This document shows positions 1 through 64,000 of a stretch of 64,000 nt of DNA, piece after piece. Source of the DNA: a virus; the IMG/VR virus record IMGVR_UViG_3300045988_095676, positions 26,969-90,968 of that record, one strand, 5' to 3'. The position numbers were made by a program, and so were the translations under genes. Below the pieces are notes generated by a model. It was not told the DNA's origin, made no database searches, and was given only the letters and a program-made list of their open reading frames with translations. The first letter of the stretch is position 1. The number at the start of each line of letters is the position of its first letter.

Positions 1-2
1 AA

Positions 3-428
3 GTTACAGGATTTGATGGCAAGAAAAGCCTCGATTATTCAGCTCAAAACAACTTTACTTATCAGAAGATTACTGAATATTCAAACAGGTTCAATGCTTC
101 TATTAAAGACATCAGAGCCGGTATAATGGCTAAATTAGGTTTAGGAGGAAATACTCAGCAAGAGCCGGTAGCTCCTCAGACTTATACCCAGCAGCCGGCC
201 GCGCCTCAACAGGTTCAACAACCCAAGTCTGTTCCGAGTGCTATTCCGTATCAGAATTACCAACAGCCTGCTCAACAGCCTGCTCAGTATCAGGCCCCGG
301 CTCAGCCGGCTGCACCTGCCCCGGCACCTACTACAAGGAGCACCAAGCCTCAGCATCAGACGCAGCCACAGCCGCAAGCACAGATGCCGAACTTCCCTCC
401 TATGGAAGAAGATGACCTTCCATTTTAA
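3..428 (+). CDS. ssb: single-stranded DNA-binding protein, 5' end outside window
   Basis: The frame is open from the window edge into the 126..428 ORF. It has a Gln/Pro/Ala-rich linker and a C-terminal acidic tip EEDDLPF typical of SSB tails. Confidence 0.6.
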   Translation, partial: VTGFDGKKSLDYSAQNNFTYQKITEYSNRFNASIKDIRAGIMAKLGLGGNTQQEPVAPQTYTQQPAAPQQVQQPKSVPSAIPYQNYQQPAQQPAQYQAPAQPAAPAPAPTTRSTKPQHQTQPQPQAQMPNFPPMEEDDLPF

Positions 429-438
429 TATAAACATC

Positions 439-469
439 AGCCCAGGAGAATAACATCTCTTGGGCTTTT
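439..469 (+). terminator. intrinsic terminator after ssb
   Basis: 9-bp stem agcccagga/tcttgggct (one G-T pair), 10-nt loop, then TTT. Confidence 0.5.
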
Positions 470-552
470 AAAGATTGTGTAGAATGATGGTAGAAATAGT
501 TACAAGATTTCCCCTTATTAAACTTCGTAGGAAAGTGACAGAAGAAAGGATT

Positions 553-732
553 ATGGCGAAGCATGGGGATAAATTATGTATGATCTACTCAGAAACCAGA
601 GAAAAATATAAGCAAGGAGATGAGTGGGTCGATGATCCTAATGATGCAGACATAAGTACTTTTCGTGAGTGTTATGAATCAACGAAGGATATAAAAAAAG
701 AAGGTATTGTTTATTGTACTATAAAAATATAA
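553..732 (+). CDS. hypothetical protein (59 aa from the ATG inside the 475..732 ORF)
   Basis: ORF track. The ATG at 553 follows the terminator. No recognisable motif. Confidence 0.4.
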   Translation: MAKHGDKLCMIYSETREKYKQGDEWVDDPNDADISTFRECYESTKDIKKEGIVYCTIKI

Positions 733-734
733 TT

Positions 735-1385
735 ATGGACAAGTTAGAAGATATTGAAAGACTTCTTTCTGAAAAAGAAGATAGCAAGAAGGATACTGTT
801 TCTGAAAAGAACAACAAACATAAAAAAGAAGATAAGGTTGTTAATAAAATACCTGAATCGTATTTGACTCCAGGTTATCAGAAGACTGTGCAGGTAGGTA
901 TTAAGAAGCTGTATCCCGATGTCGTGATACCTGAATACAAGCATGATGGTGATGCATGTTGTGATATTCGTGCATATAGAGTGGTGAAGATGGTGAATGA
1001 CATGGGAGTGGAAATAGATGTTCCTTCCGATTTTGAATCAATCACCTTATATCAAGGTTATTCTGTTAGAATCGGAACAGGATTCAAATTGAATATCCCA
1101 GAAGGATGGTGCGTGAATGTAGAAGGAAGATCAGGATTCTCTTTTGACGAGGGAGTGGTAGTTACTAACGCGCCCGGTAAATGCGAATTTACCTACAAAG
1201 GAGAGTATATGGTTAATCTTACTAAAATCAATAAAAAACCGACCGTAATCCATAAAAACGATCGAATAGCTCAGATGGAAATCGTTCCACAATACAAAAT
1301 GGTATTGGAAGAGGTGACAGATATTGAGGTAGAAGACGGAAATGAACGTGGAGAAAAAGGTCTTGGTAGTTCTGGAGTTAAGTAA
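735..1385 (+). CDS. dut: dUTPase with N-terminal Lys/Glu-rich extension
   Basis: Trimeric dUTPase motifs: GKCEFTYKGEYMVNL (motif 3-like) and C-terminal RGEKGLGSSG (motif 5). ATG at 735 lies within the 714..1385 ORF. Confidence 0.8.
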   Translation: MDKLEDIERLLSEKEDSKKDTVSEKNNKHKKEDKVVNKIPESYLTPGYQKTVQVGIKKLYPDVVIPEYKHDGDACCDIRAYRVVKMVNDMGVEIDVPSDFESITLYQGYSVRIGTGFKLNIPEGWCVNVEGRSGFSFDEGVVVTNAPGKCEFTYKGEYMVNLTKINKKPTVIHKNDRIAQMEIVPQYKMVLEEVTDIEVEDGNERGEKGLGSSGVK

Positions 1386-1403
1386 TGTTTAAATATTTTG
1401 AAA

Positions 1404-2138
1404 ATGAGCATGTTAGGTTTTACATTCATCACAGACAGCAAGCTGTCAATGTACAGGGAGAAAGCTATTAAATCCGAAAATCTTGCAAAAGAAATTGAGG
1501 AAATGCAGGATAAGGCTGATTTTTACAAGGAAAGGCTTTCCGAACTTAAGTCAGATATCGCTTCAAAGGATAAAGAGATTTTATCTATTGGCAAAGATCT
1601 TTCTGAGTCTAAGGAAAAGATTGACGCCTTGAAGGAAAATCAGAAAAAGCTGATAAAAAGCGTCAAGAAGAAAACGGAAGAACTTGATGCGGCCAAGGCT
1701 GATCTTGACAAAGCTAAGTCTGATCTTGATGAGGCTAATTACAAAATCAGTAACTTGGAAGAAAAGAAAAACAGTATATCATTTGAATTAAAAAAGAAAT
1801 CAAATGCATTGATTGAAGCCAGGATCAGAATCGGAGATTTGGAAAACGAGGTTTCGGTTGGGTCCAAAACAATACAAGAGTTAGAATCGAAGCTGAAATT
1901 AATGCAAGTAGAATTAAGAGGCTACCAGATAGGTATAATCGGTAAAGACAAAAACGATTCCGCTGAGCCGGAATTGGATAAAGATGAGGAGTCAGATAAG
2001 GATGTGGCTGAGTCGGAGAAGTCTGATGTTGTTCCTGAGATGGATGTGATTCAGGAAGAAGCCGGTGATATTGTGGAGCCCGAAAACGAAGCTGAACGAG
2101 TAAAAGACACTAAAAAGAAGAAGAAAAAAAAGAAGTAG
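1404..2138 (+). CDS. coiled-coil protein with acidic region and poly-Lys C-terminus
   Basis: ORF track. Heptad-like K/E/L-rich sequence, ends KKKKKKKK. Confidence 0.6.
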   Translation: MSMLGFTFITDSKLSMYREKAIKSENLAKEIEEMQDKADFYKERLSELKSDIASKDKEILSIGKDLSESKEKIDALKENQKKLIKSVKKKTEELDAAKADLDKAKSDLDEANYKISNLEEKKNSISFELKKKSNALIEARIRIGDLENEVSVGSKTIQELESKLKLMQVELRGYQIGIIGKDKNDSAEPELDKDEESDKDVAESEKSDVVPEMDVIQEEAGDIVEPENEAERVKDTKKKKKKKK

Positions 2139-2244
2139 GTATTTTAATCCTTTTTATATTTTAATGTTTGCCATATTATGGGTTAGTACTTAACTTTGCG
2201 TTGAGAGAGTTTTTAGGATAATTATTGGTTAATATTTAGCTGTT

Positions 2245-2276
2245 ATATGCAGGCGTCTGTTAAGGCTCCTGCATAT
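2245..2276 (+). promoter_or_regulatory. conserved-loop hairpin A (terminator-like, followed by TTTT)
   Basis: 9-bp stem atatgcagg/cctgcatat. The 14-nt loop cgtctgttaaggct shares the CTGYKAAGR core with hairpins B, D and F. Confidence 0.6.
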
Positions 2277-2282
2277 TTTTAA

Positions 2283-2355
2283 GGTCCTGTAGCTTAGTGG
2301 TGAAAGCAGGCGGCTCATAACCGCAAGATCGTGGGTTCAAATCCCTCTGGGACCA
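2283..2355 (+). tRNA. tRNA-Met (or Ile2), anticodon CAT
   Basis: Hand-folded cloverleaf: acceptor ggtcctg/tgggacc, anticodon loop ctCATaa, T-loop ttcaaat. No encoded CCA. Confidence 0.8.
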
Positions 2356-2356
2356 C

Positions 2357-2427
2357 TGTCCAATGGTGTAGTGGTAGCACAACAGATTTTGGTTCTGTTA
2401 GCGGAGGTTCGAATCCTCCTTGGATAA
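2357..2427 (+). tRNA. tRNA-Gln, anticodon TTG
   Basis: Acceptor tgtccaa/ttggata, anticodon stem acaga/tctgt with loop ttTTGgt, T-arm ggagg-ttcgaat-cctcc. No encoded CCA. Confidence 0.8.
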
Positions 2428-2497
2428 CGGTACATATTTTGTGTAAAGTGTTAATTATCTCGGTGTTTGCGGTGTGTGAACATAGCAAACATTAAAT

Positions 2498-2569
2498 AGC
2501 CTGGTAGTTAAACGGATATAACAAAAGTTTCCTAAACTTTAGTTCCGGGTTCGACTCCCGGTTGGGCTA
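2498..2569 (+). tRNA. tRNA-Arg, anticodon CCT
   Basis: Anticodon stem aaagt/acttt with loop ttCCTaa, T-arm ccggg-ttcgact-cccgg. The acceptor has several G-U pairs, so the ends are +/-1 nt. Confidence 0.7.
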
Positions 2570-2572
2570 CAT

Positions 2573-2644
2573 GGCTTGTTGGATGAGTGGTTTAGTCAGG
2601 GATCTGCAAAATCTCGTAGGGCGGTTCGATTCCGCCACAAGCCT
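2573..2644 (+). tRNA. tRNA-Cys, anticodon GCA
   Basis: Acceptor ggcttgt/acaagcc, anticodon loop ctGCAaa, T-arm ggcgg-ttcgatt-ccgcc. No encoded CCA. Confidence 0.8.
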
Positions 2645-2660
2645 CTAAAAAAGTAAGACA

Positions 2661-3353
2661 ATGAACTACCCAGAGCAACAAATGCTTAAGATCCTTAATA
2701 GGGATCTGCTAAGTAATCCGATGTATGTTATTAACAATCTCCATATATATGATTGGGAATCTGACTTCTTGGCCATAACAAGATCATTGTACGCTTATGA
2801 AGTAGAGGTCAAGATGTCTAAACAAGATTTCTTTAACGACTTCAAAAAGGATAAAAAACATAAGGTTCTTAAAGACGGCATTATTAAAGTAGGTGGTGTC
2901 ATAAGCTATCCTCCAAACTATTTCTACTACGCCTGTCCGCCTAATATGATTGACGTAAATGAAGTTCCGTCTTATGCCGGGCTGATTTATGTCGATGTTA
3001 GTAAAAATAGGAAGAACGTCGTTAAGGTCGCACCTTTAATTCATAGACAGAAGTTTGATGTAGTGGGTAGGAAACTGGTGGATAAGTTTTACTACAATAT
3101 GCTTACTTGGAAGAAAAGAGCTATTTCAAACGTGTATGCTGACCCAGCCAAGGAAAGAGAGAAAGGCGTGCGTGCCGGGGCTGAGGCTGTGAGGAAGTCG
3201 GCCTGGGATGCGTTCAGGGCGCAGTGCCCGCACATTGCTTTCCCCTATGGAAAAGAATTTCCGATGTGTGACGATCACGAACAAGATCATCCCATGAGAG
3301 ACTGCATACTTCAGTGTGAAAAAGGTGGAATATTTAAAAACAGATTGAAATGA
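2661..3353 (+). CDS. hypothetical protein, possible PD-(D/E)XK-fold nuclease (MmcB-like)
   Basis: ORF track. D...ExK-type pattern (ESDFLAIT...YAYEVEVK) near the N-terminus. The functional call is weak. Confidence 0.45.
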   Translation: MNYPEQQMLKILNRDLLSNPMYVINNLHIYDWESDFLAITRSLYAYEVEVKMSKQDFFNDFKKDKKHKVLKDGIIKVGGVISYPPNYFYYACPPNMIDVNEVPSYAGLIYVDVSKNRKNVVKVAPLIHRQKFDVVGRKLVDKFYYNMLTWKKRAISNVYADPAKEREKGVRAGAEAVRKSAWDAFRAQCPHIAFPYGKEFPMCDDHEQDHPMRDCILQCEKGGIFKNRLK

Positions 3354-3619
3354 GCACCCCACGTGAATTAAGTAGAATAGCTAATAGGATAGCCGGTAAG
3401 ATGACTGATGATGGATGGGTTAGCCCCGGTAGAAAGAATCTCGTTTCCGATAAGAAGGTTATGGAGTTAATAGATTCGATTTTTAATGAAATTTGGAGAG
3501 AATTAGATGACGGGAAAAGAGTCCATATCAGGAAACAGATGATTTTCAAAAAGATTTTTGTCAGTAGGCAAAAAGATAAATACTATATACAATGCATAGA
3601 AAAAAGGGACGCCAAATAG
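3350..3619 (+). CDS. hypothetical protein
   Basis: ORF track. ATGA start/stop overlap with the upstream gene. Confidence 0.6.
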   Translation: MSTPRELSRIANRIAGKMTDDGWVSPGRKNLVSDKKVMELIDSIFNEIWRELDDGKRVHIRKQMIFKKIFVSRQKDKYYIQCIEKRDAK

Positions 3620-3636
3620 ACGTCCCTTTTTGTTTT
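3601..3636. terminator. bidirectional terminator between convergent genes
   Basis: Perfect 10-bp stem aaaagggacg/cgtccctttt, 9-nt loop, A-run upstream and T-run downstream. Confidence 0.7.
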
Positions 3637-3666
3637 TTATAAGCAATACAGACGTGAATAATCACA

Positions 3667-4323
3667 TCACTTCATTACTGTCCTTACCAACTTAGAAACA
3701 GCTTGTGTGATAGTCCACCTGATGTTAGCATTAACATTGATAGTCTGAGGAGTACCGTTTGCATCCAAGTTGATTACCTCCTTGTCTATTTCCAAGAACG
3801 GATCACCTGCTGTCTGGGTAATAACCGTATTAGCTGTCTGACCACCGGCGGCCGTCACCTTAAGAGTATTTACCAGATCATTTACATCAGCGTTTTCTGG
3901 AATACCGGAGAATACGATACTGAAAGCAAATCCCCCTGTTGCACCAGGGTCGTCGGCAATAACAGCACCGTTATTGGTAGCCTTGCCTGCTGCCTGATAG
4001 GAGGCTGGTATTTCCAGCGTCAGAGGATGAGACTCGTCTGGAGTTAAGGAGAACGTTAATTTAGTTGAGTTACTTGTGCCGTTGATTGTTACAGTACCAC
4101 CTTCTTTCCCTACAGATGCAGTAGGATCTATTTTTACGAACTCAGCTACCGGAGCTTGGTTTATGGTAGCACTTTTCTTAACATCCCCGGATTCGGCACC
4201 AAATTCTACTTGTAACGTACGCTGTACACGACCTTCGTATTTTTCACCTGATACGGTAACTGCCTGATCACCGTCACCTGATCCCGGATTGAAGGTTACA
4301 AAACCTATTTTCATTTCTGCCAT
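3667..4323 (-). CDS. Ig-like (BACON/Big-like) repeat surface or virion-decoration protein
   Basis: Thr/Gly/Asn-rich beta-strand repeats (GDQAVTVSG, GGTVTINGTSN, GTPQTINVNANIRWTI) resemble Bacteroidetes BACON/Ig modules. It is the only - strand gene in the first 54 kb. Confidence 0.45.
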   Translation of the reverse strand: MAEMKIGFVTFNPGSGDGDQAVTVSGEKYEGRVQRTLQVEFGAESGDVKKSATINQAPVAEFVKIDPTASVGKEGGTVTINGTSNSTKLTFSLTPDESHPLTLEIPASYQAAGKATNNGAVIADDPGATGGFAFSIVFSGIPENADVNDLVNTLKVTAAGGQTANTVITQTAGDPFLEIDKEVINLDANGTPQTINVNANIRWTITQAVSKLVRTVMK

Positions 4324-4439
4324 GATATAAATGATTTTTTTAGTTAATTAATATCTTGACAAATATAGTTTTATTATACGGAAATCCTATTATTGATCTT
4401 CATAAATTAAAACTATCTTTATCCCAAAATAAGACAATT

Positions 4440-5554
4440 ATGAGAAGAAGATTTTTTAACAAAATAGGGGGGGGTATTTACCTACTGATAATTTTATAGT
4501 TTTTGATAAATCTGTATCAGATCCGGCTAATATAACAATAAGCGAAGACAGTGATTTTTTAAATAGGTTGATTACAAGTGGCTTTTATAGAGTTCTTTGC
4601 AAGAGCGCTATGGGAGGAGGAGAGGTTTTTGTATGTAGGTTGAAGGAAGACAACAGCAATTTGTATCTTGATGGTAGTCAGGCTAATCTTACCGGACCAG
4701 AAGGTGATGTGATGGTCGTTTTCTTAGAATTTTGGTATAAATGGTATAAGGTGGATGATAATAGATTTCTTTATCATTTTGCTGATCATGATATTGACGG
4801 CACTTACATCCATGTCCCGGAATCTCTTGTTGGAGCATATAAAGGATATGTATCTTTGAATGGATTATATAGCTGGAGTGGTGTTAGTCCTACAACTTCA
4901 AAATCATTCAACGATTTTGAAGGTTATGCGAAAGCGCGTGGTACCGGGTTTCAGATGATAGATTTTCAACAACATTGCGTGATTGCTATGATGTTGTATG
5001 CTAAGTACAAAACACGTAATATTCAATCTGTATTAGGATTAGGTGGCGCAAATAATAATCCGGCTACAACAACGGGAAGCAGCAACGCAACCGGCGGTGC
5101 GGATACCAAAAACGAAAGTTCAAAGTACGTTTGCGGCTTAGGTTTGGAAGGGGTTTTTGGTGGTATCTATGAATGGGTTGAAGGTGTAGAAATCAACAAC
5201 CGAGTTTGGAAAATCACCGACCCAGACGGATCGACTCGCAATGTGAACGCCGGAACTTCCAATGGCTGGATAACGAATATCGCAGCGGAAAACGGTCCGT
5301 TTTTCGATGTGGTGCCGACAAATGTTGGCGGTAACGATTCCATGCATTATTCAGATTACTATAGTCAGACATCGAGCAACTCCATTGTTTTGGCGCGCTC
5401 CTATAGCGGCTCGGATACGAGTAGTGGCGTGGCGTATGCGTATGCGTCTCGCAACGCGTTGAGCGCGAGTTCGTACTTCGGTTCGCGTCTTGCTTTCCGT
5501 GGAATCATATCCGAGGTGGCTCCAGAGCAGTTCAAAAAATTACCTGTATTATAA
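4440..5554 (+). CDS. fibre/receptor-binding-like protein with C-terminal FGE/C-type-lectin-like fold, interrupted at a G8 run (needs -1 shift)
   Basis: ATG 4440 encodes MRRRFFNKIGGG. The frame of ORF 4568..5554 is open back to 4460 through G8 at 4467-4474. GLGLEGVFGGIYEWVEG and the terminal ...GSRLAFRG resemble the GNVWEW / GFR motifs of FGE-type lectin folds. Confidence 0.5.
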
Positions 5555-5600
5555 TATCATATTTTAATTGTTTTTAAATTGTATTGTTTATATTATTGCG

Positions 5601-5608
5601 TATATTTG
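5601..5608 (+). promoter_or_regulatory. Bacteroidota-type -7 promoter box TATATTTG
   Basis: Matches TAnnTTTG, 26 nt upstream of ATG 5634. Confidence 0.45.
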
Positions 5609-5633
5609 CGATACAATTTAAAAACATTATATC

Positions 5634-6056
5634 ATGAAGATAAACTTTTTAAGCAGTAAAACCTATGTAGGTTCTAAGACAAAAGAAGCTAAAATCAGAA
5701 AGCTTTCTATTAGCAAAGATCGGATTATGACCATATCGGTGGACAATCTGAAATGGATGGGTATCGAAGATGCGGTTATTATTGGTATGGAAGAAGGAGC
5801 TGAGTTTAAAGGGGTGTTGGATTCTAATTTGTATATAGCTCCTTCTAAGGTAGAAGACGAGAGATCGTTTTTATTAAATAAACAAGGTGAGAAATATAGA
5901 CGTATTTACCTCCGTGATGTACTGTCTTCGTTAGGTTGGGATATCGGTGATAATCAGTATGCGGTTTATGATATTGTGAAGGTTAAGGACGAAGATGGTG
6001 TGTTCTGCCTGGTTCCGAGAGAGATTAAGAAAAGTAAGTTTGAGAAAGGAGAATGA
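5634..6056 (+). CDS. hypothetical protein
   Basis: ORF track. Promoter-like box upstream. Confidence 0.65.
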   Translation: MKINFLSSKTYVGSKTKEAKIRKLSISKDRIMTISVDNLKWMGIEDAVIIGMEEGAEFKGVLDSNLYIAPSKVEDERSFLLNKQGEKYRRIYLRDVLSSLGWDIGDNQYAVYDIVKVKDEDGVFCLVPREIKKSKFEKGE

Positions 6057-6057
6057 T

Positions 6058-6936
6058 ATGGTACAAGATATTGATATAAAATCCAAACGAATATTATTGT
6101 TTGATTTTGATGGAACGCTTATAGAAACCGCTTCTGGGAATACGTTCGCTACAGACTTGACAGATATGAGGATTAAGATGGATGTGGTGAATAAGGCTCT
6201 TGACCTCATGCAGGAGAACGGTGTTAAGGTATTTGCTATCGTAAGCAATCAAGGAGGAGTAGAAGCTGGGTTTGTTTCTGGAGCTGATATTGAAGCTAAG
6301 ATAGAATACGTACTGAGGTCCGTACATGATCTGGCGGTAAAGAGAGGTATAAGAGGCGTCCTATATGAAAAAAGGTTGTGTTATTCAAATGACGAACAAA
6401 ATCCGATGAGGAAGCCTAATACGGGCATGATTGATGATATTCTTATGAAGTGTAAAGACACGGTAATGCGCGGTATGAACTTCAGTCAACTTAAGGGATG
6501 TTCGTTGATGGTCGGGGACGCCAGTGGTCTGCCAGGGCAGTTCTCTGATTCGGATAAGGTATGTGCCTATAATTCCGGTATTAACTATATGGATATTACT
6601 ACATTTTTGGATAAAGATCTTGATTTAGAATATGTATTGTCCAAAGAACATACAAGTGAAGGAATAGTTATTCTAAACAACGATCATATATATATCCTTG
6701 AAAATCCATATGGGGTTGGTCTTAATATAAAAATCACTTTAAAAGATTTTTATAAGATTGAAACCGATGATGGAAAAACTGCAACCGTAGATGATGTGCT
6801 GAATATAAGGATTGATAAAGATCAGAATTTTAATTCATATAGTGATGTTATAAAAATAGAAACATTAAAAGACGGTAGTATCAAATATACAAGCTTATAT
6901 CATGAAAGTAAAGAAAACAGCGATAGTTTATCATAA
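6058..6936 (+). CDS. HAD-superfamily phosphatase (polynucleotide 3'-phosphatase / GmhB-like) with unknown C-terminal domain
   Basis: HAD motif I LLFDFDGTLIE, motif II VSNQGG, Lys motif MRKPNTGM, motif IV MVGDASG. ATG 6058 lies 1 nt after the upstream stop. No kinase P-loop. Confidence 0.7.
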   Translation: MVQDIDIKSKRILLFDFDGTLIETASGNTFATDLTDMRIKMDVVNKALDLMQENGVKVFAIVSNQGGVEAGFVSGADIEAKIEYVLRSVHDLAVKRGIRGVLYEKRLCYSNDEQNPMRKPNTGMIDDILMKCKDTVMRGMNFSQLKGCSLMVGDASGLPGQFSDSDKVCAYNSGINYMDITTFLDKDLDLEYVLSKEHTSEGIVILNNDHIYILENPYGVGLNIKITLKDFYKIETDDGKTATVDDVLNIRIDKDQNFNSYSDVIKIETLKDGSIKYTSLYHESKENSDSLS

Positions 6937-7858
6937 ATCGGATTTAGATGGCGTTGTATCGGCAGCCATCGCAACCATGTACGAAAACAGTAAAAACAAG
7001 GATGTTGTTTATATCCCGTATTCGTATGAAGATGATGTTAAGAAAGTTGTTGACCAAGTACGTGACTTAGATGTTGTTTATGTTCTTGACGTGTCTTTTG
7101 GAGCCGATTCTAAAACTGTTTTCAAAAAGTGGCTTGATGAAGGGAAGAGCCTGATGTGGATAGATCACCACAAGGGAATTATTGAGGACAGTAAGACATG
7201 GGGGTTCGTAGTTCCAGGGTTGAGGAGGGTCGGTGTCGGTGCGTGCGCTCTGGCTTCGGACCTGCTTATGGGGAAGGTGCCGGCGATCGTCCGATGCCTG
7301 TCAGACTACGATGTGTGGAATAAAGAATCTGGCTTAGGCTGGGATACGGTAGTAGCTGTCCAGTATGCCTTGAGATCAAAAATAAGACTCAATGTATTGA
7401 TTGCATTGTCGTATTTATATGATCACTTTAAAGAAAACATGAAAGACAATGAAATTGATCTTATTTTTTATGATCTTGCTAAAGAAGGACGTGCTATAAT
7501 TAATTACATGGCTTGTAAAAACGAAGATGAGGTAAGTAGGTACTCGTTCGAAGCTTACGTCGACGAGGTTAAGGTTATGGCTATGAATACCGCTGAATTT
7601 AGCTCTAAGGTATTTGATTCTCTTACACCGGACTGGTTAGACGGTAGAAAAATTAAAGCCCTGATGCCATTTTGTATCATGCCATGTGGAAAAGTTAGGT
7701 TCTCTCTTTACGAATGCGTAGAAGACAGCGTAGATTGCTGTGAGGTAAGTAAGAGATTCGGTGGTGGAGGACATGCTGGTGCTGCTGGATTCGTTATAGA
7801 CGTATCAAGTGACCAGTTTAAGGACTTCCTTGAAAGTAAAAAACTTTTATCGAAATGA
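6902..7858 (+). CDS. DHH/DHHA1-family phosphoesterase (NrnA/RecJ-like)
   Basis: Motifs HKSDLDGV, DVSF, WIDHHKG (DHH) and GGGGHAGAAGF (DHHA1 GGGH). Confidence 0.8.
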   Translation: MKVKKTAIVYHKSDLDGVVSAAIATMYENSKNKDVVYIPYSYEDDVKKVVDQVRDLDVVYVLDVSFGADSKTVFKKWLDEGKSLMWIDHHKGIIEDSKTWGFVVPGLRRVGVGACALASDLLMGKVPAIVRCLSDYDVWNKESGLGWDTVVAVQYALRSKIRLNVLIALSYLYDHFKENMKDNEIDLIFYDLAKEGRAIINYMACKNEDEVSRYSFEAYVDEVKVMAMNTAEFSSKVFDSLTPDWLDGRKIKALMPFCIMPCGKVRFSLYECVEDSVDCCEVSKRFGGGGHAGAAGFVIDVSSDQFKDFLESKKLLSK

Positions 7859-8226
7859 AGCGTGAATTATATCAGTTCTATCCGGAAGTCTATCCTTTTA
7901 ATCTGTGGATATACGTAGGAAAAGATGTATCTGGCATGGTAGAATGTTTCAATAACGATTTTAGTTACGTAGATAATAGCAAGGCTGTAACTGTATCCGT
8001 TCCATACGGAGGGTGTAAATTAAATCCTAATACGGGATTTTTGATATGGTTTCTTAATAAGAAAATAATTGATTTTGAAACAGTTTGCCATGAAGCATCC
8101 CATGTTTCTACTGAAGCTTTTAATTTCTTAGGAGAAGAAGTAAAAAACTTCAGAACCATTCTCGTATCTCAATGGATGGATAGGGAGAAAGTGCGAGGAA
8201 GTAAAGATCGGAATAGCCGAAGATAA
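7855..8226 (+). CDS. small protein with HExxH motif (possible minimal zinc metallopeptidase)
   Basis: CHEASHVSTEA contains HEASH. ATGA overlap with the DHH gene. The functional call is weak. Confidence 0.4.
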   Translation: MKRELYQFYPEVYPFNLWIYVGKDVSGMVECFNNDFSYVDNSKAVTVSVPYGGCKLNPNTGFLIWFLNKKIIDFETVCHEASHVSTEAFNFLGEEVKNFRTILVSQWMDREKVRGSKDRNSRR

Positions 8227-8267
8227 ACTAATATGGGAAAGTAAATAATTACCGTCGTAAAATAAGT

Positions 8268-8300
8268 ATGGGGAACTTTGGATAGGTTCCCCATATTTTT
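8268..8300 (+). terminator. intrinsic terminator
   Basis: 9-bp stem atggggaac/gttccccat, loop tttggatag, then ATTTTT. Confidence 0.7.
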
Positions 8301-8380
8301 ATGTGATGAGGGAGAGGAATGGTGAAATGTTTATGTGATGGGAGAGATATGAGAAAGAGGTTTATGTGATGGGAGAGAGG
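8299..8380 (+). repeat. three direct repeats TTATGTGATGrGrGAGAG (iteron-like)
   Basis: Copies at 8299-8317, 8331-8347 and 8362-8380, with period 31-32 bp. Confidence 0.8.
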
Positions 8381-8408
8381 GGGTACCTATCACGAACCTC
8401 CCGCCCCC

Positions 8409-8463
8409 GAAACGCGTTTTCTCCCCCGCACCCCCCTTCGCTGGAAAACCGGAAACGCGTTTT
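8409..8463. repeat. two copies of palindromic GAAACGCGTTTT embedded in C-runs
   Basis: Copies at 8409-8420 and 8452-8463. C-runs at 8400-02, 8404-08, 8423-27 and 8431-36. Confidence 0.8.
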
Positions 8464-8474
8464 ACCTCAAACCC

Positions 8475-8520
8475 ACAAACTCTCTGATTATCAATCACTT
8501 ATTTAAATTATTGATAATCA
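8475..8520. repeat. 11-bp perfect inverted repeat TGATTATCAAT / ATTGATAATCA
   Basis: Arms at 8475-8485 and 8510-8520. Related TGATWATCA copies near 8540 and 8623. Confidence 0.8.
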
Positions 8521-8705
8521 ATGTGTTATTATAACATATTGATTATAAGCCACTTAAATAAGCATATATCCTACATATTAATGTACGCGTATAACACTGC
8601 TCTCGTTCGTTTTATAACTTTCTGATAATCAGATAATATAATCGAAATTAATACAAATTAACAAAAAAAAGATATCATATATATTTGTAGTATTGATAAA
8701 TGTCG

Positions 8706-8713
8706 TATATTTG
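8706..8713 (+). promoter_or_regulatory. -7 promoter box TATATTTG (second copy at 8680-8687)
   Basis: Matches TAnnTTTG. It is followed by the hairpin cgtgatc-gagaga-gatcacg. Confidence 0.4.
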
Positions 8714-8858
8714 CGTCGTGATCGAGAGAGATCACGAGTTAACATAGTGAACCTATATAGTGTACCCGTTGGGCTAACTATATATGTATCTGTAATTGCC
8801 TGCGTTGTGGGTCATTAATTTGAATATCATTTGTTTAACAATTAAAATATATTGGGAT

Positions 8859-9398
8859 ATGATTACGAAAAAAAATGTAAACAAACTACAGAATGCCGTT
8901 ATCAAAGAAAATGCTGCAAATTTGGTAGGTGCTGTTAAACTGTACAACGCTCTATTTGCTAATGGAGCTGATCTAAAGGCTATTTGCAAGGCTTTGGAAA
9001 TACCGGCAGAATACGCCGTAAAGGTTGCAGCCCTCGCCAAGGATAAAAAACGCCTGGTAGCCGTGTGTAGCCAAATGTTACCGAAAGTTGATAATACCTT
9101 TGTTAAATTTGCTTTATACTCTAAAGTATATAAGGATACCAATGCGGACAAAGAAAAAGGAATTGAAGCTAAAACGGCTGATTGGTGCGCTGAGAATGTG
9201 GTTTACGGTAGCGAATATAAAGCATTTGGTTTTACTACTGCCGAATCATTGGAGAATAAAAAAAGTACTAAATGGTTGGTAAAAGAAACCGACGAGTACA
9301 AATCTACTTATGTGGCTGTTAAGATCAAATCTTATTCTATTCGCACTGTGGCAAAGTGTGTAAGTGAATACCTCGCACATGAAAGCAACCAGCAGTAA
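8859..9398 (+). CDS. hypothetical protein
   Basis: ATG 8859 inside ORF 8796..9398, preceded by the 19-nt element TGTTTAACAATTAAAATAT. Isolated between two long non-coding regions. Confidence 0.6.
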   Translation: MITKKNVNKLQNAVIKENAANLVGAVKLYNALFANGADLKAICKALEIPAEYAVKVAALAKDKKRLVAVCSQMLPKVDNTFVKFALYSKVYKDTNADKEKGIEAKTADWCAENVVYGSEYKAFGFTTAESLENKKSTKWLVKETDEYKSTYVAVKIKSYSIRTVAKCVSEYLAHESNQQ

Positions 9399-9960
9399 CA
9401 AGGCACGGAGAGCGCCGTTAAGCTCTCCAAAGGTTTGACGCGTACCGTTAAACGCGTCTGTACGCCGTTGTCAGTGGGTGCACGTCCCGCGTATGCTTTA
9501 GACTGAAGCTGACAAAACAGAGAGTTATTTTACATATTGGAGATAGATATACCGGTATCGAGGCCGTTGGCAATTAAAAATACGGTATTGCTGCATGAAC
9601 TGCACTAAATAAGTGTGGTTTATGTTAGGTATGTTAGTACAGTTTGGAAAACATACCGTTGTACGCGGTTTATCTCCAGACCGAAACGTGTCTTACTTGC
9701 CTACACGTAAAATAGGACAAGGCTGTAGATTAAATTACAGGGTATAAACATGTAGCCTACCATGTAGGAGCGTGATATATCAAAGCGCAAGGACACAATC
9801 GCCTTTATTTGTGGCTAAGTTGTGTAGCAGACGGAAAATATAATAACAACATAGTACGAGCCTGTACGCAAGAACTACGTACTAATTACGGGCTGTTGGT
9901 TGTAGCATAAAATCTCTATAGGATAGGAATGCGTGTCCGGTTCGATTCCGGAGCAACCTC
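9399..9960 (+). ncRNA. candidate large structured non-coding RNA ending in a tRNA/tmRNA-like T-arm
   Basis: No ORF. Many local hairpins, five CCGTTR motifs, an 8-bp long-range pairing (9538-45 with 9671-78) and a 3' end tccgg-ttcgatt-ccgga-gcaacc. Confidence 0.35.
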
Positions 9961-9983
9961 TAAATTATAAATAATATAATAGC

Positions 9984-10154
9984 ATGGAAAAGAAAGCAAT
10001 GATCAACGCTTTAATTGAAGCGTTCAATAAATCTAAAAACAGTTGCGTAAAAATAACATTGCGTAACTATATCGAGACGGTGGAAACATTGAGCGAAAGT
10101 GAGTACAAAGAGGCGGAAGGTTTCTATATCGAAGCACTTAACCGCTGGAGTTAA
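9984..10154 (+). CDS. hypothetical protein (56 aa, below the ORF-track cutoff)
   Basis: Hand-translated ATG..TAA ORF MEKKAMINALIEAF...NRWS. Confidence 0.45.
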   Translation: MEKKAMINALIEAFNKSKNSCVKITLRNYIETVETLSESEYKEAEGFYIEALNRWS

Positions 10155-10176
10155 TCATAATTAAAGCATAAAGAAA

Positions 10177-10383
10177 ATGGAAAGGAAATTTAAATCTTAT
10201 ATGGTAGACGTCCGCGGTCTGTCCAGGAAAGAAGCTAAAGAAAAGCGGAAAAGAGCGTATCGGGAATTTATGTTGTATCGTGATCTCAAAGAAGCGTATC
10301 ATGCCGATACAGGAAAGGACAAATGCAAACGTAAAGTCCATACATCACGAACATACGTGAAAGAAAACATAAACAGTATTTAA
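10177..10383 (+). CDS. small basic hypothetical protein
   Basis: ORF track, followed directly by a strong terminator. Confidence 0.55.
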   Translation: MERKFKSYMVDVRGLSRKEAKEKRKRAYREFMLYRDLKEAYHADTGKDKCKRKVHTSRTYVKENINSI

Positions 10384-10391
10384 ATAGGGAT

Positions 10392-10426
10392 AGGGTTGTT
10401 CCGAATATCGGAGCAGCCCTATTTTT
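10392..10426 (+). terminator. intrinsic terminator
   Basis: 12-bp stem agggttgttccg/cggagcagccct (two G-T pairs), 5-nt loop, then ATTTTT. Confidence 0.75.
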
Positions 10427-10488
10427 GTATCCTACTCTTTCTATTTACGGGTAGGATATTCTGAGAGTGAACGGCGGATGTAAGCTAT

Positions 10489-10581
10489 ATTGGTCTAAAA
10501 CGAAACTAAAATATGAGAGTTTGGATACAATGCCGGTATTTTGTCTATATCATGTCGTTGAAATTGGTCTAAAACGAAACT
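10489..10581 (+). repeat. 19-bp perfect direct repeat ATTGGTCTAAAACGAAACT, two copies
   Basis: Copies at 10489-10507 and 10563-10581 (74-bp period). Confidence 0.85.
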
Positions 10582-10583
10582 TT

Positions 10584-10629
10584 AGGCGGTTTTCTGACCC
10601 AAAATAGGGCGTCGGATGCCGCCTTTTTC
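10584..10629 (+). terminator. terminator-like hairpin with internal sub-hairpin
   Basis: aggcgg...ccgcct stem enclosing ccc-aaaata-ggg, followed by TTTTC. Confidence 0.5.
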
Positions 10630-10754
10630 GTCTCTATGGATTGAAAATTAGGCTTATTGTACTTTTCTTAAAAATAAGGTATGCTTGATTATCAATTAGT
10701 TAGGTTTTATGATACCCGTATTTTCGGACACACTTATTGTAAATTTTTTATTTT

Positions 10755-10922
10755 ATGTGGTGGTTTTTATTAGTAGCTGACCTGTATTTTTTATCGGTTG
10801 GAGTAAGGTCTATGTTGGAGTACGGACCGGATCAGTATAATATTGTAATGGTCTTTTGCTTTTCTTTATTGGCTTTGATTATAGGCTTAAATATCTATCT
10901 TGATAGGAGGAGCAGGCGGTAG
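10755..10922 (+). CDS. small membrane protein (55 aa, two hydrophobic helices)
   Basis: Hand-translated MWWFLLVADLYFL...LALIIGLNIYLDRRSRR, TAG stop. Below the ORF-track cutoff. Confidence 0.4.
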   Translation: MWWFLLVADLYFLSVGVRSMLEYGPDQYNIVMVFCFSLLALIIGLNIYLDRRSRR

Positions 10923-11110
10923 GGCGTGGGCTGAAGGCTCTCTATTCTCTCTATGGAATGATATTATCTCTAAATACCCCATACTTCATGCCAGAGTATA
11001 AGCTTGTAGCGCTCTCCGTATGCCGGTAGTGAGGCCGAGAGCGCAGGTTCTATGCGGAAAGCCGGAGGATTAGCCGGGGTTGGAGAGGGGGAGAGGGAGG
11101 GCACTCCCTA

Positions 11111-11250
11111 CCAACAAAATTCAATAGATAAGCGTTTTAAAACAGTGTTCTGTAGATCATTTCCACAAAATTCAATATGATAAGGGTTTAAAACAGCATT
11201 ATATAGGTTCCTTCCAACAGATTAAGGGTTGAGGACTGCATTATGTGAGT
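11111..11250 (+). repeat. three imperfect tandem repeats (core ATWAAGSGTTTAAAACAG..TAG), period about 52 then 42 bp
   Basis: Cores start at 11128, 11180 and 11222. The first two units also share ACAAAATTCAATA. Confidence 0.7.
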
Positions 11251-11285
11251 ATTTTTTTTTAAGCGGGATGTTTAACAATTAAAAT

Positions 11286-11555
11286 ATGGATGGTATGAAC
11301 GTATATGACTTTGCGCCTGACTTAGATTTGAGTAAGGAGGTAGAAGGTTCTATTTTCGGGGTAAAAGGAATAGAAGGCAGTGATGGAATAGTATATGCTA
11401 AGGTAGTTAGCTGTGTAGACGTTAAGGATTACAGTTGTGATAGGTGTATTTTTTATGATTGTTATAAGGATAAATGTTTATTATCGCGTAGTGATAGTTG
11501 TATAGATGGAGATTGGATTTGTAGGTACGAACAGGCTGCCATAGAGGGGGAGTAG
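11286..11555 (+). CDS. Cys-rich hypothetical protein
   Basis: ORF track, preceded by the same 19-nt element as the 8859 gene. Confidence 0.65.
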   Translation: MDGMNVYDFAPDLDLSKEVEGSIFGVKGIEGSDGIVYAKVVSCVDVKDYSCDRCIFYDCYKDKCLLSRSDSCIDGDWICRYEQAAIEGE

Positions 11556-11663
11556 GCGGCGCCTTGGGCTAAGGCCTGCGGTTGTAGGTGGAACGTAGGT
11601 CGGAGCAGAGCCGGAACAGTTTATTGTGGAACTAAAAAAAAATAAAAAGGAGGAGATAGCGAT

Positions 11664-11744
11664 ATGAAAAAGGCATTTAAGATATTTTCTATTATGTTTG
11701 TCATAGAAATAGTGCTGATAGCTATTTTAGATGCTATGGCGTAA
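11664..11744 (+). CDS. 26-aa hydrophobic peptide
   Basis: MKKAFKIFSIMFVIEIVLIAILDAMA, preceded by an unusually strong AAAGGAGGAG Shine-Dalgarno-like sequence. Confidence 0.4.
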   Translation: MKKAFKIFSIMFVIEIVLIAILDAMA

Positions 11745-11787
11745 GTGAGAAAAATTTCTTCATTAATTTTCTTATGCTTTAGACAGA

Positions 11788-11815
11788 ATGCTCCCATCTG
11801 CGAAGATCGGAGCAT
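11788..11815 (+). promoter_or_regulatory. conserved-loop hairpin B
   Basis: 7-bp stem atgctcc/ggagcat, 14-nt loop catctgcgaagatc. Confidence 0.6.
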
Positions 11816-11823
11816 TTGCTTTA

Positions 11824-11868
11824 TGGGATTCATGGTGCAGCAAGTCGGTTCGATTCCGGCGATCTCAC
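11824..11868 (+). ncRNA. tRNA-like acceptor/T-arm minihelix (not a full cloverleaf)
   Basis: Acceptor tgggatt/gatctca (7 bp including G3:U70), 13-nt linker, T-arm gtcgg-ttcgatt-ccggc. No D or anticodon arm. Confidence 0.4.
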
Positions 11869-11891
11869 ACAACATTAAAATAGGGAAGAAC

Positions 11892-12296
11892 ATGTTAAAA
11901 GAAGAATTTGAAGAACTGATTAAAAGGGAGGTAAACGAAAATCAGTATAAAAACATAGAAACGGCATACGAGGCTTTGCCGGAGTATATGGATAAGATGT
12001 ATTTAGCAAGTGCTATTTCAAATGATATTGGGAAAGCTATTAATGTCTTATCGTTTTTAGGATCGCATATAAGCGAGTTAATGGGTTCGATAATAATCGA
12101 AAGGCAAAAGGTGGAATCATGTGCCTATGATTTAATAAACAAATCGCATGAGGAGGATGACTTGAAAGCAAGAGAGATTGCCGTGCGATTAATAGGAGAG
12201 AGGGAAACAGTGGCATACACAGTAAAAGAAGGGCTGCCATTGTGGGAACAAGATAAAAAGTTTATAATAGAATTAATAAAGGAGGATAGAAAATGA
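11892..12296 (+). CDS. hypothetical protein
   Basis: ATG 11892 inside ORF 11745..12296. The upstream part of that ORF overlaps the RNA elements. Confidence 0.65.
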   Translation: MLKEEFEELIKREVNENQYKNIETAYEALPEYMDKMYLASAISNDIGKAINVLSFLGSHISELMGSIIIERQKVESCAYDLINKSHEEDDLKAREIAVRLIGERETVAYTVKEGLPLWEQDKKFIIELIKEDRK

Positions 12297-12622
12297 AAGA
12301 CGGTATTGTATTGCATCCAGAGCATGGGTTGAATCCATCCATAGAACTATGCATAGTATGCGGTGAAGAGATGGGGATTGCTTTATTAGGGAATAACATC
12401 AAAGGGCAGGCGCCGCATCATATATGCACGGGAGAAATATGTGACAATTGCAAAAAGATAATAGATGACGGAGGTTGTTTTATTATCGAAGTTGAGGATG
12501 GATCAGATCAAAAGAATCCGTATCGTACAGGGAGATATTGCGCGATAAAGAAAGAAGCAGCAAAGAAAATACTTGGACAGGAGCATAGTATTGTGTACAT
12601 GGAAAAGTCTGCGTACAGTTAA
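12293..12622 (+). CDS. zinc-ribbon hypothetical protein
   Basis: ORF track, CIVCG...CDNC cysteine pairs, ATGA overlap. Confidence 0.65.
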   Translation: MKDGIVLHPEHGLNPSIELCIVCGEEMGIALLGNNIKGQAPHHICTGEICDNCKKIIDDGGCFIIEVEDGSDQKNPYRTGRYCAIKKEAAKKILGQEHSIVYMEKSAYS

Positions 12623-12648
12623 ATAATACCACAAAAATAAAGAAAGAT

Positions 12649-12963
12649 ATGTTTGCAAAAGAAGAGCGATTATTCATATGGAAAAAGGTATATGAGATGA
12701 TTGATAGGTTAGAGGATGGGGAATACATATGTGTTGCGTTAAGAAATGTAGTGTTTATGTATTTCAAAACACATAAAAATATCTATGAGTTTCGTTCAGA
12801 CGAAATGGTGAGAATATATTTCCCGGAATTGGAAGAGAAGATAAGTATGGCCACAGAACCAGAGGAAACAAGAACGTTTTATGGGTGGTTTGGTTGTCTT
12901 AGTCCAGAAACGAAGGAGGTAAGGCTGAATATTGTGAAAGATATTATAAAAGAATTAGAATAG
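12649..12963 (+). CDS. hypothetical protein
   Basis: ORF track. Confidence 0.6.
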   Translation: MFAKEERLFIWKKVYEMIDRLEDGEYICVALRNVVFMYFKTHKNIYEFRSDEMVRIYFPELEEKISMATEPEETRTFYGWFGCLSPETKEVRLNIVKDIIKELE

Positions 12964-13009
12964 TATTTTTGTTAATCTATTTTATTCATCAAATTAAGTT
13001 TTGGGTTTT

Positions 13010-13039
13010 GGCATGTCGGTTCGTGAGGATAGGCATGCC
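13010..13039 (+). promoter_or_regulatory. conserved-loop hairpin C
   Basis: 6-bp stem ggcatg/catgcc. The 18-nt loop tcggttcgtgaggatagg matches the hairpin E loop at 14 of 18 positions. Confidence 0.6.
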
Positions 13040-13056
13040 TATTTCTGCATCATAGA

Positions 13057-13117
13057 GGGGATGACGCGGCGTGCCGGTGCGTATGTGCCGGTCCTGGTTC
13101 GATTCTGGGCATCTCAC
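13057..13117 (+). ncRNA. tRNA-like acceptor/T-arm element (not a full cloverleaf)
   Basis: ggggatg/catctca pairing (6 bp including G3:U70), 29-nt GC-rich linker with a gtgccggt direct repeat, T-arm cctgg-ttcgatt-ctggg. Confidence 0.35.
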
Positions 13118-13138
13118 AAACAATAAAACAAAAAAGTT

Positions 13139-13372
13139 ATGAGAATATATAAGAATGATATTATAAAGGCGTCAGCAATAAGCACCGGAGCCGACAGAGG
13201 CGTGTTGCTGTGTTCAATAACAGATTCAGGCTTTACGTCTATAGCGGGCGTAATATCGGCTGTTAAGGATAGGTTACCAAACGAAGATCACAAGAAGATG
13301 GTTTTTGAAATCTTGAATGATACGAAAAAAGAGTACGGAAGATATAATAATTGCGGAACAAAAGTATTGTAA
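13139..13372 (+). CDS. hypothetical protein
   Basis: ORF track. Confidence 0.6.
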   Translation: MRIYKNDIIKASAISTGADRGVLLCSITDSGFTSIAGVISAVKDRLPNEDHKKMVFEILNDTKKEYGRYNNCGTKVL

Positions 13373-13426
13373 TAAAGAGTAGAAAACAATATGTTTATGT
13401 AATATTAGTTTTTTCATTTTTATTGA

Positions 13427-13460
13427 AAGGAGCGCCGGCCTGTGAAGGTATGCGCTCTTT
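13427..13460 (+). promoter_or_regulatory. conserved-loop hairpin D
   Basis: 9-bp stem aaggagcgc/gcgctcttt (one G-T pair), 16-nt loop cggcctgtgaaggtat. Confidence 0.6.
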
Positions 13461-13491
13461 GTATTTGTATAATGCATAAAACAATAATAAT

Positions 13492-13746
13492 ATGACAGAG
13501 AATAGTATATACGTAAATATCGTACCTGTAAAGAATGGTATGAAACGTGTTGTGGTATCATATTACCATTATTCACGCAAGGAGAAAGATCGCATGAGTT
13601 CCCAAACGGATTACGTTTGGGAAACAAAGAATGAAGAAATGTTTAAATACTTTGAGGCCAGGAGGACAAAAGTATTTTATAGTCAGATTCGTGCCATGTG
13701 TAGATTCTATGGCAAGAAAAATGTACGTAAATACAAAAAGTTATGA
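13492..13746 (+). CDS. hypothetical protein
   Basis: ORF track. Confidence 0.6.
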   Translation: MTENSIYVNIVPVKNGMKRVVVSYYHYSRKEKDRMSSQTDYVWETKNEEMFKYFEARRTKVFYSQIRAMCRFYGKKNVRKYKKL

Positions 13747-14552
13747 TATTAAAAACGACAACCAACGAGTTTTGTTTCATTAACGTAAGTTTCTACGAAA
13801 CAATAGCAGATCCTCGTCATTTCTTTGAACAGGATTATGAAGAGATGCCAGAATATGAGGAGGAATCGGATTTTGATTTTGATTCTTATTACAATAAGTT
13901 TATTCCTTTTGTACAGGAATGGGCGAATGAGGTAAGTGAACGCCTTTACGGATATGGCGTGAATAGTATAAAGGTAACATCGGTCGGATATCCGAAAGAA
14001 TATAATTATGGTACTGATTGGATGAACGTAGAGGTAGAGTTTTGTGATGAATGGAGGCAAAAGATGTTATCTAACATTAGTAAGATTGTCAATGATGATA
14101 AATGCAAGAAGTATGCGGAGACTAATTACCGGTCGGTATCAGGATACATCTTTTTAGGACCTGAAGATTTAAAGGAATTTGAAAAGGAAATAATAGAAAG
14201 AAAGTCGGATTCCGGATATGATGTAACAATATTATTAAATATGTATCTAACTTTGGCTTTTGTAAAAGAATTTGGATTTAAAGCCGGAGAAGCATGGAGT
14301 GAAATAACAGAATATGCTTACGGATGTTTATCGTATTCCGATTTTGCAACAACAGAGATGCTTATACCGGAAGGTTCGGAGCATTTATTCAAAGACATTT
14401 ACACGGCAAAGGCCGACGAATTATATCATCATGTCCTGGATAAATTCGGATGGGCGTGGCGTGATCCGAAATATAAGTCAGAAACAGAATTATGCGCGAT
14501 GCTAAAGTGGGCAAAAGAAAAAGGCTTGACCATTGAAGAGTTAAGTATTTAA
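13743..14552 (+). CDS. acidic hypothetical protein
   Basis: ORF track, ATGA overlap. Confidence 0.7.
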   Translation: MILKTTTNEFCFINVSFYETIADPRHFFEQDYEEMPEYEEESDFDFDSYYNKFIPFVQEWANEVSERLYGYGVNSIKVTSVGYPKEYNYGTDWMNVEVEFCDEWRQKMLSNISKIVNDDKCKKYAETNYRSVSGYIFLGPEDLKEFEKEIIERKSDSGYDVTILLNMYLTLAFVKEFGFKAGEAWSEITEYAYGCLSYSDFATTEMLIPEGSEHLFKDIYTAKADELYHHVLDKFGWAWRDPKYKSETELCAMLKWAKEKGLTIEELSI

Positions 14553-14565
14553 TTGTTAAACATAA

Positions 14566-14597
14566 GGCAGTAGTGGTGCGTGAGTATAGGTGCTGCC
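14566..14597 (+). promoter_or_regulatory. conserved-loop hairpin E
   Basis: 7-bp stem ggcagta/tgctgcc, 18-nt loop gtggtgcgtgagtatagg. Confidence 0.6.
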
Positions 14598-14615
14598 GTT
14601 AAAATATTTTATAAG

Positions 14616-14864
14616 ATGAAAAAAGAAGAGATTCAAACTATTTTATACACAATCAAAGAAGGAGACAGTATTAAAATCAAAGTACAAGACAAAAGTGAAG
14701 AGATAAGACTGCGGGATCATGTAAGAAGAGTACAGAAATACGGATACAGGTTTTGTTTGTCTCATTTACATGATGGAATTTTCTATCTGGAGAAGTTGAA
14801 AGAAGGGGATAAGGATAAATACTATAGAGTAATAAACAGAGGAAATGGAAAGACCGGAGTATAA
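14616..14864 (+). CDS. hypothetical protein
   Basis: ATG 14616 inside ORF 14580..14864, downstream of hairpin E. Confidence 0.55.
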   Translation: MKKEEIQTILYTIKEGDSIKIKVQDKSEEIRLRDHVRRVQKYGYRFCLSHLHDGIFYLEKLKEGDKDKYYRVINRGNGKTGV

Positions 14865-15138
14865 TAAGCTACGCAAAATGGCTAAGACTACTCCAGGTCT
14901 GATAGTGGACGAGGTGCAAAACATGATGCGTGTATCGCTATACGATAATGGGGAACTTAAGAAGGTGGTAGTAGTAATGAAATGCGATTCTTTTTTACAG
15001 TCAAAAAGTAACATAGAAAAGATAATGTTATTATCATCTTCTATAGAAGATAGAAAAAACAAAGAAAAAAATAAAACAAAATCAGAAAATGAACAGAATA
15101 ACAAAAATAAGAGAAGAAATAGGAGGAAAACAGGTTGA
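14845..15138 (+). CDS. hypothetical protein with Lys/Asn/Arg-rich tail
   Basis: ORF track. Confidence 0.5.
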   Translation: MERPEYNKLRKMAKTTPGLIVDEVQNMMRVSLYDNGELKKVVVVMKCDSFLQSKSNIEKIMLLSSSIEDRKNKEKNKTKSENEQNNKNKRRNRRKTG

Positions 15139-15472
15139 TTTGACCTTTTACGGGCGCTTTTGCAGCCTTATCGAAGGTGATAGGAAGATAATACTAAGGG
15201 CAATAAAAAACGGTCGTAAAAAAGGCGTAATCGGGGCCATTCAGCCTGGGAGACATGACAGAATTTGGACCACATGGTCTATTGCTTTTGATGATCTGAG
15301 GGTAGGGGATACGGTAGAGTTCAGTACATCTGGAAAATACAATCCCGGATTTCATGCTACGGAAAAGTATGTAGGGTGTGTAGAATGGATAAGGGGATCG
15401 GAATGTGCGATAAAAACCGGCAATGGAATAGCAGTAGTATTAATTAAACATGTAGAAAGGGTGGTAAAATAA
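15089..15472 (+). CDS. hypothetical protein
   Basis: ORF track. Confidence 0.6.
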   Translation: MNRITKIREEIGGKQVDLTFYGRFCSLIEGDRKIILRAIKNGRKKGVIGAIQPGRHDRIWTTWSIAFDDLRVGDTVEFSTSGKYNPGFHATEKYVGCVEWIRGSECAIKTGNGIAVVLIKHVERVVK

Positions 15473-15753
15473 TGGATTTAAGGATGTTTATAGACCTATT
15501 TCAGGAGATTGAGGTAGAGAACTTGTTTAAAGCGTTAGATTTATGTATGGAATATGTAAGATTAGATTTACATGTGTTTAATGTAGGAGCTTATGTAACG
15601 TGTTCATACAGTAATGATCTTGAATCTCTTTCACAGGCAGAAGGTTGTAATGTGAATATGATAATAGAGGTACCCCACTTATTCGAAGCATTCATGGAAT
15701 ATGCTTCACCGGAAATGAAGTTGTATTATGAAAAACTAACAGAGATAGTATAA
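15472..15753 (+). CDS. hypothetical protein
   Basis: ORF track. Confidence 0.6.
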   Translation: MDLRMFIDLFQEIEVENLFKALDLCMEYVRLDLHVFNVGAYVTCSYSNDLESLSQAEGCNVNMIIEVPHLFEAFMEYASPEMKLYYEKLTEIV

Positions 15754-15754
15754 T

Positions 15755-16228
15755 ATGAAAGAAGAAGTAGAACGGATAAAGAAGTTGGTAGGCATAGATC
15801 ATAACAGATGGGAGCAACCTTGTACATGTGATAAATGCAAGAACATGTGTAAGGTTCCTTGTATTGGTACGCCAAAAGACATAGAGGCTATCATAGATGC
15901 CGGATACGCTGACAGGTTAAAAGAAACAATGTGGATGGTAGGGTATCTTGCAGTGAAAGAAAAACCAATAGCGATGATCCAGCCAACAGAGAAAGACGGG
16001 TGGTGCGCATTCCGCCGGCCGGACGGTCTATGCGAGCTGCATGACCGTGGACTAAAGCCGACTGAAGGAGTTCTGGCTTCTTGTAAGGTGGTTAAAGAAG
16101 ACAATGTCCCAACATATGAAACGTCTGTACTTAGAGCAGTAGCTCATGAGTGGGTTAAGGTAGAGAACTTCGCAACTATAATGAGGGTCGTTTTTAAATT
16201 TTTGCATGAAAATGAACGTAGAAAATAA
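15755..16228 (+). CDS. Cys-rich metal-binding protein (YkgJ/CxxCxxCC-like)
   Basis: CTCDKCKNMCKVPC plus DGWCAF...DGLCELH resemble the zinc/iron-chelating UPF0153 pattern. Confidence 0.45.
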   Translation: MKEEVERIKKLVGIDHNRWEQPCTCDKCKNMCKVPCIGTPKDIEAIIDAGYADRLKETMWMVGYLAVKEKPIAMIQPTEKDGWCAFRRPDGLCELHDRGLKPTEGVLASCKVVKEDNVPTYETSVLRAVAHEWVKVENFATIMRVVFKFLHENERRK

Positions 16229-16616
16229 ATTAGATAAAGTGGTTAATATCCTAAAAGAAAAAGGATTTGTAGTATATAGAAAGGGCGGGAAGGAGCCAGG
16301 TGTGTTTTACGCTAAAGAAGGTGACAGCCGGATAGGATTCGTTTATCCCAACAACGGATATATATATGATAGAATAAAAATGTGGTCTTTTTCAAGGATA
16401 TATAAACCACATAAGAAAACCGGGTCTTCGTGTTTAATGAGCGTCAGCGACGAATTTACGATAGAGAATGCGATTAAGAACATAGAGGATAGACTGTGGG
16501 TGAATTATATAAAAGATGGTAACAGAAAACGACCAGAAGAATATAAAAATATAAGAGAATTTGTTGGTAGCTTCACTAAATTCTACAGCTCTGTAGAATT
16601 AGTTGAGGTTAAGTAG
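16206..16616 (+). CDS. hypothetical protein
   Basis: ORF track. Confidence 0.6.
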   Translation: MKMNVENKLDKVVNILKEKGFVVYRKGGKEPGVFYAKEGDSRIGFVYPNNGYIYDRIKMWSFSRIYKPHKKTGSSCLMSVSDEFTIENAIKNIEDRLWVNYIKDGNRKRPEEYKNIREFVGSFTKFYSSVELVEVK

Positions 16617-16637
16617 TTTTCCATGTAAGTTAGTTAC

Positions 16638-16672
16638 CGGCACTGGTCTGCGAAGATAGGCGCCGTTTTTTT
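16638..16672 (+). terminator. conserved-loop hairpin F with T7 run (terminator)
   Basis: Stem cggc(a)c / g(c)gccg. The 14-nt loop ggtctgcgaagata shares TCTGCGAAGAT with hairpin B. Followed by TTTTTTT. Confidence 0.6.
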
Positions 16673-16693
16673 ATTCAAGGAAGGAGGACAAAG

Positions 16694-16945
16694 ATGGGAA
16701 AAAGAGACAAGGAGATACCTTATGAGGTAGTCATACAGGAAAGAAAAAGAGTGGATTTATATGGTAACGTAGTGTATTATATCTATTGGTTTGATAAATA
16801 TGGGTACAATATCACAAACGAATGGAAATTCTGGAGCAAGGGTCCGAAAAAGAAATACGATAGAGTTAATCGTTATCTAACGGATAGTTGGCTGAAGGAA
16901 TACTGTGGGAATAACAATTTAAAGATAAGGAGAATAAAGGAATGA
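16694..16945 (+). CDS. hypothetical protein
   Basis: ORF track. Confidence 0.6.
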   Translation: MGKRDKEIPYEVVIQERKRVDLYGNVVYYIYWFDKYGYNITNEWKFWSKGPKKKYDRVNRYLTDSWLKEYCGNNNLKIRRIKE

Positions 16946-17032
16946 AGCCGGGAAAGTATGTTATGGTAACAAACGAGTGCGGTGCTTTGGATATTATAAA
17001 AGAAAAATTTGACAATATAAATATAGTGGAAT

Positions 17033-17394
17033 ATGGATCTGAATGAATTGTACAAAGAAATAGAAAAAGCAGAGATTGATCTGAATGCAAAAAGATTAAA
17101 GTACATCAAAGAGGCATTAGTGGAGAATGGTGGAAGTATAAAGCTAAAATTTAAAAAATGGGGAGAAGATAATAATGCGTTTGACTTTGATGATCAGTTT
17201 CCGGTGATAATAGAAATTGCTGGGATTCCTATGTTTTTAACGGAGGTGTATGTCAAAAAAAAACGATTTTCGTATGGTTCTGCTGGACTATGATGATATG
17301 ACTTTAGGTGATTTTGATAATACAGGGGAAAATGAACAGGTTGCTTATTTTATTAACTATTGCTTAAATCAAGACAAAGATGGGAAAGAGTAGA
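17033..17394 (+). CDS. hypothetical acidic protein interrupted at an A9 run
   Basis: ORF 17033..17293 passes through A9 (17255-17263). With A8 the reading continues ...VKKNDFRMVLLDYDDMTLGDFDNTGENEQVAYFINYCLNQDKDGKE to the TAG at 17392-94. Confidence 0.4.
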
Positions 17395-17568
17395 AAAGAT
17401 TATGAGAAGTTTCTTAACTCCATATCTCCAGATAGAGACGATGAGGCATGGATCATTGGAGGAAAGAACAGGTATTGCGGTAGAGAGAATTATGGTACTA
17501 TGATCAAAAGGTATGATCCTATTGGTTTTAACGTAGGATACAGGGAGTGGGCAGAGCAGCCAGGGTAA
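17380..17568 (+). CDS. hypothetical protein
   Basis: ORF track. Confidence 0.5.
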   Translation: MGKSRKDYEKFLNSISPDRDDEAWIIGGKNRYCGRENYGTMIKRYDPIGFNVGYREWAEQPG

Positions 17569-17813
17569 GGAGGCGCCCGTCCTGCCATGAGGCCAGCCTG
17601 GCTGTTCGTGGCCAGGGCCATACATTAATCAGATAGTGAACGGCGAAAACAATACATAAAATGGGAAACGAATTAAAACTTAACAGCGCAGAAGAAGCAG
17701 AAGTAATTTTAAGAAATGGTGGCTGATTATAAAGGTCGCATATATGAATATTACGAGTTCAAGAGAGAGGTCATTGATAAGATAAGATAATTATATACCT
17801 AAAATAATAGTTT

Positions 17814-18128
17814 ATGACATTCAAAGAATTTATGAAAGAAGTGGGCTATAACCTACTGACTACCTTTTGGGAAGATTTTAGTATAGCCGACAAGTATGGT
17901 ATAGTAGGTGTCAAAGATACCTACAGACGTGCGTTCAATGAATGGAAAGACGATTATAAGTTCTTCACGGAATTAACGCTCGTATTGAATCATAAAATCT
18001 GGCAGCATTATGAAAGCAATCGTGAACTGGCTGCATTGTATGACCGGTTGTGGCGAGAAGCTGACGAGTATGCCATGAGCAACTTTAAGGGAGAAGAACT
18101 TGATTATTATTACAGAATAACCGATTAG
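17814..18128 (+). CDS. hypothetical protein
   Basis: ORF track. Confidence 0.65.
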   Translation: MTFKEFMKEVGYNLLTTFWEDFSIADKYGIVGVKDTYRRAFNEWKDDYKFFTELTLVLNHKIWQHYESNRELAALYDRLWREADEYAMSNFKGEELDYYYRITD

Positions 18129-18130
18129 CT

Positions 18131-18307
18131 ATGTTATACCCGTTTTCATTGACGCTTGACTTATATATACAAGCCGAATCGTTTGAAGAAGCCAAGAAAT
18201 TAGCAGAAGCATACGTACAAGATGCTTCGTTAGATACAACTGACTATCCGGAAATAGTACAGGATGTGTTGGAAGTGGCAGAGTATGGAATAATTGATGT
18301 AGAATAA
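18131..18307 (+). CDS. acidic hypothetical protein (58 aa)
   Basis: Hand-translated ATG..TAA ORF MLYPFSLTLDLYIQAESFEEAKK..., below the ORF-track cutoff. Confidence 0.45.
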   Translation: MLYPFSLTLDLYIQAESFEEAKKLAEAYVQDASLDTTDYPEIVQDVLEVAEYGIIDVE

Positions 18308-18319
18308 TAAATTAATATT

Positions 18320-18595
18320 ATGACAGCAGCAGAAAAATTGCGTATGGAAATAGCGCAAGAAGCACCATTTAGTAAGGACGAATTTATTAGTAAAATCTCT
18401 CGTCTAATTAAGGCGTATGGATATGCAAGTTTTATTTGCGACAAGCATATTCGAGAAACCGATGTATCGCCTAACGGTAACACGATTCGTATGGTACATG
18501 AACAGATAGCAATTGATTTTGCTCGTTATGAGGGTTTCTTAGTATCATACAAACATAACAGTTATGGTGTTAGATATATAGTATTCACTCTTTGA
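18320..18595 (+). CDS. hypothetical protein
   Basis: ORF track. Confidence 0.6.
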   Translation: MTAAEKLRMEIAQEAPFSKDEFISKISRLIKAYGYASFICDKHIRETDVSPNGNTIRMVHEQIAIDFARYEGFLVSYKHNSYGVRYIVFTL

Positions 18596-18781
18596 CATAC
18601 TCCCATAGCTAAAGCAAACGGGATTAAAAGAATGTAGCAGGGAAGAGGCATTTGACATCATTCAAGGGTGGGCTAAAGAGTTTGCAGAGGAATATGGGAA
18701 TTGTGATTTTGATGGATCATACTATGATGAAATAGATGCATTTATCGAAGAAAAATTAAGAACTATTTAAAATATAAAGAC

Positions 18782-19591
18782 ATGGAAGACGATCTTATTA
18801 CAACAAAAGAAGTAGGCGATTATCGCATTAAAGTGTATTATTGCCGTGATTCAGAATGTCCTATAACTAATTGGGGTTTGTTTGGGTCATTCTTTTTTGA
18901 ATACTCAGATACACATCGATTACATGATGAATGCAATTGGAAAACTTTCTTCTACGATAACAAGCATGATCTTAGAGATGTTATTGATGCTATTGTAATG
19001 AAGCATATAGAACAGAAAGACATTGTAAAATATTTAAAGAAAGGGGAAGCGAATGGGATCTCATTCACATACAACAGAGGTGGCAATGTATGGGAGTTGA
19101 AACATAAGACAAGTCTATATATAGGTCAAGAGTTTTCACCAGGTGATTTGAAGGACTTTGATTGCAGAGGAGAATTAATAGAGGATCTGGATGATGAAGA
19201 CCTGTTAGATATCATATCCAAATATGGAAAAGATGTGGTAGCTATAGAGTGGTCGACAAGGGGTTATAATCAAGGTGATTATATAAAAGGGATAGCATAC
19301 GTTACAAAAGAAAAATATGATAATGAAGTCTGCAACAAAGAAGGAGACTGGAAAGAAGATTGTGCCAAAATTATAGATAATGAAGTAAAGTCCATAGGTA
19401 TGTGGATGTGGGGAGATGTAAAAGGGTACGTTCTTGAAAAGAAGGTAGCATTTACCAAGAAATACAAAGACGAATCAAGAGAGGATGAAGATTGCGAAGA
19501 ATGGGAAGAGGTTGATTCTTGCTGGGGATGTTACGAGGAGACAGATGAATTGATAAAGGAAGTCATGATAGAGAATGGCTTAGAAGAATAG
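18782..19591 (+). CDS. acidic hypothetical protein
   Basis: ORF track. Confidence 0.7.
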   Translation: MEDDLITTKEVGDYRIKVYYCRDSECPITNWGLFGSFFFEYSDTHRLHDECNWKTFFYDNKHDLRDVIDAIVMKHIEQKDIVKYLKKGEANGISFTYNRGGNVWELKHKTSLYIGQEFSPGDLKDFDCRGELIEDLDDEDLLDIISKYGKDVVAIEWSTRGYNQGDYIKGIAYVTKEKYDNEVCNKEGDWKEDCAKIIDNEVKSIGMWMWGDVKGYVLEKKVAFTKKYKDESREDEDCEEWEEVDSCWGCYEETDELIKEVMIENGLEE

Positions 19592-19735
19592 GTTGTAATG
19601 GCTGATAGTGACGGACGCCGCAGGAGACAGGTGGGTAAAGCGCGAAGAGTTCCGGTTCAGAGGAGACGCGGCCTGCTCTGCGTGGCGTAATGCTACAGTA
19701 GATGAAATTGTTGAACATTTTAAAAACAGATAATT

Positions 19736-20149
19736 ATGGGATATATATGTACAAGATGTGGTGGAACAAATGTTGCCTGTGAAGCCATAGTAAATCCGAA
19801 TACCGGAAAAATAATAGATTATTTTGATGGATCTTTCATGCATGCTATTTGCTCGAATTGTGAAAACGAGGTGATAATATCCAACATTGAAGAAGTCAAA
19901 CATGAAATTGATTTAAGATTTCATGAATTTGTAGAAAGAACAGGGAAGGAGCCTGAATACGTAGAATGTCAGATTGTACGGAAAGAGACAGGAGATGAAC
20001 AAAGAAAGACAATAAAACTATCATTGAGCATCAACGATGATGACAATGATGATGTTTTTTGTGATTGCAATGGGATAGAATCGTTTAAGCAACTTGCTGA
20101 ATACGGAGTGGGAGGATTTATCGTAACATTTTGTTGGAGTTTCTTTTAA
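19736..20149 (+). CDS. zinc-ribbon hypothetical protein
   Basis: ORF track, CTRCG...CSNC pairs. Confidence 0.65.
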   Translation: MGYICTRCGGTNVACEAIVNPNTGKIIDYFDGSFMHAICSNCENEVIISNIEEVKHEIDLRFHEFVERTGKEPEYVECQIVRKETGDEQRKTIKLSLSINDDDNDDVFCDCNGIESFKQLAEYGVGGFIVTFCWSFF

Positions 20150-20162
20150 AACCTATACAGAT

Positions 20163-20528
20163 ATGAAAATAATAAAAATTCCTATTACAGAGCAAAACAG
20201 AGAAGTCTATTGGTCTAGAAACAAAGATAAGAAGGCTTGGGAGAAGTTAATGAGTGAGTGCCCATCCATGACATCAAAAGAGTTTTGGAATAATGAATGG
20301 GAAGAATTTGATAAAGAAGAGATTTCGACGCATTGGTATTTCATTGTTGGCAAACCGGAATCGATAATAGATGAGTTGATTAATTTGGAGATAGGGGACA
20401 CAAACGTATTCTATCCACATATAAAGGAGAATAGACCTTGGGATATTGAAGAAATGGACTGGTATGATCTTAGAGAACATGCCAATACCATGAGTGATTT
20501 TATTCAGAAGTTATATAACTACATTTAA
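20163..20528 (+). CDS. hypothetical protein
   Basis: ORF track. Confidence 0.65.
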   Translation: MKIIKIPITEQNREVYWSRNKDKKAWEKLMSECPSMTSKEFWNNEWEEFDKEEISTHWYFIVGKPESIIDELINLEIGDTNVFYPHIKENRPWDIEEMDWYDLREHANTMSDFIQKLYNYI

Positions 20529-20538
20529 AAAATGCTTT

Positions 20539-21012
20539 ATGAATGGAATAATATTTGAATTAGAAGAAAAGTCGAAATATACAGGGAGATACATGGATGG
20601 GGAAATCTCCTATAATAACACATCTATAGATTACACGAAAGAAATACGAGAATGTGACAGAAAGAGTGAGATCAAGGATTTATTAAATGACCCTTGTCTT
20701 GGTAAAATATTTGAAAAGGGGGAAGTTGATGATGAAATTATATATAATGGTAATATAGAAGATGTAAAAGAGGAATGGATGCGTGCTATACAAAATGGGG
20801 TAGATAAAATGAATGTTAACAAAGATATGAATGGGCATAATCTTATTTATGTAATAAAATATGGGATTTGCAGATACGCGTATCGTATTTGCATTGATTC
20901 ATATCCGGGATATGTTGTAAAAGATCCAATAACACTAATAGAATGGGTTCAAGGTTTAAAGCCTGGAACCGTCATTAAAATAAGAGGAATATTCATTTAT
21001 CATTTTTTATAA
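20539..21012 (+). CDS. hypothetical protein
   Basis: ATG 20539 inside ORF 20494..21012, after the upstream stop. Confidence 0.6.
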   Translation: MNGIIFELEEKSKYTGRYMDGEISYNNTSIDYTKEIRECDRKSEIKDLLNDPCLGKIFEKGEVDDEIIYNGNIEDVKEEWMRAIQNGVDKMNVNKDMNGHNLIYVIKYGICRYAYRICIDSYPGYVVKDPITLIEWVQGLKPGTVIKIRGIFIYHFL

Positions 21013-21020
21013 CATATTTT

Positions 21021-21413
21021 ATGAAAACACAAGAAGAATACGCACTTGAAATTGACGAAATTGTTCGCCGGGATGTGGAGAGTTGCCAGAATGACTGGTT
21101 TAGGATTGACAGGGAGATATTTATGCAACCGGAAAACAGGAATAAGATATTTATTCTTGGAACCCGGAAGACCGGATGTGATTTAATAATACTGGGTGGC
21201 ACTAATTGTAATGAAGGCAGTATGGATTGGCTTTTTGGGAGTCTTGGCAATGAAAATTTCTATGTATGTCAGCCGTTATCTTTCCAAAAATCATCGCAGG
21301 AAATCGAGAAAGTGAATCCCTTGTACGCTTTTAAGTTAGCTACTGCTTATTTCAGGGGACAGGGTATGGTTCCGGTATTTGAAGATTGTCATTGCAGACT
21401 GGTGAAACTATGA
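21021..21413 (+). CDS. hypothetical protein
   Basis: ORF track. Confidence 0.65.
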   Translation: MKTQEEYALEIDEIVRRDVESCQNDWFRIDREIFMQPENRNKIFILGTRKTGCDLIILGGTNCNEGSMDWLFGSLGNENFYVCQPLSFQKSSQEIEKVNPLYAFKLATAYFRGQGMVPVFEDCHCRLVKL

Positions 21414-21646
21414 GTGTAGAAGTGATAAGATATAGGCTTCCGGTTTATTGGGCTTGCGCTCTGATAAATGATGATTATACCGGACTGGAAGATAAAGAAT
21501 GCGAGAAAATAAAACGCTTCTTAGAAATAGCAGAAGGTTATCCGGTAGATGTAGATTGGGAAACACAAGGGTTTTACCATTGTAATGACGCAGGAACACT
21601 TCCCGGAGAGTGTGCAGATTTTATTTTTCATAAGTGTAATGATTAA
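21410..21646 (+). CDS. hypothetical protein
   Basis: ATGA overlap at 21410 inside ORF 21386..21646. Confidence 0.6.
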   Translation: MSVEVIRYRLPVYWACALINDDYTGLEDKECEKIKRFLEIAEGYPVDVDWETQGFYHCNDAGTLPGECADFIFHKCND

Positions 21647-21657
21647 ACTAAAATAAT

Positions 21658-22554
21658 ATGGAAACTACAAACAAACTGTTTTATTCAGGTACAAAATTCT
21701 TTACAGAAAATGAAGAAGATTATAGAATAACAGTTAGAATCTCTTTGGATGATGACTGCAAAAATAACATATGCGACTGGAGCATAACAGCCGACGTTGA
21801 CTGGAAAAACAAGCATGGAAAATATGAGGATTACTTAGGAGGCTGCTGCCATGATGAAGTTGCAAAACATTTTCCGGAATTGGCAAAATTCATATCGTTG
21901 CATCTTTGTAACCATTATGGTGCTCCTATGTATCCGGTGGAAAATGGCATATATCACGTTAGAAGAAGCGGTATGTCTGTGGCAATGGAGTATTTGCGTA
22001 TATCAGAACAAGAATGCGTAGAATTATATAAAGCCTCTGAGGATAAGTTGTATTTCAGGTATATGCTTTTCAATCTGGGGATCGTGGATAGATGGAAAAG
22101 AGAATCAGAAGAACTTATTGCGGAACTTGAAAAATTGTGTGGAAAGAAGTGGGTTAATCCATATAAGCCGGAAGAAGAAAGATTTGTTTTAACACTAACG
22201 GACGAGGAACGATCTCTTATTGAAGAGCGTATTAAAGCCGGGCATTATTCCTCAGAAAATATAGAGAAACGCAGAGTGGAAGCCCATAAAGCAAAGATGG
22301 CGGCAAAACGTGCTGAAATTTGTGAGCGATACGATAAAAAAATCAGACAAGCAGAAGCAGAAAAGAAGATAATACTCTGTGTGTTTGATTATGGATTGCC
22401 AATTAATAATGTTATATATTATCCTCACACGAACACTTTATCTTTCAACTGGAACGATTATGGAGGAAAAATCACACAGGAAGAGTTTGATGATTTTGTG
22501 AATAACGTAGACCGCTCTCAGTTGCCGGAAGGCATCAAGTTTGAACTTAAATAA
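21658..22554 (+). CDS. hypothetical protein
   Basis: ORF track. Confidence 0.7.
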   Translation: METTNKLFYSGTKFFTENEEDYRITVRISLDDDCKNNICDWSITADVDWKNKHGKYEDYLGGCCHDEVAKHFPELAKFISLHLCNHYGAPMYPVENGIYHVRRSGMSVAMEYLRISEQECVELYKASEDKLYFRYMLFNLGIVDRWKRESEELIAELEKLCGKKWVNPYKPEEERFVLTLTDEERSLIEERIKAGHYSSENIEKRRVEAHKAKMAAKRAEICERYDKKIRQAEAEKKIILCVFDYGLPINNVIYYPHTNTLSFNWNDYGGKITQEEFDDFVNNVDRSQLPEGIKFELK

Positions 22555-22562
22555 TACAGGAT

Positions 22563-22853
22563 ATGGAAAGGTTGGATTTTGAAACGTTACTTCGTGTCGT
22601 AATATGGGATTACAACCGTTGTTTTAAAGATGAATCGTTGGACAAGGATTTGTTCATAGAAAAATACGGGAAAGTTATGGGAGAACATTATTACAATAAG
22701 TTTGTCCATGAGTTTAACGGGAATATCCTGAAGATGATCGGTTACTTCAGAGGTTCCGAAAAAGATGGGCAAGTCTTCTGCGATATGATAATCGAACGTA
22801 TTGAAAAATACGAAAAAAGAATGTCATATGATAAAGGTAAGTTAAACAATTAA
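22563..22853 (+). CDS. hypothetical protein
   Basis: ORF track. Confidence 0.65.
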   Translation: MERLDFETLLRVVIWDYNRCFKDESLDKDLFIEKYGKVMGEHYYNKFVHEFNGNILKMIGYFRGSEKDGQVFCDMIIERIEKYEKRMSYDKGKLNN

Positions 22854-22865
22854 AAAGATATTTAT

Positions 22866-23930
22866 ATGAACAATTCAATGGTCGCTCACTTGTGGGCAAA
22901 CGAAAAGCAAGAATCTGCAAATGGTAGTAATTTCTATTTTGAAGGTGAAAGTATTTACTCCTATGGAAGACATTTTGAGGTCGGAAGAATCGTGCGAAAC
23001 AAGCGTGGAGAAAAGGCGTATTTGATTAATGATACATACTATTCTTCTACTACAAGCAAGCATCAATATTATGTTCGTGAAGCAATACCAACTGGCTCAA
23101 AGGTGTTCTATGTTGAATGTAATATATCATATTGTATCGGTAACATGCTCTTTGTTACCAATATGTTGGAATGTATTAAAGATGCTATTGAAAAATACAA
23201 GAAAGCCAGAACCGAATTGTCTTATCGGGATGTTTGGGGGAATTTTAAAAATCTGATGGATTATATTGAGTTCTTCGATATGGGGACTCCCCGGCGTCTT
23301 CTTAAAAAGAGCGCAAACGAATGGCTTGGAACTAACCATGAATTATCATGGAAATCAGATAAGATTAAACGTGAACATGTCCGTGAGTTGAAACGTGTTT
23401 TCCAGATATTATTGAATCATCAAGCACTGGAAGTCCTTGGAACCGTTATTGTGATTGTAGATGAAGTTTGTGGTGAAGGAACTTGGTTGAAATATCGGGA
23501 AAGAGTTGAAAAATATAGAATAAATATAGAAGCAAAACAGGAAAAAAAGCGAAGGGCAAGGGAAGAAGAATTAGACAAATTTCGTAAGGATTTTTATGAA
23601 AAATTAGAAAAATGGAAGTCGGGAGAACTTAATTTCTTGCATTCATATTATTTTATTGATTGTGCTGACGTAAATGCTTGGATGCGCATAAAAGGGGGAA
23701 TTATTGAAACGAGCAAACAAATAAAAATCGGGATAGAAGAAGCCAGAAGGATGTGGCAGATGGTGTCACTGTTGCACCGGGGAGGCCAGTTCCGGCATGG
23801 CCTGGTAGAGGACGTGGGTGGCAATAAGTGGAGCATAAACCGGTATGAAAACGATATACTGACAGCCGGATGTCATCGTATTGCGTATAGTGAGATGGAA
23901 AGTATTGCAAAGCAACTGGGATGGGCGTAA
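22866..23930 (+). CDS. hypothetical protein
   Basis: ORF track (354 aa). Confidence 0.7.
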   Translation: MNNSMVAHLWANEKQESANGSNFYFEGESIYSYGRHFEVGRIVRNKRGEKAYLINDTYYSSTTSKHQYYVREAIPTGSKVFYVECNISYCIGNMLFVTNMLECIKDAIEKYKKARTELSYRDVWGNFKNLMDYIEFFDMGTPRRLLKKSANEWLGTNHELSWKSDKIKREHVRELKRVFQILLNHQALEVLGTVIVIVDEVCGEGTWLKYRERVEKYRINIEAKQEKKRRAREEELDKFRKDFYEKLEKWKSGELNFLHSYYFIDCADVNAWMRIKGGIIETSKQIKIGIEEARRMWQMVSLLHRGGQFRHGLVEDVGGNKWSINRYENDILTAGCHRIAYSEMESIAKQLGWA

Positions 23931-23971
23931 GTAACCCATCTTATTTTATAACAACTAAAAACAAGAAAAAT

Positions 23972-24712
23972 ATGGAAAATGCAATTATTATTCCGTTTGA
24001 TTTAAATACGGCGAGAAAAATTAAAAGCGGAGAAATAGAAGGTTCGGTATTAATTGATAATATTGAAATAGAATTTGTATATGAGTCGAAAGACTGTGCA
24101 GGTCCTTATAATTTGCTTTTTGTAAAAAAAGATGGATATGGGATAAGTGCTATATATGCCAACACGGAAGGTTGTATTATTGGCGGCACCACTCTGGAAT
24201 TGAGGGTAGAGGCTGGAGCGTATTTTAAGAAAGGAGATGTATTAACAAGCACTAAAGGATGTCAATTTATATATGATGGACTTATTACCAAAGGGGTAAT
24301 GGGAAGTATATGTGGAATGGTAACATCTGGAGATATTAAGTTTGATCATAGCGGATTATGGACTGATGTGTATGATGAAGATAAAAAACGGCATGTAAGA
24401 AAGGCTATAGAAGAAGAGAAGAAATTTTTAGCAGAAAAGATTATAAAAGCCGAAGACAGTAGAAAAATAGATATAATAAAACGATATTTAAGTGAATATG
24501 AGTATCTATTAGATGAGATGCCGAAACGTGACTTCAAACCATTTGAACGAGTGCTGGTGAGAAGAACTAACCAAGAGAGGTGGAAATTGCATCTATTTTC
24601 CAGAGAATCAGTAGGAGATAATAAATACGAATGCTTAGGAGGGGTAGGATTTAGTCAGTGTATCCCATACGAAGGGAACGAACATCTTTTAGGAACCAAT
24701 AAAAACAAATAA
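23972..24712 (+). CDS. hypothetical protein, paralog 1 of a tandem pair
   Basis: ATG 23972 inside ORF 23921..24712. Shares IPFDL..A.KI and FKPF..VL...W...KYECL.G...CIP.EGNE.LLGT with the next gene. Confidence 0.7.
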   Translation: MENAIIIPFDLNTARKIKSGEIEGSVLIDNIEIEFVYESKDCAGPYNLLFVKKDGYGISAIYANTEGCIIGGTTLELRVEAGAYFKKGDVLTSTKGCQFIYDGLITKGVMGSICGMVTSGDIKFDHSGLWTDVYDEDKKRHVRKAIEEEKKFLAEKIIKAEDSRKIDIIKRYLSEYEYLLDEMPKRDFKPFERVLVRRTNQERWKLHLFSRESVGDNKYECLGGVGFSQCIPYEGNEHLLGTNKNK

Positions 24713-24716
24713 GATT

Positions 24717-25451
24717 ATGGAATATAAAATGGTAACAATCCCGTTTGATTTAGAAACGGCGAAAAAAATAAACATAGGGGAAAGAGTAGGTCAGATTGTG
24801 ACAGAGAAAGGACGAAATAGAGCAGAAATAGTATATGAAGACAATTCGTCAATTTGTCCGTTATTGGTTGTAATTCATTCTATTTCTGTATCGGCAGATT
24901 GGTTTTCTGCTACAGGAAAAGCATTTAGCAGCGAAAATCGCCTCCTTCTTGAAGTCCCGGAATATACTACATTTAAAGATGGAGATGTGTTAAGCAGCAA
25001 AGATGGAAGTTATATTTTTATTTTAAATACGCATGGGAAATATTTAACATCTTTTTATGCGAGTCTTGCAGCGGGAAAAAGTCTTAATATATCGGATAAT
25101 TTGGCTGCACACGAAAACCACATAGAATGTTATAGACTTGCAACAGATTCGGAAAAACAGAAGATGATTAAAGCGTTAAAGAAAAGCAAAAATCCTAAAG
25201 CAAAAGAATATCTAAAACGCTTCTTCGGAATTGAAGAAAGGACGAAATATGAGTTTAAGCCGTTTGACAAAGTGTTAGCAAAATATTATGAGGACGATAA
25301 TTGGGAGGCCAGTTTATTCATAAGAACAATTACAGACGATCAGGATGGGGAGATTAAATATGAATGCTTGAATGGAACAGTGTATGTTTATTGCATTCCT
25401 TTTGAGGGCAATGAATATCTTTTAGGAACTGCTGAAAATCCAGAAAAATGA
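24717..25451 (+). CDS. hypothetical protein, paralog 2 of a tandem pair
   Basis: ORF track. See paralog 1. Confidence 0.7.
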   Translation: MEYKMVTIPFDLETAKKINIGERVGQIVTEKGRNRAEIVYEDNSSICPLLVVIHSISVSADWFSATGKAFSSENRLLLEVPEYTTFKDGDVLSSKDGSYIFILNTHGKYLTSFYASLAAGKSLNISDNLAAHENHIECYRLATDSEKQKMIKALKKSKNPKAKEYLKRFFGIEERTKYEFKPFDKVLAKYYEDDNWEASLFIRTITDDQDGEIKYECLNGTVYVYCIPFEGNEYLLGTAENPEK

Positions 25452-25642
25452 AAACGGTAAAATTATCTGATTTTTCTCCTTATGACAGAAACAAAGGAGG
25501 AATACAAGAATTGCATCATAAAATTGAGCCTAAAACACTTCAGTATTGGGGCGAAGATAGTGGTATTCTGATCGGCATCACTCCGATATATAAGAGACAT
25601 TTGTGGGGCGAAGAAGTAAATGTTATAAATGATAAACAATAA
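25448..25642 (+). CDS. hypothetical protein
   Basis: ORF track, ATGA overlap. Confidence 0.55.
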   Translation: MKTVKLSDFSPYDRNKGGIQELHHKIEPKTLQYWGEDSGILIGITPIYKRHLWGEEVNVINDKQ

Positions 25643-25644
25643 AT

Positions 25645-25944
25645 ATGAAAACAAGAACATACGAAGGGGTGCAGCATGGAGACTGGGTGAGATGTACTCA
25701 ATGTGGAGTACAAATGCTTCTTCCACGTGGAGCTGACCAATGTCCAGAATGTTATGGATACGACACGTTGGTGTGGGTAGATGAAGATAGGCAAGAAATG
25801 GACACTAAGCATCTGGATTGCCTTGCTCCAATGCGCAAATTGGAGCTACAAGAATATTTGTCTCAAGATGTTTTGGCGATAGAGCATAGCGAATATTATA
25901 AACAATTGATAGGGGAGGATGAATGGTGTGAAGAAGAAATATAA
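25645..25944 (+). CDS. zinc-ribbon hypothetical protein
   Basis: ORF track, CTQCG...CPEC. Confidence 0.6.
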   Translation: MKTRTYEGVQHGDWVRCTQCGVQMLLPRGADQCPECYGYDTLVWVDEDRQEMDTKHLDCLAPMRKLELQEYLSQDVLAIEHSEYYKQLIGEDEWCEEEI

Positions 25945-25978
25945 TAAAGAGTATCATTATTAAAACAATAGAGAAATT

Positions 25979-26233
25979 ATGAACGAGGATATTTTAAGCA
26001 ATATGTTTGGGTGTGATACATATTGCATATGTGACAGTTCTTCAAATAGGTACTGTTTTATTGGGCCTATTGAATGTAACGGGAAGTTAATAGAAGAGTT
26101 TAGGAAGGGAATAATAGTAAAATTGAAACATGTGGAAAAGAGGGTTCTGGATACATTCAAAGAAAATGGGGTTGATCTGGATAACTATACCCACTGTGTT
26201 ATAGTAAAGCGGAATTTTTATCTCGCTTGGTGA
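25979..26233 (+). CDS. hypothetical protein
   Basis: ORF track. Confidence 0.55.
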   Translation: MNEDILSNMFGCDTYCICDSSSNRYCFIGPIECNGKLIEEFRKGIIVKLKHVEKRVLDTFKENGVDLDNYTHCVIVKRNFYLAW

Positions 26234-26251
26234 CAGTAAAATACAAACAAT

Positions 26252-26863
26252 ATGAACAATTTTATAATAGATACTCCAGATAATTTCTGGCAAATAAGAT
26301 GGCTTGACAAATATATGGAAGGTCACAAGGGGTTCATAGCTGGTGGATGTTTTAAGAATATCCTTTCCGGAGAAAAAGTAAAAGATATTGATATTTTCTT
26401 TGAAAGCGAAGACGATTTTCAGGAAGCTGTTGATTTGTTCAATGATGAAAAACATCAGAAAGAAGGATGGAAATTTAAGTACAGGAATGAGAAGGTATGT
26501 GCGTTCCATAAAGAGGGAGAAAGGGTATGGATAGAGTTCATAGAGTCAGAGTTCGGAAAGCCTGAAGAGATTCTCAGGAGCTTCGACTTTACTGTGGCAA
26601 AAATGGCTTACTACAAGGAGCCTAAATACGAAGAAGAGGAAGATGATTATTTTCCATTCTCATCTGCAAGTATAGTAGCATACGAGTACAAACTACTCTA
26701 CCATGAGAAATTCTTTGAACATCTTCATATGAAGAGGCTGGTCATTGATGAAAATATTCCTTTTCCAGTAAGCACATGGGAACGCTCATATCGGTATAAA
26801 GGATATGGTTACAATATGTGCCGGGAGACAAAGAAAAACTTCTACAGGCTCTTAAAGGTGTAA
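26252..26863 (+). CDS. Pol-beta superfamily nucleotidyltransferase, CCA-adding/poly(A)-polymerase head-domain-like
   Basis: IAGGCFKNILSGEKVKDIDIFF fits the GG-x-x-[RK]-[DN]-x-L-x-G...DxD signature of tRNA nucleotidyltransferase/PolyA_pol heads. At 203 aa it is only a minimal enzyme. Confidence 0.55.
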   Translation: MNNFIIDTPDNFWQIRWLDKYMEGHKGFIAGGCFKNILSGEKVKDIDIFFESEDDFQEAVDLFNDEKHQKEGWKFKYRNEKVCAFHKEGERVWIEFIESEFGKPEEILRSFDFTVAKMAYYKEPKYEEEEDDYFPFSSASIVAYEYKLLYHEKFFEHLHMKRLVIDENIPFPVSTWERSYRYKGYGYNMCRETKKNFYRLLKV

Positions 26864-26903
26864 ATGTAGAGGAGGAAGATGTTTCTTTGTATGCTACTGG
26901 AGG

Positions 26904-27371
26904 ATGGGATTAACCTATAAAACAAAATTGCTTATGAAAACATTAGAACAACTTAAAGAATTAACATCAAAATGTTTAGACGGTAGAGATTTTAACAGAC
27001 TGGCTAAATTTGTTCCATATAGCATGATAAAGGATTTCGGTATGGAGCCGAATGAAGAATATGACAACGAGGAAAAGTGGAACAGTACTGTAGTTGAATT
27101 TACCAGAGAAAATGTCCTGAAACAGCTTGAAGAAGACGTAAGATTCGGTTTTGAAAAGGCATTAAATCAGAGAGGAATATCAGCCAGTTTGATGTTTGAA
27201 TGTGTGATGATGTGGAACTACATTCTGGAAGAAGGTCTTGAAGGCTGGGGTGAGGATGATTATGCATTTTATGGACTCCCTCTATTTAAAGCTACGGCTG
27301 TAAAATATGGATGGGACAATCCGATAGGGGAAGACAGCGGGAGAGAAAGAAAATATGATTCACAATATTAA
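26904..27371 (+). CDS. hypothetical protein
   Basis: ORF track. An alternative ATG at 26934 is possible. Confidence 0.6.
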   Translation: MGLTYKTKLLMKTLEQLKELTSKCLDGRDFNRLAKFVPYSMIKDFGMEPNEEYDNEEKWNSTVVEFTRENVLKQLEEDVRFGFEKALNQRGISASLMFECVMMWNYILEEGLEGWGEDDYAFYGLPLFKATAVKYGWDNPIGEDSGRERKYDSQY

Positions 27372-27382
27372 ATCGGTATATT

Positions 27383-28237
27383 ATGAGCACAAGTAAAGAA
27401 TACAAGGCAGTAAGGAACTATATATTAAATGAACTTCACCTTACCAAAGAAGATATAATCAAAAACATAGAGCTGTTATTAGAGAAACACGTAAAACGGT
27501 ACATGGTTAATACATATGGAGGTGACAACCAGATAGAAAACTGGATCAGATGCATGGTGAATGATGAACTCAAACAAAGAGATCATGATTTTGTAAGAAG
27601 AGCATGCGAGAGCGTCATCAGGGATCATGTATTAAATGAGTTGAATATAATCGTAAGATCCAAAAGTGAGAAATGTACATGTGAAAACAGAGTACCATCC
27701 GAAGAGGATAAGAAAGAGTCAACTGACGGACTGTATATAATCTACAAAGATGGACATGCAGAGCCGTTTACCGGCGATAACTCCAAAGATTGTGTACGAT
27801 ACATTGGGTTGAAGCACAGATACATGTCATTTGCAATCTCACTGACGGAACATGATATCGTACAATTGCTTGACGATGATAGCCGTGAAGAATCCGGAAG
27901 TGGGACATATTACGAACGTGAATGTGATGCGCTGTTTGACATTGACGGACGCGGCAATACGGAACGCCTTGTAGCCAGAAATCCAAAATTGAGAAATCTG
28001 CTGGAAGATGGCGAGTATATACCATCTCTTGGTCAATTAAATTTAATGGCCCATTATATGGACGAACTAAACAAAGCATTCACTTATGTTTCGGCATCTC
28101 CCCTCTCCTCGACGTGGTATTGGTCCAGCACTGAGAGCAGCCAGGCCGTCGCGTGGTACGTGGTCTTCTCCAGTGGCCTCACGGGCACCGGCAACAAGCA
28201 CATCGGAGACATGGTTCGGACGGTAATTGATTTTTAA
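27383..28237 (+). CDS. DUF1566 (Lcl C-terminal-like) domain protein
   Basis: C-terminal IPSLGQLNLM...YWSSTESSQAVAWYVVFSSG...VRTV matches the DUF1566 pattern. The last ~125 nt are strikingly GC-rich. Confidence 0.6.
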   Translation: MSTSKEYKAVRNYILNELHLTKEDIIKNIELLLEKHVKRYMVNTYGGDNQIENWIRCMVNDELKQRDHDFVRRACESVIRDHVLNELNIIVRSKSEKCTCENRVPSEEDKKESTDGLYIIYKDGHAEPFTGDNSKDCVRYIGLKHRYMSFAISLTEHDIVQLLDDDSREESGSGTYYERECDALFDIDGRGNTERLVARNPKLRNLLEDGEYIPSLGQLNLMAHYMDELNKAFTYVSASPLSSTWYWSSTESSQAVAWYVVFSSGLTGTGNKHIGDMVRTVIDF

Positions 28238-28248
28238 AAAGGATTACA

Positions 28249-29046
28249 ATGATAACATCAGTAAAAATAAAAGACAATACAAAAACTCCATTTGAATATG
28301 TTTCGGATATAGAAGCATTTGAAAATGGCAGAGAATTTATTTTCAAGTCAGGAGTGAATGTAATTATAGGTAAAAACGGTAGTGGAAAGTCAACTTTGCT
28401 TAACATCATATCAATGTATATGTTATGCGAGAAATCCATGTGCTCTGAAATGCCGACCGAGGCACTGGATTTTCCACCTATATTTGATGACGATGATAAG
28501 GTTTTTGATGGGATTGACATATCATCCGATTATGCAGGGAAAGTATTCCGTTTATTGCCATCGGCGGAGATGAATCGAGATAGCGTATTGAAAAACATCA
28601 GCAATTTCGATTTGTATGTGAATAATATTCGAAGATCTTATGGAGAGAAAGTGGTGTTATCATTGGAATCACTCTTCAATTTAATGTTCGGTCAAAAGGA
28701 TTATACATTTCCAATACAAGATCTTGTAGAATACAAGAAAAAATCAAATGCGTTTTGGATTAAAAGAATTGATAACCTGTTGAAGTATTATGGAAGAAAC
28801 CGCATAACATTAACAGAAAGCAGTTTTGAATACACGGTTCTCATGGATGAGCCAGATAGGAATCTTGACATTGACAACGTAATGCAAATTTATAATGTAT
28901 TGTCATTCCATAAACCACAAACGCAAATTATAGCCATAGTACACAATCCGGCATTGATTTACAAGTTAAGCAAATTAGATTGTGTGAATTTCATAGAGAT
29001 GACAGAAGGATATCTAAACAAAATTAGCATATTTGCATCTAATTAA
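28249..29046 (+). CDS. stand-alone ABC/SMC-type ATPase
   Basis: Walker A GKNGSGKST, signature-like SYGEK, Walker B VLMDEPDRNLD, H-loop IAIVHN. Confidence 0.7.
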   Translation: MITSVKIKDNTKTPFEYVSDIEAFENGREFIFKSGVNVIIGKNGSGKSTLLNIISMYMLCEKSMCSEMPTEALDFPPIFDDDDKVFDGIDISSDYAGKVFRLLPSAEMNRDSVLKNISNFDLYVNNIRRSYGEKVVLSLESLFNLMFGQKDYTFPIQDLVEYKKKSNAFWIKRIDNLLKYYGRNRITLTESSFEYTVLMDEPDRNLDIDNVMQIYNVLSFHKPQTQIIAIVHNPALIYKLSKLDCVNFIEMTEGYLNKISIFASN

Positions 29047-29087
29047 TTGAAGTAATTATATACCATTTTTTTTATAAACTTATCACA

Positions 29088-29471
29088 ATGAGCTATTTTA
29101 TATTAATGGGAAGAAGAATCCCCAAGCAAGCCATAACAGGCTTCAAATTTCAAAATGAAACAGATAACATTCGTCCTTTCTTGTCAATCAGGATAAGGGG
29201 AAAGGACGAAATTATACCTTTCAAAGATAAAAAGGAGATACAGTCTGTAAAAGCGCATCTGTGTTCTATCTTTTCTGGGTTTGTAAAAATAGGTGACTGG
29301 TATCTCAAGATGTCGGAAGTTAAGGAATATAAGCCGGTGACTGCCGAAGACATGAATCCTTACATCTTATTCAAGACATCTAAGTTCGGAAACATAAAAG
29401 TTCGTTTTCCGAAAGATGAAGATATGGATGCCGAATTATTGGTGTTAGATCAGCTTTTTGATGTAGAATAA
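29088..29471 (+). CDS. hypothetical protein
   Basis: ORF track. Confidence 0.6.
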   Translation: MSYFILMGRRIPKQAITGFKFQNETDNIRPFLSIRIRGKDEIIPFKDKKEIQSVKAHLCSIFSGFVKIGDWYLKMSEVKEYKPVTAEDMNPYILFKTSKFGNIKVRFPKDEDMDAELLVLDQLFDVE

Positions 29472-29495
29472 ACTATTAATCATCTTTTGAAAATC

Positions 29496-29747
29496 ATGAC
29501 TTGGAAAGAATTGAAAGACAAAATATCTCTTATGACAGAAGAAGAGCAACGACAAGAAGTTGCAGTATGGGGAGAAAATATGAATCTAATGAAAGATTGT
29601 TCCTTGGAAAAAACAAACGAGGATATGTACTACAACTCTGAATGGGATTATACTCTTGAAGAGAGCGAATTGGAACCGGAAGACAAGAATGACCCTGATG
29701 TACATAAGGTATATGAAGCAGGAATGCATTATATTTATTCGAATTGA
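29496..29747 (+). CDS. acidic hypothetical protein
   Basis: ATG 29496 inside ORF 29487..29747. Confidence 0.6.
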   Translation: MTWKELKDKISLMTEEEQRQEVAVWGENMNLMKDCSLEKTNEDMYYNSEWDYTLEESELEPEDKNDPDVHKVYEAGMHYIYSN

Positions 29748-29767
29748 TATTAAAACAAACTAAAGAT

Positions 29768-30079
29768 ATGAAACCGATATTAAACATAGAAGACATCCAC
29801 AAATTGAAGATGGATGAAAAGTTAATTGAATGTATAGCAGGGAAAGTGAATTATTACAGATTCTTGTGTTTTCATCCGAGAAATTCCAATTTTGTGATTT
29901 TACTAAATCATTGTGAAGAACCTGTACGGTTTTATTATAATAGCCTGATAGACAGATTTTTTACGGATTATACGCAACGTGATATTATCACCTATCGTAA
30001 GGAATACGCCTTAAAGGAAATAAAGGAATTTGAACAAGTATTATCTGAATTAGAAGGTAAGGATAATTTAGAAGATTAA
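29768..30079 (+). CDS. hypothetical protein
   Basis: ATG 29768 inside ORF 29744..30079. Confidence 0.6.
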   Translation: MKPILNIEDIHKLKMDEKLIECIAGKVNYYRFLCFHPRNSNFVILLNHCEEPVRFYYNSLIDRFFTDYTQRDIITYRKEYALKEIKEFEQVLSELEGKDNLED

Positions 30080-30103
30080 ATAACAACTAAAAAGAACTAA
30101 GTC

Positions 30104-30304
30104 ATGGATAACGAGTATGTCTACTACAATAAACTAATACCTAAAGAGCCTATTTTTGTGGATGAAATAGAAGCCAGCCTCCCGATGTGGGAAAATAGAC
30201 CGCCAGCATGTAAAGGTTCTTCTTGCAAATCCGGAAGAAGCGAAAAACAGATCAAGAAAGATCGTAAGAAGAAGAAAATGAATAAACGTAATCGTAAAAA
30301 ATAA
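30104..30304 (+). CDS. small protein with highly basic tail
   Basis: ORF track. Confidence 0.55.
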   Translation: MDNEYVYYNKLIPKEPIFVDEIEASLPMWENRPPACKGSSCKSGRSEKQIKKDRKKKKMNKRNRKK

Positions 30305-30756
30305 GTGAGCTATGACAGCCGAGAAGTTTAAATCTATTTGCAAAGAGAAAAGAGAAAGGAATAACTTGGAATGATCTTGTCCGCATTAGGGTTATCAAAC
30401 CAAAGAAATTTCTCGGATTCTTTAGGCAATTAACAGGTATAACAATCGAAGGTGCATTCAATAGATGTTCTGCTTGTGTTGAAATAATGACTGATGATGA
30501 CAACGGTGTTTCAATGATGCACTATATTGATTACGAAAATATTATAGGAGTTGAATTAATTAAAAATTAAAAATAATTGAGTGAACAGTTTGCAAAAATC
30601 AGTACGAATGCGTTGTTAGGATTATCAACATCCGCCACATAAGAACCATCTAATCCCGTAAATATCGTGATGCGTTGGTAGTATGTGTACAGATAGCAAG
30701 CAGGCGTTGGGATAAAGCATTTGGCAAACATTCACTCTAAATAAGAAATAGTAGAT

Positions 30757-31212
30757 ATGAATACAGAATTTGAAAACATGGCTTTGCTGAATATAGAAGA
30801 CTACAATGAGCTTAAAGCTAAAGCCGAAGCAACAGATGAGCAGATAAAGAAACAAGCCGAAGAAATGGCTAAGCCTGAAGTTGTCACATTGAAAGTGTGC
30901 TTTGACACATATGGATTATTATACAGGCCAAATACTTGTGTTGATGTTGAAATACCATTCTATGATGATGAAAAAATCAGAGATATGCTTAACAAAGCAA
31001 GTGCTGATATAATGAAATGGTGCGACAAAAATATGGTAAAATACAACAAAGAACTCAAAGAATCCAAATCTACAAAAAAACATTGCGAAGGACTAAGAAA
31101 GCATATCGCAAATCTCGAAAGGCGCCTCTTAAAGCATGCATTGGCAAACGTTATTTTATCTATTATATCAGTTGCGGCTATAATTGCTCTTTTCACATTA
31201 ATTCAAAACTAA
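30757..31212 (+). CDS. tail-anchored membrane protein, coiled-coil
   Basis: ORF track. C-terminal hydrophobic helix VILSIISVAAIIALFTLI. Confidence 0.6.
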   Translation: MNTEFENMALLNIEDYNELKAKAEATDEQIKKQAEEMAKPEVVTLKVCFDTYGLLYRPNTCVDVEIPFYDDEKIRDMLNKASADIMKWCDKNMVKYNKELKESKSTKKHCEGLRKHIANLERRLLKHALANVILSIISVAAIIALFTLIQN

Positions 31213-31218
31213 ATAGAC

Positions 31219-31479
31219 ATGGAACAAGAATATGCTATTCCTCTTTTTAAAGCTGGTGCAGAGTGGCGCATTAACAGCGTGTGGCATTCTATAACAGTAA
31301 TTCCAGATTGCCACCGTTTTATTGTGTTTCTCCCTAAGAAATCAACAATAGGATCAAAGAATCCAATTATGGGTATATTGGAAGAGAACAAAACTTTTAT
31401 ATCCAGCCGTCCAGGATGTATTTTATGCAGATTAGATGAAATGGAATCATGGGCTTATTTGGATGATCTATTACCTTAG
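31219..31479 (+). CDS. hypothetical protein
   Basis: ORF track. Confidence 0.6.
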   Translation: MEQEYAIPLFKAGAEWRINSVWHSITVIPDCHRFIVFLPKKSTIGSKNPIMGILEENKTFISSRPGCILCRLDEMESWAYLDDLLP

Positions 31480-31512
31480 GTAATTATATACTCAATTTTA
31501 AAAGTTAGAATT

Positions 31513-31761
31513 ATGAAAAAATATTTAACAGACAAAGAAAAAGAGGAAAGAATGAATTACCTTACCATTCATAAATGTAAAAACGAGGATGAACGTAAAG
31601 AGTTAAAAGAATTATGTGATTGGTATTTTAAGGATACTCCTGTGTTAACTATGTCTTTTTCTTTAACAGAAGAAGATCTTCGGGTAACAATGGAAAGGGA
31701 CGTGGAGTTGTCGGCGGTAGCCGGAGCGGTAAAGAATCAACACCATAAGAAGAAAATTTGA
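31513..31761 (+). CDS. hypothetical protein
   Basis: ORF track. Confidence 0.6.
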   Translation: MKKYLTDKEKEERMNYLTIHKCKNEDERKELKELCDWYFKDTPVLTMSFSLTEEDLRVTMERDVELSAVAGAVKNQHHKKKI

Positions 31762-31767
31762 AAGGTT

Positions 31768-31983
31768 ATGACCGACAGAGAACTTCTTGAAGAAAACAAT
31801 AAGATGTTAAAGGAAATTCTAAGTTTTGTGAGAAAAGTTGATTCTGCTGAATACAGGGATCATCAAGACTTTATGGAATTTCTTAGAAATGTAGCAGCCG
31901 ATATATGGGTGGAATATACGGAGCCCGAACAAAGAGGTAGATTGTTTAATTTAATGAATAAAAGAAATGAAAACAGTTTTTGA
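31768..31983 (+). CDS. hypothetical protein
   Basis: ORF track. Confidence 0.55.
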   Translation: MTDRELLEENNKMLKEILSFVRKVDSAEYRDHQDFMEFLRNVAADIWVEYTEPEQRGRLFNLMNKRNENSF

Positions 31984-32635
31984 TTTAAGCAGAGATGAGA
32001 TTGTGGCATTGACAGACGAAGAGATAAGTCTGTATATAGACAAAGAGCTTGCTGGTAAGGGTATTCCAATTGAAGCTAAAAATTGGAATATAAAGAACGA
32101 AAAGGAAGTTGTGTACCCGGATTGCGGGGTTCCGATATTTGTTATTAAAGACATAGGTGTAGGATTTAGAAAGATAGAGGACGCTACAGAGGTGGTGAAT
32201 TTACTGGTCAGGTCCAGGGCTTTTAAGGTGGGTTCAAAGTATTTAAACCGATCTTATGAGAGGTTAAACGTCATAAACGAGGGCGTCGTGCCGGCAGTAG
32301 AGGGTTGCGTAGGATACACCAATGAAGAATTTGAAAGAGTTAACAAAGAAAACAATGATCCTGAATCAGCAAAAATAGGATCATTTAATAAGACAGTAGA
32401 GGAAGCCAACAACATAAGAAGCCGAGTGTTGAAATACGTGGACAAGATAAAACAGGAGCGTGCGTACAACATCGACCTTTGCATGACTTTCGAGAGATAT
32501 ATTGAGATAGCAGATAAAGATGCGGAGCGGGCTATGGCTTTCTTGAAAGAAGCCTACCCGTTTAATGAAGAAACAGAAGTCTTTATCAGGAAAAGATACA
32601 ATATGTCTATCGATGTTAACCCAGAAGAAAATTAA
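31967..32635 (+). CDS. hypothetical protein
   Basis: ORF track. Confidence 0.65.
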   Translation: MKTVFDLSRDEIVALTDEEISLYIDKELAGKGIPIEAKNWNIKNEKEVVYPDCGVPIFVIKDIGVGFRKIEDATEVVNLLVRSRAFKVGSKYLNRSYERLNVINEGVVPAVEGCVGYTNEEFERVNKENNDPESAKIGSFNKTVEEANNIRSRVLKYVDKIKQERAYNIDLCMTFERYIEIADKDAERAMAFLKEAYPFNEETEVFIRKRYNMSIDVNPEEN

Positions 32636-32703
32636 TTTATATTAAATCATTTTGTTTCTTATTAAGCAACAAAAGACATATCTTTGTCCGAAAAATAAGA
32701 AAC

Positions 32704-32964
32704 ATGAAAGAGGAAGAAGAAAAGATTAAAGAGGCTATGACTGAAGCCCTGATACATTTAGAAGGTTGCAAATATTTTGTGGCCACGATAGTAAACGAAG
32801 AAGAATGTAGGTTTGATATGAGTCAGCGTATGTCTCCTCGTCAACTGGCTTTGGTTATAAAAGGTGTATTATCAAATAATAATATGATGATGATGGATGT
32901 ACTACAATGGTGCTCAGCCAGGCTTCAAACAGAAATAGAAAAAGGAAAGAAATCAACTAATTAA
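32704..32964 (+). CDS. hypothetical protein
   Basis: ORF track. Confidence 0.6.
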   Translation: MKEEEEKIKEAMTEALIHLEGCKYFVATIVNEEECRFDMSQRMSPRQLALVIKGVLSNNNMMMMDVLQWCSARLQTEIEKGKKSTN

Positions 32965-32975
32965 ATATTAATACA

Positions 32976-33446
32976 ATGAATCGCTGGTTTGAAATTACGG
33001 TAAAAGCCGAGATTGATAATATCGAGAACGGCAAAAAAAAGAAAGTAACTGAAAAGTATTTAGTGGATGCCTTGTCTTACACAGAGGCAGAATCAAGATC
33101 GTTGGAGATCTTCAAGGATTTGTACAATTCTTTCGAGGTTGTAAAAATTAATCCTATTAAAGTGTCGGAAATCTTCTTCAACGGAGAAGCTGAGTACTGG
33201 TATAAGTGTAAGGTGAATTACATTACACTGGATGAAAAGAAAGGTAAAGAAAAGAAAACTCCATGCTATATGTATATCCAGGCCGGAAATCCTAAGGATG
33301 CCGAAGCTGTGTTGACTAAAGGTATGCAGGGTACGTTAGGAGACTGGAATTGCGAGTCTATTGTGGAAACGAAAATCATTGAAGTGTTTAAATACGATCT
33401 TCAGAAGGGAGCTGAAAAATTAGGCGAGAAGAAGAGTGAAGAGTAA
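32976..33446 (+). CDS. hypothetical protein
   Basis: ORF track. Confidence 0.65.
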   Translation: MNRWFEITVKAEIDNIENGKKKKVTEKYLVDALSYTEAESRSLEIFKDLYNSFEVVKINPIKVSEIFFNGEAEYWYKCKVNYITLDEKKGKEKKTPCYMYIQAGNPKDAEAVLTKGMQGTLGDWNCESIVETKIIEVFKYDLQKGAEKLGEKKSEE

Positions 33447-33675
33447 GGCTGATGTAGTTTCCAACATAGCGCTTGTTGTGGCGATAATATCATTGCTTTC
33501 AGCAGGCGCTTTCCTTCTGATAGTGATTAAGACAGACGAGGTATCTAAATTATTAATGAACGTACCTTATCTACTGGCTTCAGCGGGATTGTTCTTTTCA
33601 ATAATATCATTATTATTCGAATGGAAAGCAAGGAAAAGAAGCTATACGTCTGCGAACGATGTGGACGAAAAGTGA
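33436..33675 (+). CDS. small membrane protein (two TM helices)
   Basis: ORF track (GTG start). Hydrophobic segments IALVVAIISLLSAGAFLLIVI and LLASAGLFFSIISLLF. Confidence 0.5.
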   Translation: MKSKADVVSNIALVVAIISLLSAGAFLLIVIKTDEVSKLLMNVPYLLASAGLFFSIISLLFEWKARKRSYTSANDVDEK

Positions 33676-34145
33676 TGATAAGAAGTCATGGCTTATGCCA
33701 GGCTTGCAGGAGCAAAGAGTTGACTCCGAAGAAAAAAAACAGAATTACATCCATTAAAAACAGCAGCAAGAAGAAAAAGTTAGAGAACCCGGATTTATCC
33801 GGGTTTTTTCGTCTTATGTTGGAGGAGTTGAGTACTATTCGAATGTCTATGACTGGTAAAGCTATTCATTTTCCTACAGTATGTAACGTCTGTCACATAC
33901 TTCCGAAAAGGTTATATAAGTCGGTTGCCACTTGCAGGGATAATATAGTTTTCCTTCATGAATCAGAGCATACGGTATTCGACATGTATCTTGACCGGAT
34001 GGAATTTGATAAACTTGAAACAGAATTTCCTTTTGTGTGGAAGTATGCGGTAAAGAAGGTGCTGGATATGGAAAGCAGGGGAATGATTAAAGAAAGAGGT
34101 AGATTAATTATTGAAATAATTGACAGATATGAGAAAACTTTATAA
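33621..34145 (+). CDS. zinc-ribbon protein, possible HNH/NinG-like nuclease
   Basis: CERCG...CQAC ribbon plus CNVCHILPKR...N...EH pattern. The functional call is weak. Confidence 0.4.
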   Translation: MESKEKKLYVCERCGRKVMIRSHGLCQACRSKELTPKKKNRITSIKNSSKKKKLENPDLSGFFRLMLEELSTIRMSMTGKAIHFPTVCNVCHILPKRLYKSVATCRDNIVFLHESEHTVFDMYLDRMEFDKLETEFPFVWKYAVKKVLDMESRGMIKERGRLIIEIIDRYEKTL

Positions 34146-34305
34146 AATAAGAATAGAAGCTGACGATGAAACTATCTTTTATGCTCACATACAGAGAGAA
34201 AGTTATGGTAAGGATATAGCTATCGCAGTGAAAGATAGAGATAAAGATGAAGTGGAAACAGTGTTACATTGTATTAAAGAAGAATTGATTAGAGGAAGAT
34301 CATGA
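34120..34305 (+). CDS. hypothetical protein
   Basis: ORF track. Confidence 0.5.
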   Translation: MTDMRKLYKIRIEADDETIFYAHIQRESYGKDIAIAVKDRDKDEVETVLHCIKEELIRGRS

Positions 34306-35618
34306 AAGAGAAAATAAAAATATTGACAGATTTAGGATTTGTCCCTATGGTGGAAGGAGAAGGAAATACGTTGTTTAGAATGAACGATGTTGTGATGTCG
34401 GTGTCAGATCCTAACCAAACACCAGAGCAGTTGAAGAAGGAGGTTATGTCTTTAATAAAGAACAGAGACATAGCAGAAAGAGGCGGACAGGTTCCAGTAG
34501 TTGAAGAGCCGGCGCCTGAGACAGAGCAGGCCCAGAAGGAGGAACCGGAAGCTCCGGCGGAGGAAGCCGCTCCTAACCCTGGAGAAGAGGATTCGAATCC
34601 GTTTACAGAAAATCAGGAAACGTTAGAACCGTTTTATATCTGTGATGAGTTAAAGAAGATTGAGACTCCCAAATTCGTAAGATTGACATTAGACGACAAT
34701 CGTTTTTATGTAAGGAAGATGGATGATGGAACGGCCAAGATATATGCTTCGGTAACAACTTTAATCAAAGATGGGTATGTAGATGATAAGACCGCACTTC
34801 AGGAATGGAAGCAAGAGATGAAGATGCTTGGTCGCAATCCGGAAGAGGTGGCACAGTATGAAGCCGACAGGGGAACGATCATGCACTATCTGTACGGATT
34901 GTACCTAACAGGTAGAGATATGGTCTTAAATCGAAGCTTTGTAGTTAAGACAGTGCAAGAAGGCAAGCTGAAAATATCTAAGAAAAATCTTGATCGGTTT
35001 TTTAACAGTATTGATGATCTTGATGATATGATTGTCAGAATTATGAAGTTTGCCAAATTTTGTTCAGAGTATAAGGTTAAGCCGATGATGATTGAAAGAA
35101 TATTGTCATTAGAAGACTATTTAGTAGCTACGCCGATAGATGCGATGGTTAAAATGACATTCAAATACAAAGAAGAAGGTTATTTTGGAGCCGTGTATCA
35201 AAGGGCTACAGGGCAGTTTAAAAAAGGTGATCCGAAGAAGGAGGTAAGAGACGTGGAGAAGGAAGAAGTGGTTATTCTCGACTTTAAATCAGGGGGAATA
35301 TGGGAATCATACGCATTTCAATTAGAAGCTGAAAGAAGAATGGTTAAAGCATGGTATGGGATTGATGCACGTATTATGAACTTTTCTCCAAAAAGCACGA
35401 GCAGCAAAGGATATACGTTGAAAGAATGGACAGAAGACAGTATAGCACTTGAAAAGGCGGACTGCGTGTTCCAACAAGGTATGTTGAATCACCTTAGAAA
35501 AGATAAGAAGTTCAAAGTGAGAAAAGGAGTGCTGAATATCAATAAGCCGTACAATGAAGAGGATCATACGGTCGTGTATGATATTGCAGAGGAAATGTCT
35601 AAAAGATTCATAATATGA
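34302..35618 (+). CDS. hypothetical protein, possible PD-(D/E)XK exonuclease
   Basis: ATPIDAMVKM...VVILDFKSGG resembles a D...(D/E)xK nuclease core (compare VIDWKSG in the 45520 nuclease). Acidic Pro/Glu linker near the N-terminus. Confidence 0.4.
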   Translation: MKEKIKILTDLGFVPMVEGEGNTLFRMNDVVMSVSDPNQTPEQLKKEVMSLIKNRDIAERGGQVPVVEEPAPETEQAQKEEPEAPAEEAAPNPGEEDSNPFTENQETLEPFYICDELKKIETPKFVRLTLDDNRFYVRKMDDGTAKIYASVTTLIKDGYVDDKTALQEWKQEMKMLGRNPEEVAQYEADRGTIMHYLYGLYLTGRDMVLNRSFVVKTVQEGKLKISKKNLDRFFNSIDDLDDMIVRIMKFAKFCSEYKVKPMMIERILSLEDYLVATPIDAMVKMTFKYKEEGYFGAVYQRATGQFKKGDPKKEVRDVEKEEVVILDFKSGGIWESYAFQLEAERRMVKAWYGIDARIMNFSPKSTSSKGYTLKEWTEDSIALEKADCVFQQGMLNHLRKDKKFKVRKGVLNINKPYNEEDHTVVYDIAEEMSKRFII

Positions 35619-35848
35619 ACGATATTGTTATTCCTGAAGGAGATTATATAGAAATCGTAAAACCGATATGCATCAATCCTTTTGGTGGTTATTTTATTAA
35701 CATCAAAAGGGGTTCGAGATTAAGATTATCGAAAGATTTGAAAATAGGAGATAAATATGCAATATGTGTACTTGCATCTCATAAGAAATATGGCAAGACC
35801 ATCGAAATAATAATGCCTATATTGGTCAGAAATACAAGAAGAGTATGA
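35615..35848 (+). CDS. hypothetical protein
   Basis: ORF track, ATGA overlap. Confidence 0.6.
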   Translation: MNDIVIPEGDYIEIVKPICINPFGGYFINIKRGSRLRLSKDLKIGDKYAICVLASHKKYGKTIEIIMPILVRNTRRV

Positions 35849-36195
35849 AAAGAAAAATTAGAAGAACAGGAGAGATAATAGACGTAATCACTTTCAGTAG
35901 CTCAACTACAAGAAGCGACCATGACAGAATACAGTTCTATGGTGATAATGGGAATGTGATAAGTGAGAGTTTAAATTTTTATCTCGATACCCTTCCTGTA
36001 AATGACGAAAACAAAGATGTAGACTGGGAGCAACGTAGATTCGATCTTATCAAGGCTTATTCTATTGAGTTTGTTAAAGCACAAAATAGAAAAGGTGAAA
36101 TAGATTGCGGAGTATATGTACCAGATGTGGTGTCATGGTCTATAACTATAGCAGATAGAATCATAGAGGCGATGAGAGGAGTTAAAAATGCTTGA
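35845..36195 (+). CDS. hypothetical protein
   Basis: ORF track, ATGA overlap. Confidence 0.6.
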   Translation: MKRKIRRTGEIIDVITFSSSTTRSDHDRIQFYGDNGNVISESLNFYLDTLPVNDENKDVDWEQRRFDLIKAYSIEFVKAQNRKGEIDCGVYVPDVVSWSITIADRIIEAMRGVKNA

Positions 36196-37201
36196 TTTTA
36201 GAAAATACGAAAACGTACCTCGGTTTCAACTTGACCGCAGGCCGGGCAGGAGCCGACTGAAGCTAACCTGCCCAGCTTGCGGGAAAAGCCGGTGCCTCAC
36301 TCCTTATATTGATGTGGCAACAGGTCAGGTTGTTGGCAACGAGTTCGGAAGATGCGATCATGAACGGACTTGCGGTTACGATAAACGACCTACCGGCAAG
36401 GATGTAGGTGACAAAGATCTTTGGATTTCGGGAAACAAGTGTATAAGAGCTTATCGTCCTCCTGTAAATCCTGACGTTGTAAATTACATACCTTTTAGCG
36501 AGTTTGAGAGGACTGTGGTTCCAGACGATAGAAACACCGTATTTAGATTTTTATCGTCTCTATGGGGAAAAGAAAGGGTATCTGATGTGTTCAGAAGGTA
36601 TCATGTCGGAACAATGGACTTATGGGGATGGAAAGGGTGTTGTATATTCTGGCAGATAGACAAAGATTTTGTATGCAGAACCGGCAAGATCATGGACTTT
36701 TGTATAAAGACCGACAGCCAGGGGAATGAGATTGATGTAAAAAGAGTGAAAGAAAAAGACGGTGACAATGAGCGGCCTCATGTTATGTTTTATCACTCGT
36801 TGCATGCAAGGGACTTCTTGTTTAGACAATGCCTGTTCGGGGAGCATCTTCTAAGCCAGTATCCGGATAAGGTGGTTAATCTGGTGGAATCAGAAAAGAC
36901 GGCTATTATATGCGCTGTGAATAAACCGGATGAGTTATTTGTAGCTACCGGTGGGTTGCAGAATCTAAGACCGGAAGTGATAGATGTTTTAAAAGATAGA
37001 AAGACTGTAGCTTTTCCGGACAAAGGACAAGCATTTGAGACATGGAGTAAAAAGATAGATGGGATGATGATGAAGTCAAGGATAAAAGTATCAGACTATC
37101 TTCAAAATGTTGAAAATGTAGGAGACGGAGATGATGTGGCAGATTTGATAATTAGTAACAAAGTAAAAGAGAAATATTATGAGCCTGGACGTTTATATTA
37201 A
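36188..37201 (+). CDS. putative DNA primase (zinc finger + Toprim-like domain)
   Basis: N-terminal CPACG...CDHERTCGY zinc-binding element. C-terminal VNLVESEKTAI...VATGG...AFPDKG resembles the Toprim Glu and DxD-region. Sits next to the replicative helicase. Confidence 0.5.
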   Translation: MLDFRKYENVPRFQLDRRPGRSRLKLTCPACGKSRCLTPYIDVATGQVVGNEFGRCDHERTCGYDKRPTGKDVGDKDLWISGNKCIRAYRPPVNPDVVNYIPFSEFERTVVPDDRNTVFRFLSSLWGKERVSDVFRRYHVGTMDLWGWKGCCIFWQIDKDFVCRTGKIMDFCIKTDSQGNEIDVKRVKEKDGDNERPHVMFYHSLHARDFLFRQCLFGEHLLSQYPDKVVNLVESEKTAIICAVNKPDELFVATGGLQNLRPEVIDVLKDRKTVAFPDKGQAFETWSKKIDGMMMKSRIKVSDYLQNVENVGDGDDVADLIISNKVKEKYYEPGRLY

Positions 37202-37532
37202 GAGCAAGAAGAAAGAAGAGGATCGTAAATGGGTTGCAAACATCACCCACAACATGAACAAGATGGCACAAAAAATATTCGTATCAGAAAACAAAGAAAC
37301 ACTATACGATTATGTTTGGAGACCGGAAGAATTGGGCAGGGAAATAGATACTAAGGAGATGGTGAAGATACTCACAAAAGGTATATATATTATGATCTCC
37401 AAGAGAAAGAGTCTTTTGAGATACGAACCAGAAAACGGATGGGGGTCTTATGATTCATTTCTTAAGTTTCTTATCAAATACAAAGAGGCGTGTGAAGATC
37501 ATCCGGGTTATATAATTGAAGCAAGTAGATAA
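37179..37532 (+). CDS. hypothetical protein
   Basis: ORF track. Confidence 0.6.
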   Translation: MSLDVYIKSKKKEEDRKWVANITHNMNKMAQKIFVSENKETLYDYVWRPEELGREIDTKEMVKILTKGIYIMISKRKSLLRYEPENGWGSYDSFLKFLIKYKEACEDHPGYIIEASR

Positions 37533-37536
37533 CAAC

Positions 37537-37794
37537 ATGGAAAATTATAAAAATACTTTAAATGAGGTAGTGGTGATCGAATCGTCACCAGAAACGTATT
37601 TTGTTTACGCTATTCGTAATGCTATTCGTATCTCTAAATGTGCGTATCCGACAGCCAAGAAAGTAATTTTCAAAAGAGAGGACGTAGAGGTAGAGATCTC
37701 AGAAATGGAAACTGAAAGCAGTTTGTATGAAAAGTTTAAAGAAAAACAAAAGAATAGGGTATGGAACTTAATGAGCGCCAACAACGGGTTTTAA
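37537..37794 (+). CDS. hypothetical protein
   Basis: ATG 37537 inside ORF 37516..37794. Confidence 0.55.
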   Translation: MENYKNTLNEVVVIESSPETYFVYAIRNAIRISKCAYPTAKKVIFKREDVEVEISEMETESSLYEKFKEKQKNRVWNLMSANNGF

Positions 37795-38327
37795 GAGGCG
37801 AAATTTGTCCTTATTGCGGAAGAGAAACTGAGCTGGTAAATGCCGATAAAATATATAGCAGAAAAGGCTTAGGGATGGTTATGATGTGCAAACCATGCAA
37901 CGCTTATGTCGGTGTTCATGAATCAGGGCCGAATAAGGGAAAAGCTAAAGGCCGGCTTGCGGGGCCATCACTGAGGTCTCTTAAGATAAGAGTCCATGCC
38001 GAACTTGACAGATTATGGTCTACGCCGGAGGAACGGGAAAGGATGTATAAAGATTTATCTGAATTTCTATCTATACCGGAAGAGTACACACATATAGGTA
38101 TGTTTGGCGAGAAGACGATGGGAAAAGTCTTTCAGTTCTGTCATGTAAACAAAGAACGATCAGGTTCGAGAATAGAATGGCATAAGCCTGGAGATAAGTG
38201 CCCTAATAAGAACAATCAAATAGTGTCAGGAAGTAGCGCATGTAGAGGATGTCCTGAGTATCTCCATGATGAGAAAGATGGGTATGTCTGGTGTGATCCT
38301 GATATGAGCTACGGCAGGTTGAAATAG
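37761..38327 (+). CDS. zinc-ribbon protein (DUF3268-like)
   Basis: CPYCGRE...CKPCNAYVGVH pattern. Confidence 0.45.
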   Translation: MELNERQQRVLRGEICPYCGRETELVNADKIYSRKGLGMVMMCKPCNAYVGVHESGPNKGKAKGRLAGPSLRSLKIRVHAELDRLWSTPEERERMYKDLSEFLSIPEEYTHIGMFGEKTMGKVFQFCHVNKERSGSRIEWHKPGDKCPNKNNQIVSGSSACRGCPEYLHDEKDGYVWCDPDMSYGRLK

Positions 38328-38379
38328 GGCGCGAATTGCCTATCTTTGTGCTATTATTAATCAAAAAAAATATAAGCAC

Positions 38380-38658
38380 ATGGGCAGATCAACAGAGTAC
38401 TACAGGACTCATCCAGAAGCCAGGAAGAAAAAGGCTAAAAAGGACAAGGAGATAAATGCCAGACCGGAACAGAAAGCCAAACGCCGGGAGCTTGGTCGTA
38501 AAAACTACGAAACGGACAAGAAGAAGGGCAAGGGCTGGAGGAAAGGCAAGGATTGTTCTCATACCAAGAACGGTCTTAGGTATAAATCAGTAAAAGCTAA
38601 TAGGGGATCCAAGTCGGATACGAAAGGTGACAAAAATGCAAGAGGAGATAGCAAATAG
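38380..38658 (+). CDS. highly basic Lys/Arg-rich protein
   Basis: ORF track. About one residue in three is K or R. Confidence 0.55.
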   Translation: MGRSTEYYRTHPEARKKKAKKDKEINARPEQKAKRRELGRKNYETDKKKGKGWRKGKDCSHTKNGLRYKSVKANRGSKSDTKGDKNARGDSK

Positions 38659-39736
38659 GATAGATATAAGAAGGATATTCAAGACCTCTAAACAAGTTAT
38701 GGAAGAGGCGTATGAGAATATCTTGAAATACAGGCGGGGAGAGCTTATCCCCGCTAAAACCGGATACGATTATATTGATGAGGCTTTGCTTGGAGGTATT
38801 TTCCCTCAGCATGCTATTGCCATAGGAGCCCGGCCATCTGTAGGTAAATCGTATGTGGCCCAAAAGATATTGGAAAATGTGATGAATCCGATGATCAACC
38901 CGCAAGCAGAAGATTATTTTCTTGTTAATTGCGAGTTCGAAATGAATCCTCAAGATCTTCTTCTTCGTAGAATGAGCCAGGATATGAAAAAGCGGGCTCC
39001 TGAAATATTAAGAAGGCAAGATTCTAATACAGTAGAAGAGATGAGGATGTTTGAAATCCTTCAAGGTGAAATCAGAAATAATATAATATACATCGATGCT
39101 CCGTGTACGGTAAAAGAGTTTGAGGCGGCTGTGTATCATATAGCTACCAAACATAAAGACAAACGTCTTATAATATTTAAAGTCGATCATATTGCTTTGA
39201 TAAAAAGAATGGGATTAGATCCTAAGTCGGCTATAGATGATTTGGTGGCGGTTATGAATGAGGCTAAATTAGTATATAAAAACATATTTTTCCTCATCAT
39301 ATCCCAATTCAACAGAGAGATAGAAGGAAGGATAAAAAGTCCACAAGAGCAGCCTCCGCGTCTTTCTGATTTTTACCAATCTGATACACTGGGTCAGTTA
39401 TGTACGTTAATGATAGGTTTGCATAATCCTCGTCGGTACGGGCTGGATAAGTATATGATATTTGGGAAAGACTGGTATCAGACTCTTGATCGGTTTAAAA
39501 CTGAAAACAAAACATCATTCAGAACAGCCGGACTGGTGTTTCATCATATACTGAAAGTAAGGCAGGTTAGCATGGAAGAGCTTACTAACACAATCCACCC
39601 AGAGATTCTGCCAGGACATGGATGGATGTACGGGGAGGGCGGGACGAAGTTCGTGAATCCCAACCAGCCGCCGACGCCGCCCAAGCTCTATACTGTGGAA
39701 GACGTTACGGATAATCAAGAACAGTCAGTATATTAA
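38627..39736 (+). CDS. DnaB-like replicative helicase (RecA-like C-terminal domain only)
   Basis: Walker A GARPSVGKS, Walker B-like IFKVDHIALI, SQFNREIE. No DnaB N-terminal domain. Confidence 0.75.
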   Translation: MTKMQEEIANRIDIRRIFKTSKQVMEEAYENILKYRRGELIPAKTGYDYIDEALLGGIFPQHAIAIGARPSVGKSYVAQKILENVMNPMINPQAEDYFLVNCEFEMNPQDLLLRRMSQDMKKRAPEILRRQDSNTVEEMRMFEILQGEIRNNIIYIDAPCTVKEFEAAVYHIATKHKDKRLIIFKVDHIALIKRMGLDPKSAIDDLVAVMNEAKLVYKNIFFLIISQFNREIEGRIKSPQEQPPRLSDFYQSDTLGQLCTLMIGLHNPRRYGLDKYMIFGKDWYQTLDRFKTENKTSFRTAGLVFHHILKVRQVSMEELTNTIHPEILPGHGWMYGEGGTKFVNPNQPPTPPKLYTVEDVTDNQEQSVY

Positions 39737-39742
39737 AAAGGT

Positions 39743-41008
39743 AATAAAATTGAAATTTCAAATAGTAAAATTGATTGATGAGATTGGTTGAAAAACATAT
39801 TATTAAAGATAACAGATTTGAAGATATTTGCCTCAAATCAGGATTGCTATATAATTATGTCTTGTATAATGCGCGTAAAGGTATCTTCAATAAAGAATAT
39901 CTGAATGAATATGAATTTTCAACCAAACTTTGTAGAGAAAATCAATTTGATTTCAGGAATTTGCCCACTTCTGTTTCTCAACAAGTAGTTGGCCAAGTTT
40001 TTAAAAATATAAAATCATGGATTAGACTCAAGAAGGATTTTGAAAACAATCCTTCCAAATACGATAATTGTTGTCCTCATCTACCTTCGTACAAGAAAGG
40101 CAAGAAACAGAACATGGTTGTGTTCACAACTTCTGCTTGTAGGCTAAAGAAGGATGGTTGTATTCATTTTGTTAAAAATATAATTCAACCAATTAAAACT
40201 GAAATAGGAGATAGTAAATTATGTCAGGTTAGAATCATTCCACAATCTACATGCTATGTGGTTGAAGTAATTTATGAAAAGAAAGAACATAATCTAAGTC
40301 TTGATAAGGATAATGTTCTTTCGATTGATTTAGGATTGAATAATTTATGTTCATGTATCAGCAATGCCGGATTGGTTCCTTTCATTGTAAACGGGCGGAT
40401 TATGAAATCTTTTAATCAGTGGTACAATAAGAGGAAAGCTAAGTTAATGTCTTATGTTGGAGGTAAGGGTACTTCTGAAAGACTTAGACAGCTAAATAAT
40501 TATAGGAATTTTTGGATAGAAGACTACATCCACAAGGTTAGTCGATATATTGTCAATTATTGTATTACTAACAACATTGGTAGTATCGTAATAGGTTTAA
40601 ATAAAGGATGGAAACAAAAGATTAATCTTGGAAAGAAGATTAATCAAAAGTTTGTTGAAATACCTTTTTCAAGACTTATAGACAAAATATCCTATAAATG
40701 TAAGTTGGTAGGTATCAGCTTTCAAATTAATGAAGAATCCTATACATCAAAGGTTGATCATTTAGCTTTTGAGAAATTAGGGAAGCATGATGTTTACTTA
40801 GGCAAAAGAAAGAAACGTGGATTATTCCAAAGCTCAGTTGGAAAGTTGTTAAATGCGGATATCAATGGAGCTATTGGGATAGGTAGAAAAGTATTCGGTG
40901 ATTCATTTGTAAACATGATAATCGATAGTGGGTTTGCGTTTAACCCGATTAGAGTAAACATTTTGTAATATAGATGTGAATTTAATGAATAAAATTTAAA
41001 ATTTTAAT
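39743..41008 (+). mobile_element. solo tnpB insertion (IS200/IS605-family remnant without tnpA)
   Basis: The tnpB gene is bracketed by imperfect AT-rich direct repeats AATAAAATTgAAAtTT (39743-39763) and AATAAAATTtAAAaTT (40988-41008). It is lower in GC than its neighbours, and there is a palindrome ttgaaatttcaa at the left edge. Confidence 0.5.
39778..40968 (+). CDS. tnpB: TnpB-like RNA-guided-nuclease family protein (OrfB), RuvC triad present, zinc finger absent
   Basis: RuvC-I SIDLGLNN, RuvC-II EESYTSK, RuvC-III NADINGAIGI. There are no CxxC pairs between II and III. Confidence 0.8.
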   Translation: MRLVEKHIIKDNRFEDICLKSGLLYNYVLYNARKGIFNKEYLNEYEFSTKLCRENQFDFRNLPTSVSQQVVGQVFKNIKSWIRLKKDFENNPSKYDNCCPHLPSYKKGKKQNMVVFTTSACRLKKDGCIHFVKNIIQPIKTEIGDSKLCQVRIIPQSTCYVVEVIYEKKEHNLSLDKDNVLSIDLGLNNLCSCISNAGLVPFIVNGRIMKSFNQWYNKRKAKLMSYVGGKGTSERLRQLNNYRNFWIEDYIHKVSRYIVNYCITNNIGSIVIGLNKGWKQKINLGKKINQKFVEIPFSRLIDKISYKCKLVGISFQINEESYTSKVDHLAFEKLGKHDVYLGKRKKRGLFQSSVGKLLNADINGAIGIGRKVFGDSFVNMIIDSGFAFNPIRVNIL

Positions 41009-41011
41009 AAC

Positions 41012-41614
41012 GTGAGACTTACAGTAGAAGAAAACGAATACCTGATAAGTAAGTTCCTTTTGGTTCTTACTGAGTTTGCAGGGGATGAAAGAGAGATGTT
41101 TTTAATCAACTCCATACATGATAAGGCGGTGGCGGATATGAATTATCGTCTTCCGTCTTTAATAAGCAGAGAACGTAAAAGACGAGTTATTGAACTCCTT
41201 AAAGAAGGAACCAGAATAATCAAGGACTTTTCCGGCTATGCAGGTGATATGGGTATGATTAACGAATACGATCGCCTAAAGAAAGAAATAGGAACCGTCC
41301 AAGATCAGCTTGGCGACGTAGAAGGTCAACTTCGGGCAGCAGGAGAAGTCATAAAAAAAGAACTTGATATGATTGCTGACCGAATCAAAGAAGATCTTCT
41401 TGACCGAGAGCTGGCTAAGAGTAATGCCGAGGCCGAAAGAAAAGCCAAAGTAGATCCGAGATATGAAGTAGCTTTAGGTGATTACAAGGAGATGCTGGAA
41501 GTGATTTTTACAACCAGAAACAAGTATTCTACGGTAGATTCTGTACATGACGATCTTCGACAGTCGGTATCTACCGGTAGAAATTCGATTATCAAAGAAG
41601 GGTACAACAGTTAA
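41012..41614 (+). CDS. coiled-coil hypothetical protein
   Basis: ORF track (GTG start). Confidence 0.6.
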   Translation: MRLTVEENEYLISKFLLVLTEFAGDEREMFLINSIHDKAVADMNYRLPSLISRERKRRVIELLKEGTRIIKDFSGYAGDMGMINEYDRLKKEIGTVQDQLGDVEGQLRAAGEVIKKELDMIADRIKEDLLDRELAKSNAEAERKAKVDPRYEVALGDYKEMLEVIFTTRNKYSTVDSVHDDLRQSVSTGRNSIIKEGYNS

Positions 41615-41629
41615 AAACAAGGAGGAAAT

Positions 41630-41839
41630 ATGGAAAAGAAGGAATTTAAAGTAGGAGAAGTGTTTGATGCCGGACTTGTGAGATTAAAATGTGTGGATGC
41701 TCCAGAGCCAGACTTAGGATGTGAAGGATGTATATTTAATGACCACATTACATGCGGGTCGGTAGATGTAGTCGCAGGCCCGTGTAATCACGTAGAGAGG
41801 GAGGATGGTAAGGATGTTATTTTTATTAAAGCTGATTAG
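41630..41839 (+). CDS. small Cys-containing hypothetical protein
   Basis: ORF track, GGAGG-like SD upstream. Confidence 0.6.
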   Translation: MEKKEFKVGEVFDAGLVRLKCVDAPEPDLGCEGCIFNDHITCGSVDVVAGPCNHVEREDGKDVIFIKAD

Positions 41840-41841
41840 GC

Positions 41842-42555
41842 ATGTACATCAATTTCAGACAACTTGCAGCATCAGACATGACTCCTAATGATCTGGCTAA
41901 TCTTCTTGCTATAAGACAGAAGGATACGGTTATGATCGAAGCCATGCTGGAAAAAGATGCTGGGAGGTATATAGAGCTTGGCCTGGTTGAGAAATTAAAA
42001 TCAGGCGTGATGAGATTGACCAACAAAGGAACGTCTTTTGTGAATTATATAGAGACACCGGAGATGACAGACGAGGTTCTGGAAACGTTGAAGATTATGA
42101 TAGGAATGTACGAATCGTATTCAAAAGACATAGGTGTCAGCAGAAAAGAAGCGGAATCCAGGTTGTGTTGGTTTATGGGTAACACCTCATTCAAGAAAGA
42201 GGTCATACTTCAGGTAACGGAATCTTATATAGCAGAGTCAGGAGATTATACAATGAGCTTATGTAACTTCATATGGAAACCGCCTTCTCAGGCCTTTTCG
42301 GTCCATATGAACCTTAAAAATTCAAAGCTCTTTGACTTAATAGCTGAAAAATTTAAGATCGCTACCGAGCCTTATTTGGAGTCTAAGAAGAATAAGGAAA
42401 TGGATTGGTTGTTTGCCGTATCTAAATTGCCTACGCCGCCGGCTAAAGGCAATCCGGATTATTTGTTTACCGGAAGTTCTGAAACAGACAAAGAGCGATT
42501 GAAAAACATAAAAACGTATTTATTTAACAAAATTAGAAAGCAATGGAAAAAGTAA
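41842..42555 (+). CDS. hypothetical protein
   Basis: ORF track. Confidence 0.65.
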   Translation: MYINFRQLAASDMTPNDLANLLAIRQKDTVMIEAMLEKDAGRYIELGLVEKLKSGVMRLTNKGTSFVNYIETPEMTDEVLETLKIMIGMYESYSKDIGVSRKEAESRLCWFMGNTSFKKEVILQVTESYIAESGDYTMSLCNFIWKPPSQAFSVHMNLKNSKLFDLIAEKFKIATEPYLESKKNKEMDWLFAVSKLPTPPAKGNPDYLFTGSSETDKERLKNIKTYLFNKIRKQWKK

Positions 42556-42794
42556 GAATCAGAAAGATAATAGAGGATATAATTATTACTCAGTTTCTTA
42601 ATTCGGAAATAGATATAGTTCATGAAGAAGATGTGACGTTTAAAGAACTTGGATTAGATTCTATCGATCAAATTGAACTGGAAGTGATGGTGGAACAAAA
42701 ATTCAATATTGTTATTAATGATTATGATATGGAGACCATCAAAGATATGACTGATCTTGTTTACAAAATAATAACAGAAGGATATGGGAAGTGA
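42543..42794 (+). CDS. acyl carrier protein-like
   Basis: 83 aa, acidic. LGLDSIDQIEL matches the phosphopantetheine attachment DSL/DSI motif. Confidence 0.6.
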   Translation: MEKVRIRKIIEDIIITQFLNSEIDIVHEEDVTFKELGLDSIDQIELEVMVEQKFNIVINDYDMETIKDMTDLVYKIITEGYGK

Positions 42795-43278
42795 CATAAT
42801 TTTATGCATGGCTTTAATAGCGTCATTTGCTTTTGTTATACAGTTTTTGTTGTCGATATTAGGATCTGATCTGGATACGGATATTGATATTGATGATGCT
42901 TCTGATTTAAGTATGTCTTTGTCGGACATCATATCATTCAAGGGCATAACACATTTTATTCTTGGATATAGCTGGACTACCTACTTTTCGGGTTCCCATT
43001 TAGTAGGGGTTGTGATAGGGTCGTTTTTCTTTATCGTTTTGTTTTACGTATATAAGTTACTTCTTAAGTTAAAGCAAGAAATGGTGTACGAATGTCCGGA
43101 AGATTTAAATGGCAGAGAGGTGGAGATAGTGTTTAGATCAGGGAAGAATCATTATATGGTAAATATTTCGAAAAATGGAAGACAGGAGCAAATGAGAGTA
43201 AGATGCTTGTCTGGAAAAACTTACAAAAACGGTGACAAGGTGAATATAAAATACGAAGAAGGAGAATTAATTATCTAA
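42784..43278 (+). CDS. NfeD-like membrane protein
   Basis: N-terminal TM helices plus a C-terminal beta-rich soluble domain. It sits immediately upstream of an SPFH gene, as in bacterial nfeD-SPFH operons. Confidence 0.55.
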   Translation: MGSDIILCMALIASFAFVIQFLLSILGSDLDTDIDIDDASDLSMSLSDIISFKGITHFILGYSWTTYFSGSHLVGVVIGSFFFIVLFYVYKLLLKLKQEMVYECPEDLNGREVEIVFRSGKNHYMVNISKNGRQEQMRVRCLSGKTYKNGDKVNIKYEEGELII

Positions 43279-43309
43279 TTTTTTTATCAACAATTAAATT
43301 TTAAAAGTT

Positions 43310-45010
43310 ATGACAACAATTATGTACGTGTCAGCCATCTTAGCTGTAGTGATTATTTTGACAATCATCGGAGTCTTATCAAGGTATCGTAGATGTAAGC
43401 CTAATCAGGTCTTGGTCGTTTACGGTAAGACAGGTGGGGAAAAGAAGTCGGCAAAATTATATCATGGTGGAGCGGCATTTGTCTTGCCTATTATTCAAAG
43501 CTATGATGTTTTGTCTATGGAGCCTATGCAAATAGATTGTAGGCTTACCGGTGCTTTGTCATCTCAGAATATTAGAGTAGATGTGCCTACAACTATTACA
43601 GTAGCTATCAGTACAAATCCTGAAATCATGCAAAATGCAGCAGAAAGACTTTTGGGGATGGATACCGAATCTACTGAAAATCTTATTACAGACATCGTTT
43701 ACGGTCAGATGCGTTTGATTATTGCCGAAATGACAATCGAAAAACTTAATTCTGATAGGGATGAGTTTTTGGATAAGGCAAGAAAAAACATTGATAACGA
43801 ACTTAATAAATTGGGTCTTTATCTTTTGAACATTAACATCAGTGACATCAGAGATGAAGCCGGCTACATCATGAATCTTGGTAAAGAGGCTGAAAGCAAG
43901 GCTCTGAACGAAGCACAGGCTAATATCGAAGAACAGGAAAAGCTGGGTGCTATTAAGATTGCTGTACAACAGAAGGAAAAAGAAACGGCTGTAGCTAATA
44001 CCCAAAAAGAGCAAGAGATTCAAATTGCCTATACTGAAAAAGAAAAAGAAACGGTAGTAGCTGAAACAAAGAAAGAAAAAGAAGTAGCTTTGGCTTTAAC
44101 CGATAAAGAAAAACAGATCGGTGTAGCTCAAGCCGATAGAGATAGGGCTGCGGCTATAGCAAAGACTTTGGCTGACAAGGAATCAGCGATTGCAAGATCT
44201 AAGGCGGAACTTGAAGTAAACAAAGCTGAAGCCGAAAGAATGGAAGAAGTTGGAAAGAATAAAGCTGAAGCTGACAAACAAGCAGCTATAGCAATACAAG
44301 ACTCTGAAGCTCAGATTAAGAAAGCTGAGGCTGAGAAAAATGCTTCTGTAGGCTACAACAATGCCCAGAAAGAGGTTGCTGTATCAGAATCAGAATTGCA
44401 GGTTATCAAAGCTCAATCAGAAAAGAAAGCCGGAGAAGAGAAAGTTAAATCGGAAGCGGCTGTGAAAACGGCAAAAGAGCTTGCTGATAAAGAAGTGGAA
44501 GAAGCTAAAGCTAAGAAGGTTCAAGCTGCGCTTAAAGCTGAAAAGATTGTGCCGGCTGAAATTCAGAAGCAGGAGGCTATGTTGCAAGCTGATGCCGAGG
44601 CCGAGAAGATCAAACGCCGGGCCGATGCTGAAGCAGCAGCACATTTGGCAAAAGCAGAGGCGGAAGCAAAAGCTATTCAGATGAAGCTGGAAGCGGAAGC
44701 CGAAGGTAAGAAAAAGTCGTTGATGGCAGAAGCCGACGGATTTAAGGCTATGGTGGAAGCAGCAGAATCCAATCCTCAGATCGCCATCCAGTACAAGATG
44801 GTTAATCAGTGGAAAGAAATTGCCGGAGAACAGGTTAAGGCATTTGAGCACATTAACCTCGGAAATATCACGGTATTTGACGGCGGTCAGAACAGTACCG
44901 GTAATTTCCTTAACAATGTTGTTAAGACCGTCGCTCCGGCATTGGGAGTCATTGATCAGCTTCCGATTGCAGATACTTTAAAGAAGCTAAAAGGAGATGA
45001 CAAAAAATAA
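43310..45010 (+). CDS. flotillin/YqiK-like SPFH (band 7) domain protein
   Basis: N-terminal TM helix, SPFH-like core (VVYGKTGG...AAFVLPIIQSYDVLSMEP), then a ~250-aa Ala/Glu/Lys-rich coiled coil typical of flotillins. Confidence 0.75.
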   Translation: MTTIMYVSAILAVVIILTIIGVLSRYRRCKPNQVLVVYGKTGGEKKSAKLYHGGAAFVLPIIQSYDVLSMEPMQIDCRLTGALSSQNIRVDVPTTITVAISTNPEIMQNAAERLLGMDTESTENLITDIVYGQMRLIIAEMTIEKLNSDRDEFLDKARKNIDNELNKLGLYLLNINISDIRDEAGYIMNLGKEAESKALNEAQANIEEQEKLGAIKIAVQQKEKETAVANTQKEQEIQIAYTEKEKETVVAETKKEKEVALALTDKEKQIGVAQADRDRAAAIAKTLADKESAIARSKAELEVNKAEAERMEEVGKNKAEADKQAAIAIQDSEAQIKKAEAEKNASVGYNNAQKEVAVSESELQVIKAQSEKKAGEEKVKSEAAVKTAKELADKEVEEAKAKKVQAALKAEKIVPAEIQKQEAMLQADAEAEKIKRRADAEAAAHLAKAEAEAKAIQMKLEAEAEGKKKSLMAEADGFKAMVEAAESNPQIAIQYKMVNQWKEIAGEQVKAFEHINLGNITVFDGGQNSTGNFLNNVVKTVAPALGVIDQLPIADTLKKLKGDDKK

Positions 45011-45117
45011 ATACAATGGCCCAGGGTTACACTTGGGCCTAATTGAAGAAATAAAAGCAGCATTCATAGATTTCCTGCCGGCAGGAACAGTGCTTTACTA
45101 ATTACGATATTTTTAAC

Positions 45118-45225
45118 ATGGATTTTGGACAAGATTTAGAACCAGAAGAACTGACCAAGCATTATGATCAGTATTATGGAATTGATTTTGAAACAGAAGA
45201 AGAGGAGGATGAAGAGTATGACTGA
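45118..45225 (+). CDS. 35-aa acidic peptide
   Basis: Hand-translated MDFGQDLEPEELTKHYDQYYGIDFETEEEEDEEYD. Confidence 0.35.
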   Translation: MDFGQDLEPEELTKHYDQYYGIDFETEEEEDEEYD

Positions 45226-45523
45226 CGAGGAATTTGTATTGGATAATAAGAAAAGGGTTGTTGTAAGAAAAAGAATATCTTATTTAAGCAAAGGGGATAA
45301 AGTGTGGATTGTGTCTTCCGACGGGTATCTGCTACACACGGACGTGGTTAGAGCCGACCGCGGCCGATCTTATGTGGATATAGACGGTATCCTGTATTGG
45401 AAACGAGGATTGGATGGCAAGCATCGTAATCGTAATAACTACATGCAGTTTGCCATGACACCAGAAGACGGTAAGAAGTATGTCGTATATTACCCGGAAG
45501 GATTTAAAGACAATGACTTATGA
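45218..45523 (+). CDS. hypothetical protein
   Basis: ATG 45218 inside ORF 45164..45523. Confidence 0.55.
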   Translation: MTDEEFVLDNKKRVVVRKRISYLSKGDKVWIVSSDGYLLHTDVVRADRGRSYVDIDGILYWKRGLDGKHRNRNNYMQFAMTPEDGKKYVVYYPEGFKDNDL

Positions 45524-46539
45524 TGGTCCCGGAAACGCATTTGCTATATAAGGAGTTTAATGGTGTGAAACGTCTTGCCATATCTTATTCCCAGATAGAT
45601 ACGTTTCTTACTTGTCCAATGAAATGGTATAAAACTTACGTGGAGGGCAAAAGGTCTACGGAAAAACAAGAAGCTACGTCTTATGGTACGGTTATTCATA
45701 AGACACTGGAATACTTCTTCAAGAACGGAAGACAGCCTTCTGGCAAAGACCTGGGGGAAGCTATAAGTTACTATGCTTACCAAGAAGACATACCTTGGCA
45801 ATCACCGGAAAATATGATGATAGCCATGAAGCAATCTGGAGAGCTTCTTGCTTGGATTGTGGATCTGTTCAAAAAAGACGGCAATAGGTTTATGATAGCT
45901 GATAGTGATCTTAATCCCTGCGAGAAACTTATCAGACACGGCGCTATAGTTGGAGTCGAAGAAGATTTTGTGCTGCCGTACCGTCTTCCTAAGCCTGTTA
46001 ACATAAATGGAGTAATTCATACTCATGTGTACATAGTAGGATCGGTAGACCTTCATCTGGCTATAAAAAGCAAGAACGTAGTTCACCATTATGTCATAGA
46101 TTGGAAATCAGGTAATAAGGTTTTTGATTCTAAGAAGTTGGAAACGAATTTACAGCATCCTATATATTCGTTTTACATCTATAGAAAATATGGTGGAGTT
46201 CTGCCAGATATGAACATCTATTTCTTTACCAGGACCAGACAATACCAAAAGGTTAAGGTGGATGAGGAACGTAAAACAAAATCTATAGAGATGCTAAATG
46301 ACACTTTGTCTAAAATGTATGATTTTGAAGATAATAGTGTAAAAACATTTCAGGCATACATCCAGGGAGCAGAAGGAGCCAGGTATAGCAAGCGGCGTGC
46401 CACCCTAAGCCAGCCTGTTCCGCAAAACAAGCTACCCTGCCCGTCAGCACTGTGTTACTATTGTGACTTTGGATTACATAACAAAAACGAATGCCCTTTC
46501 TCTTCGGATTGGGATCCGTCTAAAAAGATAAAACGATGA
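45520..46539 (+). CDS. Cas4/RecB-like PD-(D/E)XK nuclease with Fe-S cysteines
   Basis: N-terminal Cys (FLTCPMKWY), core GSVDLHL...VIDWKSG, and a C-terminal CPSALCYYC...C cluster. Confidence 0.7.
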   Translation: MMVPETHLLYKEFNGVKRLAISYSQIDTFLTCPMKWYKTYVEGKRSTEKQEATSYGTVIHKTLEYFFKNGRQPSGKDLGEAISYYAYQEDIPWQSPENMMIAMKQSGELLAWIVDLFKKDGNRFMIADSDLNPCEKLIRHGAIVGVEEDFVLPYRLPKPVNINGVIHTHVYIVGSVDLHLAIKSKNVVHHYVIDWKSGNKVFDSKKLETNLQHPIYSFYIYRKYGGVLPDMNIYFFTRTRQYQKVKVDEERKTKSIEMLNDTLSKMYDFEDNSVKTFQAYIQGAEGARYSKRRATLSQPVPQNKLPCPSALCYYCDFGLHNKNECPFSSDWDPSKKIKR

Positions 46540-46709
46540 AATACGAGGACGTTCAAAAGTTAAGAACAAAATACCGGCAAGATCCGGAAGTTATAAACGT
46601 AGAATACATGAGAGACGTTGCTGTAAGATGTGGGAATTTCAAGAAAGCATTTGAACTTCAGGAGAAGCTGGAGGATATATGGTTTAACTACTTAAAGGGA
46701 GTCCAATGA
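46536..46709 (+). CDS. hypothetical protein (57 aa)
   Basis: Hand-translated ORF with ATGA overlaps at both ends. Confidence 0.45.
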   Translation: MKYEDVQKLRTKYRQDPEVINVEYMRDVAVRCGNFKKAFELQEKLEDIWFNYLKGVQ

Positions 46710-47035
46710 AAGAAGATCTAATATGTGGAGTAGCGATCCTTTTGTATTTAGTTTTATTATACTTGCTCACGACAGCTTTCATAAAAACAGGTAGAGCAGT
46801 AGATCGTTATAAGATGAAGAAGAAAACTGACAAAATCAAAGTAGGTCAAAGATACGAACATAAGAACTACTTTGAGGATCCATTTGAAAGAGGCAAGCAT
46901 GTGATTAAGATATTAGACATAAAAGAAGGGTACGTTCTATATGAGTACGAAGAAAAACCATATATACGTTCTTCTGTGAGTCTTGAAGATATTGTTAAAA
47001 AATACATTTTAATTACTGATGTTAAACACAAGTAA
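46706..47035 (+). CDS. membrane-anchored hypothetical protein
   Basis: ORF track, N-terminal hydrophobic helix. Confidence 0.6.
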   Translation: MKEDLICGVAILLYLVLLYLLTTAFIKTGRAVDRYKMKKKTDKIKVGQRYEHKNYFEDPFERGKHVIKILDIKEGYVLYEYEEKPYIRSSVSLEDIVKKYILITDVKHK

Positions 47036-47038
47036 GTC

Positions 47039-47416
47039 ATGAAAAAAGAAGTCACAATCAAGGAAGATATGGCTGTGTTTTATAAAAATACAGGAAAAGA
47101 ACTATGGATTTATAACGGACTTTTCAGAAACAAGGTGTTGTCTATAAAAAAAGATAAAGCCATTATCATGTGTGAAACTGATGCTGAATATGCTGTACTG
47201 ATAGAAGATAATCAGTTTATTGCCGTAGCAAAAAACATGGATTATGATTACTGCTGCGCATTCACATTAGGTAATGCCGAGGCTTATGGGGATCGTATGG
47301 GCATATCGTGCAGTGTATGCTTGCTTGAAGATAACGAAGATAAAGCAAGGGAGATGTTGAAAGAGGCGATAATAGAACTTTCAAAAAACAGTAAAATAGA
47401 TTGCGATGGGCTTTGA
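47039..47416 (+). CDS. hypothetical protein
   Basis: ORF track. Confidence 0.6.
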   Translation: MKKEVTIKEDMAVFYKNTGKELWIYNGLFRNKVLSIKKDKAIIMCETDAEYAVLIEDNQFIAVAKNMDYDYCCAFTLGNAEAYGDRMGISCSVCLLEDNEDKAREMLKEAIIELSKNSKIDCDGL

Positions 47417-48827
47417 ACTTAGACCTTACCAAAAAGAGGCAGTAGATGCCGGGCTTAAGTTCCTTACAGGAAGATCTAAGAAGCCTGGCATAGAAGTCTT
47501 GCCGTGTGCAGCGGGGAAGTCTTTGATAATTAGCAAGATAGCTCATGAATTAAAAAGACCTATCCTTGTATTACAGCCATCTAAAGAGATTCTGGAGCAG
47601 AATTATGCGAAGGCTGTATCATTCGGTTCTAAACCTACCATATATTCTGCTTCATGTAAAAAAAAAGAGTTATCGGCTATGACTTATGCTACACTTAAAA
47701 GCATAAAGAAAGACGTAGCAAGGTTGAAAGATATAGGGATAGACACATTATTGATAGATGAGGTGCATAGCGGGTATTCTCCTGAAGAAGGTTCTGAATT
47801 TATGGAGTTTATGAACAGGTTCCCAGAGGCGAAGGTGCTGGGCTTCACCGCCACGCCCTGCCGCCTCCGGACCTACAGCTCCATGCTGGAAGGAAACTAC
47901 AGCAAACTTAATATGCTGACGAAAGACGAGCATAATTTCTTTAAGAAGATAGTTCATGTGACTCAAATACAAGAGCTAACTTCTCAGGGATTTTGGTGCC
48001 CTCTTAAGTACGAACGATGGTCGTTTGATGAATCGGCTCTGATATTAAACAGTACCGGAGCCGAATATACCAACGAATCTATTAAAGAAAGCATCGTACG
48101 AAACGGCTTAAACAACTCTATCTACAAGCGCCTTCTTCAACTTATGAACGAGCGTAAAGCTATTTTGGTTTGCATGGATTCTATCGAATCATGTAATAGA
48201 ATATCAGAGTTCATGAATGCCAGGATGGGAGCCATAACCGGTGTCGTAACATCGCTAACAACCAAAAAGAAAAGAGAGCAAATCATATCCGATTTCAAAG
48301 AAGGTAAGTTGAAGGTGGTTTTTAATTATTCAACGCTTGCTACCGGATTTGATTTTCCCGAACTTGATTGTGTGATGTTTGGACGACCAACATTCTCATA
48401 TTCAACATATTACCAGGTGCTCGGCAGGTGCGTCCGCATCCATCCTGACAAGAAAGAGGCGCTGATAGTTGACTGCTGCGACAACATGAGGCGCTTTGGT
48501 CGGATAGAAGACCTGACAATCGAGCAATTCCCTTCTAAGGGCTGGTGTATGTTTGCCGGCGATCAACTTCTGTCTAATATAAGGATGGGTGATATTATTA
48601 CCAAAGACGAGATCCTTCGTCGGGCAGCCTCGATTAAATCTGTGAATGGAGATGGTAGGAGAGAAGACGATCTTGACAGTATAATAATGTGGTTTGGAAA
48701 ATATGAAGGAATTAGATTCAAGGACATACCGGTGTCGTATTTTAGGTTCTTGGCTGAGAATATGGCGGTAAAACCGGGAGATAGGAAAGAAAAGATTATC
48801 GAATATTATAATAGGATAAAAGCATGA
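47406..48827 (+). CDS. SF2 DEAD/DEAH-type helicase with C-terminal DUF3820-like tail
   Basis: RPYQKEAV, Walker A AAGKS, DEVH box, motif III GFTATP, motif VI QVLGRCVR. C-terminal WFGKYEGIRFKDIP..YFRFL. Confidence 0.8.
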   Translation: MGFELRPYQKEAVDAGLKFLTGRSKKPGIEVLPCAAGKSLIISKIAHELKRPILVLQPSKEILEQNYAKAVSFGSKPTIYSASCKKKELSAMTYATLKSIKKDVARLKDIGIDTLLIDEVHSGYSPEEGSEFMEFMNRFPEAKVLGFTATPCRLRTYSSMLEGNYSKLNMLTKDEHNFFKKIVHVTQIQELTSQGFWCPLKYERWSFDESALILNSTGAEYTNESIKESIVRNGLNNSIYKRLLQLMNERKAILVCMDSIESCNRISEFMNARMGAITGVVTSLTTKKKREQIISDFKEGKLKVVFNYSTLATGFDFPELDCVMFGRPTFSYSTYYQVLGRCVRIHPDKKEALIVDCCDNMRRFGRIEDLTIEQFPSKGWCMFAGDQLLSNIRMGDIITKDEILRRAASIKSVNGDGRREDDLDSIIMWFGKYEGIRFKDIPVSYFRFLAENMAVKPGDRKEKIIEYYNRIKA

Positions 48828-49186
48828 ACAGCAAAAGACGTAAGAAAATAGAGGATATTATTTCCAATTTGGAAAAGCATAAAACAGATCTTGAGTTTAT
48901 CAAATCAAAGCTGTTAGAGGTCAGGCATAATTTGGATTCAGCCAAGGATGATGTTGATATGATTTTAGACGAGGAGACAGAAGCAAGAGACAATATGCCG
49001 GAGTCATTACAAGATACAGAAAGATATTATCAATCAGATGAGGCTGTAGCTAATATGGAGGCGGTTGTTGATGATATGGAAAGTATTGTAGGGGATTTAG
49101 AGAATGCGGTTTCAACCATTGATGATAAAATCGATGACATAGAAACTGGTATTATAGGGAATTTAGAGGCAGCGATAGGCGCATAG
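48824..49186 (+). CDS. acidic coiled-coil protein
   Basis: ORF track, ATGA overlap. Confidence 0.6.
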   Translation: MNSKRRKKIEDIISNLEKHKTDLEFIKSKLLEVRHNLDSAKDDVDMILDEETEARDNMPESLQDTERYYQSDEAVANMEAVVDDMESIVGDLENAVSTIDDKIDDIETGIIGNLEAAIGA

Positions 49187-49218
49187 TATAAAAAATACAA
49201 TAATAAAATTTAACACAG

Positions 49219-49226
49219 TATATTTG
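49219..49226 (+). promoter_or_regulatory. -7 promoter box TATATTTG followed by a 9-bp leader hairpin
   Basis: Matches TAnnTTTG. The hairpin atacgatac...gtatcgtat lies downstream. Confidence 0.45.
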
Positions 49227-49284
49227 TATAAGTATAATACGATACATATTTTTGTATCGTATTATTTTTTATGTGTTATATTTT

Positions 49285-50019
49285 ATGAAAACAAATGTTA
49301 CAATGGTATCAAAAGACCGAGAATTATTTGGCGTAATAATTAAGCAGGACACTAAAACTTCGTTTATGTCCTTAACAGACCTTCAGGAAGCCTATACGAA
49401 GAAGAGGGTTGAGATGGGGTGGAATGAAAAGAGAATAGAGAATATCCTATCTAATAAGGAGAGTGCGGAACGTGTTTACTATATCCTTGAAAAACAAGGA
49501 TATAAGATAGAATCAGGATTTCCTGGTTTTATACAATCTGTTGAAAAAGAGTCACTTATAAAAGTGATGAAAAAAATGGGAGCTTATAAGACAATGGGTA
49601 GAGGAGAGAATAGGAGAACTATGTGTAATCCATATATATGGGTGCTTGTAGCTATGGAACTAAACCCTATGTTGTATGCTGAGGTTGTTACGTGGTTAAC
49701 AGATAAGCTTATCTTAAACCGAATAGAGGCAGGTGATAAATACAATGTCCTATCAAGAGCTATATCAAGATTTCCGGATGCCGATTACTCCAAGATGGCT
49801 AAAGGCTTAAATTGGATTGTATTTAATGAGCATGAAAGCATGATAAGAAATAGGGCTACACAGGAGCAGTTGAAAGAACTTGAAACCCTACAGTCTAATC
49901 TTGCATTCTGCATAGAGATGGGAACCATCTCTTCTTTCTCTAATTTAATGAACATGATGAGATCTATATATGTAAAGAAATGGGGAGAAGAGGCTGTAAC
50001 TTCTAAAAACGTAAAATAA
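49285..50019 (+). CDS. hypothetical protein, possible KilA-N-like DNA-binding domain
   Basis: ATG 49285 inside ORF 49252..50019. The N-terminal region loosely resembles KilA-N, so the call is weak. Confidence 0.4.
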   Translation: MKTNVTMVSKDRELFGVIIKQDTKTSFMSLTDLQEAYTKKRVEMGWNEKRIENILSNKESAERVYYILEKQGYKIESGFPGFIQSVEKESLIKVMKKMGAYKTMGRGENRRTMCNPYIWVLVAMELNPMLYAEVVTWLTDKLILNRIEAGDKYNVLSRAISRFPDADYSKMAKGLNWIVFNEHESMIRNRATQEQLKELETLQSNLAFCIEMGTISSFSNLMNMMRSIYVKKWGEEAVTSKNVK

Positions 50020-50020
50020 T

Positions 50021-50308
50021 ATGGGAGTAAAAGAAATAAGAGAACTACTTAGACTCTACAATCTCGAACATAGTGTCGTCCAGAACAAAAACTCTGGGCG
50101 GTATTCTATTATTCTCCATAACAACATCATAGGAACGAACGTAGATGGAGAGAAGGTAGTTGTGTTCAGAACCATTCCGGATGGAAGCAATACGTTCTCT
50201 ATGGAGCGAAATAGATTCTATGAGGGGTTTGTAGAGGCTTTTGATGACGATAAGGCGATTGAAGCCGTAAAACAGTATTTTGAGAAAAACAGAAATGATA
50301 GGGTATAA
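50021..50308 (+). CDS. hypothetical protein
   Basis: ORF track. Confidence 0.6.
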   Translation: MGVKEIRELLRLYNLEHSVVQNKNSGRYSIILHNNIIGTNVDGEKVVVFRTIPDGSNTFSMERNRFYEGFVEAFDDDKAIEAVKQYFEKNRNDRV

Positions 50309-50360
50309 GACGAAGATGGATTATATTGCTATCGAAATGAGGTAAAACAACGATAAAGCA

Positions 50361-50918
50361 ATGGAAAAGATGGATGATAATACTAAAAATATCCTTTATC
50401 CAAAAGGATCTATTTTTCGCATATTAAAAGATGATATAATCAGTGCCGAATTTAAAATCGTCAAAGGAGCTATAGCGGAGGCAGTATCAGACATAGAAGT
50501 AAATGATAAATATGCTGAGGTTTGTTGCAATGGGGAGACGTTCGTCATAGAAACGGATATTATGGATATTATTCTTACCAAAGACCCCATAGAAAACAAA
50601 TCGGTGAAAAATGACATCATTGACGACAAACTACGATGGGATTTGCTTCCAATGAAAGAGATTGAGGATATTGTAAGAGTCTATCATGCTGGTGCAAAGA
50701 AGTACGGACCCAATAAATGGCAGAACCTTGACAACGGGTTTGAACGGTATCGTGCTGCGGCTGCCAGACACCTAATGGAATACATGAAAGGGGAAAGAGT
50801 GGATTCCGATACAGGATGTTTTCATCTTGCACAATGTGCATGGAACTGTATAGCTATGCTGTGGTATGATAAGCATGGAAAAGGGTTGATACCATTAAAC
50901 AAGGAGGAAAAGAAATGA
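50361..50918 (+). CDS. possible dATP/dGTP diphosphohydrolase-like (DUF5664-like) protein
   Basis: The C-terminal half LRWDLLP...VYHAGAKKYGPNKW...HLAQCAWN resembles the phage dNTP pyrophosphohydrolase N-domain from memory. Not verified. Confidence 0.4.
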   Translation: MEKMDDNTKNILYPKGSIFRILKDDIISAEFKIVKGAIAEAVSDIEVNDKYAEVCCNGETFVIETDIMDIILTKDPIENKSVKNDIIDDKLRWDLLPMKEIEDIVRVYHAGAKKYGPNKWQNLDNGFERYRAAAARHLMEYMKGERVDSDTGCFHLAQCAWNCIAMLWYDKHGKGLIPLNKEEKK

Positions 50919-51223
50919 CAATAGAACAACTAAATTATTTATTAAGAAACGAGCTTTATGCTATAAAAAATCATAAAGACAATATTGATAGAATCAAAAA
51001 AGAATACTTTGATTCCAATTATGGGTTAAAAGAAGGAGATAAGATCCGTATTTTACACGAAACAGGAGATGAAATGATAGGCTTCTTGAAAAAAGTTGAA
51101 GTATGTGAAGACGGAGATCTGTACTTGACAATCCAAAAACAAAACGAAAAAGGTGACAGAGGCAGAGGAAAATGGAATATGTATCTATCATCAAAATCAA
51201 TTAAAATTGAAAAATGTGTATAA
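50915..51223 (+). CDS. hypothetical protein
   Basis: ORF track. Confidence 0.6.
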   Translation: MTIEQLNYLLRNELYAIKNHKDNIDRIKKEYFDSNYGLKEGDKIRILHETGDEMIGFLKKVEVCEDGDLYLTIQKQNEKGDRGRGKWNMYLSSKSIKIEKCV

Positions 51224-51227
51224 TGCC

Positions 51228-52304
51228 ATGAGAGTGTTAAGTTTATTTGACGGAATGTCATGTGGTCAAATAGCGCTAAAAGAAATAGGGATCACACCTG
51301 AAGTATATTATGCTTCCGAGATAGACAAGTTTGCTATTAAACAAACTCAACTAAATTTCCCGAATACAATACAGGTGGGAGATGTTAGGAAAGTAAATGT
51401 ATTGGATTTACAACCCATTGATTTATTAATAGGAGGGTCGCCATGTACCAACCTATCTTCCATAGGGTCAAGAAAAGGTCTTTGCACAAAAGAAAATATT
51501 GAAATCCTATCGCTCGATCAATACATTGAACTAAAAGAACAAGGCTTTGAATTTGAAGGGCAATCCTATTTATTTTGGGAGTACATGAGAATACTTACAG
51601 AAATAAGAGAATACAACCCCAATATATTGTTTCTATTGGAAAATGTAGAAATGGGAAAGAAATGGGAGTCTGTTTTTAATAAAGCCATTGGAACGCAAGG
51701 AATCCATATTAATTCATCTCTTGTATCTGCTCAAAGCAGGAAAAGGATATATTGGACGAACATAAATGGCGGAAACATTCCGCAACCTAAAGATGAAGGA
51801 TTGTTTTTAAGAGATATATTGGAAGATGAAGTGGATGAACACTTCTTTCTTTCTGAAAAGGCTCTTAAAGGGATCGAACTTCACAAAGAAAGAAACAAAG
51901 AAAAGAAAAACGGGTTCGGTGCAGACATAAGAAAACCTTCTGACAAATTCCAAACCATACGAGTAGGTGGAAAAGGCGTATATGATTTGGTAAGTATTCC
52001 TTCAAGAAAAGTAATCCAGTTGAACAAAACAAATGAATTTGGGAAACAACCAAGACAACAGAACAGGATATATGATCCACAAGGAATATCCCCTGCGGTT
52101 TTGGCAAACATGAGTTGCGGAAGCCATGCTATATTAGATAATTTCCGCATACGAAGACTTACTCCTACTGAATGTGCAAAATTGCAAACCATTCCTGAGT
52201 GGTACAAATGGCAATGCAGCAACACTCAACAGTACAAGATGTTGGGAAACGGGTGGACTATTAAAGTGATTGAACATATACTTAAAAGAATAAAAGAATC
52301 ATGA
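51228..52304 (+). CDS. DNA (cytosine-5)-methyltransferase, orphan
   Basis: Motif I SLFDGMSCG, motif IV GGSPCT, motif VI LLENV, motif VIII QSRKRIYW, motif X GNGWTI. ATG 51228 inside ORF 51153..52304. No restriction partner is evident. Confidence 0.85.
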   Translation: MRVLSLFDGMSCGQIALKEIGITPEVYYASEIDKFAIKQTQLNFPNTIQVGDVRKVNVLDLQPIDLLIGGSPCTNLSSIGSRKGLCTKENIEILSLDQYIELKEQGFEFEGQSYLFWEYMRILTEIREYNPNILFLLENVEMGKKWESVFNKAIGTQGIHINSSLVSAQSRKRIYWTNINGGNIPQPKDEGLFLRDILEDEVDEHFFLSEKALKGIELHKERNKEKKNGFGADIRKPSDKFQTIRVGGKGVYDLVSIPSRKVIQLNKTNEFGKQPRQQNRIYDPQGISPAVLANMSCGSHAILDNFRIRRLTPTECAKLQTIPEWYKWQCSNTQQYKMLGNGWTIKVIEHILKRIKES

Positions 52305-52843
52305 TTAAAGCAAGATTTTACATTAAAAAATCCGATTGCGGTAACGACTACCGTCCAGTCAAATGGCCTATAAAATATCCATATTGGTGTAGTGGTGAAT
52401 CCGATGATTCATTCATACTTGTAGTGTATGCCGAAGACGAAGACAGCATAAAAGAGCTGTGGCCGGAAGCATACGATATTAATGTCTTAGAAAAAGATAC
52501 TGAGGTTAAATTCACATTAAGATTTCCTAAGCCTAAATGGTATGAATTGCAAGAAGAGAGATTAGAAGAGTATGATAAATTATATGGTAAATTCGTATGG
52601 GTTACGGACATGTGTCTAAAAGATGGGAAAATAAGAAAGGTAAAAGCCAGAATAGAAGATTGTGGTGGTCTTTTATTAGCCGACACTCCTGGTCGTTACA
52701 CCCCTTATCAGATAGGGGATTGTGCTTTTGAAAGCAAGGAAGAGGCTTTAAAACATGCAGAGGAACAGAGAACGGATTTAATTAAGTCTCTTAGGTTACA
52801 AATACTCGAACTTGAAAATCTAAAATTTGAATGCGATGATTAA
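52301..52843 (+). CDS. hypothetical protein
   Basis: ORF track, ATGA overlap. Confidence 0.65.
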   Translation: MIKARFYIKKSDCGNDYRPVKWPIKYPYWCSGESDDSFILVVYAEDEDSIKELWPEAYDINVLEKDTEVKFTLRFPKPKWYELQEERLEEYDKLYGKFVWVTDMCLKDGKIRKVKARIEDCGGLLLADTPGRYTPYQIGDCAFESKEEALKHAEEQRTDLIKSLRLQILELENLKFECDD

Positions 52844-53549
52844 TTACGCGGCAAAAGCCAGAAAAGCTTATTTGATAAACAATTTCGATAAGATTCTTAA
52901 CAGTCTTAACACGCTTCATTCAACGGTTGAGACCATGACGTTGTTCGTAAACGACCAGGCTTATAATTACATTCTTAAGCTAAAGGAAGTAATTAAAACC
53001 AGTCCTATGTATAAGCACAATATCAAGCGTCTTTTAAATGACATGGACAAAGAGATAAAGAGGTACAATGCTTCTATCTACTACATAAATAAAGAGCGTA
53101 GTGAGGTTATAGCTGATATAACACAAGCGATGGAGGATTGCCTCATGCCATACATAGACGACCTGGCCGGCGCTATAAGGGCAGCCGTGTGGTCGAGGGG
53201 TGTGTCCGAGGAGCGGACGGAAGCGGCGGTACTGTCCCTAATCGTATCCTCCTTGGCCACGACATCAGGCAGACTTATCTCAGGTGGATATCAGATCATG
53301 AAAGAAATGGGTGGTGGCTGGGGTGGTAATCCATTTACGTTTATGAGCATTGATAAGATAAGACACTTATCTACATCATTATCTGATGCTATTACCGGTG
53401 GGGAAATAGCTCTTGAAGAAAAAGAAGCCAATGATATAACTAAGGCAATGGATGTTTTTATTGAGAAAATGTCTGATTCGGATATTGTCGATAAGGTAAT
53501 TAGCATACTCGAAGAGGCAGAATCTAAAAATAAGGAGGAACGATCATGA
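52827..53549 (+). CDS. hypothetical protein
   Basis: ORF track. Confidence 0.65.
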   Translation: MNAMINYAAKARKAYLINNFDKILNSLNTLHSTVETMTLFVNDQAYNYILKLKEVIKTSPMYKHNIKRLLNDMDKEIKRYNASIYYINKERSEVIADITQAMEDCLMPYIDDLAGAIRAAVWSRGVSEERTEAAVLSLIVSSLATTSGRLISGGYQIMKEMGGGWGGNPFTFMSIDKIRHLSTSLSDAITGGEIALEEKEANDITKAMDVFIEKMSDSDIVDKVISILEEAESKNKEERS

Positions 53550-53737
53550 ATTACTTAGATGGGTACGTAGAAGAGGTTCTTTCCGAGCCGTACTATGATG
53601 ATTACGGTTCTGGTATTTTTAGGTGGTGGGTGAAAGTGTCTTACATTTGCGAAGGCATAGGAGCTGTCACTACCTTAATGTTTGATACGAGAGAAGAAGC
53701 AGAGGCAGTAAAACCAGGTTACAAATTTTTATGTTGA
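53546..53737 (+). CDS. hypothetical protein
   Basis: ORF track, ATGA overlap. Confidence 0.55.
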   Translation: MNYLDGYVEEVLSEPYYDDYGSGIFRWWVKVSYICEGIGAVTTLMFDTREEAEAVKPGYKFLC

Positions 53738-53744
53738 AAATAAT

Positions 53745-53978
53745 ATGAAGTATTTTATTTTATTGATGACATTAGTATTATCATCATGTTCAAATAATCA
53801 TCAGGTTAATGACGGATGGGTTATATATGATCTACGTCCTTTACAGGGTGGACGTGTGATGTATTATGCTGAAGACGAAAGAATTTCAATATTTAAACAT
53901 AATAGAATCATAAAATTCGTTGGATACCAAGGAGAATACAATATCGGAGATTCTATTAAGATCGTAAAAGTTAAATAA
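53745..53978 (+). CDS. small lipoprotein
   Basis: Signal peptide plus lipobox MKYFILLMTLVLSSC. Confidence 0.55.
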   Translation: MKYFILLMTLVLSSCSNNHQVNDGWVIYDLRPLQGGRVMYYAEDERISIFKHNRIIKFVGYQGEYNIGDSIKIVKVK

Positions 53979-53979
53979 T

Positions 53980-54468
53980 ATGGAAAAGAATTTAAAACTC
54001 ATATGTCCAAAATGTGGCACCCCTCACCAGCCTCATTCTCCGCACACGATGGATGCAGATGGATTTGAAAGGAGTGAGATAAGAACTGTCATGGAAGACA
54101 GGGGATGGTGCTACGAATGCTCTTTTTGGCAAAACTTGTACGACAAGCACAAAGACGATCCTGGATGGGTTAGGATAGACGGTGTAAGCTGGGTGCTTAA
54201 GCCTATGGTGGAAAACGTACCGAGCGGATGGAACAGCCTTGGATGTGGTGGAAGAAAAATGTATATCAATATCGAAGGGAAAGGCATTGTTACATCAAAT
54301 AACTGCTGGTGTCAAGGTGATGTTTCGGGCGCATTCAAGGATCTTATGCCTGATAATGCTACTTGGGCTACGAAGGAGGAATTTGACAAAGCTCCTGTAG
54401 TAGGACATATCATAGAAGGTATTGGTTTAGTTTTCACAGATAGGGGAGGTCATGAAGTTAATGCTTAG
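53980..54468 (+). CDS. zinc-ribbon hypothetical protein
   Basis: ORF track, CPKCG...CYEC. Confidence 0.65.
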   Translation: MEKNLKLICPKCGTPHQPHSPHTMDADGFERSEIRTVMEDRGWCYECSFWQNLYDKHKDDPGWVRIDGVSWVLKPMVENVPSGWNSLGCGGRKMYINIEGKGIVTSNNCWCQGDVSGAFKDLMPDNATWATKEEFDKAPVVGHIIEGIGLVFTDRGGHEVNA

Positions 54469-54511
54469 AAACTTATTTCATGTTCTGCTTATACAAGAAA
54501 AGATGGTAACT

Positions 54512-54558
54512 ACAACAATCCCCAACCATACAATAGGCGTACGGTTGGGGATTGTTGT
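54512..54558. terminator. bidirectional terminator at the convergence of + and - strand blocks
   Basis: Perfect 16-bp stem acaacaatccccaacc/ggttggggattgttgt with a 15-nt loop. Confidence 0.75.
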
Positions 54559-55293
54559 CATATCGTAAAATTAAGTGTTTTTTCTAATATCAGATATTCA
54601 GTATGAACTTTACTTCCGCCATCATTTATCAAGTCCAAATTAATATAAGCTGTATATGATACATGATGATCACCAGGAGCAAGACGTTTCATATCTGATA
54701 AGAACATAGAATTTAAACCTTGGCCAGACCATGATTCTGGATATGGCAAAGGTTTAAAGTCGGCGTCTGTACATCTTACAACCCAAGTAAGATTAGGATC
54801 TGCCCTAACTATTCTATCATGAGGTCCATCAATTACAAGATCTGGCATCTCATATTGGTAACTATCATAATTAAGGACAATAGGATCACCAAAGTTTACA
54901 CCGTATATAGCAGCAGGTGGAGTAAAGCTTGTTATTAAAAAGGTTCTATTAATCCTATTGGTTGTTCTTAGCGTAAACTCATCAGGTGCTATCACACTTA
55001 CTCTAAATCCATAATAAGGAGAGGTTGTTAAAGCAATAGCAAGAACCACCGAATCCTGTTCAAGCAATTCCTCTGTCGTATCAACCTGACTATCGATCTC
55101 TTGCCTATCTTCCATTGGAACACCGCCTTGGACACTTATGGAATCCAGCCGTTCTTTTTTAGACAGAAAGATAAATTGCCCGCCCTGTGGAATGGTGCCT
55201 ACTTTCTTTCCTTCTACGATTACCCCCCCCTATACAATCGCTAACTATCTTATACTCATATAGTTTAGCATTATTTTCAAATCTTCTTCTCAT
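54558..55293 (-). CDS. MRRRF-family fibre-like protein interrupted at a G8 run (needs +1 shift)
   Basis: ATG at 55293 encodes MRRRFENNAKLYEYKIVSDCIGGG. The coding-strand G8 is plus-strand C8 at 55223-55230. The frame of ORF 54558..55115 is open up to 55229. Confidence 0.5.
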
Positions 55294-55297
55294 AATT

Positions 55298-55916
55298 TCA
55301 TAAAATTAATTCGGTAAAGGGGCGGACATAACGTGGATTACTCCTTGTACTTGTATCCAAATGATCTCCTTGGATGTTTATATCATAATACCACGAATAG
55401 GTAAATTGTGTAGATTGAGTGGATGTCCACATTTTATTACTCATTATCGTACCTCCTACCATTAAAAGGCATTCGTTTATTTCATTCGCATACAATGATA
55501 TCAAAAAAAAACTCTCCGGCGCCACCTACATATCCATTTTGACCATTTTTAAATAAATAGCTATTAGCTTTATTAAAAGCGTAATTTTCATTACTGGTAT
55601 CATATTCAAGATACGCATTCTGATTTTCACGCCCCCAATAATCCTTTTTAACGGTCTTCATATAAGAACTATTTTGTGCAAATACATTGTCTACTCTTCC
55701 ATCCTTACCCCAACTAAATGTGCCAATATATTCGGTGGCTATAACAAAACACACTTTATCTACAAGAGCTATTCCATTGCATAGATCATTGGAATATCCT
55801 TTATTAGACCAATTTTCTTTTGTATATAATCCTCCATCTACATGTTGGATGTATATGCCTTTATTGATTATAAGCGAGGGATTTACCCCCATCCCTATTT
55901 GAAATCTTCGTCTCAT
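55298..55916 (-). CDS. MRRRF-family fibre-like protein with C-terminal DUF1566 domain, interrupted at a T9 run (needs +1 shift)
   Basis: ATG at 55916 encodes MRRRFQIGMGV. ORFs 55482..56003 and 55298..55525 join across plus-strand A9 at 55503-55511 to give ...GAGEFFLISLYANEINECL...MWTSTQSTQ...YVRPF, a contiguous DUF1566 pattern. Confidence 0.5.
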
Positions 55917-56130
55917 GATTTTTGTTTGCAAGATAGCAATAATTGACAACATAAAAGAAACCGGTTCTCTATCATCTCTGACTGAGAACCGGTAAGAAAA
56001 CAATTTCAGAAAAAATTAAACCTACATAATCTTTCAAGTAAGAACAAAAAAACGTACAATCTACTCTTTGACGATGCTAATATAACATATTGGAATCATA
56101 CAAAAACAATGCAAGTCCGATATTCTTCGT

Positions 56131-59100
56131 CTATTTGTAACTAACGTCATCGTCTCCTTCCGAATCAGGAGTAGCGCCGATGAAGAACATCATTGACTTG
56201 TTGTTCGTCTGCTGCCACCAATTATAGGCGCGCGCTACGTCTTCCGGCGTCTTGATATTATACCATTGTTTGATAAACGTCTGTTTGGCGAGTTGCCTAA
56301 ATAACTTAGACTCTCCCTTGTATGTACCGGATGTTACTTTATCAAGTGAATAATTCCTAAGATCGGTAAGATCCTTCAGTTTTCGCCCCATAACAAACGG
56401 ATCGTTAATGATATCTACCACGTTAAGCTCCATAATAAACGGCATCTGTGAAGCTATTTCGTTTATGGTTCTGAATCCGACATAGGATCCAAATTGAGTA
56501 AGCCAACTTTCTTCGTTTTCATCATCATCACGCCATCCGGCAAGAAGCATAGATACGGCCTGCATGATAAGGAACGTGCCGGCATAGACACTGAGGCGTT
56601 TGAGATTAGTTTTTTCTACCTCATTCATATTGTCTTTATTTTCGTTCCAGGCATCTATGATGTTTTTCATACCAGACTCGGAAGCCAGGCTAAATGTTTT
56701 GGCTATCATATTCTTTAACGTAATTGACAACCCTTCCTCTTCTTGCATTGTCTGGAAATTGAAGCCACGTCTTTTCCACAGACGTTGAGCTGCCAGCACC
56801 AGCCAGCCTCGGTGGGCGGTCATGAACCTGGCTATCCAGTTGCGCGATGCGGCAGTTCGGTTTTCTTCATTCAAAGATCCGTTACATATCTGCGACAAGC
56901 TACGGACTTGATTCCTGGTTATAGCCATCTGGGTTTCAACTTCCTCAACAGTAACACCCGATCCCGGCTTTACAACCACCTTTCCATCCACGACGTCTAC
57001 CATACTCCATAAAGTACGATCTTTTAATGCGTTCCATTCTCTTTTTATGGTACTCTGTTCTTTATTGCGTTCTTTTTCCATCTTGAAATCTTGGAACGTG
57101 TAGAACCGGCCTTTGTAATAACGAACATTGTCCATAGTAGCAATCATAACCTGCGGATCAAGAGGGTAGTTCAGGATTTCCATAAAAGCATACATAGGCG
57201 AACGCATTAAGGTCCTGGCCGCTCTATTGTATCCGGCACCATACATACGATTTCGGATATTGAATATCCCCATTCTCTCACCTATGACATATAATTTGCT
57301 TTTCCTATCTATGTCTCCGGTTTCTGCTATACAAGATGGCGCAAGACGGGAAAACTCAGCCGATGCGTATTTAAGGGAATCTTTGCTTATATACTGTCCT
57401 ACGGCTGATTCCATGATGAGGTTGATATGGCCTGTCAGGGCGCCGGTAGCTGCCACAAACGGAGACAGTGCCAAGTTCATAACCGACATAAATCTTTCAA
57501 CAGCCATCATAATTCTTGTAAGGTCTACCGTATATCCTCCGATGTTCACCGTAAGTTTTTTGGTGTTCATCCTAATGCCATAATAATGATCGTTGAAGAA
57601 GTCCCTGAACATCTGATATGCTTGGGTTGCTTCAGCCTTTTTACCACCTTCAAATTGTTTATTTAGTAACATCTGCTCCAGTCCTTGGGCAAGCTCTATA
57701 GACTTCTGCTTTTCGTTGTATAACGATGATTGCATCATAAGCATCGAATAAGAGTAGCCAAAATCGTGAGATACATCATCTTGGTTCTCCAATTCATATA
57801 TGTAGTATTTAGGTATAGACCTAAGCCTGTCTTCTGGATCATACACTTCTCCTTGCCTGGTCTTACCATATAGAGAATCGTCTACTCTGTCCAGGCACAG
57901 ATCTGATACAAAATTACGAACCGTATTTTTGAAGTTAATACCCAATCCTTCTACACGTTCTATATCTTGTTTGGATATCTGTGGAATAGCATACAGGTTC
58001 GGGCTCTGCTCTTTGTATAGATCAAGGGATTGTCTTTTTATTTCCTTGAGTTTTTGAATCATATTCCACTGCTCTACGTTTTTAGTAGCAACCTCATTAC
58101 CGTCAGCATCATACTTGATACCAAAGTCATTGAAATACGATTCGTCACGATACAGGCTTTTCTTAGGCATTCGATGACCATACCCATGATCTTTTACATA
58201 ATCAGGATTACGACCGCTATTTTCGGCTTCAGATTCAGCCACCCATGCCCTTGCAGGGTCGAAAGACAAGTACGATATGTCCATGCCATAATCTTGGGTG
58301 GATGTACCGTTTTGTACGTCCTTAACCATTTGCGCCACATCTATCTCACCTCGACCGATTTTGTCGATCATAGCTGCATATCCGGTAGGCGCCATGCGTT
58401 TATAGTACGAAAAAACCTGGCTTCTGGCAAATTCATTAACAATAGCATTAGCTTCTTCTACGCCCTCTTCTCTTGTATTATTTAAAAATAAGCTGGCCAT
58501 CTTAGCATTAACAGCATTCCTGAAATCTCTACCGTCTAATTCTTTGCTTATACCAAGCTTTTCTGACAGGTAGTTGGTTTCAGATACGGTAAACAGATAT
58601 CGGTTATCAGCAGCCTTAAACAGCTTATCCCTTAAAGCCTGAATCCTTTTTGCTTTCTTCGCCGTAGTATGACGTTGTACGAACTTCCATTCCACTTCCT
58701 TGGAGTCAGCAAGAGCATTTAAATAAGACTGATTTACTTCGTTTTCAGCCTTACTGCTTTTAGTAAGGTACTTATCAATATCTTCAAGACCCACCATCTT
58801 AGCATAATCTATCAAAATAGCGTAATCGGCTTCAATAGCTTCAGATGCGGCCCTAAAAGCATCTCTTTCGGATGAGGTAAATGTCGCTTCGTTAATTTCT
58901 CCGATATCAGCCACATCGCGATTGTTTCCGATTATTTCCTTGATAATAGCCTTATTTTTTTCTATATCTTTCACAATAGAATCCACGTCAGTCGCATCTC
59001 TATCACTTGTCGTAGAACTAATGATATCATGCGCCATTTTAAGATACGAAGCCTTGTTATTTGATTCGGTACGTGCCGACTGTTCTGATTCTACATCATT

Positions 59101-62100
59101 CCAAAACCGATCGTTGAATGACAGGTGACCTCCCAACATAAGTGTCTTCAGCGCAGCTTCTCCTCCAGACTCGCTCTGAATCGTTCTTAATTTTTGCAAA
59201 AACGATTCTGATACGGCATTAGTGGCATTATTTGATTCCTTTCTCCAAACTTCATTTATAGCTTGTATTTCTTTGGCCATCTTAAGTTGGTCGCCGGTTT
59301 TTTCCACTCTCCTGGTTCCTACATATATGTATTCTGAAGCTGCTTCCTTACGTTGTTTACGAAGCAGTCCTTCTTCTTCGTAATTGCTGCTTTTAAAATA
59401 GGCAACCTCATCAAAATTACCACCGCTATCAATAAAAGGCTGCCTCAATATCCGTTTTTGCCGGGATAGGGCATTAAGATATTCTTTGGTTGTTTGAGAA
59501 ACCGGATACCCTAATTCTTCTTCAGCCTTTTTGTATATGGATTCCATTCTTGTGGCATAACTTTCGCTAAATTCCAATTCCGAATTTTCAGCATCCCACT
59601 TTTCCATCTGCTCTGTATAGATCTTTTCCTGCTCGATGGTAAAAATATCGGTATTAACCCTATCAGACGATGGTTTGAATTTAGCGTTTTCAGTAACCGT
59701 ATTTCCATCCTTGTCAACTACTTCTCTTTTAAATACGTAATTACGGTTATTGTCAACCACATCACCAATTTCTTCTTCTGATATCTCTATGTTCATGGCA
59801 GTCGCAAACGCTCGCATCTGCGCCAGCTTCTTATTACGATCGTATTTAGCCATATCAAGAGCACTACGAAGGTAATTAGAAGTTTTGCCGTCTACTTTCT
59901 GAAGCAGTTTTTCAAATTCAGATTTGTTAAAACCATGCTTTTTCGCATATGCCAGGAAATCGGATATGGCGGGCTGGGCATTCACCATCGCATTGTAATT
60001 GTCTTTGGCAATCATAGCTCCAAGAGCGTTATTGAACGGACTGGAAGAATGCTCTAATATACCGAACCACCTACTTATCCAAGAAACATCGTGTTGAACC
60101 TTGTCGAAAAATTCTTTTACTCTCTTTACCTTATCTGCCGGCACATGAAGTTCGTTCATTAACTTATCAAGCAACGTACTTTCATCAAGGTCTTGTACTG
60201 ATTTAATATCAGACTGAATACCATTGATGTCGGCAATGACGGTATTGATCCTATTTGTATAATCCTGCTTTTCACGTTCATCAAATTCGGTACTTCTGTT
60301 ACGGATATATCCTCGAAGATCGTTCATGATCGGAAGAACCTGATTGTTGATAATATCTACGTTCTTTCGATCATTGGTATTGAAGTGAAGCTTACCGTCT
60401 TTGGTATCACCATGAAGGATGGTGTTCACCACATTGCTTAAGTATCTGACCTGAGCTTCGGCTGTAGAGATCATGCTGTTCATGGCAGCCGCCATCTCAT
60501 TCTTGTCTATTTCGGTCTCTACCTTATTTATCTTATCTTCTATGGTCTTAAGCTGAGCAAGGGTCATAGACGTAGTTACAGCCCTATCAGAGCTTATCTG
60601 ACGTAAGTCTCTTAATGTTTTCCTTAATGCCAGGATCTTAGACTCAAGAAACTTGTTCTTGTTCATAGAAGAAAGGGAGTATAATGTAAAGTCATTATCC
60701 TTTAACAGAGAGGTGTCAAATCCTTTATCTATGTCAGTAATGGCAAGATCACGAATGTTTTTAATAACGTTATTCAAATCTTGTCTTTGGGTTGATAAAG
60801 CTGATTTAAGCCAGCTTACGATTCCAGAGAAAAGCTGCCGGACGCGCCCCAGGAAGGAGGTGGGCTCTACCGGCGCCTGTGCTGTGCCGGTCTGCATCTC
60901 CCTGGCGAGGATCTTTCCAAGAATTTCTCTCCTAACAGCATTATCAAGCTCAGCTCCTTCATATACTTTACCGTATGTATTATAATACTGACCTGCATAT
61001 TGGTTCCACTCTTCCGTACCTTCCACATCTTGCAGAACAGCCTCAACAGCATTCTGATCTCTGTATGCCTCTACAAGGAAGTGGGCTGTTTCTTCTACTA
61101 AATCAGATAAAGTAGCATCTTCACCAACTGCTATTACGTTATTGGCAATATCCGCCAATGCCTTAGCAGAAGGTTCGTGCCCGTATTTGGTTTGGTACTT
61201 CTCTATATAATCGGTCATACCTATGACACTAACGCCAAGAGTTTTCAGTATCTCGACAATAGAATTTCGTTGGTCACGTTCCTGCCTGCTATAATCTGAT
61301 ACGATCTTAGCTTTAGTATCAGCATAAAGATCGTTGTCTTCTAATATGAATGAAACTACAAGCGCATCAAAATGATCGTACTTGGCGTCCAATTCATTGT
61401 ATCTTCCTGACTTGAGATCGTTCTTTATCTGTTCCCTACTAATCCTTTCCGTTCCTCCGGTGGCGAGTCTCATAGTTACCTTACTGTTATCCAACGAGCT
61501 TATGGTTATCATACCTTGGTCGTTCATGGAAACATCGGAACCAAAATGATTACGGAGCTCGGTGTAGGATAAGGCTGAATTGAAAAGTCTAATTTGTCCT
61601 GTATGACCTTCTCCTGTAAGATAATAGCTTCTTGTTTCAGGATCGAATATCTTAGATCCGGACAAAAGACCTTTCTTTATAAGGTAGTTAATTATACCAC
61701 CTTTTGTTGATAAAGAAGTAGAAGCAGAAGCGGTCATGACCGGTATAAAAGATTTGGGATTATTAAGAACATACTTTCCAGCCTTGTAAGTAATGTCTGC
61801 CACGCCATCCACGGCAGATTCTTGAACGGTGCCGGATAAGAATCCTATTCTAATATCATTCCCGCCAGAGCGAAGAGCTTCTCCGTAATCTTCAAATAAT
61901 TGATTACGATCATTCATGAAAAACAAACGAGGCTCTCCGGTCTGATACGTTACACCCACAGGATTAGAATCTGTCTGTGGTAACTCCTCTGGGCTAAATA
62001 TCTTAAGACCGTCTTTTATAACCATATAATTAACACCCTTATCCTGTACCATAGATACGGGAGTAAAGTCCGAAGATATAGCATCTTGTAGATACTGCCC

Positions 62101-62553
62101 GGCGTCTATTCCCGGTCCTTCCGGTACGGAAATACTTGACGGGACCATAGCATCTACCAACATAATATTATCACCCAGATCTTGGCTGTAGAATCCAAAG
62201 CCTGATTCTTGGATTTCATAAGGTGCATCTGATTTTGACACAAGAACAGGGTTACTCATCTTAGAAGCCTTATCCAGCACCCTTTCTCTATAGGCTTCCG
62301 GAATAAGATCGATGTTGGATTTCACCTTATTGTAGGCCGGTTTATTAACAGGTACATTCCTTCTCCAGTCGCCAAAAGCCTTCAAGAACTTATTAGAAAA
62401 TACGGTTTTAAAAACAGTAGTAGCCCGTTCCCTGTTCTCCATAAGAGGAATAGATGCTATCTTATCAAACAACATAGACCTGTCCCCTGATCTGGTAGAG
62501 ACAGAAACAACTTTCTTTTTATTATCTCTTTTAATAATACACGTTGATGTCAT
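56131..62553 (-). CDS. giant (2140 aa) virion-associated protein of unknown function
   Basis: Single uninterrupted ORF. Long coiled-coil-like central part, hydrophobic segments near the C-terminus (ALSPFVAATGALTG, TFLIMQAVSMLLAG). Located in the structural block next to fibre-like genes. Confidence 0.75.
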   Translation of the reverse strand: MTSTCIIKRDNKKKVVSVSTRSGDRSMLFDKIASIPLMENRERATTVFKTVFSNKFLKAFGDWRRNVPVNKPAYNKVKSNIDLIPEAYRERVLDKASKMSNPVLVSKSDAPYEIQESGFGFYSQDLGDNIMLVDAMVPSSISVPEGPGIDAGQYLQDAISSDFTPVSMVQDKGVNYMVIKDGLKIFSPEELPQTDSNPVGVTYQTGEPRLFFMNDRNQLFEDYGEALRSGGNDIRIGFLSGTVQESAVDGVADITYKAGKYVLNNPKSFIPVMTASASTSLSTKGGIINYLIKKGLLSGSKIFDPETRSYYLTGEGHTGQIRLFNSALSYTELRNHFGSDVSMNDQGMITISSLDNSKVTMRLATGGTERISREQIKNDLKSGRYNELDAKYDHFDALVVSFILEDNDLYADTKAKIVSDYSRQERDQRNSIVEILKTLGVSVIGMTDYIEKYQTKYGHEPSAKALADIANNVIAVGEDATLSDLVEETAHFLVEAYRDQNAVEAVLQDVEGTEEWNQYAGQYYNTYGKVYEGAELDNAVRREILGKILAREMQTGTAQAPVEPTSFLGRVRQLFSGIVSWLKSALSTQRQDLNNVIKNIRDLAITDIDKGFDTSLLKDNDFTLYSLSSMNKNKFLESKILALRKTLRDLRQISSDRAVTTSMTLAQLKTIEDKINKVETEIDKNEMAAAMNSMISTAEAQVRYLSNVVNTILHGDTKDGKLHFNTNDRKNVDIINNQVLPIMNDLRGYIRNRSTEFDEREKQDYTNRINTVIADINGIQSDIKSVQDLDESTLLDKLMNELHVPADKVKRVKEFFDKVQHDVSWISRWFGILEHSSSPFNNALGAMIAKDNYNAMVNAQPAISDFLAYAKKHGFNKSEFEKLLQKVDGKTSNYLRSALDMAKYDRNKKLAQMRAFATAMNIEISEEEIGDVVDNNRNYVFKREVVDKDGNTVTENAKFKPSSDRVNTDIFTIEQEKIYTEQMEKWDAENSELEFSESYATRMESIYKKAEEELGYPVSQTTKEYLNALSRQKRILRQPFIDSGGNFDEVAYFKSSNYEEEGLLRKQRKEAASEYIYVGTRRVEKTGDQLKMAKEIQAINEVWRKESNNATNAVSESFLQKLRTIQSESGGEAALKTLMLGGHLSFNDRFWNDVESEQSARTESNNKASYLKMAHDIISSTTSDRDATDVDSIVKDIEKNKAIIKEIIGNNRDVADIGEINEATFTSSERDAFRAASEAIEADYAILIDYAKMVGLEDIDKYLTKSSKAENEVNQSYLNALADSKEVEWKFVQRHTTAKKAKRIQALRDKLFKAADNRYLFTVSETNYLSEKLGISKELDGRDFRNAVNAKMASLFLNNTREEGVEEANAIVNEFARSQVFSYYKRMAPTGYAAMIDKIGRGEIDVAQMVKDVQNGTSTQDYGMDISYLSFDPARAWVAESEAENSGRNPDYVKDHGYGHRMPKKSLYRDESYFNDFGIKYDADGNEVATKNVEQWNMIQKLKEIKRQSLDLYKEQSPNLYAIPQISKQDIERVEGLGINFKNTVRNFVSDLCLDRVDDSLYGKTRQGEVYDPEDRLRSIPKYYIYELENQDDVSHDFGYSYSMLMMQSSLYNEKQKSIELAQGLEQMLLNKQFEGGKKAEATQAYQMFRDFFNDHYYGIRMNTKKLTVNIGGYTVDLTRIMMAVERFMSVMNLALSPFVAATGALTGHINLIMESAVGQYISKDSLKYASAEFSRLAPSCIAETGDIDRKSKLYVIGERMGIFNIRNRMYGAGYNRAARTLMRSPMYAFMEILNYPLDPQVMIATMDNVRYYKGRFYTFQDFKMEKERNKEQSTIKREWNALKDRTLWSMVDVVDGKVVVKPGSGVTVEEVETQMAITRNQVRSLSQICNGSLNEENRTAASRNWIARFMTAHRGWLVLAAQRLWKRRGFNFQTMQEEEGLSITLKNMIAKTFSLASESGMKNIIDAWNENKDNMNEVEKTNLKRLSVYAGTFLIMQAVSMLLAGWRDDDENEESWLTQFGSYVGFRTINEIASQMPFIMELNVVDIINDPFVMGRKLKDLTDLRNYSLDKVTSGTYKGESKLFRQLAKQTFIKQWYNIKTPEDVARAYNWWQQTNNKSMMFFIGATPDSEGDDDVSYK

Positions 62554-62576
62554 AGTAAAACATTTTTGTTATGAGA

Positions 62577-62584
62577 CAAAGGTA
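62577..62584 (-). promoter_or_regulatory. -7 promoter box TACCTTTG upstream of the giant gene
   Basis: The reverse complement of caaaggta matches TAnnTTTG, about 25 nt upstream of the ATG at 62553. Confidence 0.4.
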
Positions 62585-62613
62585 GTTAAAAATCAAGCAT
62601 ATCATAGAAAATA

Positions 62614-62643
62614 AAGCCATCTAACTTCTCAGTCTGATGGCTT
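62614..62643 (-). terminator. intrinsic terminator after the 62696..63019 gene
   Basis: 8-bp stem aagccatc/gatggctt, with a T-rich tract following on the - strand. Confidence 0.55.
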
Positions 62644-62695
62644 AAAAATAATATGAAAAAAAATTATAATCTGACGAAAAATCGTCAAGTTCAGC

Positions 62696-63019
62696 TTATA
62701 TGTAATGCATGTACCCATCTCGGTGTATAAACCTTCCCGATTCAAAGCGCTCAATATCTTCAGGGCAAATAGAGCCTGAATCTTCTCTCCTGGCTTCAAA
62801 CCAAAGCCCTGGCTTGCGAAGTCGGCAAGTTATGATATAATTGAAGCAATTGTGCGTAAAATGGAAAACAGATCCTACAGGGAAATACCTATCAGCTTGA
62901 AATACGATTCTTTTTCGTTTAGTATCAAACGTGATATCCCCTACTATCTTAGCCACGTAATAGCTTCTGCCATTTAACGTTTCATCTGTTTGTGGTATCC
63001 AATAATAACCTCTTGCCAT
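62696..63019 (-). CDS. hypothetical protein
   Basis: ATG at 63019 (MARGYYW...) inside ORF 62696..63088. The longer ORF would run through a terminator and promoter. Confidence 0.6.
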   Translation of the reverse strand: MARGYYWIPQTDETLNGRSYYVAKIVGDITFDTKRKRIVFQADRYFPVGSVFHFTHNCFNYIITCRLRKPGLWFEARREDSGSICPEDIERFESGRFIHRDGYMHYI

Positions 63020-63023
63020 GCCA

Positions 63024-63031
63024 CAAATATA
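63024..63031 (-). promoter_or_regulatory. -7 promoter box TATATTTG only 5 nt upstream of the ATG (near-leaderless)
   Basis: The reverse complement of caaatata matches TAnnTTTG. Confidence 0.4.
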
Positions 63032-63032
63032 T

Positions 63033-63070
63033 AAAAAAAAGTCGGACAAGATACATGTCCGACTTTTTTT
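63033..63070. terminator. bidirectional terminator
   Basis: 8-bp stem gtcggaca/tgtccgac flanked by A8 and T7. Confidence 0.7.
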
Positions 63071-63239
63071 ACTTTGATTCGTTTTCAAACCGCTTTATAA
63101 GAGAAGCAATATCATCACCACAAACAAACATCATTCGACGTTCTTCTTTTGGTTTATGAGACACTGGGATGGTTTTGTTTATCTTAATCTGATTCGCCAG
63201 ACCTCTGCCTAAACGAATATCAACTTTTTTACCTTTCAT
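63069..63239 (-). CDS. hypothetical protein (56 aa)
   Basis: Hand-translated MKGKKVDIRLGRGLANQIK...FENESK. The start overlaps the upstream gene's stop. Confidence 0.45.
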   Translation of the reverse strand: MKGKKVDIRLGRGLANQIKINKTIPVSHKPKEERRMMFVCGDDIASLIKRFENESK

Positions 63240-63546
63240 GAATTATTTGTTTAAAAAGACCAATTCCATCTATTATAATATGACCGCTTTGCATACGACC
63301 ATTATTAGGATTGTGTAGAAAATTGAAACCACTTTCTTTTTCCTGTCTTTCAAAAGAACTGATATCCTTTCCTCTACGGGCTCTTTCAAAAGCTTTCTTG
63401 AACAACTTGCCTCTAAAGGTCTTGACGAGGATCTTGGTAGCGTTATTGCCGACTCTTACTATTGCTTTCCTTGCCTGGTCCTCCGAGACAAAACTGCTTC
63501 GGAAAATATACGATGCTGCTGCTTGTATATCTTGTTTAGTAATCAT
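63229..63546 (-). CDS. hypothetical protein
   Basis: ORF track. Confidence 0.6.
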   Translation of the reverse strand: MITKQDIQAAASYIFRSSFVSEDQARKAIVRVGNNATKILVKTFRGKLFKKAFERARRGKDISSFERQEKESGFNFLHNPNNGRMQSGHIIIDGIGLFKQIIHER

Positions 63547-63893
63547 ATGACAAACATTTCTTTCAAGATACTATTTTGTATGCTATATATCAATTTCATC
63601 CCATCTCTATCATATACGTCAAAAAAGGATTCACTTAAGTTCTTTGGATTTACATTCAGTTGAATTATGCAATTACCGGTATAAACCTTAATTCCGTAAT
63701 TATCAGAGTATATATCTTGCATAGTCTCAAATGTCTCAATTAAATTTTCAACAAGGACTCTGTTAAATGAAAAAGGTTCTTTACCATTACCTTTAAATGT
63801 GATATGATCTAAATTTATGTTGTCAAATTCATACTCTAACTGATTGCCGTCCATCATATTATAAATGATTGACTTTCTGATTATAAATCCCAT
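63543..63893 (-). CDS. hypothetical protein
   Basis: ORF track, ATGA-type overlap. Confidence 0.6.
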   Translation of the reverse strand: MGFIIRKSIIYNMMDGNQLEYEFDNINLDHITFKGNGKEPFSFNRVLVENLIETFETMQDIYSDNYGIKVYTGNCIIQLNVNPKNLSESFFDVYDRDGMKLIYSIQNSILKEMFVI

Positions 63894-63910
63894 ATTGTTT
63901 TATTTTTTAG

Positions 63911-64000
63911 TTAATACAAATCTTCTGAATACAACTGTTCTCTAATGGCATTCCTATCTACCACCATCTCCTGATTATTGTTTCTAACAAGTTCAGACGC
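63911..64000 (-). CDS. 3' end of a gene whose start lies beyond the window
   Basis: Frame open from the window edge to a TAA (plus-strand tta at 63911-13). Confidence 0.4.
   Translation of the reverse strand, partial: ASELVRNNNQEMVVDRNAIREQLYSEDLY

Follow-up and report, generated by a model that had tools for sequence, protein, structure and literature searches.

Within the window, i.e. the entire stretch of 64,000 nucleotides of viral DNA analyzed here, four real tRNA genes lie in two pairs, tRNA-Met/tRNA-Gln at 2283-2427 and tRNA-Arg/tRNA-Cys at 2498-2644. Each pair follows a leader hairpin on the plus strand: the one at 2245-2276, with a GUUA loop here and a GUGA loop in relatives, ends 6 nt ahead of the first pair, and the one at 2462-2493 (GUGA loop) ends 4 nt ahead of the second. 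The 3' end of tRNA-Cys is located 16 nt from the ATG at 2661. Farther downstream, two tRNA-like minihelices consisting of an acceptor stem and a T-arm had been predicted at 11824-11868 (element 1) and 13057-13117 (element 2). Both were found exactly there, with perfect T-arms, and a third copy that the original prediction had missed lies at 9897-9960 (element 3). The observation itself is confirmed, while the interpretation offered with it is, as a whole, partly supported. All three elements are encoded on the plus strand, as are all neighboring genes, and the many G.U pairs imply that the folds exist only in plus-strand RNA.

Element 1 combines a 7-bp acceptor, formed by UGGGAUU (11824-11830) and GAUCUCA (11861-11867) and including G3:U70 and U7:G66, with the T-arm GUCGG-UUCGAUU-CCGGC (11844-11860) and a discriminator C at 11868. 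Folded at its processed length, the RNA adopts the proposed structure as that of minimum free energy (-10.1 kcal/mol). In element 2, the strands GGGGAUG (13057-13063) and CAUCUCA (13110-13116) had been predicted to pair in the same manner. While all seven pairs form in element 1, only 6 bp are found here (13058-13063 with 13110-13115), position 1:72 being a G.A that is unpaired in every relative. The T-arm CCUGG-UUCGAUU-CUGGG (13093-13109) is followed by a discriminator C at 13117. Its stem comprises two G.U pairs and is absent from the minimum-free-energy fold. In general, the thermodynamic signal of the elements is weak when they are folded in longer context (z about 0). As claimed, neither element has space for D and anticodon arms: the linker of element 1 (CAUGGUG..., including a GG) measures 13 nt, while the 29 nt of element 2 comprise a 9-nt linker, ACGCGGCGU, and an inner hairpin of 8 bp with a tetraloop (13073-13092) that makes up most of the distance. 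In OR575929.1, a CDS (WOZ57404.1) is annotated on top of element 2. Element 3 has a 6-bp acceptor (9898-9903 with 9953-9958), a T-arm at 9936-9952, a discriminator C at 9960 and a 32-nt linker, again too short for both missing arms, with an irregular hairpin in the middle (9905-9932, 5-nt loop). Its proposed fold is again the minimum-free-energy structure (-17.4 kcal/mol).

All three T-arms have the tRNA-type loop T54-U55-C56-R57-A58 closed by a 5-bp stem, and all match the motif GGTTCRANYCC typical of t-elements, either as GGTTCGATTCC or as GGTTCGATTCT. The acceptor strands are complementary though 33-55 nt apart, pair 1:72 is mismatched or weak throughout, and CCA is encoded neither in the elements nor in the real tRNAs of the phage. 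The exact 10-mer GGTTCGATTC occurs four times in the window, always on the plus strand, compared with 0.07 copies in shuffled sequences, and its carriers are tRNA-Cys and elements 1 to 3. A relaxed scan of the window for a T-arm with an acceptor complement returned eight sites versus 1.5 in random sequence, i.e. the four tRNAs, the three elements and one likely chance match.

The elements are also preceded by leader hairpins. The hairpin of element 1 (11786-11817, plus strand) comprises a 9-bp stem, a C.C mismatch, a 4-bp tip and a GCGA tetraloop and is followed by UUUGCUUUA, while that of element 2 (13010-13039, plus strand) has an 8-bp stem, a G.A mismatch, a 4-bp tip and a GUGA tetraloop. 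Such hairpins had been predicted 10-20 nt upstream; they are indeed present before both elements, yet the distances are 6 nt and 17 nt, respectively. The leader hairpin of element 3 (9852-9884, plus strand) has the outer stem UAGUACG/CGUACUA, and its loop bases 9859-9864 may alternatively pair with 9889-9894. The placement directly upstream of the next gene was borne out as well, every element ending 21-24 nt ahead of a start codon (21-23 nt for the three elements of the window, 24 nt in the unrelated phage contigs discussed below). Since GNRA-type hairpins and spacing to the start codon are similar at tRNAs and elements, both belong to one fixed plus-strand unit: a GNRA-type (or similar) leader hairpin, 4-17 nt, the tRNA or its mimic, 16-24 nt, and the start codon. 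Thus, the four real tRNAs of the phage are embedded in this hairpin-tRNA-gene arrangement, too. The leader hairpins of element 1 and tRNA-Met precede U-rich tracts and could end transcription ahead of the element. A simple promoter and terminator scan delivered nothing specific at these modules and no evident promoter belonging to the elements themselves.

To follow the elements among relatives, retention was measured in 80 loci picked via a neighboring protein and not via the element. Element 1 is found in 75, element 2 in 73 and element 3 in 44 of these 80 loci. The protein-anchored search yielded only close relatives with at least 90% identity; consequently, at 90-100% identity, part of the conservation is mere shared ancestry. 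The only hint at the host is a MAG contig labeled as Veillonella (L152). Over 26-30 distinct variants per element, 97-99% of the stem cells are paired, compared with at most 54% if partners are slid against each other (element 1: 99.5% for the acceptor and 98% for the T-stem). In element 3, both the T-stem (C:G to U:A) and the central hairpin have undergone compensatory changes, and its five pairs with double changes were matched in none of 500 shuffles. Covariation in the minihelices of elements 1 and 2 is one-sided only (G:U versus G:C or A:U), and the shuffle control for element 2 was not significant. Changes in the T-loop are confined to R57, N59 and N60, as in tRNAs, with U55 to C in locus L083 as the sole exception.

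Between acceptor and T-arm the elements are more flexible. The linker of element 1 varies while acceptor, T-arm and the linker GG persist. In two loci (L040 and L071) the inner hairpin of element 2 is cleanly deleted and the remainder kept. The 5' G-run of element 2 ranges from 3 to 6, and its variants hold 12 bp either as 7+5 or as 6+6, U48:A66 arising only if 7:66 is lost. Pairing is kept in the leader hairpins, too. That of element 1 is paired in 98.5% of cells across 30 distinct relatives, with compensatory double changes at three pairs (A:U to G:C, U:A to C:G and C:G to A:U). That of element 2 is paired in 99.7% of cells, five pairs varying one-sidedly between G:U and G:C or A:U. The outer stem before element 3 shows two compensatory double changes (L059), and its alternative helix is 98.7% paired. 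Between elements 1 and 2, genes are gained and lost among relatives, and the spacing ranges from 504 to 2209 bp, depending on which whole genes are there. Since MAFFT was unable to align the variable linkers, a single covariance model for all elements was abandoned in favor of a collection based on regular expressions and BLAST with separate alignments for each family.

Standard tools do not recognize the elements as tRNAs or tmRNAs: none of the three is called by ARAGORN in its default mode or by the tRNA and tmRNA models of Rfam. The Rfam tRNA model RF00005 gave no match at the three sites, neither at its gathering score nor at E-values up to 10, and the mitochondrial (D-armless) mode of ARAGORN made no calls. 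At permissive Rfam thresholds, only local matches of 15-17 nt between the T-arms and tmRNA models appeared at the three sites, scoring 9.6-9.9 bits where 47-84 are needed. With such scores, no default tmRNA call and no tag reading frame, we rejected tmRNA as an explanation. YrlA, a bacterial Y RNA, was rejected as well, given that Rfam returned no match and that the ORFs scanned contained no TROVE/Ro match. Our literature searches revealed no description of such phage elements. Thus, no known RNA family or paper that we found describes them.

The design is not restricted to the close relatives. The AUCUCA-C acceptor end occurs in the same layout in unrelated phage contigs, and in two sets of these (L035/L196 and L182/L184) the order is stop codon, hairpin, mimic, 24 nt and ATG. 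Two further contigs (L189 and L181) contain similar T-arm/acceptor elements, while the acceptors of element 3 and of the element in L038 differ from the type of elements 1 and 2. A scan with other T-loop variants recovered few true elements (L181, L182/L184 and L189) amid chance matches, and a scan demanding the tail CACGCAAG found only four loci.

The structure originally proposed holds and gains strength from conservation, from substitutions that maintain pairing and from homologs in other phages. The elements are conserved and do not appear to be decayed junk, and their design is that of a tRNA 'top half': an acceptor predicted to stack on a canonical T-arm, with a short GG-containing linker, sometimes carrying an extra hairpin, in place of the D and anticodon arms. 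Three roles had originally been suggested, namely punctuation signals for RNase P and RNase Z, substrates or decoys for the CCA-adding enzyme or alanyl-tRNA synthetase (AlaRS), and degraded tRNA genes. Among these, punctuation fits best, because the real tRNAs share the hairpin-tRNA-gene layout and the elements end 21-24 nt before a start codon. We therefore propose a conserved phage RNA family of tRNA top-half mimics at which host tRNA-processing enzymes would cut the early transcripts, and we give this proposal an even chance of being correct. The early region would be transcribed into long polycistronic RNA, in which host RNase P would cut at the 5' end of each mimic, the stack of acceptor and T-arm being all that this enzyme requires. 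The upstream mRNA would thereby be left with a stable hairpin at its end as a barrier to 3' exonucleases. RNase Z would cut past the discriminator, as CCA is not encoded, leaving a short 5' leader on the downstream mRNA. A tRNA-like RNA of 45-65 nt would be set free, which may receive CCA from the host CCA-adding enzyme or from a nucleotidyltransferase-like protein of the phage. Transcription through the elements, both cleavages, the protection by the hairpin and the addition of CCA are inferred. In bacteria, an acceptor/T-arm minihelix is established to be a sufficient substrate of RNase P, of RNase Z and of the CCA-adding enzyme.

A processing signal alone leaves one feature unexplained: the GGGAU/AUCUCA-C acceptor is common to element 1, element 2 and distant elements such as that of L035, while their T-stems and linkers differ. 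One might speculate that the released minihelix RNAs, once CCA-tailed, act in trans as substrate, sponge or decoy for a factor that reads acceptor ends, such as AlaRS via G3:U70, the CCA-adding enzyme, EF-Tu or anti-phage toxins of the host that attack tRNAs by modifying or cleaving their acceptor ends. This reading is compatible with processing, and we consider it unlikely. Beside the shared acceptor, it draws on the weak or mismatched pair 1:72 and on the linker GG, which could build a tRNA elbow with the T-loop. Furthermore, the phage contains genes for tRNA repair or maturation, i.e. PNK3P (5995-6936) and an ORF at 26252-26863 (plus strand) resembling class II tRNA nucleotidyltransferases (CCA- or A-adding, with the fold of the poly(A) polymerase head domain). 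For the latter, Pfam detects the PolyA_pol head at E=0.056 only. However, its AlphaFold model (pLDDT 79) finds A-adding, CCA-adding and E. coli-type poly(A) polymerase enzymes as best Foldseek matches in the PDB (E about 3e-4, TM 0.45), and its homolog in OR575929.1 is annotated as 'polyA polymerase / CCA-adding enzyme'. The tRNA region of phage T4 likewise yields small RNAs of unknown role, RNAC and RNAD (PMC3014915).

Other aspects point away from a role in trans. The shared AUCUCAC strand was part of the search pattern used to collect the distant elements and is thus imposed on them, element 3 and the L038 element have other acceptors, no separate promoter is evident in the simple promoter scan, and the regular spacing to the start codon suggests a role in cis. 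The G3:U70 pair predicted for elements 1 and 2 is present in 29 of the 30 distinct variants of element 1 and in 27 of 30 of element 2, but is replaced elsewhere by G:C (L016, L061 and element 3) or A:U (the L067 type, L184 and L181). Moreover, AlaRS would be poorly served by C73 as discriminator and by the lack of a 1:72 pair, both of which are unlike alanine tRNA. Hence, the AlaRS idea is weakened. That CCA-tailed RNAs of the type of elements 1 and 2, with G3:U70, an open 1:72 and C73, serve as acceptor-end mimics, charged by or soaking up a factor that reads the acceptor stem, seems quite unlikely to us. If true, they would represent an RNA-based device for counter-defense or hijacking, spread over unrelated phages via the GGGAU/AUCUCA-C acceptor.

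If the elements were degraded tRNA genes, they would have lost their middle by deletion and would now drift without function. The setting invites this view: the phage carries tRNA genes whose layout the elements share, the T-arms are tRNA-derived, element 2 shows a deletion between GCCGGT direct repeats, and with relatives this close identity alone is no proof of selection. Degradation may describe their origin. Yet it does not fit their present state, as elements 1 and 2 are kept in 73-75 of the 80 relatives while flanking genes come and go, and variation follows tRNA rules. Three independent elements each maintain acceptor complementarity across their inserts, about 17 of about 22 types of stem variants in element 2 preserve pairing by hand tally, the T-loop changes with one exception at positions permitted in tRNAs, and the same design recurs in unrelated phages. 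We regard functionless pseudogenes as improbable.

Likewise improbable in our opinion is that the element stays attached in cis as a structured 5' (or 3') end of the mRNA, where it would stabilize the message or modulate its translation and would not be cut out at both ends. The distance to the start codon is short and constant (21-24 nt), and a paired 5' end left by an RNase P cut alone would withstand 5'-end-dependent decay. In addition, the ORF at 11745-12296 stays open through element 1, with ATG 11823 in frame with ATG 11892. However, element 2 is out of frame with its downstream gene, a simple stabilizer needs neither a canonical T-loop nor a 12-bp stack, and real tRNAs, for which excision is obligatory, hold the same position ahead of genes. 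A coding role was rejected, too: the open frame over element 1 is continuous with the next gene, but that of element 2 is not, and substitutions follow RNA pairing. Pfam and PHROGs searches with the neighboring proteins provided no functional clue.

We judge it very improbable that the elements function as DNA, for example as attachment cores derived from the 3' end of a host tRNA gene, as hairpin promoters or as origin signals. The 3' half of a tRNA is often found in phage attP sites (PMC9897764), and the elements have a largely non-coding region close by and lie not far from the end of the linear record of a deposited relative. In contrast, an attP core requires the 3' half only, but conservation in the elements extends to the 5' strand. 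Among 185,579 species genomes, GGTTCGATTCNNNNNATCTCAC occurs at 61 sites, none of them a tRNA gene and only one an element itself, on a phage-like contig of 3.9 kb. Moreover, there are three copies per genome, the G.U-rich stems would contain C.A on the opposite strand, and no integrase was seen among the ORFs examined. A function as cassette boundary or recombination site was rejected, since breakpoints do not coincide with the elements and the presence or absence of whole genes explains the spacing. The one exception is a chimera of elements 1 and 2 (L097), which looks as if recombination in the T-loop common to both had deleted the sequence between them.

Finally, we find it extremely improbable that element 2 and its hairpin represent a tRNA-Val (GAC) with a long variable arm and a 21-nt intron and that the other elements are similar split or intron-bearing tRNAs. 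Standard tools had been expected not to fold the elements as ordinary, e.g. intron-containing, tRNAs, and formally the intron mode of ARAGORN does so for element 2 (13009-13117, tRNA-Val(gac) i(33,21)) but not for elements 1 and 3. The variation among relatives fits this pairing equally well (98.9% paired). However, the acceptor of such a tRNA would contain a C.C mismatch, two of the three pairs in its D-stem would be G.U, and without the intron option neither ARAGORN nor the Rfam tRNA model, even at E-values up to 10, calls it. Locus L013 has lost the hairpin half and still keeps the minihelix, and the complete tRNAs of the same genome have a separate upstream hairpin of the same kind. Element 1 obtains no call in intron mode, while element 3 and the elements in L184, L189, L181 and L038 obtain conflicting isotypes and intron sizes and, L181 excepted, need lowered thresholds. 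Thus, we judged these calls to be artifacts, given the 21-nt insert and their inconsistency among elements. Known tRNA introns of bacteria and phages are group I introns of hundreds of nucleotides, and we know of no bacterial splicing route for a tRNA intron of 21 nt.

If punctuation by host enzymes is correct, a large group of human gut phages and some unrelated environmental phages would order their early expression like mitochondria do, with real tRNAs and stripped-down mimics both serving as punctuation for host RNase P and RNase Z. Bacterial viruses would be shown to use tRNA mimicry in mRNA maturation. This would explain conserved 'intergenic' blocks that are now annotated as small hypothetical proteins, the CDS on top of element 2 among them. 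It would also define an RNA family absent from Rfam and invisible to tRNA finders, and provide natural minimal substrates for tRNA-processing enzymes. Whether released minihelices, once CCA-tailed, have a second life as decoys is a question that arises from this proposal.

The phage elements resemble several known systems. Laboratory mini- and microhelix substrates of RNase P, RNase Z, the CCA-adding enzyme and AlaRS likewise consist of a T-loop on a coaxial stack of 12 bp, which is what these enzymes recognize, whereas the phage elements are natural, lie inside mRNAs and contain a bulge of 13-32 nt between positions 7 and 49. The tRNA-like domain of tmRNA also consists of acceptor and T-arm without an anticodon arm and has G3:U70 and a reduced D-loop, but its halves are about 300 nt apart, with pseudoknots and a tag reading frame, and it has G1:C72 and A73. 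The M3 RNA of phi80 and the precursors of the P1/P7 C4 and P4 CI RNAs are cut by RNase P. Together with RNAC and RNAD of T4 they are examples of phage non-tRNA RNAs made or matured by the tRNA-processing machinery, yet their sequences and folds are different and none is described as an intergenic T-arm/acceptor minihelix. The non-coding RNA YrlA, sometimes phage-encoded, comprises a tRNA-like module with T-arm, D-arm mimic and acceptor-like stem (PMC4201824). In contrast to the phage elements, its anticodon arm is replaced by a long stem that binds Ro, and it is linked to an Rsr/Ro gene. Plant-mitochondrial t-elements, reportedly a subject of work by Hanic-Joyce in 1990, show the closest correspondence. 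RNase P and RNase Z cut at these structures, which carry the GGTTCRANYCC motif and define mRNA ends; the small RNAs set free in this way acquire C and A residues that are not encoded (Forner et al., 2007; PMC1920247). Like the phage elements, they are non-canonical tRNA-like structures with a perfect pseudouridine-arm motif and an acceptor-like stem. They adjoin mRNA ends and share their task with real tRNAs at other genes. They differ in being organellar, mostly cloverleaf-like and devoid of a GNRA leader hairpin, and their cleavage is established while that of the phage elements is predicted. Taken together, the elements are best read as a putative phage counterpart of the plant-mitochondrial t-elements.

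The tRNA-like acceptor/T-arm elements of this phage, el1 (11824-11868), el2 (13057-13117) and el3 (9897-9960), are with high confidence a conserved, structured tRNA-like RNA element. In el1, the 5' acceptor strand UGGGAUU (11824-11830) is separated by a 13-nt linker from the T-arm GUCGG-UUCGAUU-CCGGC (11844-11860), followed by the 3' strand GAUCUCA (11861-11867) and the discriminator C; all 7/7 acceptor pairs form, G3:U70 among them. In el2, the strands GGGGAUG (13057-13063) and CAUCUCA (13110-13116), the latter again followed by C, enclose a 29-nt linker, mostly an 8-bp hairpin with a tetraloop, and the T-arm CCUGG-UUCGAUU-CUGGG (13093-13109). A sequence check confirmed both elements and their strands as originally predicted, except that the first acceptor pair of el2 does not exist: 1:72 is G.A and unpaired in every relative. 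The third element, el3, lies on the + strand as well and combines the acceptor GGUUGU/GCAACC with the T-arm UCCGG-UUCGAUU-CCGGA and a 32-nt linker that folds as an irregular hairpin.

ARAGORN and Rfam, run as the original prediction had proposed, did not call el1 or el2 as ordinary tRNAs, while both found four real tRNA genes in the window at 2283-2645 (Met, Gln, Arg, Cys). Four exact copies of the T-loop 10-mer GGTTCGATTC lie in the window (0.07 expected), namely in tRNA-Cys, el1, el2 and el3. A relaxed scan gave 8 sites against 1.5 in random sequence, which comprise the four tRNAs, the three elements and one likely chance site, and thus no copy beyond el1-el3 in the window. For RNAs of processed length, minimum-free-energy folding returned the proposed structure of el1 and el3, whereas the proposed el2 structure is 1.7 kcal/mol above the minimum; a distinctive thermodynamic signal was absent when the elements were folded in longer context. 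Since G.U pairs are numerous in the stems, the folds are confined to + strand RNA.

Searching IMG/VR with the pattern GGTTCGATTCNNNNNATCTCAC gave matches in >114 contigs, usually two per contig. Because this sample is biased by the pattern, 80 loci were also gathered through a neighbouring protein (13743-14552). Among these, el1 was present in 75/80, el2 in 73/80 and el3 in 44/80, the low el3 count probably reflecting flank length. Between el1 and el2, whole genes are present or absent, depending on the phage. In per-family alignments of distinct variants, standard pairs made up 96.7% (el3), 98.7% (el1) and 97.0% (el2) of stem cells, while sliding the partners by 1-3 columns left ≤54%. Compensatory double changes were found in the T-stem (C:G to U:A) and central hairpin of el3, and several more in the leader hairpins 5' of el1 (11786-11817) and el3 (9852-9884). 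In contrast, the minihelices of el1 and el2 change on one side of a pair only, switching between G:U and either G:C or A:U, and consequently the shuffle control on distinct el2 variants was not significant; by hand tally, ~17 of ~22 el2 stem variant types keep pairing.

In tRNAs, the T-loop positions R57, N59 and N60 are free, and T-loop variation in ~240 copies is confined to exactly these positions with a single exception. Furthermore, el2 variants that lack pair 7:66 (C66 to A) always have U48, which pairs with A66, whereby the acceptor/T stack still comprises 12 bp (6+6 in place of 7+5). The elements have a dispensable middle: two contigs have lost the el2 inner hairpin by a clean deletion, and part of the el1 linker is free to vary. 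Elements el1, el2 and the distant ones all retain a GG 3-5 nt past the acceptor, which may mimic G18-G19 of the D-loop. One locus (L097) carries a single chimeric element at ~817 on the reverse strand, joining the 5' half of el1 to the 3' half of el2 with a broken T-stem; it looks as if recombination within the shared GGTTCGATTC had deleted the genes between el1 and el2.

Upstream of tRNA-Met and tRNA-Arg, too, there are long hairpins (2245-2276 and 2462-2493, 6 and 4 nt before the respective tRNA) whose stem has a single internal mismatch and a 4-bp tip capped by a GUUA or GUGA tetraloop; both are conserved in relatives. Because their build matches that of the element hairpins, the conserved-loop hairpin family is a leader of tRNA or tRNA-like units, and since one sits between two tRNA pairs, it is not merely a protein-gene terminator. 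The distance to the next ATG is 16 nt from the end of tRNA-Cys (ATG 2661), 23 nt from el3 (9984), 23 nt from el1 (11892) and 21 nt from el2 (13139). Spacing and hairpins thus define a repeated unit of leader hairpin, tRNA or mimic, short leader and gene. None of the window's tRNAs or mimics encodes CCA.

Other aspects of this layout deserve mention. In the el3 leader, 9859-9864 in the hairpin loop is complementary to 9889-9894, a pairing kept at 98.7% in relatives that represents either a pseudoknot or an alternative structure competing with the hairpin. The frame of the ATG-11892 gene is open upstream (11745-12296) through the entire el1 hairpin and minihelix, probably by chance, yet an ATG at 11823 is in frame and an N-terminally extended product is conceivable. 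In OR575929.1, the 52-aa 'hypothetical protein' WOZ57404.1 (148558-148716; 2541-2699 of our locus L001) overlies the el2 hairpin and minihelix and most likely reflects a miscalled gene on structured RNA.

For recognition, RNase P, RNase Z and the CCA-adding enzyme use the acceptor/T-arm stack, and all three take minihelices as substrates. In plant mitochondria, mRNA ends are made by non-canonical tRNA-like 't-elements' that share a conserved GGTTCRANYCC arm; these are released and then given non-encoded C and A (PMC1920247). Because minihelices suffice for tRNA enzymes and given this precedent, we favor the punctuation role already suggested by the original prediction, with confidence evenly divided; every enzymatic step is inferred. 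RNase P would cut at +1, so that the upstream mRNA ends in the stable hairpin as a cap, RNase Z would cut after C73 and create the short leader of the next mRNA, and the 45-65-nt tRNA-like RNA set free could receive CCA.

The phage itself carries genes possibly tied to RNA processing. A 203-aa ORF (26252-26863) has a predicted head-domain fold like that of class II tRNA nucleotidyltransferases and poly(A) polymerase, its best fold matches (pLDDT 79; Foldseek E about 3e-4; TM only 0.45); at the sequence level the evidence is weak, a PolyA_pol head domain at E=0.056. Its >1,100 metagenome homologues all bear the precomputed Pfam domain PF26128, which our own Pfam scan did not report. In addition, two overlapping ORFs lie within a few kb of the tRNA cluster: 5995-6936 encodes a PNK3P-type polynucleotide kinase 3'-phosphatase homologue and 6902-7858 a DHH/DHHA1 phosphoesterase. 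Together they may form an RNA-repair set; an RNA ligase was not found.

There are hints that the released RNA acts in trans, as decoy, sponge or alanine acceptor, which is compatible with processing: el1, el2 and L035, an unrelated phage contig, share an alanine-like acceptor. However, the alanine determinant G3:U70, correctly predicted for el1 and el2, becomes G:C in L016 and L061 and A:U in the L067 type, L184 and L181, and is missing from el3, while C73 and an open 1:72 are not alanine-like. An intron-containing tRNA, the original prediction's own counter-reading, was returned in ARAGORN's intron mode for el2 plus hairpin (tRNA-Val, 21-nt intron), and the variation among relatives fits that pairing equally well. 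Against it argue that the mini-intron would be unsplicable, that intron mode fails for el1 and gives conflicting results for other elements, that L013 keeps the minihelix without the hairpin half, and that the same hairpin stands upstream of this genome's complete tRNAs as a unit of its own. As neutral pseudogenes the elements, for which the original prediction had listed degraded tRNA genes as one possibility, are unlikely, since they are retained in relatives and vary by tRNA rules. An attP core or DNA-level signal is at odds with the conserved 5' strand, the G.U-rich stems, the three copies and the lack of a matching host tRNA.

The same design recurs in phage contigs that are unrelated and richer in GC (L035/L196 and L182/L184), as stop codon, long hairpin, minihelix, 24 nt and ATG, with acceptors (C)GGGAUG/UAUCUCA-C or GAGAUG/CAUCUCA-C and a different T-stem. 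Further examples are L189 (UGGGGUU/AAUCUCA, long inner hairpin) and L181, and L038 carries a fourth type (GGGACG/CGUCCC). Since the AUCUCAC strand formed part of the search pattern, we do not claim it as family hallmark. In L184 (2694-2769) and also L182, an odd tRNA-like gene follows 40 nt past the minihelix; its ARAGORN label is tRNA-???, the 'anticodon' being 2 nt long, and it encodes CCA and overlaps an ORF start. On the reverse strand of L181, a second T-arm (GCGGG-TTCGATT-CCCGC), not called tRNA by ARAGORN, lies ~150 nt upstream of the minihelix and ~90 nt before the first T-arm; this contig may carry tandem tRNA-like elements. A scan of bacteria and archaea, one genome for each of 185,579 species, gave 61 matches, none of them a tRNA gene. 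The element itself was present in one, on a 3.9-kb contig (L152) of a Veillonella sp. MAG; this sole bacterial 'genome' match is a weak hint toward Veillonella as host.

The window is part of a ~150-kb human-gut phage, whose early region is 93% identical to 'phage csAssE-Sib' (OR575929.1), annotated there with hypothetical proteins only. From 0 to ~54 kb, the + strand carries nearly all ORFs, and the GC skew there is positive; strong Shine-Dalgarno sequences suggest a Firmicute-type host, not Bacteroidota. The stretch 9400-11300 is mostly non-coding and rich in structure, with a direct repeat TTGGTCTAAAACGAAACT (10490-10507 and 10564-10581) and strong terminator-like hairpins (~10390-10425 and ~10606-10625); the linear deposited record of this related phage stops at ~10466. 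The stretch may serve as a regulatory region, an origin or a terminus. Within the replication genes, a possible insertion element is the ORF 39775-40968, which matches the PHROG transposase family phrog_506 (E=1e-35).

Among phage non-tRNA RNAs, phi80 M3 RNA and P1 C4 RNA are tied to tRNA processing. So are RNAC and RNAD of T4, with unknown roles (PMC3014915). Rfam searches placed el1-el3 outside the tRNA, tmRNA and Y-RNA families as defined there, and our literature searches found no description of T-arm/acceptor minihelices between phage genes. Functionally, the plant-mitochondrial t-elements are closest to the phage elements, while structurally the tRNA-like domain of tmRNA and laboratory minihelices resemble them most.

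Follow-up and report, generated by a model that had tools for sequence, protein, structure and literature searches.

Start-codon insertion by a transposase-less TnpB element lineage of crAss-like phages

TnpB proteins of IS200/IS605 elements, for example that of ISDra2 (structures 8H1J and 8EXA), are RNA-guided RuvC nucleases. These elements insert without duplication on the 3' side of a short motif, their TAM, and the guide of a TnpB element is the DNA just 3' of its right end, a geometry taken from ISXfa1 and IS607 elements (PMC10711439). In the IS607 family (ISXfa1, PMC10711439; IS607 in Helicobacter phages), TnpB and a right-end guide RNA accompany conservative insertion at a short fixed motif, GG, with no target duplication. 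The fixed bases of the right junction belong to the RNA scaffold, and solo tnpB copies are common. Meers et al. (bioRxiv 10.1101/2023.03.14.532601) proposed a homing model in which cleavage of the empty site on the sister chromosome by the nuclease promotes copying of the element. IStrons, which join a group I intron, IS605 or IS607 and TnpB (bioRxiv 10.1101/2023.11.20.567912), sit in genes without destroying them by virtue of RNA splicing, and their 3' end has a double task, for the guide RNA and for expression of the host gene.

Free-standing homing endonuclease genes of T4-like phages (Seg, Mob; PMC13565253, PMC2988022) are nuclease genes wedged between conserved genes, present in some close relatives and absent from others. 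They are expected to spread during co-infection by cleavage and recombinational repair, recognize their targets through the protein, and lie in islands without discrete boundaries. In TnpBs with a rearranged RuvC-II (RIIr-5, PMC10691335; 'Ealt' TnpBs, pro-Fanzor and Fanzor2, PMC10711439; structure 9B0L), Gly occupies the canonical Glu position, a compensating Glu lies just before YTS, and RuvC-III reads NADxN; as described, these proteins keep a C4 zinc finger (the Ealt search pattern requires CxxC). Lastly, phage-borne TnpB-derived repressors are known (PMC10705468), and those of the TldR type have an inactivated RuvC and are immobile.

The window analyzed here, a 64,000-nt stretch of phage DNA, carries a 1.3-kb element whose only cargo is tnpB (Table 1). 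As with the Seg and Mob genes, the nuclease gene is wedged between conserved genes, here a helicase gene, whose counterpart in the phage csAssE-Sib is annotated as a DnaB-like replicative helicase, and a hypothetical gene. The preliminary description of this locus had read the low GC content of the tnpB region as a sign of insertion. The segment from 39740 to 41014 is a real insertion: its GC content is 0.29-0.32 against 0.35-0.44 outside, it is absent from csAssE-Sib, a 95%-identical phage whose flanks at this site are 94-97% identical to the window, and 106 further contigs carry the empty version of the site. The gaps on the two sides of tnpB, earlier given as about 40 nt, measure 41 nt and 43 nt. 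Comparison of relatives with and without the insertion, which had been proposed as a check, found both and moved the ends from 39743 and 41008 to about 39740 and 41014. Two AT-rich 21-mers (39743-39763 and 40988-41008) had been taken for flanking direct repeats; they do resemble each other (17/21 positions) and do not flank anything, as both lie inside the element. A target-site duplication was rejected for the same reason, one 21-mer belonging to the remnant of the left end (LE) and the other to the tail of the right end (RE), and since clean filled/empty pairs show no duplication. The 17/21 similarity may be at chance level in AT-rich DNA.

Table 1. Coordinates of the TnpB element, its junctions and its neighbors in the window
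Feature	Position	Strand	Remarks
DnaB-like helicase, upstream neighbor	38627..39736	+	PF03796 DnaB_C, 8.5e-17; outside the element, context
Left junction with native phage DNA	after TAAAAA 39734-39739	+	TAA is the helicase stop codon
Whole TnpB element	about 39740 to 41014	+	1.27 kb; shortened left end, intact tnpB, right end
Shortened left end (LE), doubles as tnpB 5' leader	39740..39777	+	Homology to empty alleles stops here
tnpB coding sequence	39778..40968	+	396 aa; ATG at 39778; TTG at 39775
Right end (RE) and putative omega/reRNA scaffold	40888..41014	+	Last 26 tnpB codons plus 43-nt tail GAATTTAATGAATAAAATTTAAAATTTTAATAACGTG
GGGTT-N7-AACCC inverted repeat	40930..40946	+	Highly conserved sequence
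Terminal GTG of element, start codon of downstream gene	41012..41014	+	ATG in empty alleles
Downstream phage gene, start codon swapped	41012..41614	+	200 aa; hypothetical; from the ORF list
Predicted guide segment, first codons of downstream gene (AGACTTACAGTAGAAGAAAA)	41015..41034	+	By analogy with TnpB elements
Empty target site, ATG of a 2140-aa gene (56131-62553)	62551..62553	-	Sister element there in related phages

The identification of a solo TnpB with a full RuvC triad is borne out by matches above cut-off to NCBIfam NF040570 guided_TnpB (3.4e-41, 141.8 bits; cut-off 100), Pfam OrfB_IS605 PF01385 (61.1 bits; cut-off 30.5) and Pfam Cas12f1-like_TNB PF07282 (32.1 bits; cut-off 26.3), and by the motifs SIDLG (D184), EESYTS (E320) and NADINGA (D361). 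We compared the protein with 108 representative relatives, 36-50% identical, whose sources are cyanobacteria, Chloroflexota, archaea, Bacillota and phages. The catalytic residues are conserved in nearly all of them (D184, 108/108; E320, 107/108; D361, 108/108), the canonical RuvC-II Glu position (G273 in the window protein) is Gly in 108/108, and E320 is the alternative Glu. By motif, this combination of Gly and alternative Glu fits the RuvC-II-rearranged branch of PMC10691335, as does the NADxN form of RuvC-III in the subfamily of the window protein; the likeness to RIIr-5 and Ealt proteins is one of motif and published description. Unlike those proteins as described, this subfamily has lost the zinc finger. 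The preliminary description had correctly noted the lack of CxxC...CxxC and had treated it as a special trait, which it is not: the motif is missing between E320 and D361 in the window protein and in every one of the 108 relatives (0-3 Cys in this stretch), so its loss is no peculiarity of the window copy. Nor does a missing finger exclude membership among TnpBs, since such loss is already documented for some large TnpB branches as a whole (PMC10691335).

An AlphaFold2 model (pLDDT 91, pTM 0.85), made along the lines proposed earlier, places a Cys-free beta-hairpin (residues 343-351) in the zinc-finger region. Foldseek matches to this model include AsCas12f 8J12 (E = 5e-16), ISFba1 TnpB 8IAZ, ISDra2 TnpB 8H1J and Fanzor2 9B0L, with TM about 0.6. 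The predicted fold is shared with IS200/IS605 TnpBs, from which the window protein differs in its Gly and alternative Glu at RuvC-II and in its missing finger. The median dN/dS of tnpB is 0.078, and the window ORF differs from sister copies almost only at synonymous sites; by this measure tnpB is under strong purifying selection.

We found more than 7,000 homologues, of which the best 120 are 82-100% identical and come from contigs as long as 158 kb. A more distant TnpB, 48% identical, is encoded by the cultivable Bacteroides phage C3_41T2LP. The element family is very common in crAss-like phages, and its protein variants in public metagenomes number in the thousands. Relatives that are 78-100% identical are spread over 16 distinct insertion sites in two phage lineages, Epsilon crAss-like (about 150 kb) and cr1_1-like (about 100 kb). 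This lineage has been found only in crAss-like gut phages, a group that ranks very high in abundance among human gut viruses, and two copies occur together in at least two phage genomes (contig 161830, with L074 and L106; contig 170227, with L048 and L282).

Comparison of these sites revealed that the lineage inserts inside ATG start codons of phage genes. At all 16 sites the 3' end of the element reads ...ARTRACGTG, and its GTG opens the downstream phage gene, with ORFs from 64 to >818 aa. A long ORF follows the terminal GTG at 16/16 sites, against a baseline of 0.22 for random GTGs (chance P about 3e-11). Conversely, an ATG stands exactly at the GTG position in 11/11 types of empty allele (7 sites), all targets being N-A-T-G, and in 4 of the 6 empty alleles checked no earlier start is possible, an in-frame stop lying 5-9 codons before this ATG. 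For instance, the window junction reads ...TAATAACGTG followed by AGACTTACAG, and the empty alleles read ...AAGAACCATG followed by AGACTAACAG; the N-terminus of the downstream protein, MRLTVEENEYL, is identical in the csAssE-Sib orthologue read from its ATG (L001 4176). Three filled/empty pairs are clean (the sites of L047/L071, L060 and L041): zero bases are lost or duplicated, and the insertion point falls between the AT and the G of the start codon with an ambiguity of 1-2 nt. Because the element end ...ACGTG donates a GTG start, the interrupted gene retains its full reading frame. The coincidence of the element's last three bases with the next gene's start codon, at every site occupied, had escaped the preliminary description.

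We found no earlier description of this start-codon rule in the literature. Insertion at start codons only, together with a donated start codon, would be a new way for a mobile element to survive in a gene-dense genome. Like IS607-family elements, the lineage inserts conservatively at a short fixed motif without target duplication, but the motif is (A)TG instead of GG, insertions are confined to start codons, and the target gene takes its start codon from the element end. The outcome resembles that of IStrons, in that the element sits in a gene without destroying it and its 3' end would serve both a guide RNA and host-gene expression, and start-codon donation is comparable in spirit to IStron splicing; here, however, harm is avoided at the level of DNA and translation rather than RNA. 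We also considered that the element is itself an IStron or contains a group I intron, and rejected this: its left end, at most 60 nt, leaves no room for an intron, Rfam detects none, and the junctions break the group I rules, by which the 5' exon ends in U and the intron in G. In annotation, a gene that follows such an element has a GTG start, and the element itself is easily mistaken for an ordinary "transposase".

The preliminary description had also reported that no Y1 transposase accompanies tnpB, and this holds well beyond the locus: the window and 290 related phage loci, together 2.4 Mb, yielded neither Y1 nor serine transposases. The serine-TnpA search used a profile built from 6 TnpAs of relatives, and the Y1 search a query sequence. 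Among 80 bacterial and archaeal relatives, a co-oriented serine recombinase lies upstream in 9/80 and a Y1 transposase in 2/80. In its solo tnpB and in the serine recombinase of its nearest partnered relatives, the lineage resembles the IS607 family, and it differs in having no TnpA in cis or elsewhere in the phage DNA examined. Compared with IS200/IS605 elements, it lacks a Y1 transposase, and we recognized no similar subterminal hairpin pair at its left and right ends. Excised-circle or tandem junctions, with the RE joined to the LE (circle form ...TAACGTGGTTGAAT...), had 0 matches in metagenome contigs.

These results bear on a conventional explanation, in which this is an ordinary non-autonomous element of the IS607 or IS605 type. 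Its transposase would target (A)TG, insertions at other ATG or TG positions would be lethal in a gene-dense genome, and TnpB would only restore the donor site after excision, with no homing between phages. We regard this as rather unlikely. The serine and Y1 transposases adjoining some relatives and the nucleotide-precise element ends speak for it, yet there is no transposase in 2.4 Mb of phage DNA and no bacterial relative above 54% identity was found. Selection alone should also leave intergenic ATG or TG insertions, and instead 16/16 are at start codons, while the invariant CGTG end, one base off the target, looks designed to distinguish self from target. The junction dinucleotides give mixed evidence. 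The right junctions and targets have TG in all cases, without duplication; the left junction has TG in L047, L022 and L062, so that TG flanks both sides in 3/6, like the crossover dinucleotide of IS607, and TA in L060, L056 and L041, unlike that family. A last point in favor of an ordinary element is the persistence of matching empty alleles (about 57%) at the L060 site. Here we find 50 filled and 65 empty alleles that are undifferentiated across a 1-kb flank, the nearest filled/empty pairs differing at 1-4 nt. Judged from these flanks, the pattern is one of recent gain and loss of the element.

The left end is less regular than the right. At the window site its boundary is set by csAssE-Sib and the 106 other empty alleles. 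The LE segment GGTAAT..ATTGAAATTTCAAATAGTAAAATTGATTG is common to the window copy and to L020, a longer version at another site, relative to which the window LE has two deletions; the left-end sequence expected in an autonomous copy is GTTGAATAAATTGTTTATTTCAT. Compared with a clean insertion, native sequence of about 14 nt (AAATAAGAACCAT) and the first LE bases are missing from the window junction. Such unclean left junctions occur in 3/9 cases (window, L018 and L019), in which 13-18 nt of native sequence and the LE tip are missing, and they are unexpected under simple cut-and-paste. We considered a general loss of about 14 nt at the target and rejected it, since such loss is restricted to these three and the L047, L060 and L041 pairs are clean. 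We likewise rejected the rule that the element always starts right after the native ATG. This holds for the L047-type variant, which has no leader and whose tnpB uses the ATG of the target gene for translation; elsewhere, 30-60 nt 5' of tnpB are common to different sites.

Lacking its LE tip, the window copy may spread by homing only. Alternatively, it could be an immobilized passenger, kept because the downstream gene depends on its GTG and on read-through transcription. The shortened LE and the lost native sequence agree with this idea, as does the finding that the 7 filled alleles at the window site are 99-100% identical and form a single lineage. An internally deleted derivative at another site (L091) likewise retains the right end and its GTG. 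The ORF of the window copy, however, is intact with a dN/dS of 0.08, and a left end is not needed for homing. We consider the passenger explanation improbable.

We next examined the right end, from which any guide RNA would be expressed. The earlier expectation was that its scaffold must lie almost entirely in the 3' coding end and its guide read into the neighboring gene; extended by the 43-nt tail, this placement is right, and the pattern of conservation supports a functional overlap: synonymous diversity in codons 371-396 is 0.12 versus 0.30 overall, and the 43-nt tail is near-invariant (39 unique variants at 16 sites, all ending ARTRACGTG). An A-U stem of 6-7 bp (TAAAATT/AATTTTA) is kept despite a variable loop, with A-to-G changes compatible with G.U pairs. 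The GGGTT-N7-AACCC hairpin proposed as part of the scaffold exists, 2 nt from where it had been placed, and as a structure it finds no support, since there are no compensatory changes and the variants GGATT, GAGTT and ACCCC each break a pair. The predicted fold of 40830-41014 is not significantly more stable than that of shuffled sequence (z = -0.78), RNAalifold detected no consensus structure in 58 right ends, and an Rfam scan of 38-43 kb returned one chance match only, with no guide RNA and no intron. A sigma-70 promoter scan was uninformative and gave fewer matches than in shuffled sequence; the hosts are probably Bacteroidota, which use promoter motifs other than the sigma-70 type scanned. 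Based on its conservation, we infer that the last ~125 nt of the element are a guide-RNA scaffold. If so, the fixed bases of the right junction would belong to the scaffold as in the IS607 family, and the guide would lie 3' of the right end and the TAM 5' of the insertion as in IS200/IS605 elements.

We favor, with moderate confidence, a model in which a transposase-less TnpB element inserts in start codons, replaces them with GTG, and homes between co-infecting phages under RNA guidance; its guide RNA, TAM and mobilizing transposase are all deduced. The guide would be the first 16-20 nt of the downstream gene, read from the RE scaffold RNA. TnpB and this RNA would recognize the uninterrupted allele, an ATG-containing TAM plus the first codons, when an element-free phage co-infects the cell. 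Repair of the break by recombination with the element-bearing genome would copy the element in, or the competitor would be eliminated. The carrier would be immune because its own junction reads CGTG and not NATG, GTG being a start codon but, on this proposal, no TAM. The AT-rich tail probably doubles as the region where translation of the displaced gene begins. To reach new sites, the element would need a transposase in trans, either serine (IS607-type) or Y1 (IS605-type). The ATG TAM is deduced from insertion sites only, and a 3-nt TAM would be shorter than the known TAMs of characterized TnpBs.

Homing or inter-phage competition, as suggested in the preliminary description, is on this inference still the best reading. 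As in the model of Meers et al., the nuclease would cut the empty site and promote copying of the element, but the proposed target is a co-infecting phage genome instead of a sister chromosome. The expected spread by cleavage and recombinational repair during co-infection, and the presence or absence of the gene in close relatives, are shared with the Seg and Mob genes; in contrast to these, target recognition would be by RNA, and the element's ends are nucleotide-precise and identical at 16 sites. A more radical version, possible but doubtful in our view, is a self-sufficient 'start-codon drive' with an ATG TAM and a first-codon guide, which would encode no transposase and spread between co-infecting phages purely through RNA-guided cleavage followed by recombinational repair, the GTG handed to the gene making it harmless and hard to delete. 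If this were true, the RE would be guide-RNA scaffold, recombination end and translation-initiation region at once.

At the window site, guide position 6 is T in 7/7 filled alleles and A (77) or G (29) in the 106 empty ones. Since no empty allele there fully matches the predicted guide, the window copy may have no current target, a result that also speaks for the passenger explanation. The L060 site retains empty alleles with a full match at high frequency, so that homing, if it occurs, is not sweeping. The many filled and empty alleles on near-identical backgrounds make a natural test system for TnpB as an RNA-guided homing endonuclease between viruses, and a zinc-finger-free TnpB of compact size, with ATG as a possible 3-nt TAM, may find application.

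The preliminary description had offered a further role, that of a domesticated RNA-guided regulator. Like the TldR repressors, the protein, together with the right-end RNA, would bind where the downstream gene, or a host gene, begins and tune expression without cutting. The predicted guide does cover the 5' end of the neighboring gene and there is the precedent of repressors carried by phages, but we consider this role very improbable given the intact D184/E320/D361 triad, the low dN/dS, the 16 sites occupied, and the filled and empty alleles on near-identical flanks. The window protein differs from TldR-type repressors in its conserved triad and in its mobility, to which the recent presence/absence polymorphism also attests. 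In addition, the putative TAM is absent from the carrier's own junction.

The window also contains an empty target site for the same lineage. In L002-L009 and L018, a sister element with 85% identity occupies the counterpart of the start codon at 62551-62553. On the minus strand the window reads ...ttttactATG followed by acatcaacgtg, versus ...taataacGTG followed by gcatcaacgtg in L004.

Our main result is a rule that holds across sites: the element is inserted in start codons and provides a GTG in their place. At the window locus, comparison with csAssE-Sib (OR575929; locus L001), an Epsilon crAss-like phage (PMC11054128), gives 94-97% identity except for a segment of about 1.27 kb that is absent from csAssE-Sib. 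In a scan of viral contigs, the site is empty in 106 alleles, every one with ATG, and filled in 7, and comparing the two allele types places the element at about 39740-41014. The solo tnpB gene had been proposed to be an insertion, and these empty alleles, together with csAssE-Sib, confirm this and supply its ends. GC content is 0.29-0.32 across tnpB vs 0.35-0.44 in its surroundings, the flanking intergenic gaps are 41 and 43 nt, and no second TnpB was found in the 64-kb window.

Coordinates of genes and element copies (window positions, or positions in the related locus whose handle is given)
Feature	Position	Strand	Remarks
tnpB	39778-40968	+	ORF, 396 aa
DnaB-like helicase gene	38627-39736	+	Upstream neighbor of tnpB
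Hypothetical gene, 200 aa	Start GTG at 41012	+	Downstream neighbor of tnpB
Acyl-carrier-protein-like ORF	42543-42794		
Flotillin-family protein gene, 566 aa	43310-45010		Long Ala/Glu/Lys-rich repeat region
2140-aa gene	56131-62553	-	ATG at 62551-62553
Further solo TnpB gene	L002 1874-3013		379 or 407 aa
Further solo TnpB gene	L007 1878-3017		379 or 407 aa
Further solo TnpB gene	L004 1494-2717	-	379 or 407 aa
Further solo TnpB gene	L373 1501-2724		379 or 407 aa
Decayed element copy	L091, about 7530-7633	-	Internal deletion
Decayed element copy	L371 (MT835500) 1501-2730		tnpB frameshifted

Homologs of the window TnpB number more than 7,000 at E < 1e-5; the best 120 of these reach 82-100% identity, and their contigs, of up to 158 kb, have names such as "Caudoviricetes sp.". 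Across 80 viral and several hundred further loci, we find 16 distinct insertion sites of the element family, carried by Epsilon crAss-like phages (~150 kb) and by a second phage group of ~100 kb related to crAss-like cr1_1 and cr55_1. Some carriers have two copies per genome (contigs 161830 and 170227). At all 16 sites the 3' end of the element reads ...AATTTTARTRACGTG, and downstream of the terminal GTG an ORF of 64 to >818 aa continues in the same frame. Given that 22% of window GTGs precede an equally long open frame, the chance of 16/16 is about 3e-11. Seven sites yielded empty alleles, and all 11 variants carry ATG precisely at the GTG of the filled alleles; in four of the six empty alleles checked, this ATG is the earliest possible start, 5-9 codons past an in-frame stop. 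For instance, the ATG of the 2140-aa gene in the window is the empty target site of a sister element (85% identical) that fills exactly this ATG in ~150-kb phages (L002-L009, L018).

Related Epsilon crAss-like phages also carry at least two further, unrelated solo TnpB genes (379 and 407 aa); over the same few kb, some genomes have them and others do not. The 407-aa gene is equipped with a promoter-like box of its own and is followed by a 215-nt spacer, and therefore falls outside the start-codon rule. Of the two decayed copies, L091 retains the last ~47 nt with GTG and L371 ends in AACATAG in place of AACGTG. The latter is the only copy of the right-end sequence in the GenBank phage collection, and it is unannotated. 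Full-text searches that paired TnpB with start codons, with phage homing or with crAss-like phages, or that covered TnpBs encoded by phages, gave no description of start-codon targeting or donation; the csAssE-Sib paper mentions TnpB "transposases" in passing only (PMC11054128). The nuclease belongs to the TnpB family and its catalytic rearrangement is already on record; what is new is the undescribed insertion logic.

Empty and filled alleles (a slash marks the element boundary)
Site	Empty	Filled
Window	...GTATTAAAAAAAATAAGAACCATG/AGACTAACAG	...TATATTAAAAA/GGTAAT...tnpB...TTTTAATAACGTG/AGACTTACAG
L060	GGGGATTAT/GAGAGAAAAG (77 contigs)	GGGGATTAT/AGTTGAATGAATT...TAGTAACGT/GAGAGAAAAG (61 contigs)
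L041	CTTTATATTAT/GCAATTAG	CTTTATATTAT/ATGGTATGC...AACGT/GCAATTAG
L047/L071	AAAATAATAT/GAAATACGC	AAAATAATAT/GAAATTGGTA...AACGT/GAAATACGC

In three clean filled/empty pairs (sites L060, L041 and L047/L071), no bases are lost and none duplicated, and the insertion point falls within the start codon, ambiguous by 1-2 nt (T or TG). In the L047 variant, which has no leader, tnpB (M-K-L-V...) takes as its start the ATG that belongs to the target gene, one base past the upstream gene's stop codon. Other variants have a left end of 30-60 nt, with motifs (TTTG ... TAnnTTTG) that resemble a Bacteroidetes promoter. Full-length left ends (L022, L056, L060, L062; ~60 nt upstream of tnpB) open with RTT GAA TRA, a stop two codons past the native ATG, so that the leftover ATG can open no more than a 3-codon mini-ORF; this ATG is changed to ATA in L060, L056 and L041. 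The left junctions of the window, L018 and L019 each lack 13-18 nt of native sequence and the left-end tip, and at L019 a direct repeat of 11-12 nt (native GTTGAAAATTT vs left-end GTTGAATAAATT) forms the ends of the deletion. All three are probably secondary deletions. Beside the insertion, the helicase C-terminus is ~7-8 codons shorter in the window (39700-39736) than in csAssE-Sib (L001 4110-4161), and its repetitive GAACAAGAACAAGAGACAAAGGAAGAACAG stretch is cut down to GAACAG. In csAssE-Sib, the downstream-gene ortholog WOZ57350.1 (L001 4023-4778) has an annotated start 51 codons upstream of the element-replaced ATG, in a region overlapping the helicase gene; given that element carriers keep only the portion from the replaced ATG on, the deposited start is probably over-extended.

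The element carries tnpB alone. Searches of the window and of 290 phage loci, together 2.4 Mb, found neither an IS607-type serine recombinase (profile) nor a Y1 transposase (sequence query). Among bacterial and archaeal relatives (35-54% identity), an upstream co-oriented serine recombinase occurs in 9 of 80 and a Y1 transposase in 2 of 80; both recombinases checked against Pfam, out of the nine, match the Resolvase domain, and the Helicobacter phage relatives are of IS607 type. The TG common to target and right junction resembles an IS607 crossover dinucleotide (GG in ISXfa1; PMC10711439), whereas the left junction is TA in three of six cases, and the junction sequences are equally compatible with an IS605-type "insert 3' of the TAM" reading. 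Metagenome contigs yielded no circle junction. A passive, transposase-dependent insertion sequence whose positions are filtered by selection is a possible but rather unlikely account of these sites.

The window TnpB matches NCBIfam NF040570, "RNA-guided endonuclease TnpB family" (3.4e-41, above cut-off), and Pfam OrfB_IS605 and Cas12f1-like_TNB. In 108 representatives from a library-wide HMMER search (36-50% identity to the window TnpB), D184, E320 and D361 are fully or almost fully conserved, and the catalytic triad recognized in the window is thus conserved among homologs. All 108 have Gly at the canonical RuvC-II glutamate position and none has a CxxC...CxxC zinc finger, so both traits are family-wide: the preliminary description was right that the finger is missing, a feature that it treated as unusual but that is not peculiar to this copy. 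Most representatives keep one vestigial Cys (YTSKCS...GKRxKRGLF...NAD). The Gly with an alternative Glu fits the RuvC-II-rearranged TnpBs of RIIr-5 (Altae-Tran et al., PMC10691335) and the "Ealt" enzymes (Yoon et al., PMC10711439); zinc-finger loss has been reported in some large TnpB branches (Altae-Tran et al., PMC10691335). Structure prediction had been suggested to see what replaces the finger, and in an AlphaFold2 model (41 sequences; pLDDT 91, pTM 0.85) a Cys-free beta-hairpin (residues 343-351) occupies the zinc-ribbon place. The model matches AsCas12f, ISFba1 TnpB, ISDra2 TnpB and mimivirus Fanzor2; a sequence search found no solved structure of a close relative. Copies of tnpB from different sites have a median dN/dS of 0.078, and the gene is under strong purifying selection. 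That TnpB acts as a regulator is very improbable.

At the right end, synonymous diversity is 0.12 in codons 371-396 vs 0.30 gene-wide, and the 43-nt tail is near-invariant (39 unique variants, 16 sites). An A-U stem of 6-7 bp (TAAAATT / AATTTTA) right before RTRACGTG is retained despite loop variation (TAA, AAT, AAATG, GAATA...), and A-to-G changes in it would yield G.U pairs. The right end has no Rfam match, folds no better than shuffled sequence and gave nothing with RNAalifold. The GGGTT/AACCC hairpin put forward earlier as an RNA feature is present (40930-46), but compensatory changes are absent. Based on family knowledge and this sequence constraint, we infer a guide RNA at the right end. 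Such an RNA would carry as its guide the downstream gene's first 16-20 nt, and TnpB would cut co-infecting phages at uninterrupted alleles (NATG plus those codons). The element would then be copied in by recombination with the carrier genome, or the competitor would be lost, and the carrier would be immune because its own junction is CGTG. The AT-rich tail would also serve translation of the displaced gene.

Synonymous diversity dips again (0.15-0.20 vs 0.30 overall) around RuvC-I (codons 171-220, about 40288-40437), a position too distant from the right end for a guide-RNA scaffold. A 7-bp inverted repeat (GATTTGA-N11-TCAAATC, 39815-39839) in the 5' coding part of tnpB is kept in sister copies as TTTGAGG/CCTCAAA and resembles a minus-strand terminator in a scan. 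It may be a left-end recognition hairpin or a product of coding constraint. The acyl-carrier-protein-like and flotillin-family genes, so annotated in csAssE-Sib, are unusual phage cargo unrelated to the element.

Filled (50) and empty (65) alleles of the L060 site are undifferentiated across 1 kb of flank, with no column frequency difference >0.5, and the most similar filled/empty pairs are separated by differences at 1-4 positions. The element has thus come or gone recently on many backgrounds. At the window site, the seven filled alleles form a single near-clonal lineage. That this copy is an immobilized passenger is improbable. In the predicted guide (41015-41034; loci L374-L487), position 6, a Leu codon's third base, is occupied by T in every filled allele and by A (77) or G (29) in the 106 empty ones, a difference that could be a drive-resistance signature or just a lineage marker.

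Follow-up and report, generated by a model that had tools for sequence, protein, structure and literature searches.

Pairs of genes encoding an SPFH protein and an NfeD protein are widespread, and their function is still poorly understood. The occurrence of such a pair in a phage genome, directly downstream of a gene for an acyl carrier protein (ACP), raises the questions of whether the three genes are genuine and under selection, where they came from, and what they contribute to infection. The module is a bacterial-type SPFH-NfeD operon in a phage genome, immediately preceded by an ACP gene that is specific to the phage. Its genes are real and functional yet optional, about a third of related genomes having lost or broken the flotillin.

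Phage context and organization of the locus

The window, a stretch of 64,000 nucleotides from IMG/VR record IMGVR_UViG_3300045988_095676, is ~95% identical to the GenBank phage csAssE-Sib and the complete phage genome OR575929.1, which confirms the phage context. This phage is very common in the human gut and infects Bacteroidales, and its main protein clusters comprise more than 2,400 sequences each. A first-pass annotation, made from the sequence alone, had placed three plus-strand ORFs here; all three are confirmed, and their GenBank labels in csAssE-Sib are ACP, transmembrane protein and flotillin. The features of the locus are as follows:

42543..42794, + strand: stand-alone acyl-carrier-protein-like gene, 83 aa, net charge -11 (Pfam PP-binding, phrog_5934)
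42660..42662, + strand: Ser40 codon TCT, predicted phosphopantetheine attachment site in the GLDS motif (GLDS40I), read from the sequence
42784..43278, + strand: NfeD-like membrane protein, 164 aa, with three transmembrane (TM) helices, a conserved acidic DxDxDxD loop and a C-terminal OB-type beta-barrel (AF2 model, family profile)
43096..43275, + strand: C-terminal OB-type beta-barrel of the NfeD-like protein, aa ~105-164 (AF2 model)
43282..45110, no strand: interval of a ~1.83-kb deletion that removes the whole flotillin gene from 12 of 80 related genomes (HSP gaps, junction sequences)
43310..45010, + strand: flotillin-family SPFH protein, 566 aa (Pfam Band_7 and Flot; PDB flotillin-2/1)
43322..43384, + strand: predicted N-terminal hydrophobic membrane anchor of the flotillin (aa ~5-25, within the hydrophobic stretch 1-28), followed by RYRRCK (hydropathy scan)
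43397..43942, + strand: SPFH/Band 7 domain of the flotillin, aa 30-211 (Pfam envelope)
43907..44719, + strand: Ala/Glu/Lys coiled coil of the flotillin with hendecad (11-residue) periodicity and in-frame length polymorphism (autocorrelation)
44657..44986, + strand: C-terminal Flot domain of the flotillin, aa 450-559 (Pfam PF15975)

The ACP and NfeD-like ORFs overlap by 11 nt, overlapping genes being common throughout this compact genome, and a gap of 31 nt separates the NfeD-like ORF from the flotillin. The module lies inside a replication-gene block of the same strand, among genes for a DnaB-like helicase, a primase, an exonuclease and a helicase, in agreement with its earlier placement in the early or middle region. 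A scan for sigma-70 promoters and terminators, ill-suited to Bacteroidota promoters, gave counts not above those of shuffled sequences and does not fix the operon structure. No FtsH-related gene was found near the module, and no PADLOC model matched the ACP, the NfeD-like protein or the flotillin at E ≤ 0.01. An annotated PPTase or lipid enzyme is absent from csAssE-Sib; since most of the phage proteins are unannotated, a partner of the ACP could hide among them. The 237-aa protein encoded upstream, a candidate for such a partner enzyme, had no sequence match in Pfam, PHROG or PDB, and its single-sequence AF2 model reached a pLDDT of only 36, results that do not speak against such a role. The literature on csAssE-Sib, on phage flotillin, NfeD or SPFH genes and on crAss-like phages with a flotillin yielded no work on a module of this kind; one 2026 paper describes what a phage SPFH gene does as unclear.

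The flotillin and its NfeD-like partner

The 566-aa protein matches Pfam Band_7 (PF01145; 3e-25, 89.7 bits against a cutoff of 23.6, aa 30-211) and Flot (PF15975; 1.3e-9, 38.6 bits against a cutoff of 27), and its top PDB matches are human flotillin-2 and flotillin-1. The best NCBIfam family match is FloT (NF058507; 7e-43), at 147 bits, which does not reach the equivalog cutoff of 700; by these scores the protein is classed as FloT-like and not as a FloT orthologue. The anchor and the RYRRCK motif are also found in Bacteroidales homologues. The long Ala/Glu/Lys coiled coil noticed at first reading is present, with autocorrelation peaks at lags of 11, 22, 33, 44 and 55 residues. Relatives carry in-frame deletions that remove 2 to 159 aa, in many cases a multiple of 11, and only within aa ~200-470; these variants keep the hendecad register and leave the SPFH domain almost untouched. 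By analogy with the homologues 9bq2 and 8z5g, the flotillin would assemble into a cage of large homo- or hetero-oligomers. The rarity of the pair in phages was rightly suspected, with ~3 genuine flotillin records among 50,697 phage records and no PHROG family matching either the flotillin or the NfeD-like protein. Two deposited "phage" records with a flotillin match, OR846627 and MT835570, were rejected as bacterial DNA, one carrying an ABC transporter and a TetR regulator and the other a high-GC pfkA/pgi context.

Whereas the proposed ACP and flotillin assignments stood up directly to profile searches (PF00550, PF01145), that of NfeD did so by fold and family profile and not by the suggested PF01957 search. 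The 164-aa protein itself has no match in Pfam (none at E ≤ 0.1, PF01957 included), PHROG, NCBIfam or PADLOC, and the NfeD label was therefore established indirectly. With a profile of its 83-sequence family, Bacillus subtilis YuaF is the top PDB match across the entire C-terminal domain, at a marginal E of 0.031; 3 of the 83 members match Pfam NfeD, the best at 6e-5, and none matches the Pfam YqiJ model. The AF2 model (pLDDT 89) has three TM helices (2-25, 52-69 and 72-96, with concordant hydropathy) and, at the C terminus, an OB-type beta-barrel like that of NfeD proteins. It resembles YbbJ from the QmcA-YbbJ complex and contains no protease domain. The gene lies directly upstream of an SPFH gene in the window, in the sister phage lineage L005, in L007 and in seven bacterial loci. 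Scans of IMG/VR with two divergent family members (P0045 and P0019) gave no matches. The Pfam NfeD model misses this subfamily, which comprises 433 clusters at 50% identity, a point worth knowing for genome annotation.

Among characterized systems, the yuaF-floT (yuaG) operon of B. subtilis (NfeD2-FloT) offers a close parallel, sharing a short NfeD with TM helices and a C-terminal OB domain directly upstream of a flotillin made up of the same parts as the phage one (N-terminal anchor, SPFH domain, EA-rich coiled coil, C-terminal Flot domain). YuaF and FloT are also the best matches of the phage NfeD-family profile and flotillin in PDB and NCBIfam, respectively. The phage pair differs in being of Bacteroidales type and preceded by an ACP gene, in an NfeD too divergent for PF01957 that bears the conserved acidic loop, and in a FloT score of 147 versus 700 bits. 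The Escherichia coli SPFH-NfeD complexes QmcA-YbbJ and YqiK-YqiJ (PDB 8z5g) likewise combine an SPFH protein with a short membrane NfeD, and QmcA is a weak match to the phage flotillin, but QmcA is stomatin-like rather than flotillin-like and the YqiJ model recognizes none of the 83 family members. The stomatin/NfeD pair PH1511/PH1510 of Pyrococcus horikoshii differs in its NfeD member: PH1510 is of the long type and includes a serine-protease domain, which the phage protein lacks. Flotillin-family genes also occur in Vibrio phage KIT04 and the uncultured gut phage MT835492; their products, however, are only 26-31% identical to the present one, and both genomes lack a recognizable NfeD OB-domain gene and the ACP, KIT04 having merely an 82-aa TM protein upstream of its flotillin.

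Origin of the pair

Chromosomal loci of Bacteroidales (L089-L093, L099 and L100) carry pairs of an NfeD-like gene (165-170 aa) and a flotillin gene, for example beside rplM/rpsI/rpsB/tsf or pgi/gpsA/aroC. They share with the phage pair the two-gene order, sizes and motifs and are its evident source, whereas they differ in housekeeping-gene surroundings, in coiled-coil length (proteins of 523-659 aa) and in having no upstream ACP. Identity to the nearest bacterial copies reaches 62% for the phage flotillin (78% in the SPFH domain, 75-77% in the C-terminal domain) and 37-39% for NfeD. As judged from gene order and these identities, an ancestor of the gut phage lineage took the NfeD-like and flotillin genes together from a Bacteroidales chromosome. 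With only 62% (flotillin) and 39% (NfeD) identity remaining, the capture is therefore old. The ACP-NfeD-flotillin order is preserved in L005, at 83% identity for the flotillin, 61% for NfeD and 35% for the ACP, and the related Cellulophaga phages gave no flotillin match.

Constraint and repeated loss in the population

Variation was assessed in 80 related IMG/VR genomes chosen for an intact NfeD gene, and the integrity of NfeD in this sample is therefore no independent evidence. The flotillin was intact in 54, carried an in-frame deletion in 1, was absent from 12, broken in 12 and unscorable in 1; thus 24 of the 79 scorable genomes, some of them on contigs longer than 140 kb, have no intact flotillin. 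The flanking genes were intact wherever they could be scored (upstream gene, 79/79; exonuclease, 77/77). The junction of the whole-gene flotillin deletion falls in A/T-rich microhomology, and its carriers do not form one clade. About 24 further distinct deletion alleles extending from NfeD to the flotillin were found in Logan/ENA assemblies, one of them verified at the DNA level; deletion alleles from outside the 80 genomes number in the dozens on long contigs. Assembly artefacts were rejected as their source, the breakpoint regions sharing no k-mer longer than 8 nt and the module having no repeated 20-mer. Compensation for genome size was also rejected as an explanation of flotillin loss, as the TnpB insertion shows no association with it: only 3 of the 80 genomes have this insertion, none of them flotillin-less. 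One protein, P0030, proved to be a chimera ending in a human Alu-like sequence and was disregarded.

Where intact, the flotillin (piN/piS 0.043) and NfeD (0.070) experience constraint as strong as that on the core genes at either side (0.049 and 0.056), alongside a synonymous diversity of 0.14-0.21. Flotillin-less genomes retain intact NfeD and ACP genes, with a piN/piS of 0.086 for NfeD, a constraint compatible with use of the host flotillin by the phage NfeD. The module is under strong constraint in the genomes that keep it and has been lost repeatedly in others; its fitness function is accessory, not core. The ~30% loss could also mean that the flotillin is costly, or that some hosts sense it, which would fit a conflict or a housekeeping-type role alike.

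A rapidly evolving carrier protein

The ACP matches Pfam PP-binding (PF00550) at 32.7 bits against a cutoff of 20.8 and phrog_5934, "acyl carrier protein", at 3e-9; its best PDB sequence matches are all ACPs of type II FAS. AcpP-type models of NCBIfam score it at ~20-33 bits against cutoffs of 65-106, short of orthology with housekeeping AcpP. From these matches it is best described as a divergent type II carrier protein that lacks an annotated phage-encoded partner enzyme. It shares its small size, acidity, PP-binding domain and DS(L/I) motif with the phage ACPs of PHROG 5934, from which it is set apart by the absence of annotated partners, unusually fast evolution and recurrent substitution of the attachment serine. 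Ser40 is retained in 73 of 74 IMG/VR alleles and has a counterpart in the 35%-identical ACP of L005; 26 of 110 ACP cluster representatives have F, P, Y or A instead, across many haplotype backgrounds. With a piN/piS of 0.44, the ACP evolves ~8 times faster than NfeD, the flotillin and the flanking core genes in the 80 genomes, and, like the flotillin, it is often hit by deletions, frameshifts and nonsense mutations.

That the ACP works together with the pair, as the first-pass annotation had assumed, is not supported: the ACP is missing from all bacterial NfeD-flotillin loci examined, evolves under a different regime, and overlaps its neighbour in a manner usual for this genome. What ties it to the pair is their adjacency in two sister lineages, and the link is unproven. 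The fast evolution and the recurrent loss of the attachment serine suggest a protein that binds ACP-dependent enzymes of the host and does not serve the flotillin system as an acyl-chain carrier.

Proposed role and rival explanations

The best overall reading, held tentatively at a probability of roughly 45%, is that of an accessory, host-derived membrane-scaffold module. The NfeD-flotillin pair would probably be expressed along with the replication-gene block, the N-terminal helix of the flotillin anchoring it in the host inner membrane. Oligomerization through the hendecad coiled coil and the C-terminal Flot domain would yield a cage or dome fencing off a membrane patch, inside which the NfeD partner may sit with its cytoplasmic OB domain bound to the SPFH protein. 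The phage would thereby supply or reshape flotillin microdomains during infection, possibly by co-assembly of its flotillin with the closely related host one, and would benefit from membrane-bound processes that keep working and a membrane that stays intact until programmed lysis. Formation of the cage, binding of NfeD to the flotillin and mixed assembly with the host protein are all inferred from homologues.

A role in conflict with the host or with competing phages is unlikely, though the most probable of the alternatives. The complex could mediate superinfection exclusion or counter membrane-targeting abortive-infection effectors, or one of its proteins could be sensed by the host, the presence/absence polymorphism then reflecting an arms race; exclusion or defence interference had also been suggested at first reading. 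The membrane association, the position in the early/replication block, the many independent loss-of-function events, the spread of the absence allele over the population and a fast-evolving ACP with a mutational hot spot at its active-site serine, resembling escape or target-tracking evolution, all speak for it. Known exclusion proteins are typically phage-specific, however, whereas this pair is a little-changed host housekeeping operon with an SPFH domain 78% identical to the host's; the flotillin and NfeD moreover bear no sign of diversifying selection (piN/piS 0.04-0.07), and PADLOC recognizes none of the three proteins. A more specific version, in which phage NfeD and flotillin take over host microdomains by co-assembly to build a phage-specific membrane compartment while an ACP mainly in the apo form inhibits the host's ACP-dependent enzymes or serves as their decoy, would make the module a conflict interface rather than a housekeeping add-on. 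It is doubtful; if true, host factors that detect these proteins or are influenced by them would maintain the flotillin presence/absence, the Ser40 substitutions and the coiled-coil length variants, which would alter cage size.

Less probable again is control of a protease. The HflK/C cage surrounds FtsH, and FtsH controls lambda CII and LpxC; with this precedent, an SPFH-family protein and an NfeD model similar to YbbJ, a flotillin-NfeD cage might enclose or modulate a host FtsH-type membrane protease, stabilizing phage proteins or shifting the LPS/phospholipid balance, and the neighbouring ACP could touch acyl-ACP-dependent enzymes at the same lipid-synthesis node. This scenario is inferential throughout, and the protein is of flotillin type, neither HflK/C-type nor stomatin-type, with no protease domain in the short NfeD and no FtsH-related gene nearby. 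Neutral host DNA, recently captured and on its way to loss, is very unlikely. The frequent lesions in the flotillin and ACP and the high piN/piS of the latter would suit it, and the frameshifts that the first-pass annotation had named as a sign of recent, non-functional capture do occur, with nonsense mutations and deletions, in a sizeable minority of relatives. The capture itself is neither recent nor non-functional, given core-like purifying selection, retention in L005, the age implied by the bacterial identities and the preserved hendecad register; for NfeD and flotillin, such decay is already contradicted. Least credible is a membrane platform needed for phage DNA replication or virion assembly, the leading idea of the first-pass annotation, which the company of replication genes on the same strand would favour. 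That idea is largely refuted by the natural deletion variants, with intact flanking genes in all scorable genomes beside the 24 of 79 that have no intact flotillin and the additional alleles on long contigs; the lack of a flotillin match in Cellulophaga phages also counts against it.

A phage so abundant in the human gut offers a natural gain/loss system for bacterial flotillin biology. Variants that carry the flotillin, lack it, differ in coiled-coil length or differ at Ser40 of the ACP already occur in nature and could be compared directly for the role of bacterial flotillin microdomains during infection.

Gene organization and genomic context

The module comprises three ORFs, all located where the first-pass annotation had placed them:

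42543-42794, + strand: acyl carrier protein (ACP), 83 aa, an ORF read in the window
42784-43278, + strand: ORF2, NfeD-like protein, 164 aa, overlapping the ACP ORF by 11 nt
43310-45010, + strand: flotillin (SPFH), 566 aa, separated from ORF2 by a 31-nt gap

It is a phage-borne SPFH-NfeD operon, a kind of operon already known, and is partly annotated in GenBank, where csAssE-Sib (OR575929.1), a complete 151-kb Caudoviricetes genome of human gut source with ~95% identity to the window, carries the three genes as 'acyl carrier protein', 'transmembrane protein', and 'flotillin family protein'. The module lies inside a long co-directional block encoding a DnaB-like helicase, a primase, a PD-(D/E)XK exonuclease, helicases, and dNTP-metabolism proteins. 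The ACP start is overlapped by an upstream gene (41842-42555) whose 237-aa product lacks a family or PDB assignment, with only weak matches to the wHTH-like structure 2x4h (E 0.21) and PADLOC LmuC (E 0.002). The major capsid protein shares ~34% identity with those of the 145-kb Cellulophaga phages phi4:1 and phi17:2, a similarity that fits a Bacteroidota host. A literature search found no paper on csAssE-Sib or on phage NfeD-flotillin modules, and a 2026 paper describes it as 'unclear' why a phage would carry an SPFH gene.

A 1.29-kb TnpB element (39724-41012; ORF 39775-40968, with IS605 OrfB and Cas12f-like TNB domains) is inserted between the DnaB-like helicase gene and the gene that follows it, in a spacer of ~15 nt; csAssE-Sib and contig L004 lack it, and only 3 of the 80 related IMG/VR genomes have it. 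Two other TnpB genes are present elsewhere in csAssE-Sib, together with a diversity-generating retroelement (45751-47816 of that genome; VR/TR/IMH and reverse transcriptase) targeting a putative tail-fibre gene, several tRNAs, and structural proteins of Bacteroides-type glycoside hydrolase and BACON-like carbohydrate-binding character.

Family assignments

The ACP and flotillin identities proposed from sequence alone were borne out by Pfam, with PP-binding, Band_7, and Flot all above cutoff. The ACP reached 32.7 bits against a PP-binding cutoff of 20.8 and matched PHROG 5934 ('acyl carrier protein'), and its PDB sequence matches were type II FAS ACPs without exception; its scores fall far below the cutoffs of the NCBIfam AcpP models, which marks it as a divergent carrier protein of the stand-alone type. 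Ser40 (codon TCT, 42660-42662), within GLDS40I, is the predicted site of attachment. The flotillin matched Band_7 (3e-25) and Flot (1.3e-9), is FloT-like by NCBIfam (147 bits against an equivalog cutoff of 700), and has human flotillin-2/1 as its top PDB matches; it has an N-terminal hydrophobic anchor and a coiled coil with a clear period of 11 residues.

Assignment of the 164-aa protein was less direct, as the window protein itself has no match in Pfam, PHROGs, NCBIfam, or PADLOC. An exhaustive profile search (E <= 0.001) gathered a family of 433 cluster representatives at 50% identity, mostly 160-180 aa. Among its 83 aligned full-length members, PF01957 (NfeD) was the only Pfam family matched by more than one (3 of 83, best 6e-5), and the top PDB match of the family profile, covering the whole C-terminal domain at a marginal E of 0.031, was YuaF, the NfeD protein encoded beside floT in B. 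subtilis. The AF2 model (pLDDT 89) contains three TM helices and a C-terminal beta-barrel, and BFVD returned a full-length match (35% identity) to an 'NfeD-like C-terminal domain-containing protein' of another uncultured virus. Together with the position directly 5' of the SPFH gene, this evidence makes the NfeD-like label well supported. The protein represents a subfamily beyond the reach of Pfam's model, with a conserved acidic DxDxDxD loop and an SFKG..HF..G motif as hallmarks. One database 'homologue' (P0030) is a chimera with a tail resembling a translated human Alu element, pointing to misassembly in a public metagenome.

Origin and rarity of the NfeD-flotillin pair

Chromosomal pairs of an NfeD-like protein (165-170 aa) and a flotillin (523-659 aa) were found in Bacteroidales: in Tannerella, adjoining rplM/rpsI/rpsB/tsf; in Prevotellaceae, on a 185-kb contig; in Dysgonomonadaceae MAGs; and on two metagenomic contigs carrying pgi, gpsA, a tRNA synthetase, and chorismate synthase. 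The phage flotillin is 62% identical overall to its nearest bacterial relative (78% in the SPFH domain, 75-77% in the C-terminal domain), and the phage NfeD is 37-39% identical to the bacterial partner. None of seven bacterial loci has an ACP 5' of the pair. A sister phage lineage (L005, 74-kb contig) retains the ACP-NfeD-flotillin order, with 83% identity to the window in flotillin, 61% in NfeD, and only 35% in ACP, and the more distant L007 locus combines NfeD and SPFH genes and lacks an ACP. These comparisons show that the pair is host-derived, taken up long ago as a host operon, and that the ACP is its phage-side neighbour.

Flotillin genes are indeed rare in phages, as first supposed: among 50,697 deposited phage records, credible flotillins occur only in csAssE-Sib, Vibrio phage KIT04, and one uncultured gut phage, and neither the flotillin nor the NfeD protein has a PHROG match. 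Two further deposits proved bacterial, namely MT835570.1, a high-GC chromosomal contig with pfkA/pgi, and OR846627.1 ('Enterococcus phage Efs 1-1-1'), where an Enterococcus-type locus carries a yuaF-floT-like pair along with genes for an ABC transporter and a TetR regulator. Directly 5' of its flotillin, KIT04 encodes an 82-aa multi-TM protein (4680-4928) with a short acidic 'DLDD' stretch, which may correspond to the membrane portion of an NfeD-like protein, truncated so as to lack the OB domain; the NfeD-family profile did not detect it.

Recurrent loss and purifying selection

Homologue searches with NfeD in protein databases yielded one intact cluster, with 2,357 sequences, and about two dozen singletons that join the NfeD N-terminus, in frame or otherwise, to 3'-terminal flotillin sequence, all with different breakpoints (left 42864-43212, right 44599-44906), besides one ACP-NfeD fusion and small internal deletions. 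One such allele was confirmed on DNA, an 82.5-kb contig otherwise collinear with the window bearing a clean 1,555-bp deletion; de Bruijn mis-joins were rejected as a source, as the breakpoint regions have no common k-mer longer than 8 nt.

In 80 IMG/VR genomes of the same species, a sample biased by selection for an intact NfeD gene, the flotillin is full-length in 54, carries an in-frame 9-aa deletion in 1, is absent from 12, broken in 12, and not scorable in 1. The flanking core genes are intact throughout (upstream 237-aa gene, 79/79 scorable, piN/piS 0.049; downstream exonuclease, 77/77, 0.056), and the ACP is disrupted in 6 of 79, with one further S40Y allele. The 12 genomes lacking flotillin share a junction at ~43282-45110, with A/T microhomology, that puts the NfeD stop codon directly before the next small gene; they do not form a single clade, as five group together and the nearest neighbours of the others are flotillin-positive. 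Each of the 12 broken genes has its own large deletion, frameshift, or nonsense mutation. Loss was unrelated to TnpB insertion across the 80 genomes. The flotillin is thus dispensable and recurrently lost, and these natural variants make its function testable, with the prevalence of the phage adding to the interest.

Intact alleles are under strong purifying selection, with piN/piS of 0.043 for flotillin and, in this sample chosen for intact NfeD, 0.070 for NfeD; in the flotillin-less genomes, where the same choice applies, ACP and NfeD are both intact and NfeD has a piN/piS of 0.086. The flotillin coiled coil (aa ~200-470) is polymorphic in length among relatives: abundant in-frame variants are confined to it, the SPFH domain being essentially free of them, and deletions span 2 to 159 residues, many in multiples of 11, so that the hendecad register is kept. 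The spacer 3' of flotillin (45010-45180) also varies; most relatives have 10 additional bases at ~45089, the short form in the window breaking the small ORF annotated in csAssE-Sib as WOZ57344.1, and about 14 of 80 carry an added segment of ~355-362 bp at 45176.

Functional interpretation

By analogy with solved SPFH-NfeD and flotillin assemblies, the flotillin probably anchors in the inner membrane and forms a cage-like oligomeric scaffold in which NfeD would be its membrane partner; in this way the phage would provide or remodel flotillin microdomains in the infected cell. Co-assembly with host flotillin, to which the SPFH domain is 78% identical, is possible and fits the retention of NfeD where the phage flotillin is lost. 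The most likely reading, tentatively put at about 45%, is an accessory, host-derived function in membrane homeostasis or scaffolding. The first-pass annotation had proposed microdomain remodelling for replication or assembly, superinfection exclusion, or defence interference; its observation stood, and its interpretation is only partly supported. An essential replication or assembly scaffold is contradicted by the natural deletion variants, which largely refute it and leave it very improbable. A role in conflict, as exclusion, anti-defence, or a sensed trigger, is the stronger competitor, though unlikely itself. Control of a membrane protease by the module seems doubtful, and decaying cargo, which the repeated losses favour and the constraint on intact alleles counts against, slightly more so.

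Divergence of the ACP

The ACP follows an evolutionary regime of its own. Its piN/piS among intact IMG/VR alleles is 0.44, and it falls into 942 clusters at 90% identity, compared with 49 for NfeD, which is twice as long. Its functional coupling to the NfeD-flotillin pair, as first proposed, is unproven, given this distinct regime and the bacterial loci without an ACP; no PPTase, acyltransferase, or lipid enzyme is annotated in the csAssE-Sib genome. Substitutions are densest just past Ser40, in a stretch that by homology to AcpP would be helix II, the partner-recognition helix. The Ser40 codon is itself among the three most variable positions in 110 cluster representatives, 26 of which have F, P, Y, or A there, on many haplotype backgrounds and at least 93 contigs, with the remainder of the ORF intact. 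Only 1 of 74 IMG/VR alleles is altered at this site, so replacement is a recurrent minority state and not the norm. Speculatively, the pattern would be better explained by a protein that binds host ACP-dependent enzymes, or acts as a decoy for them, than by a dedicated acyl donor.
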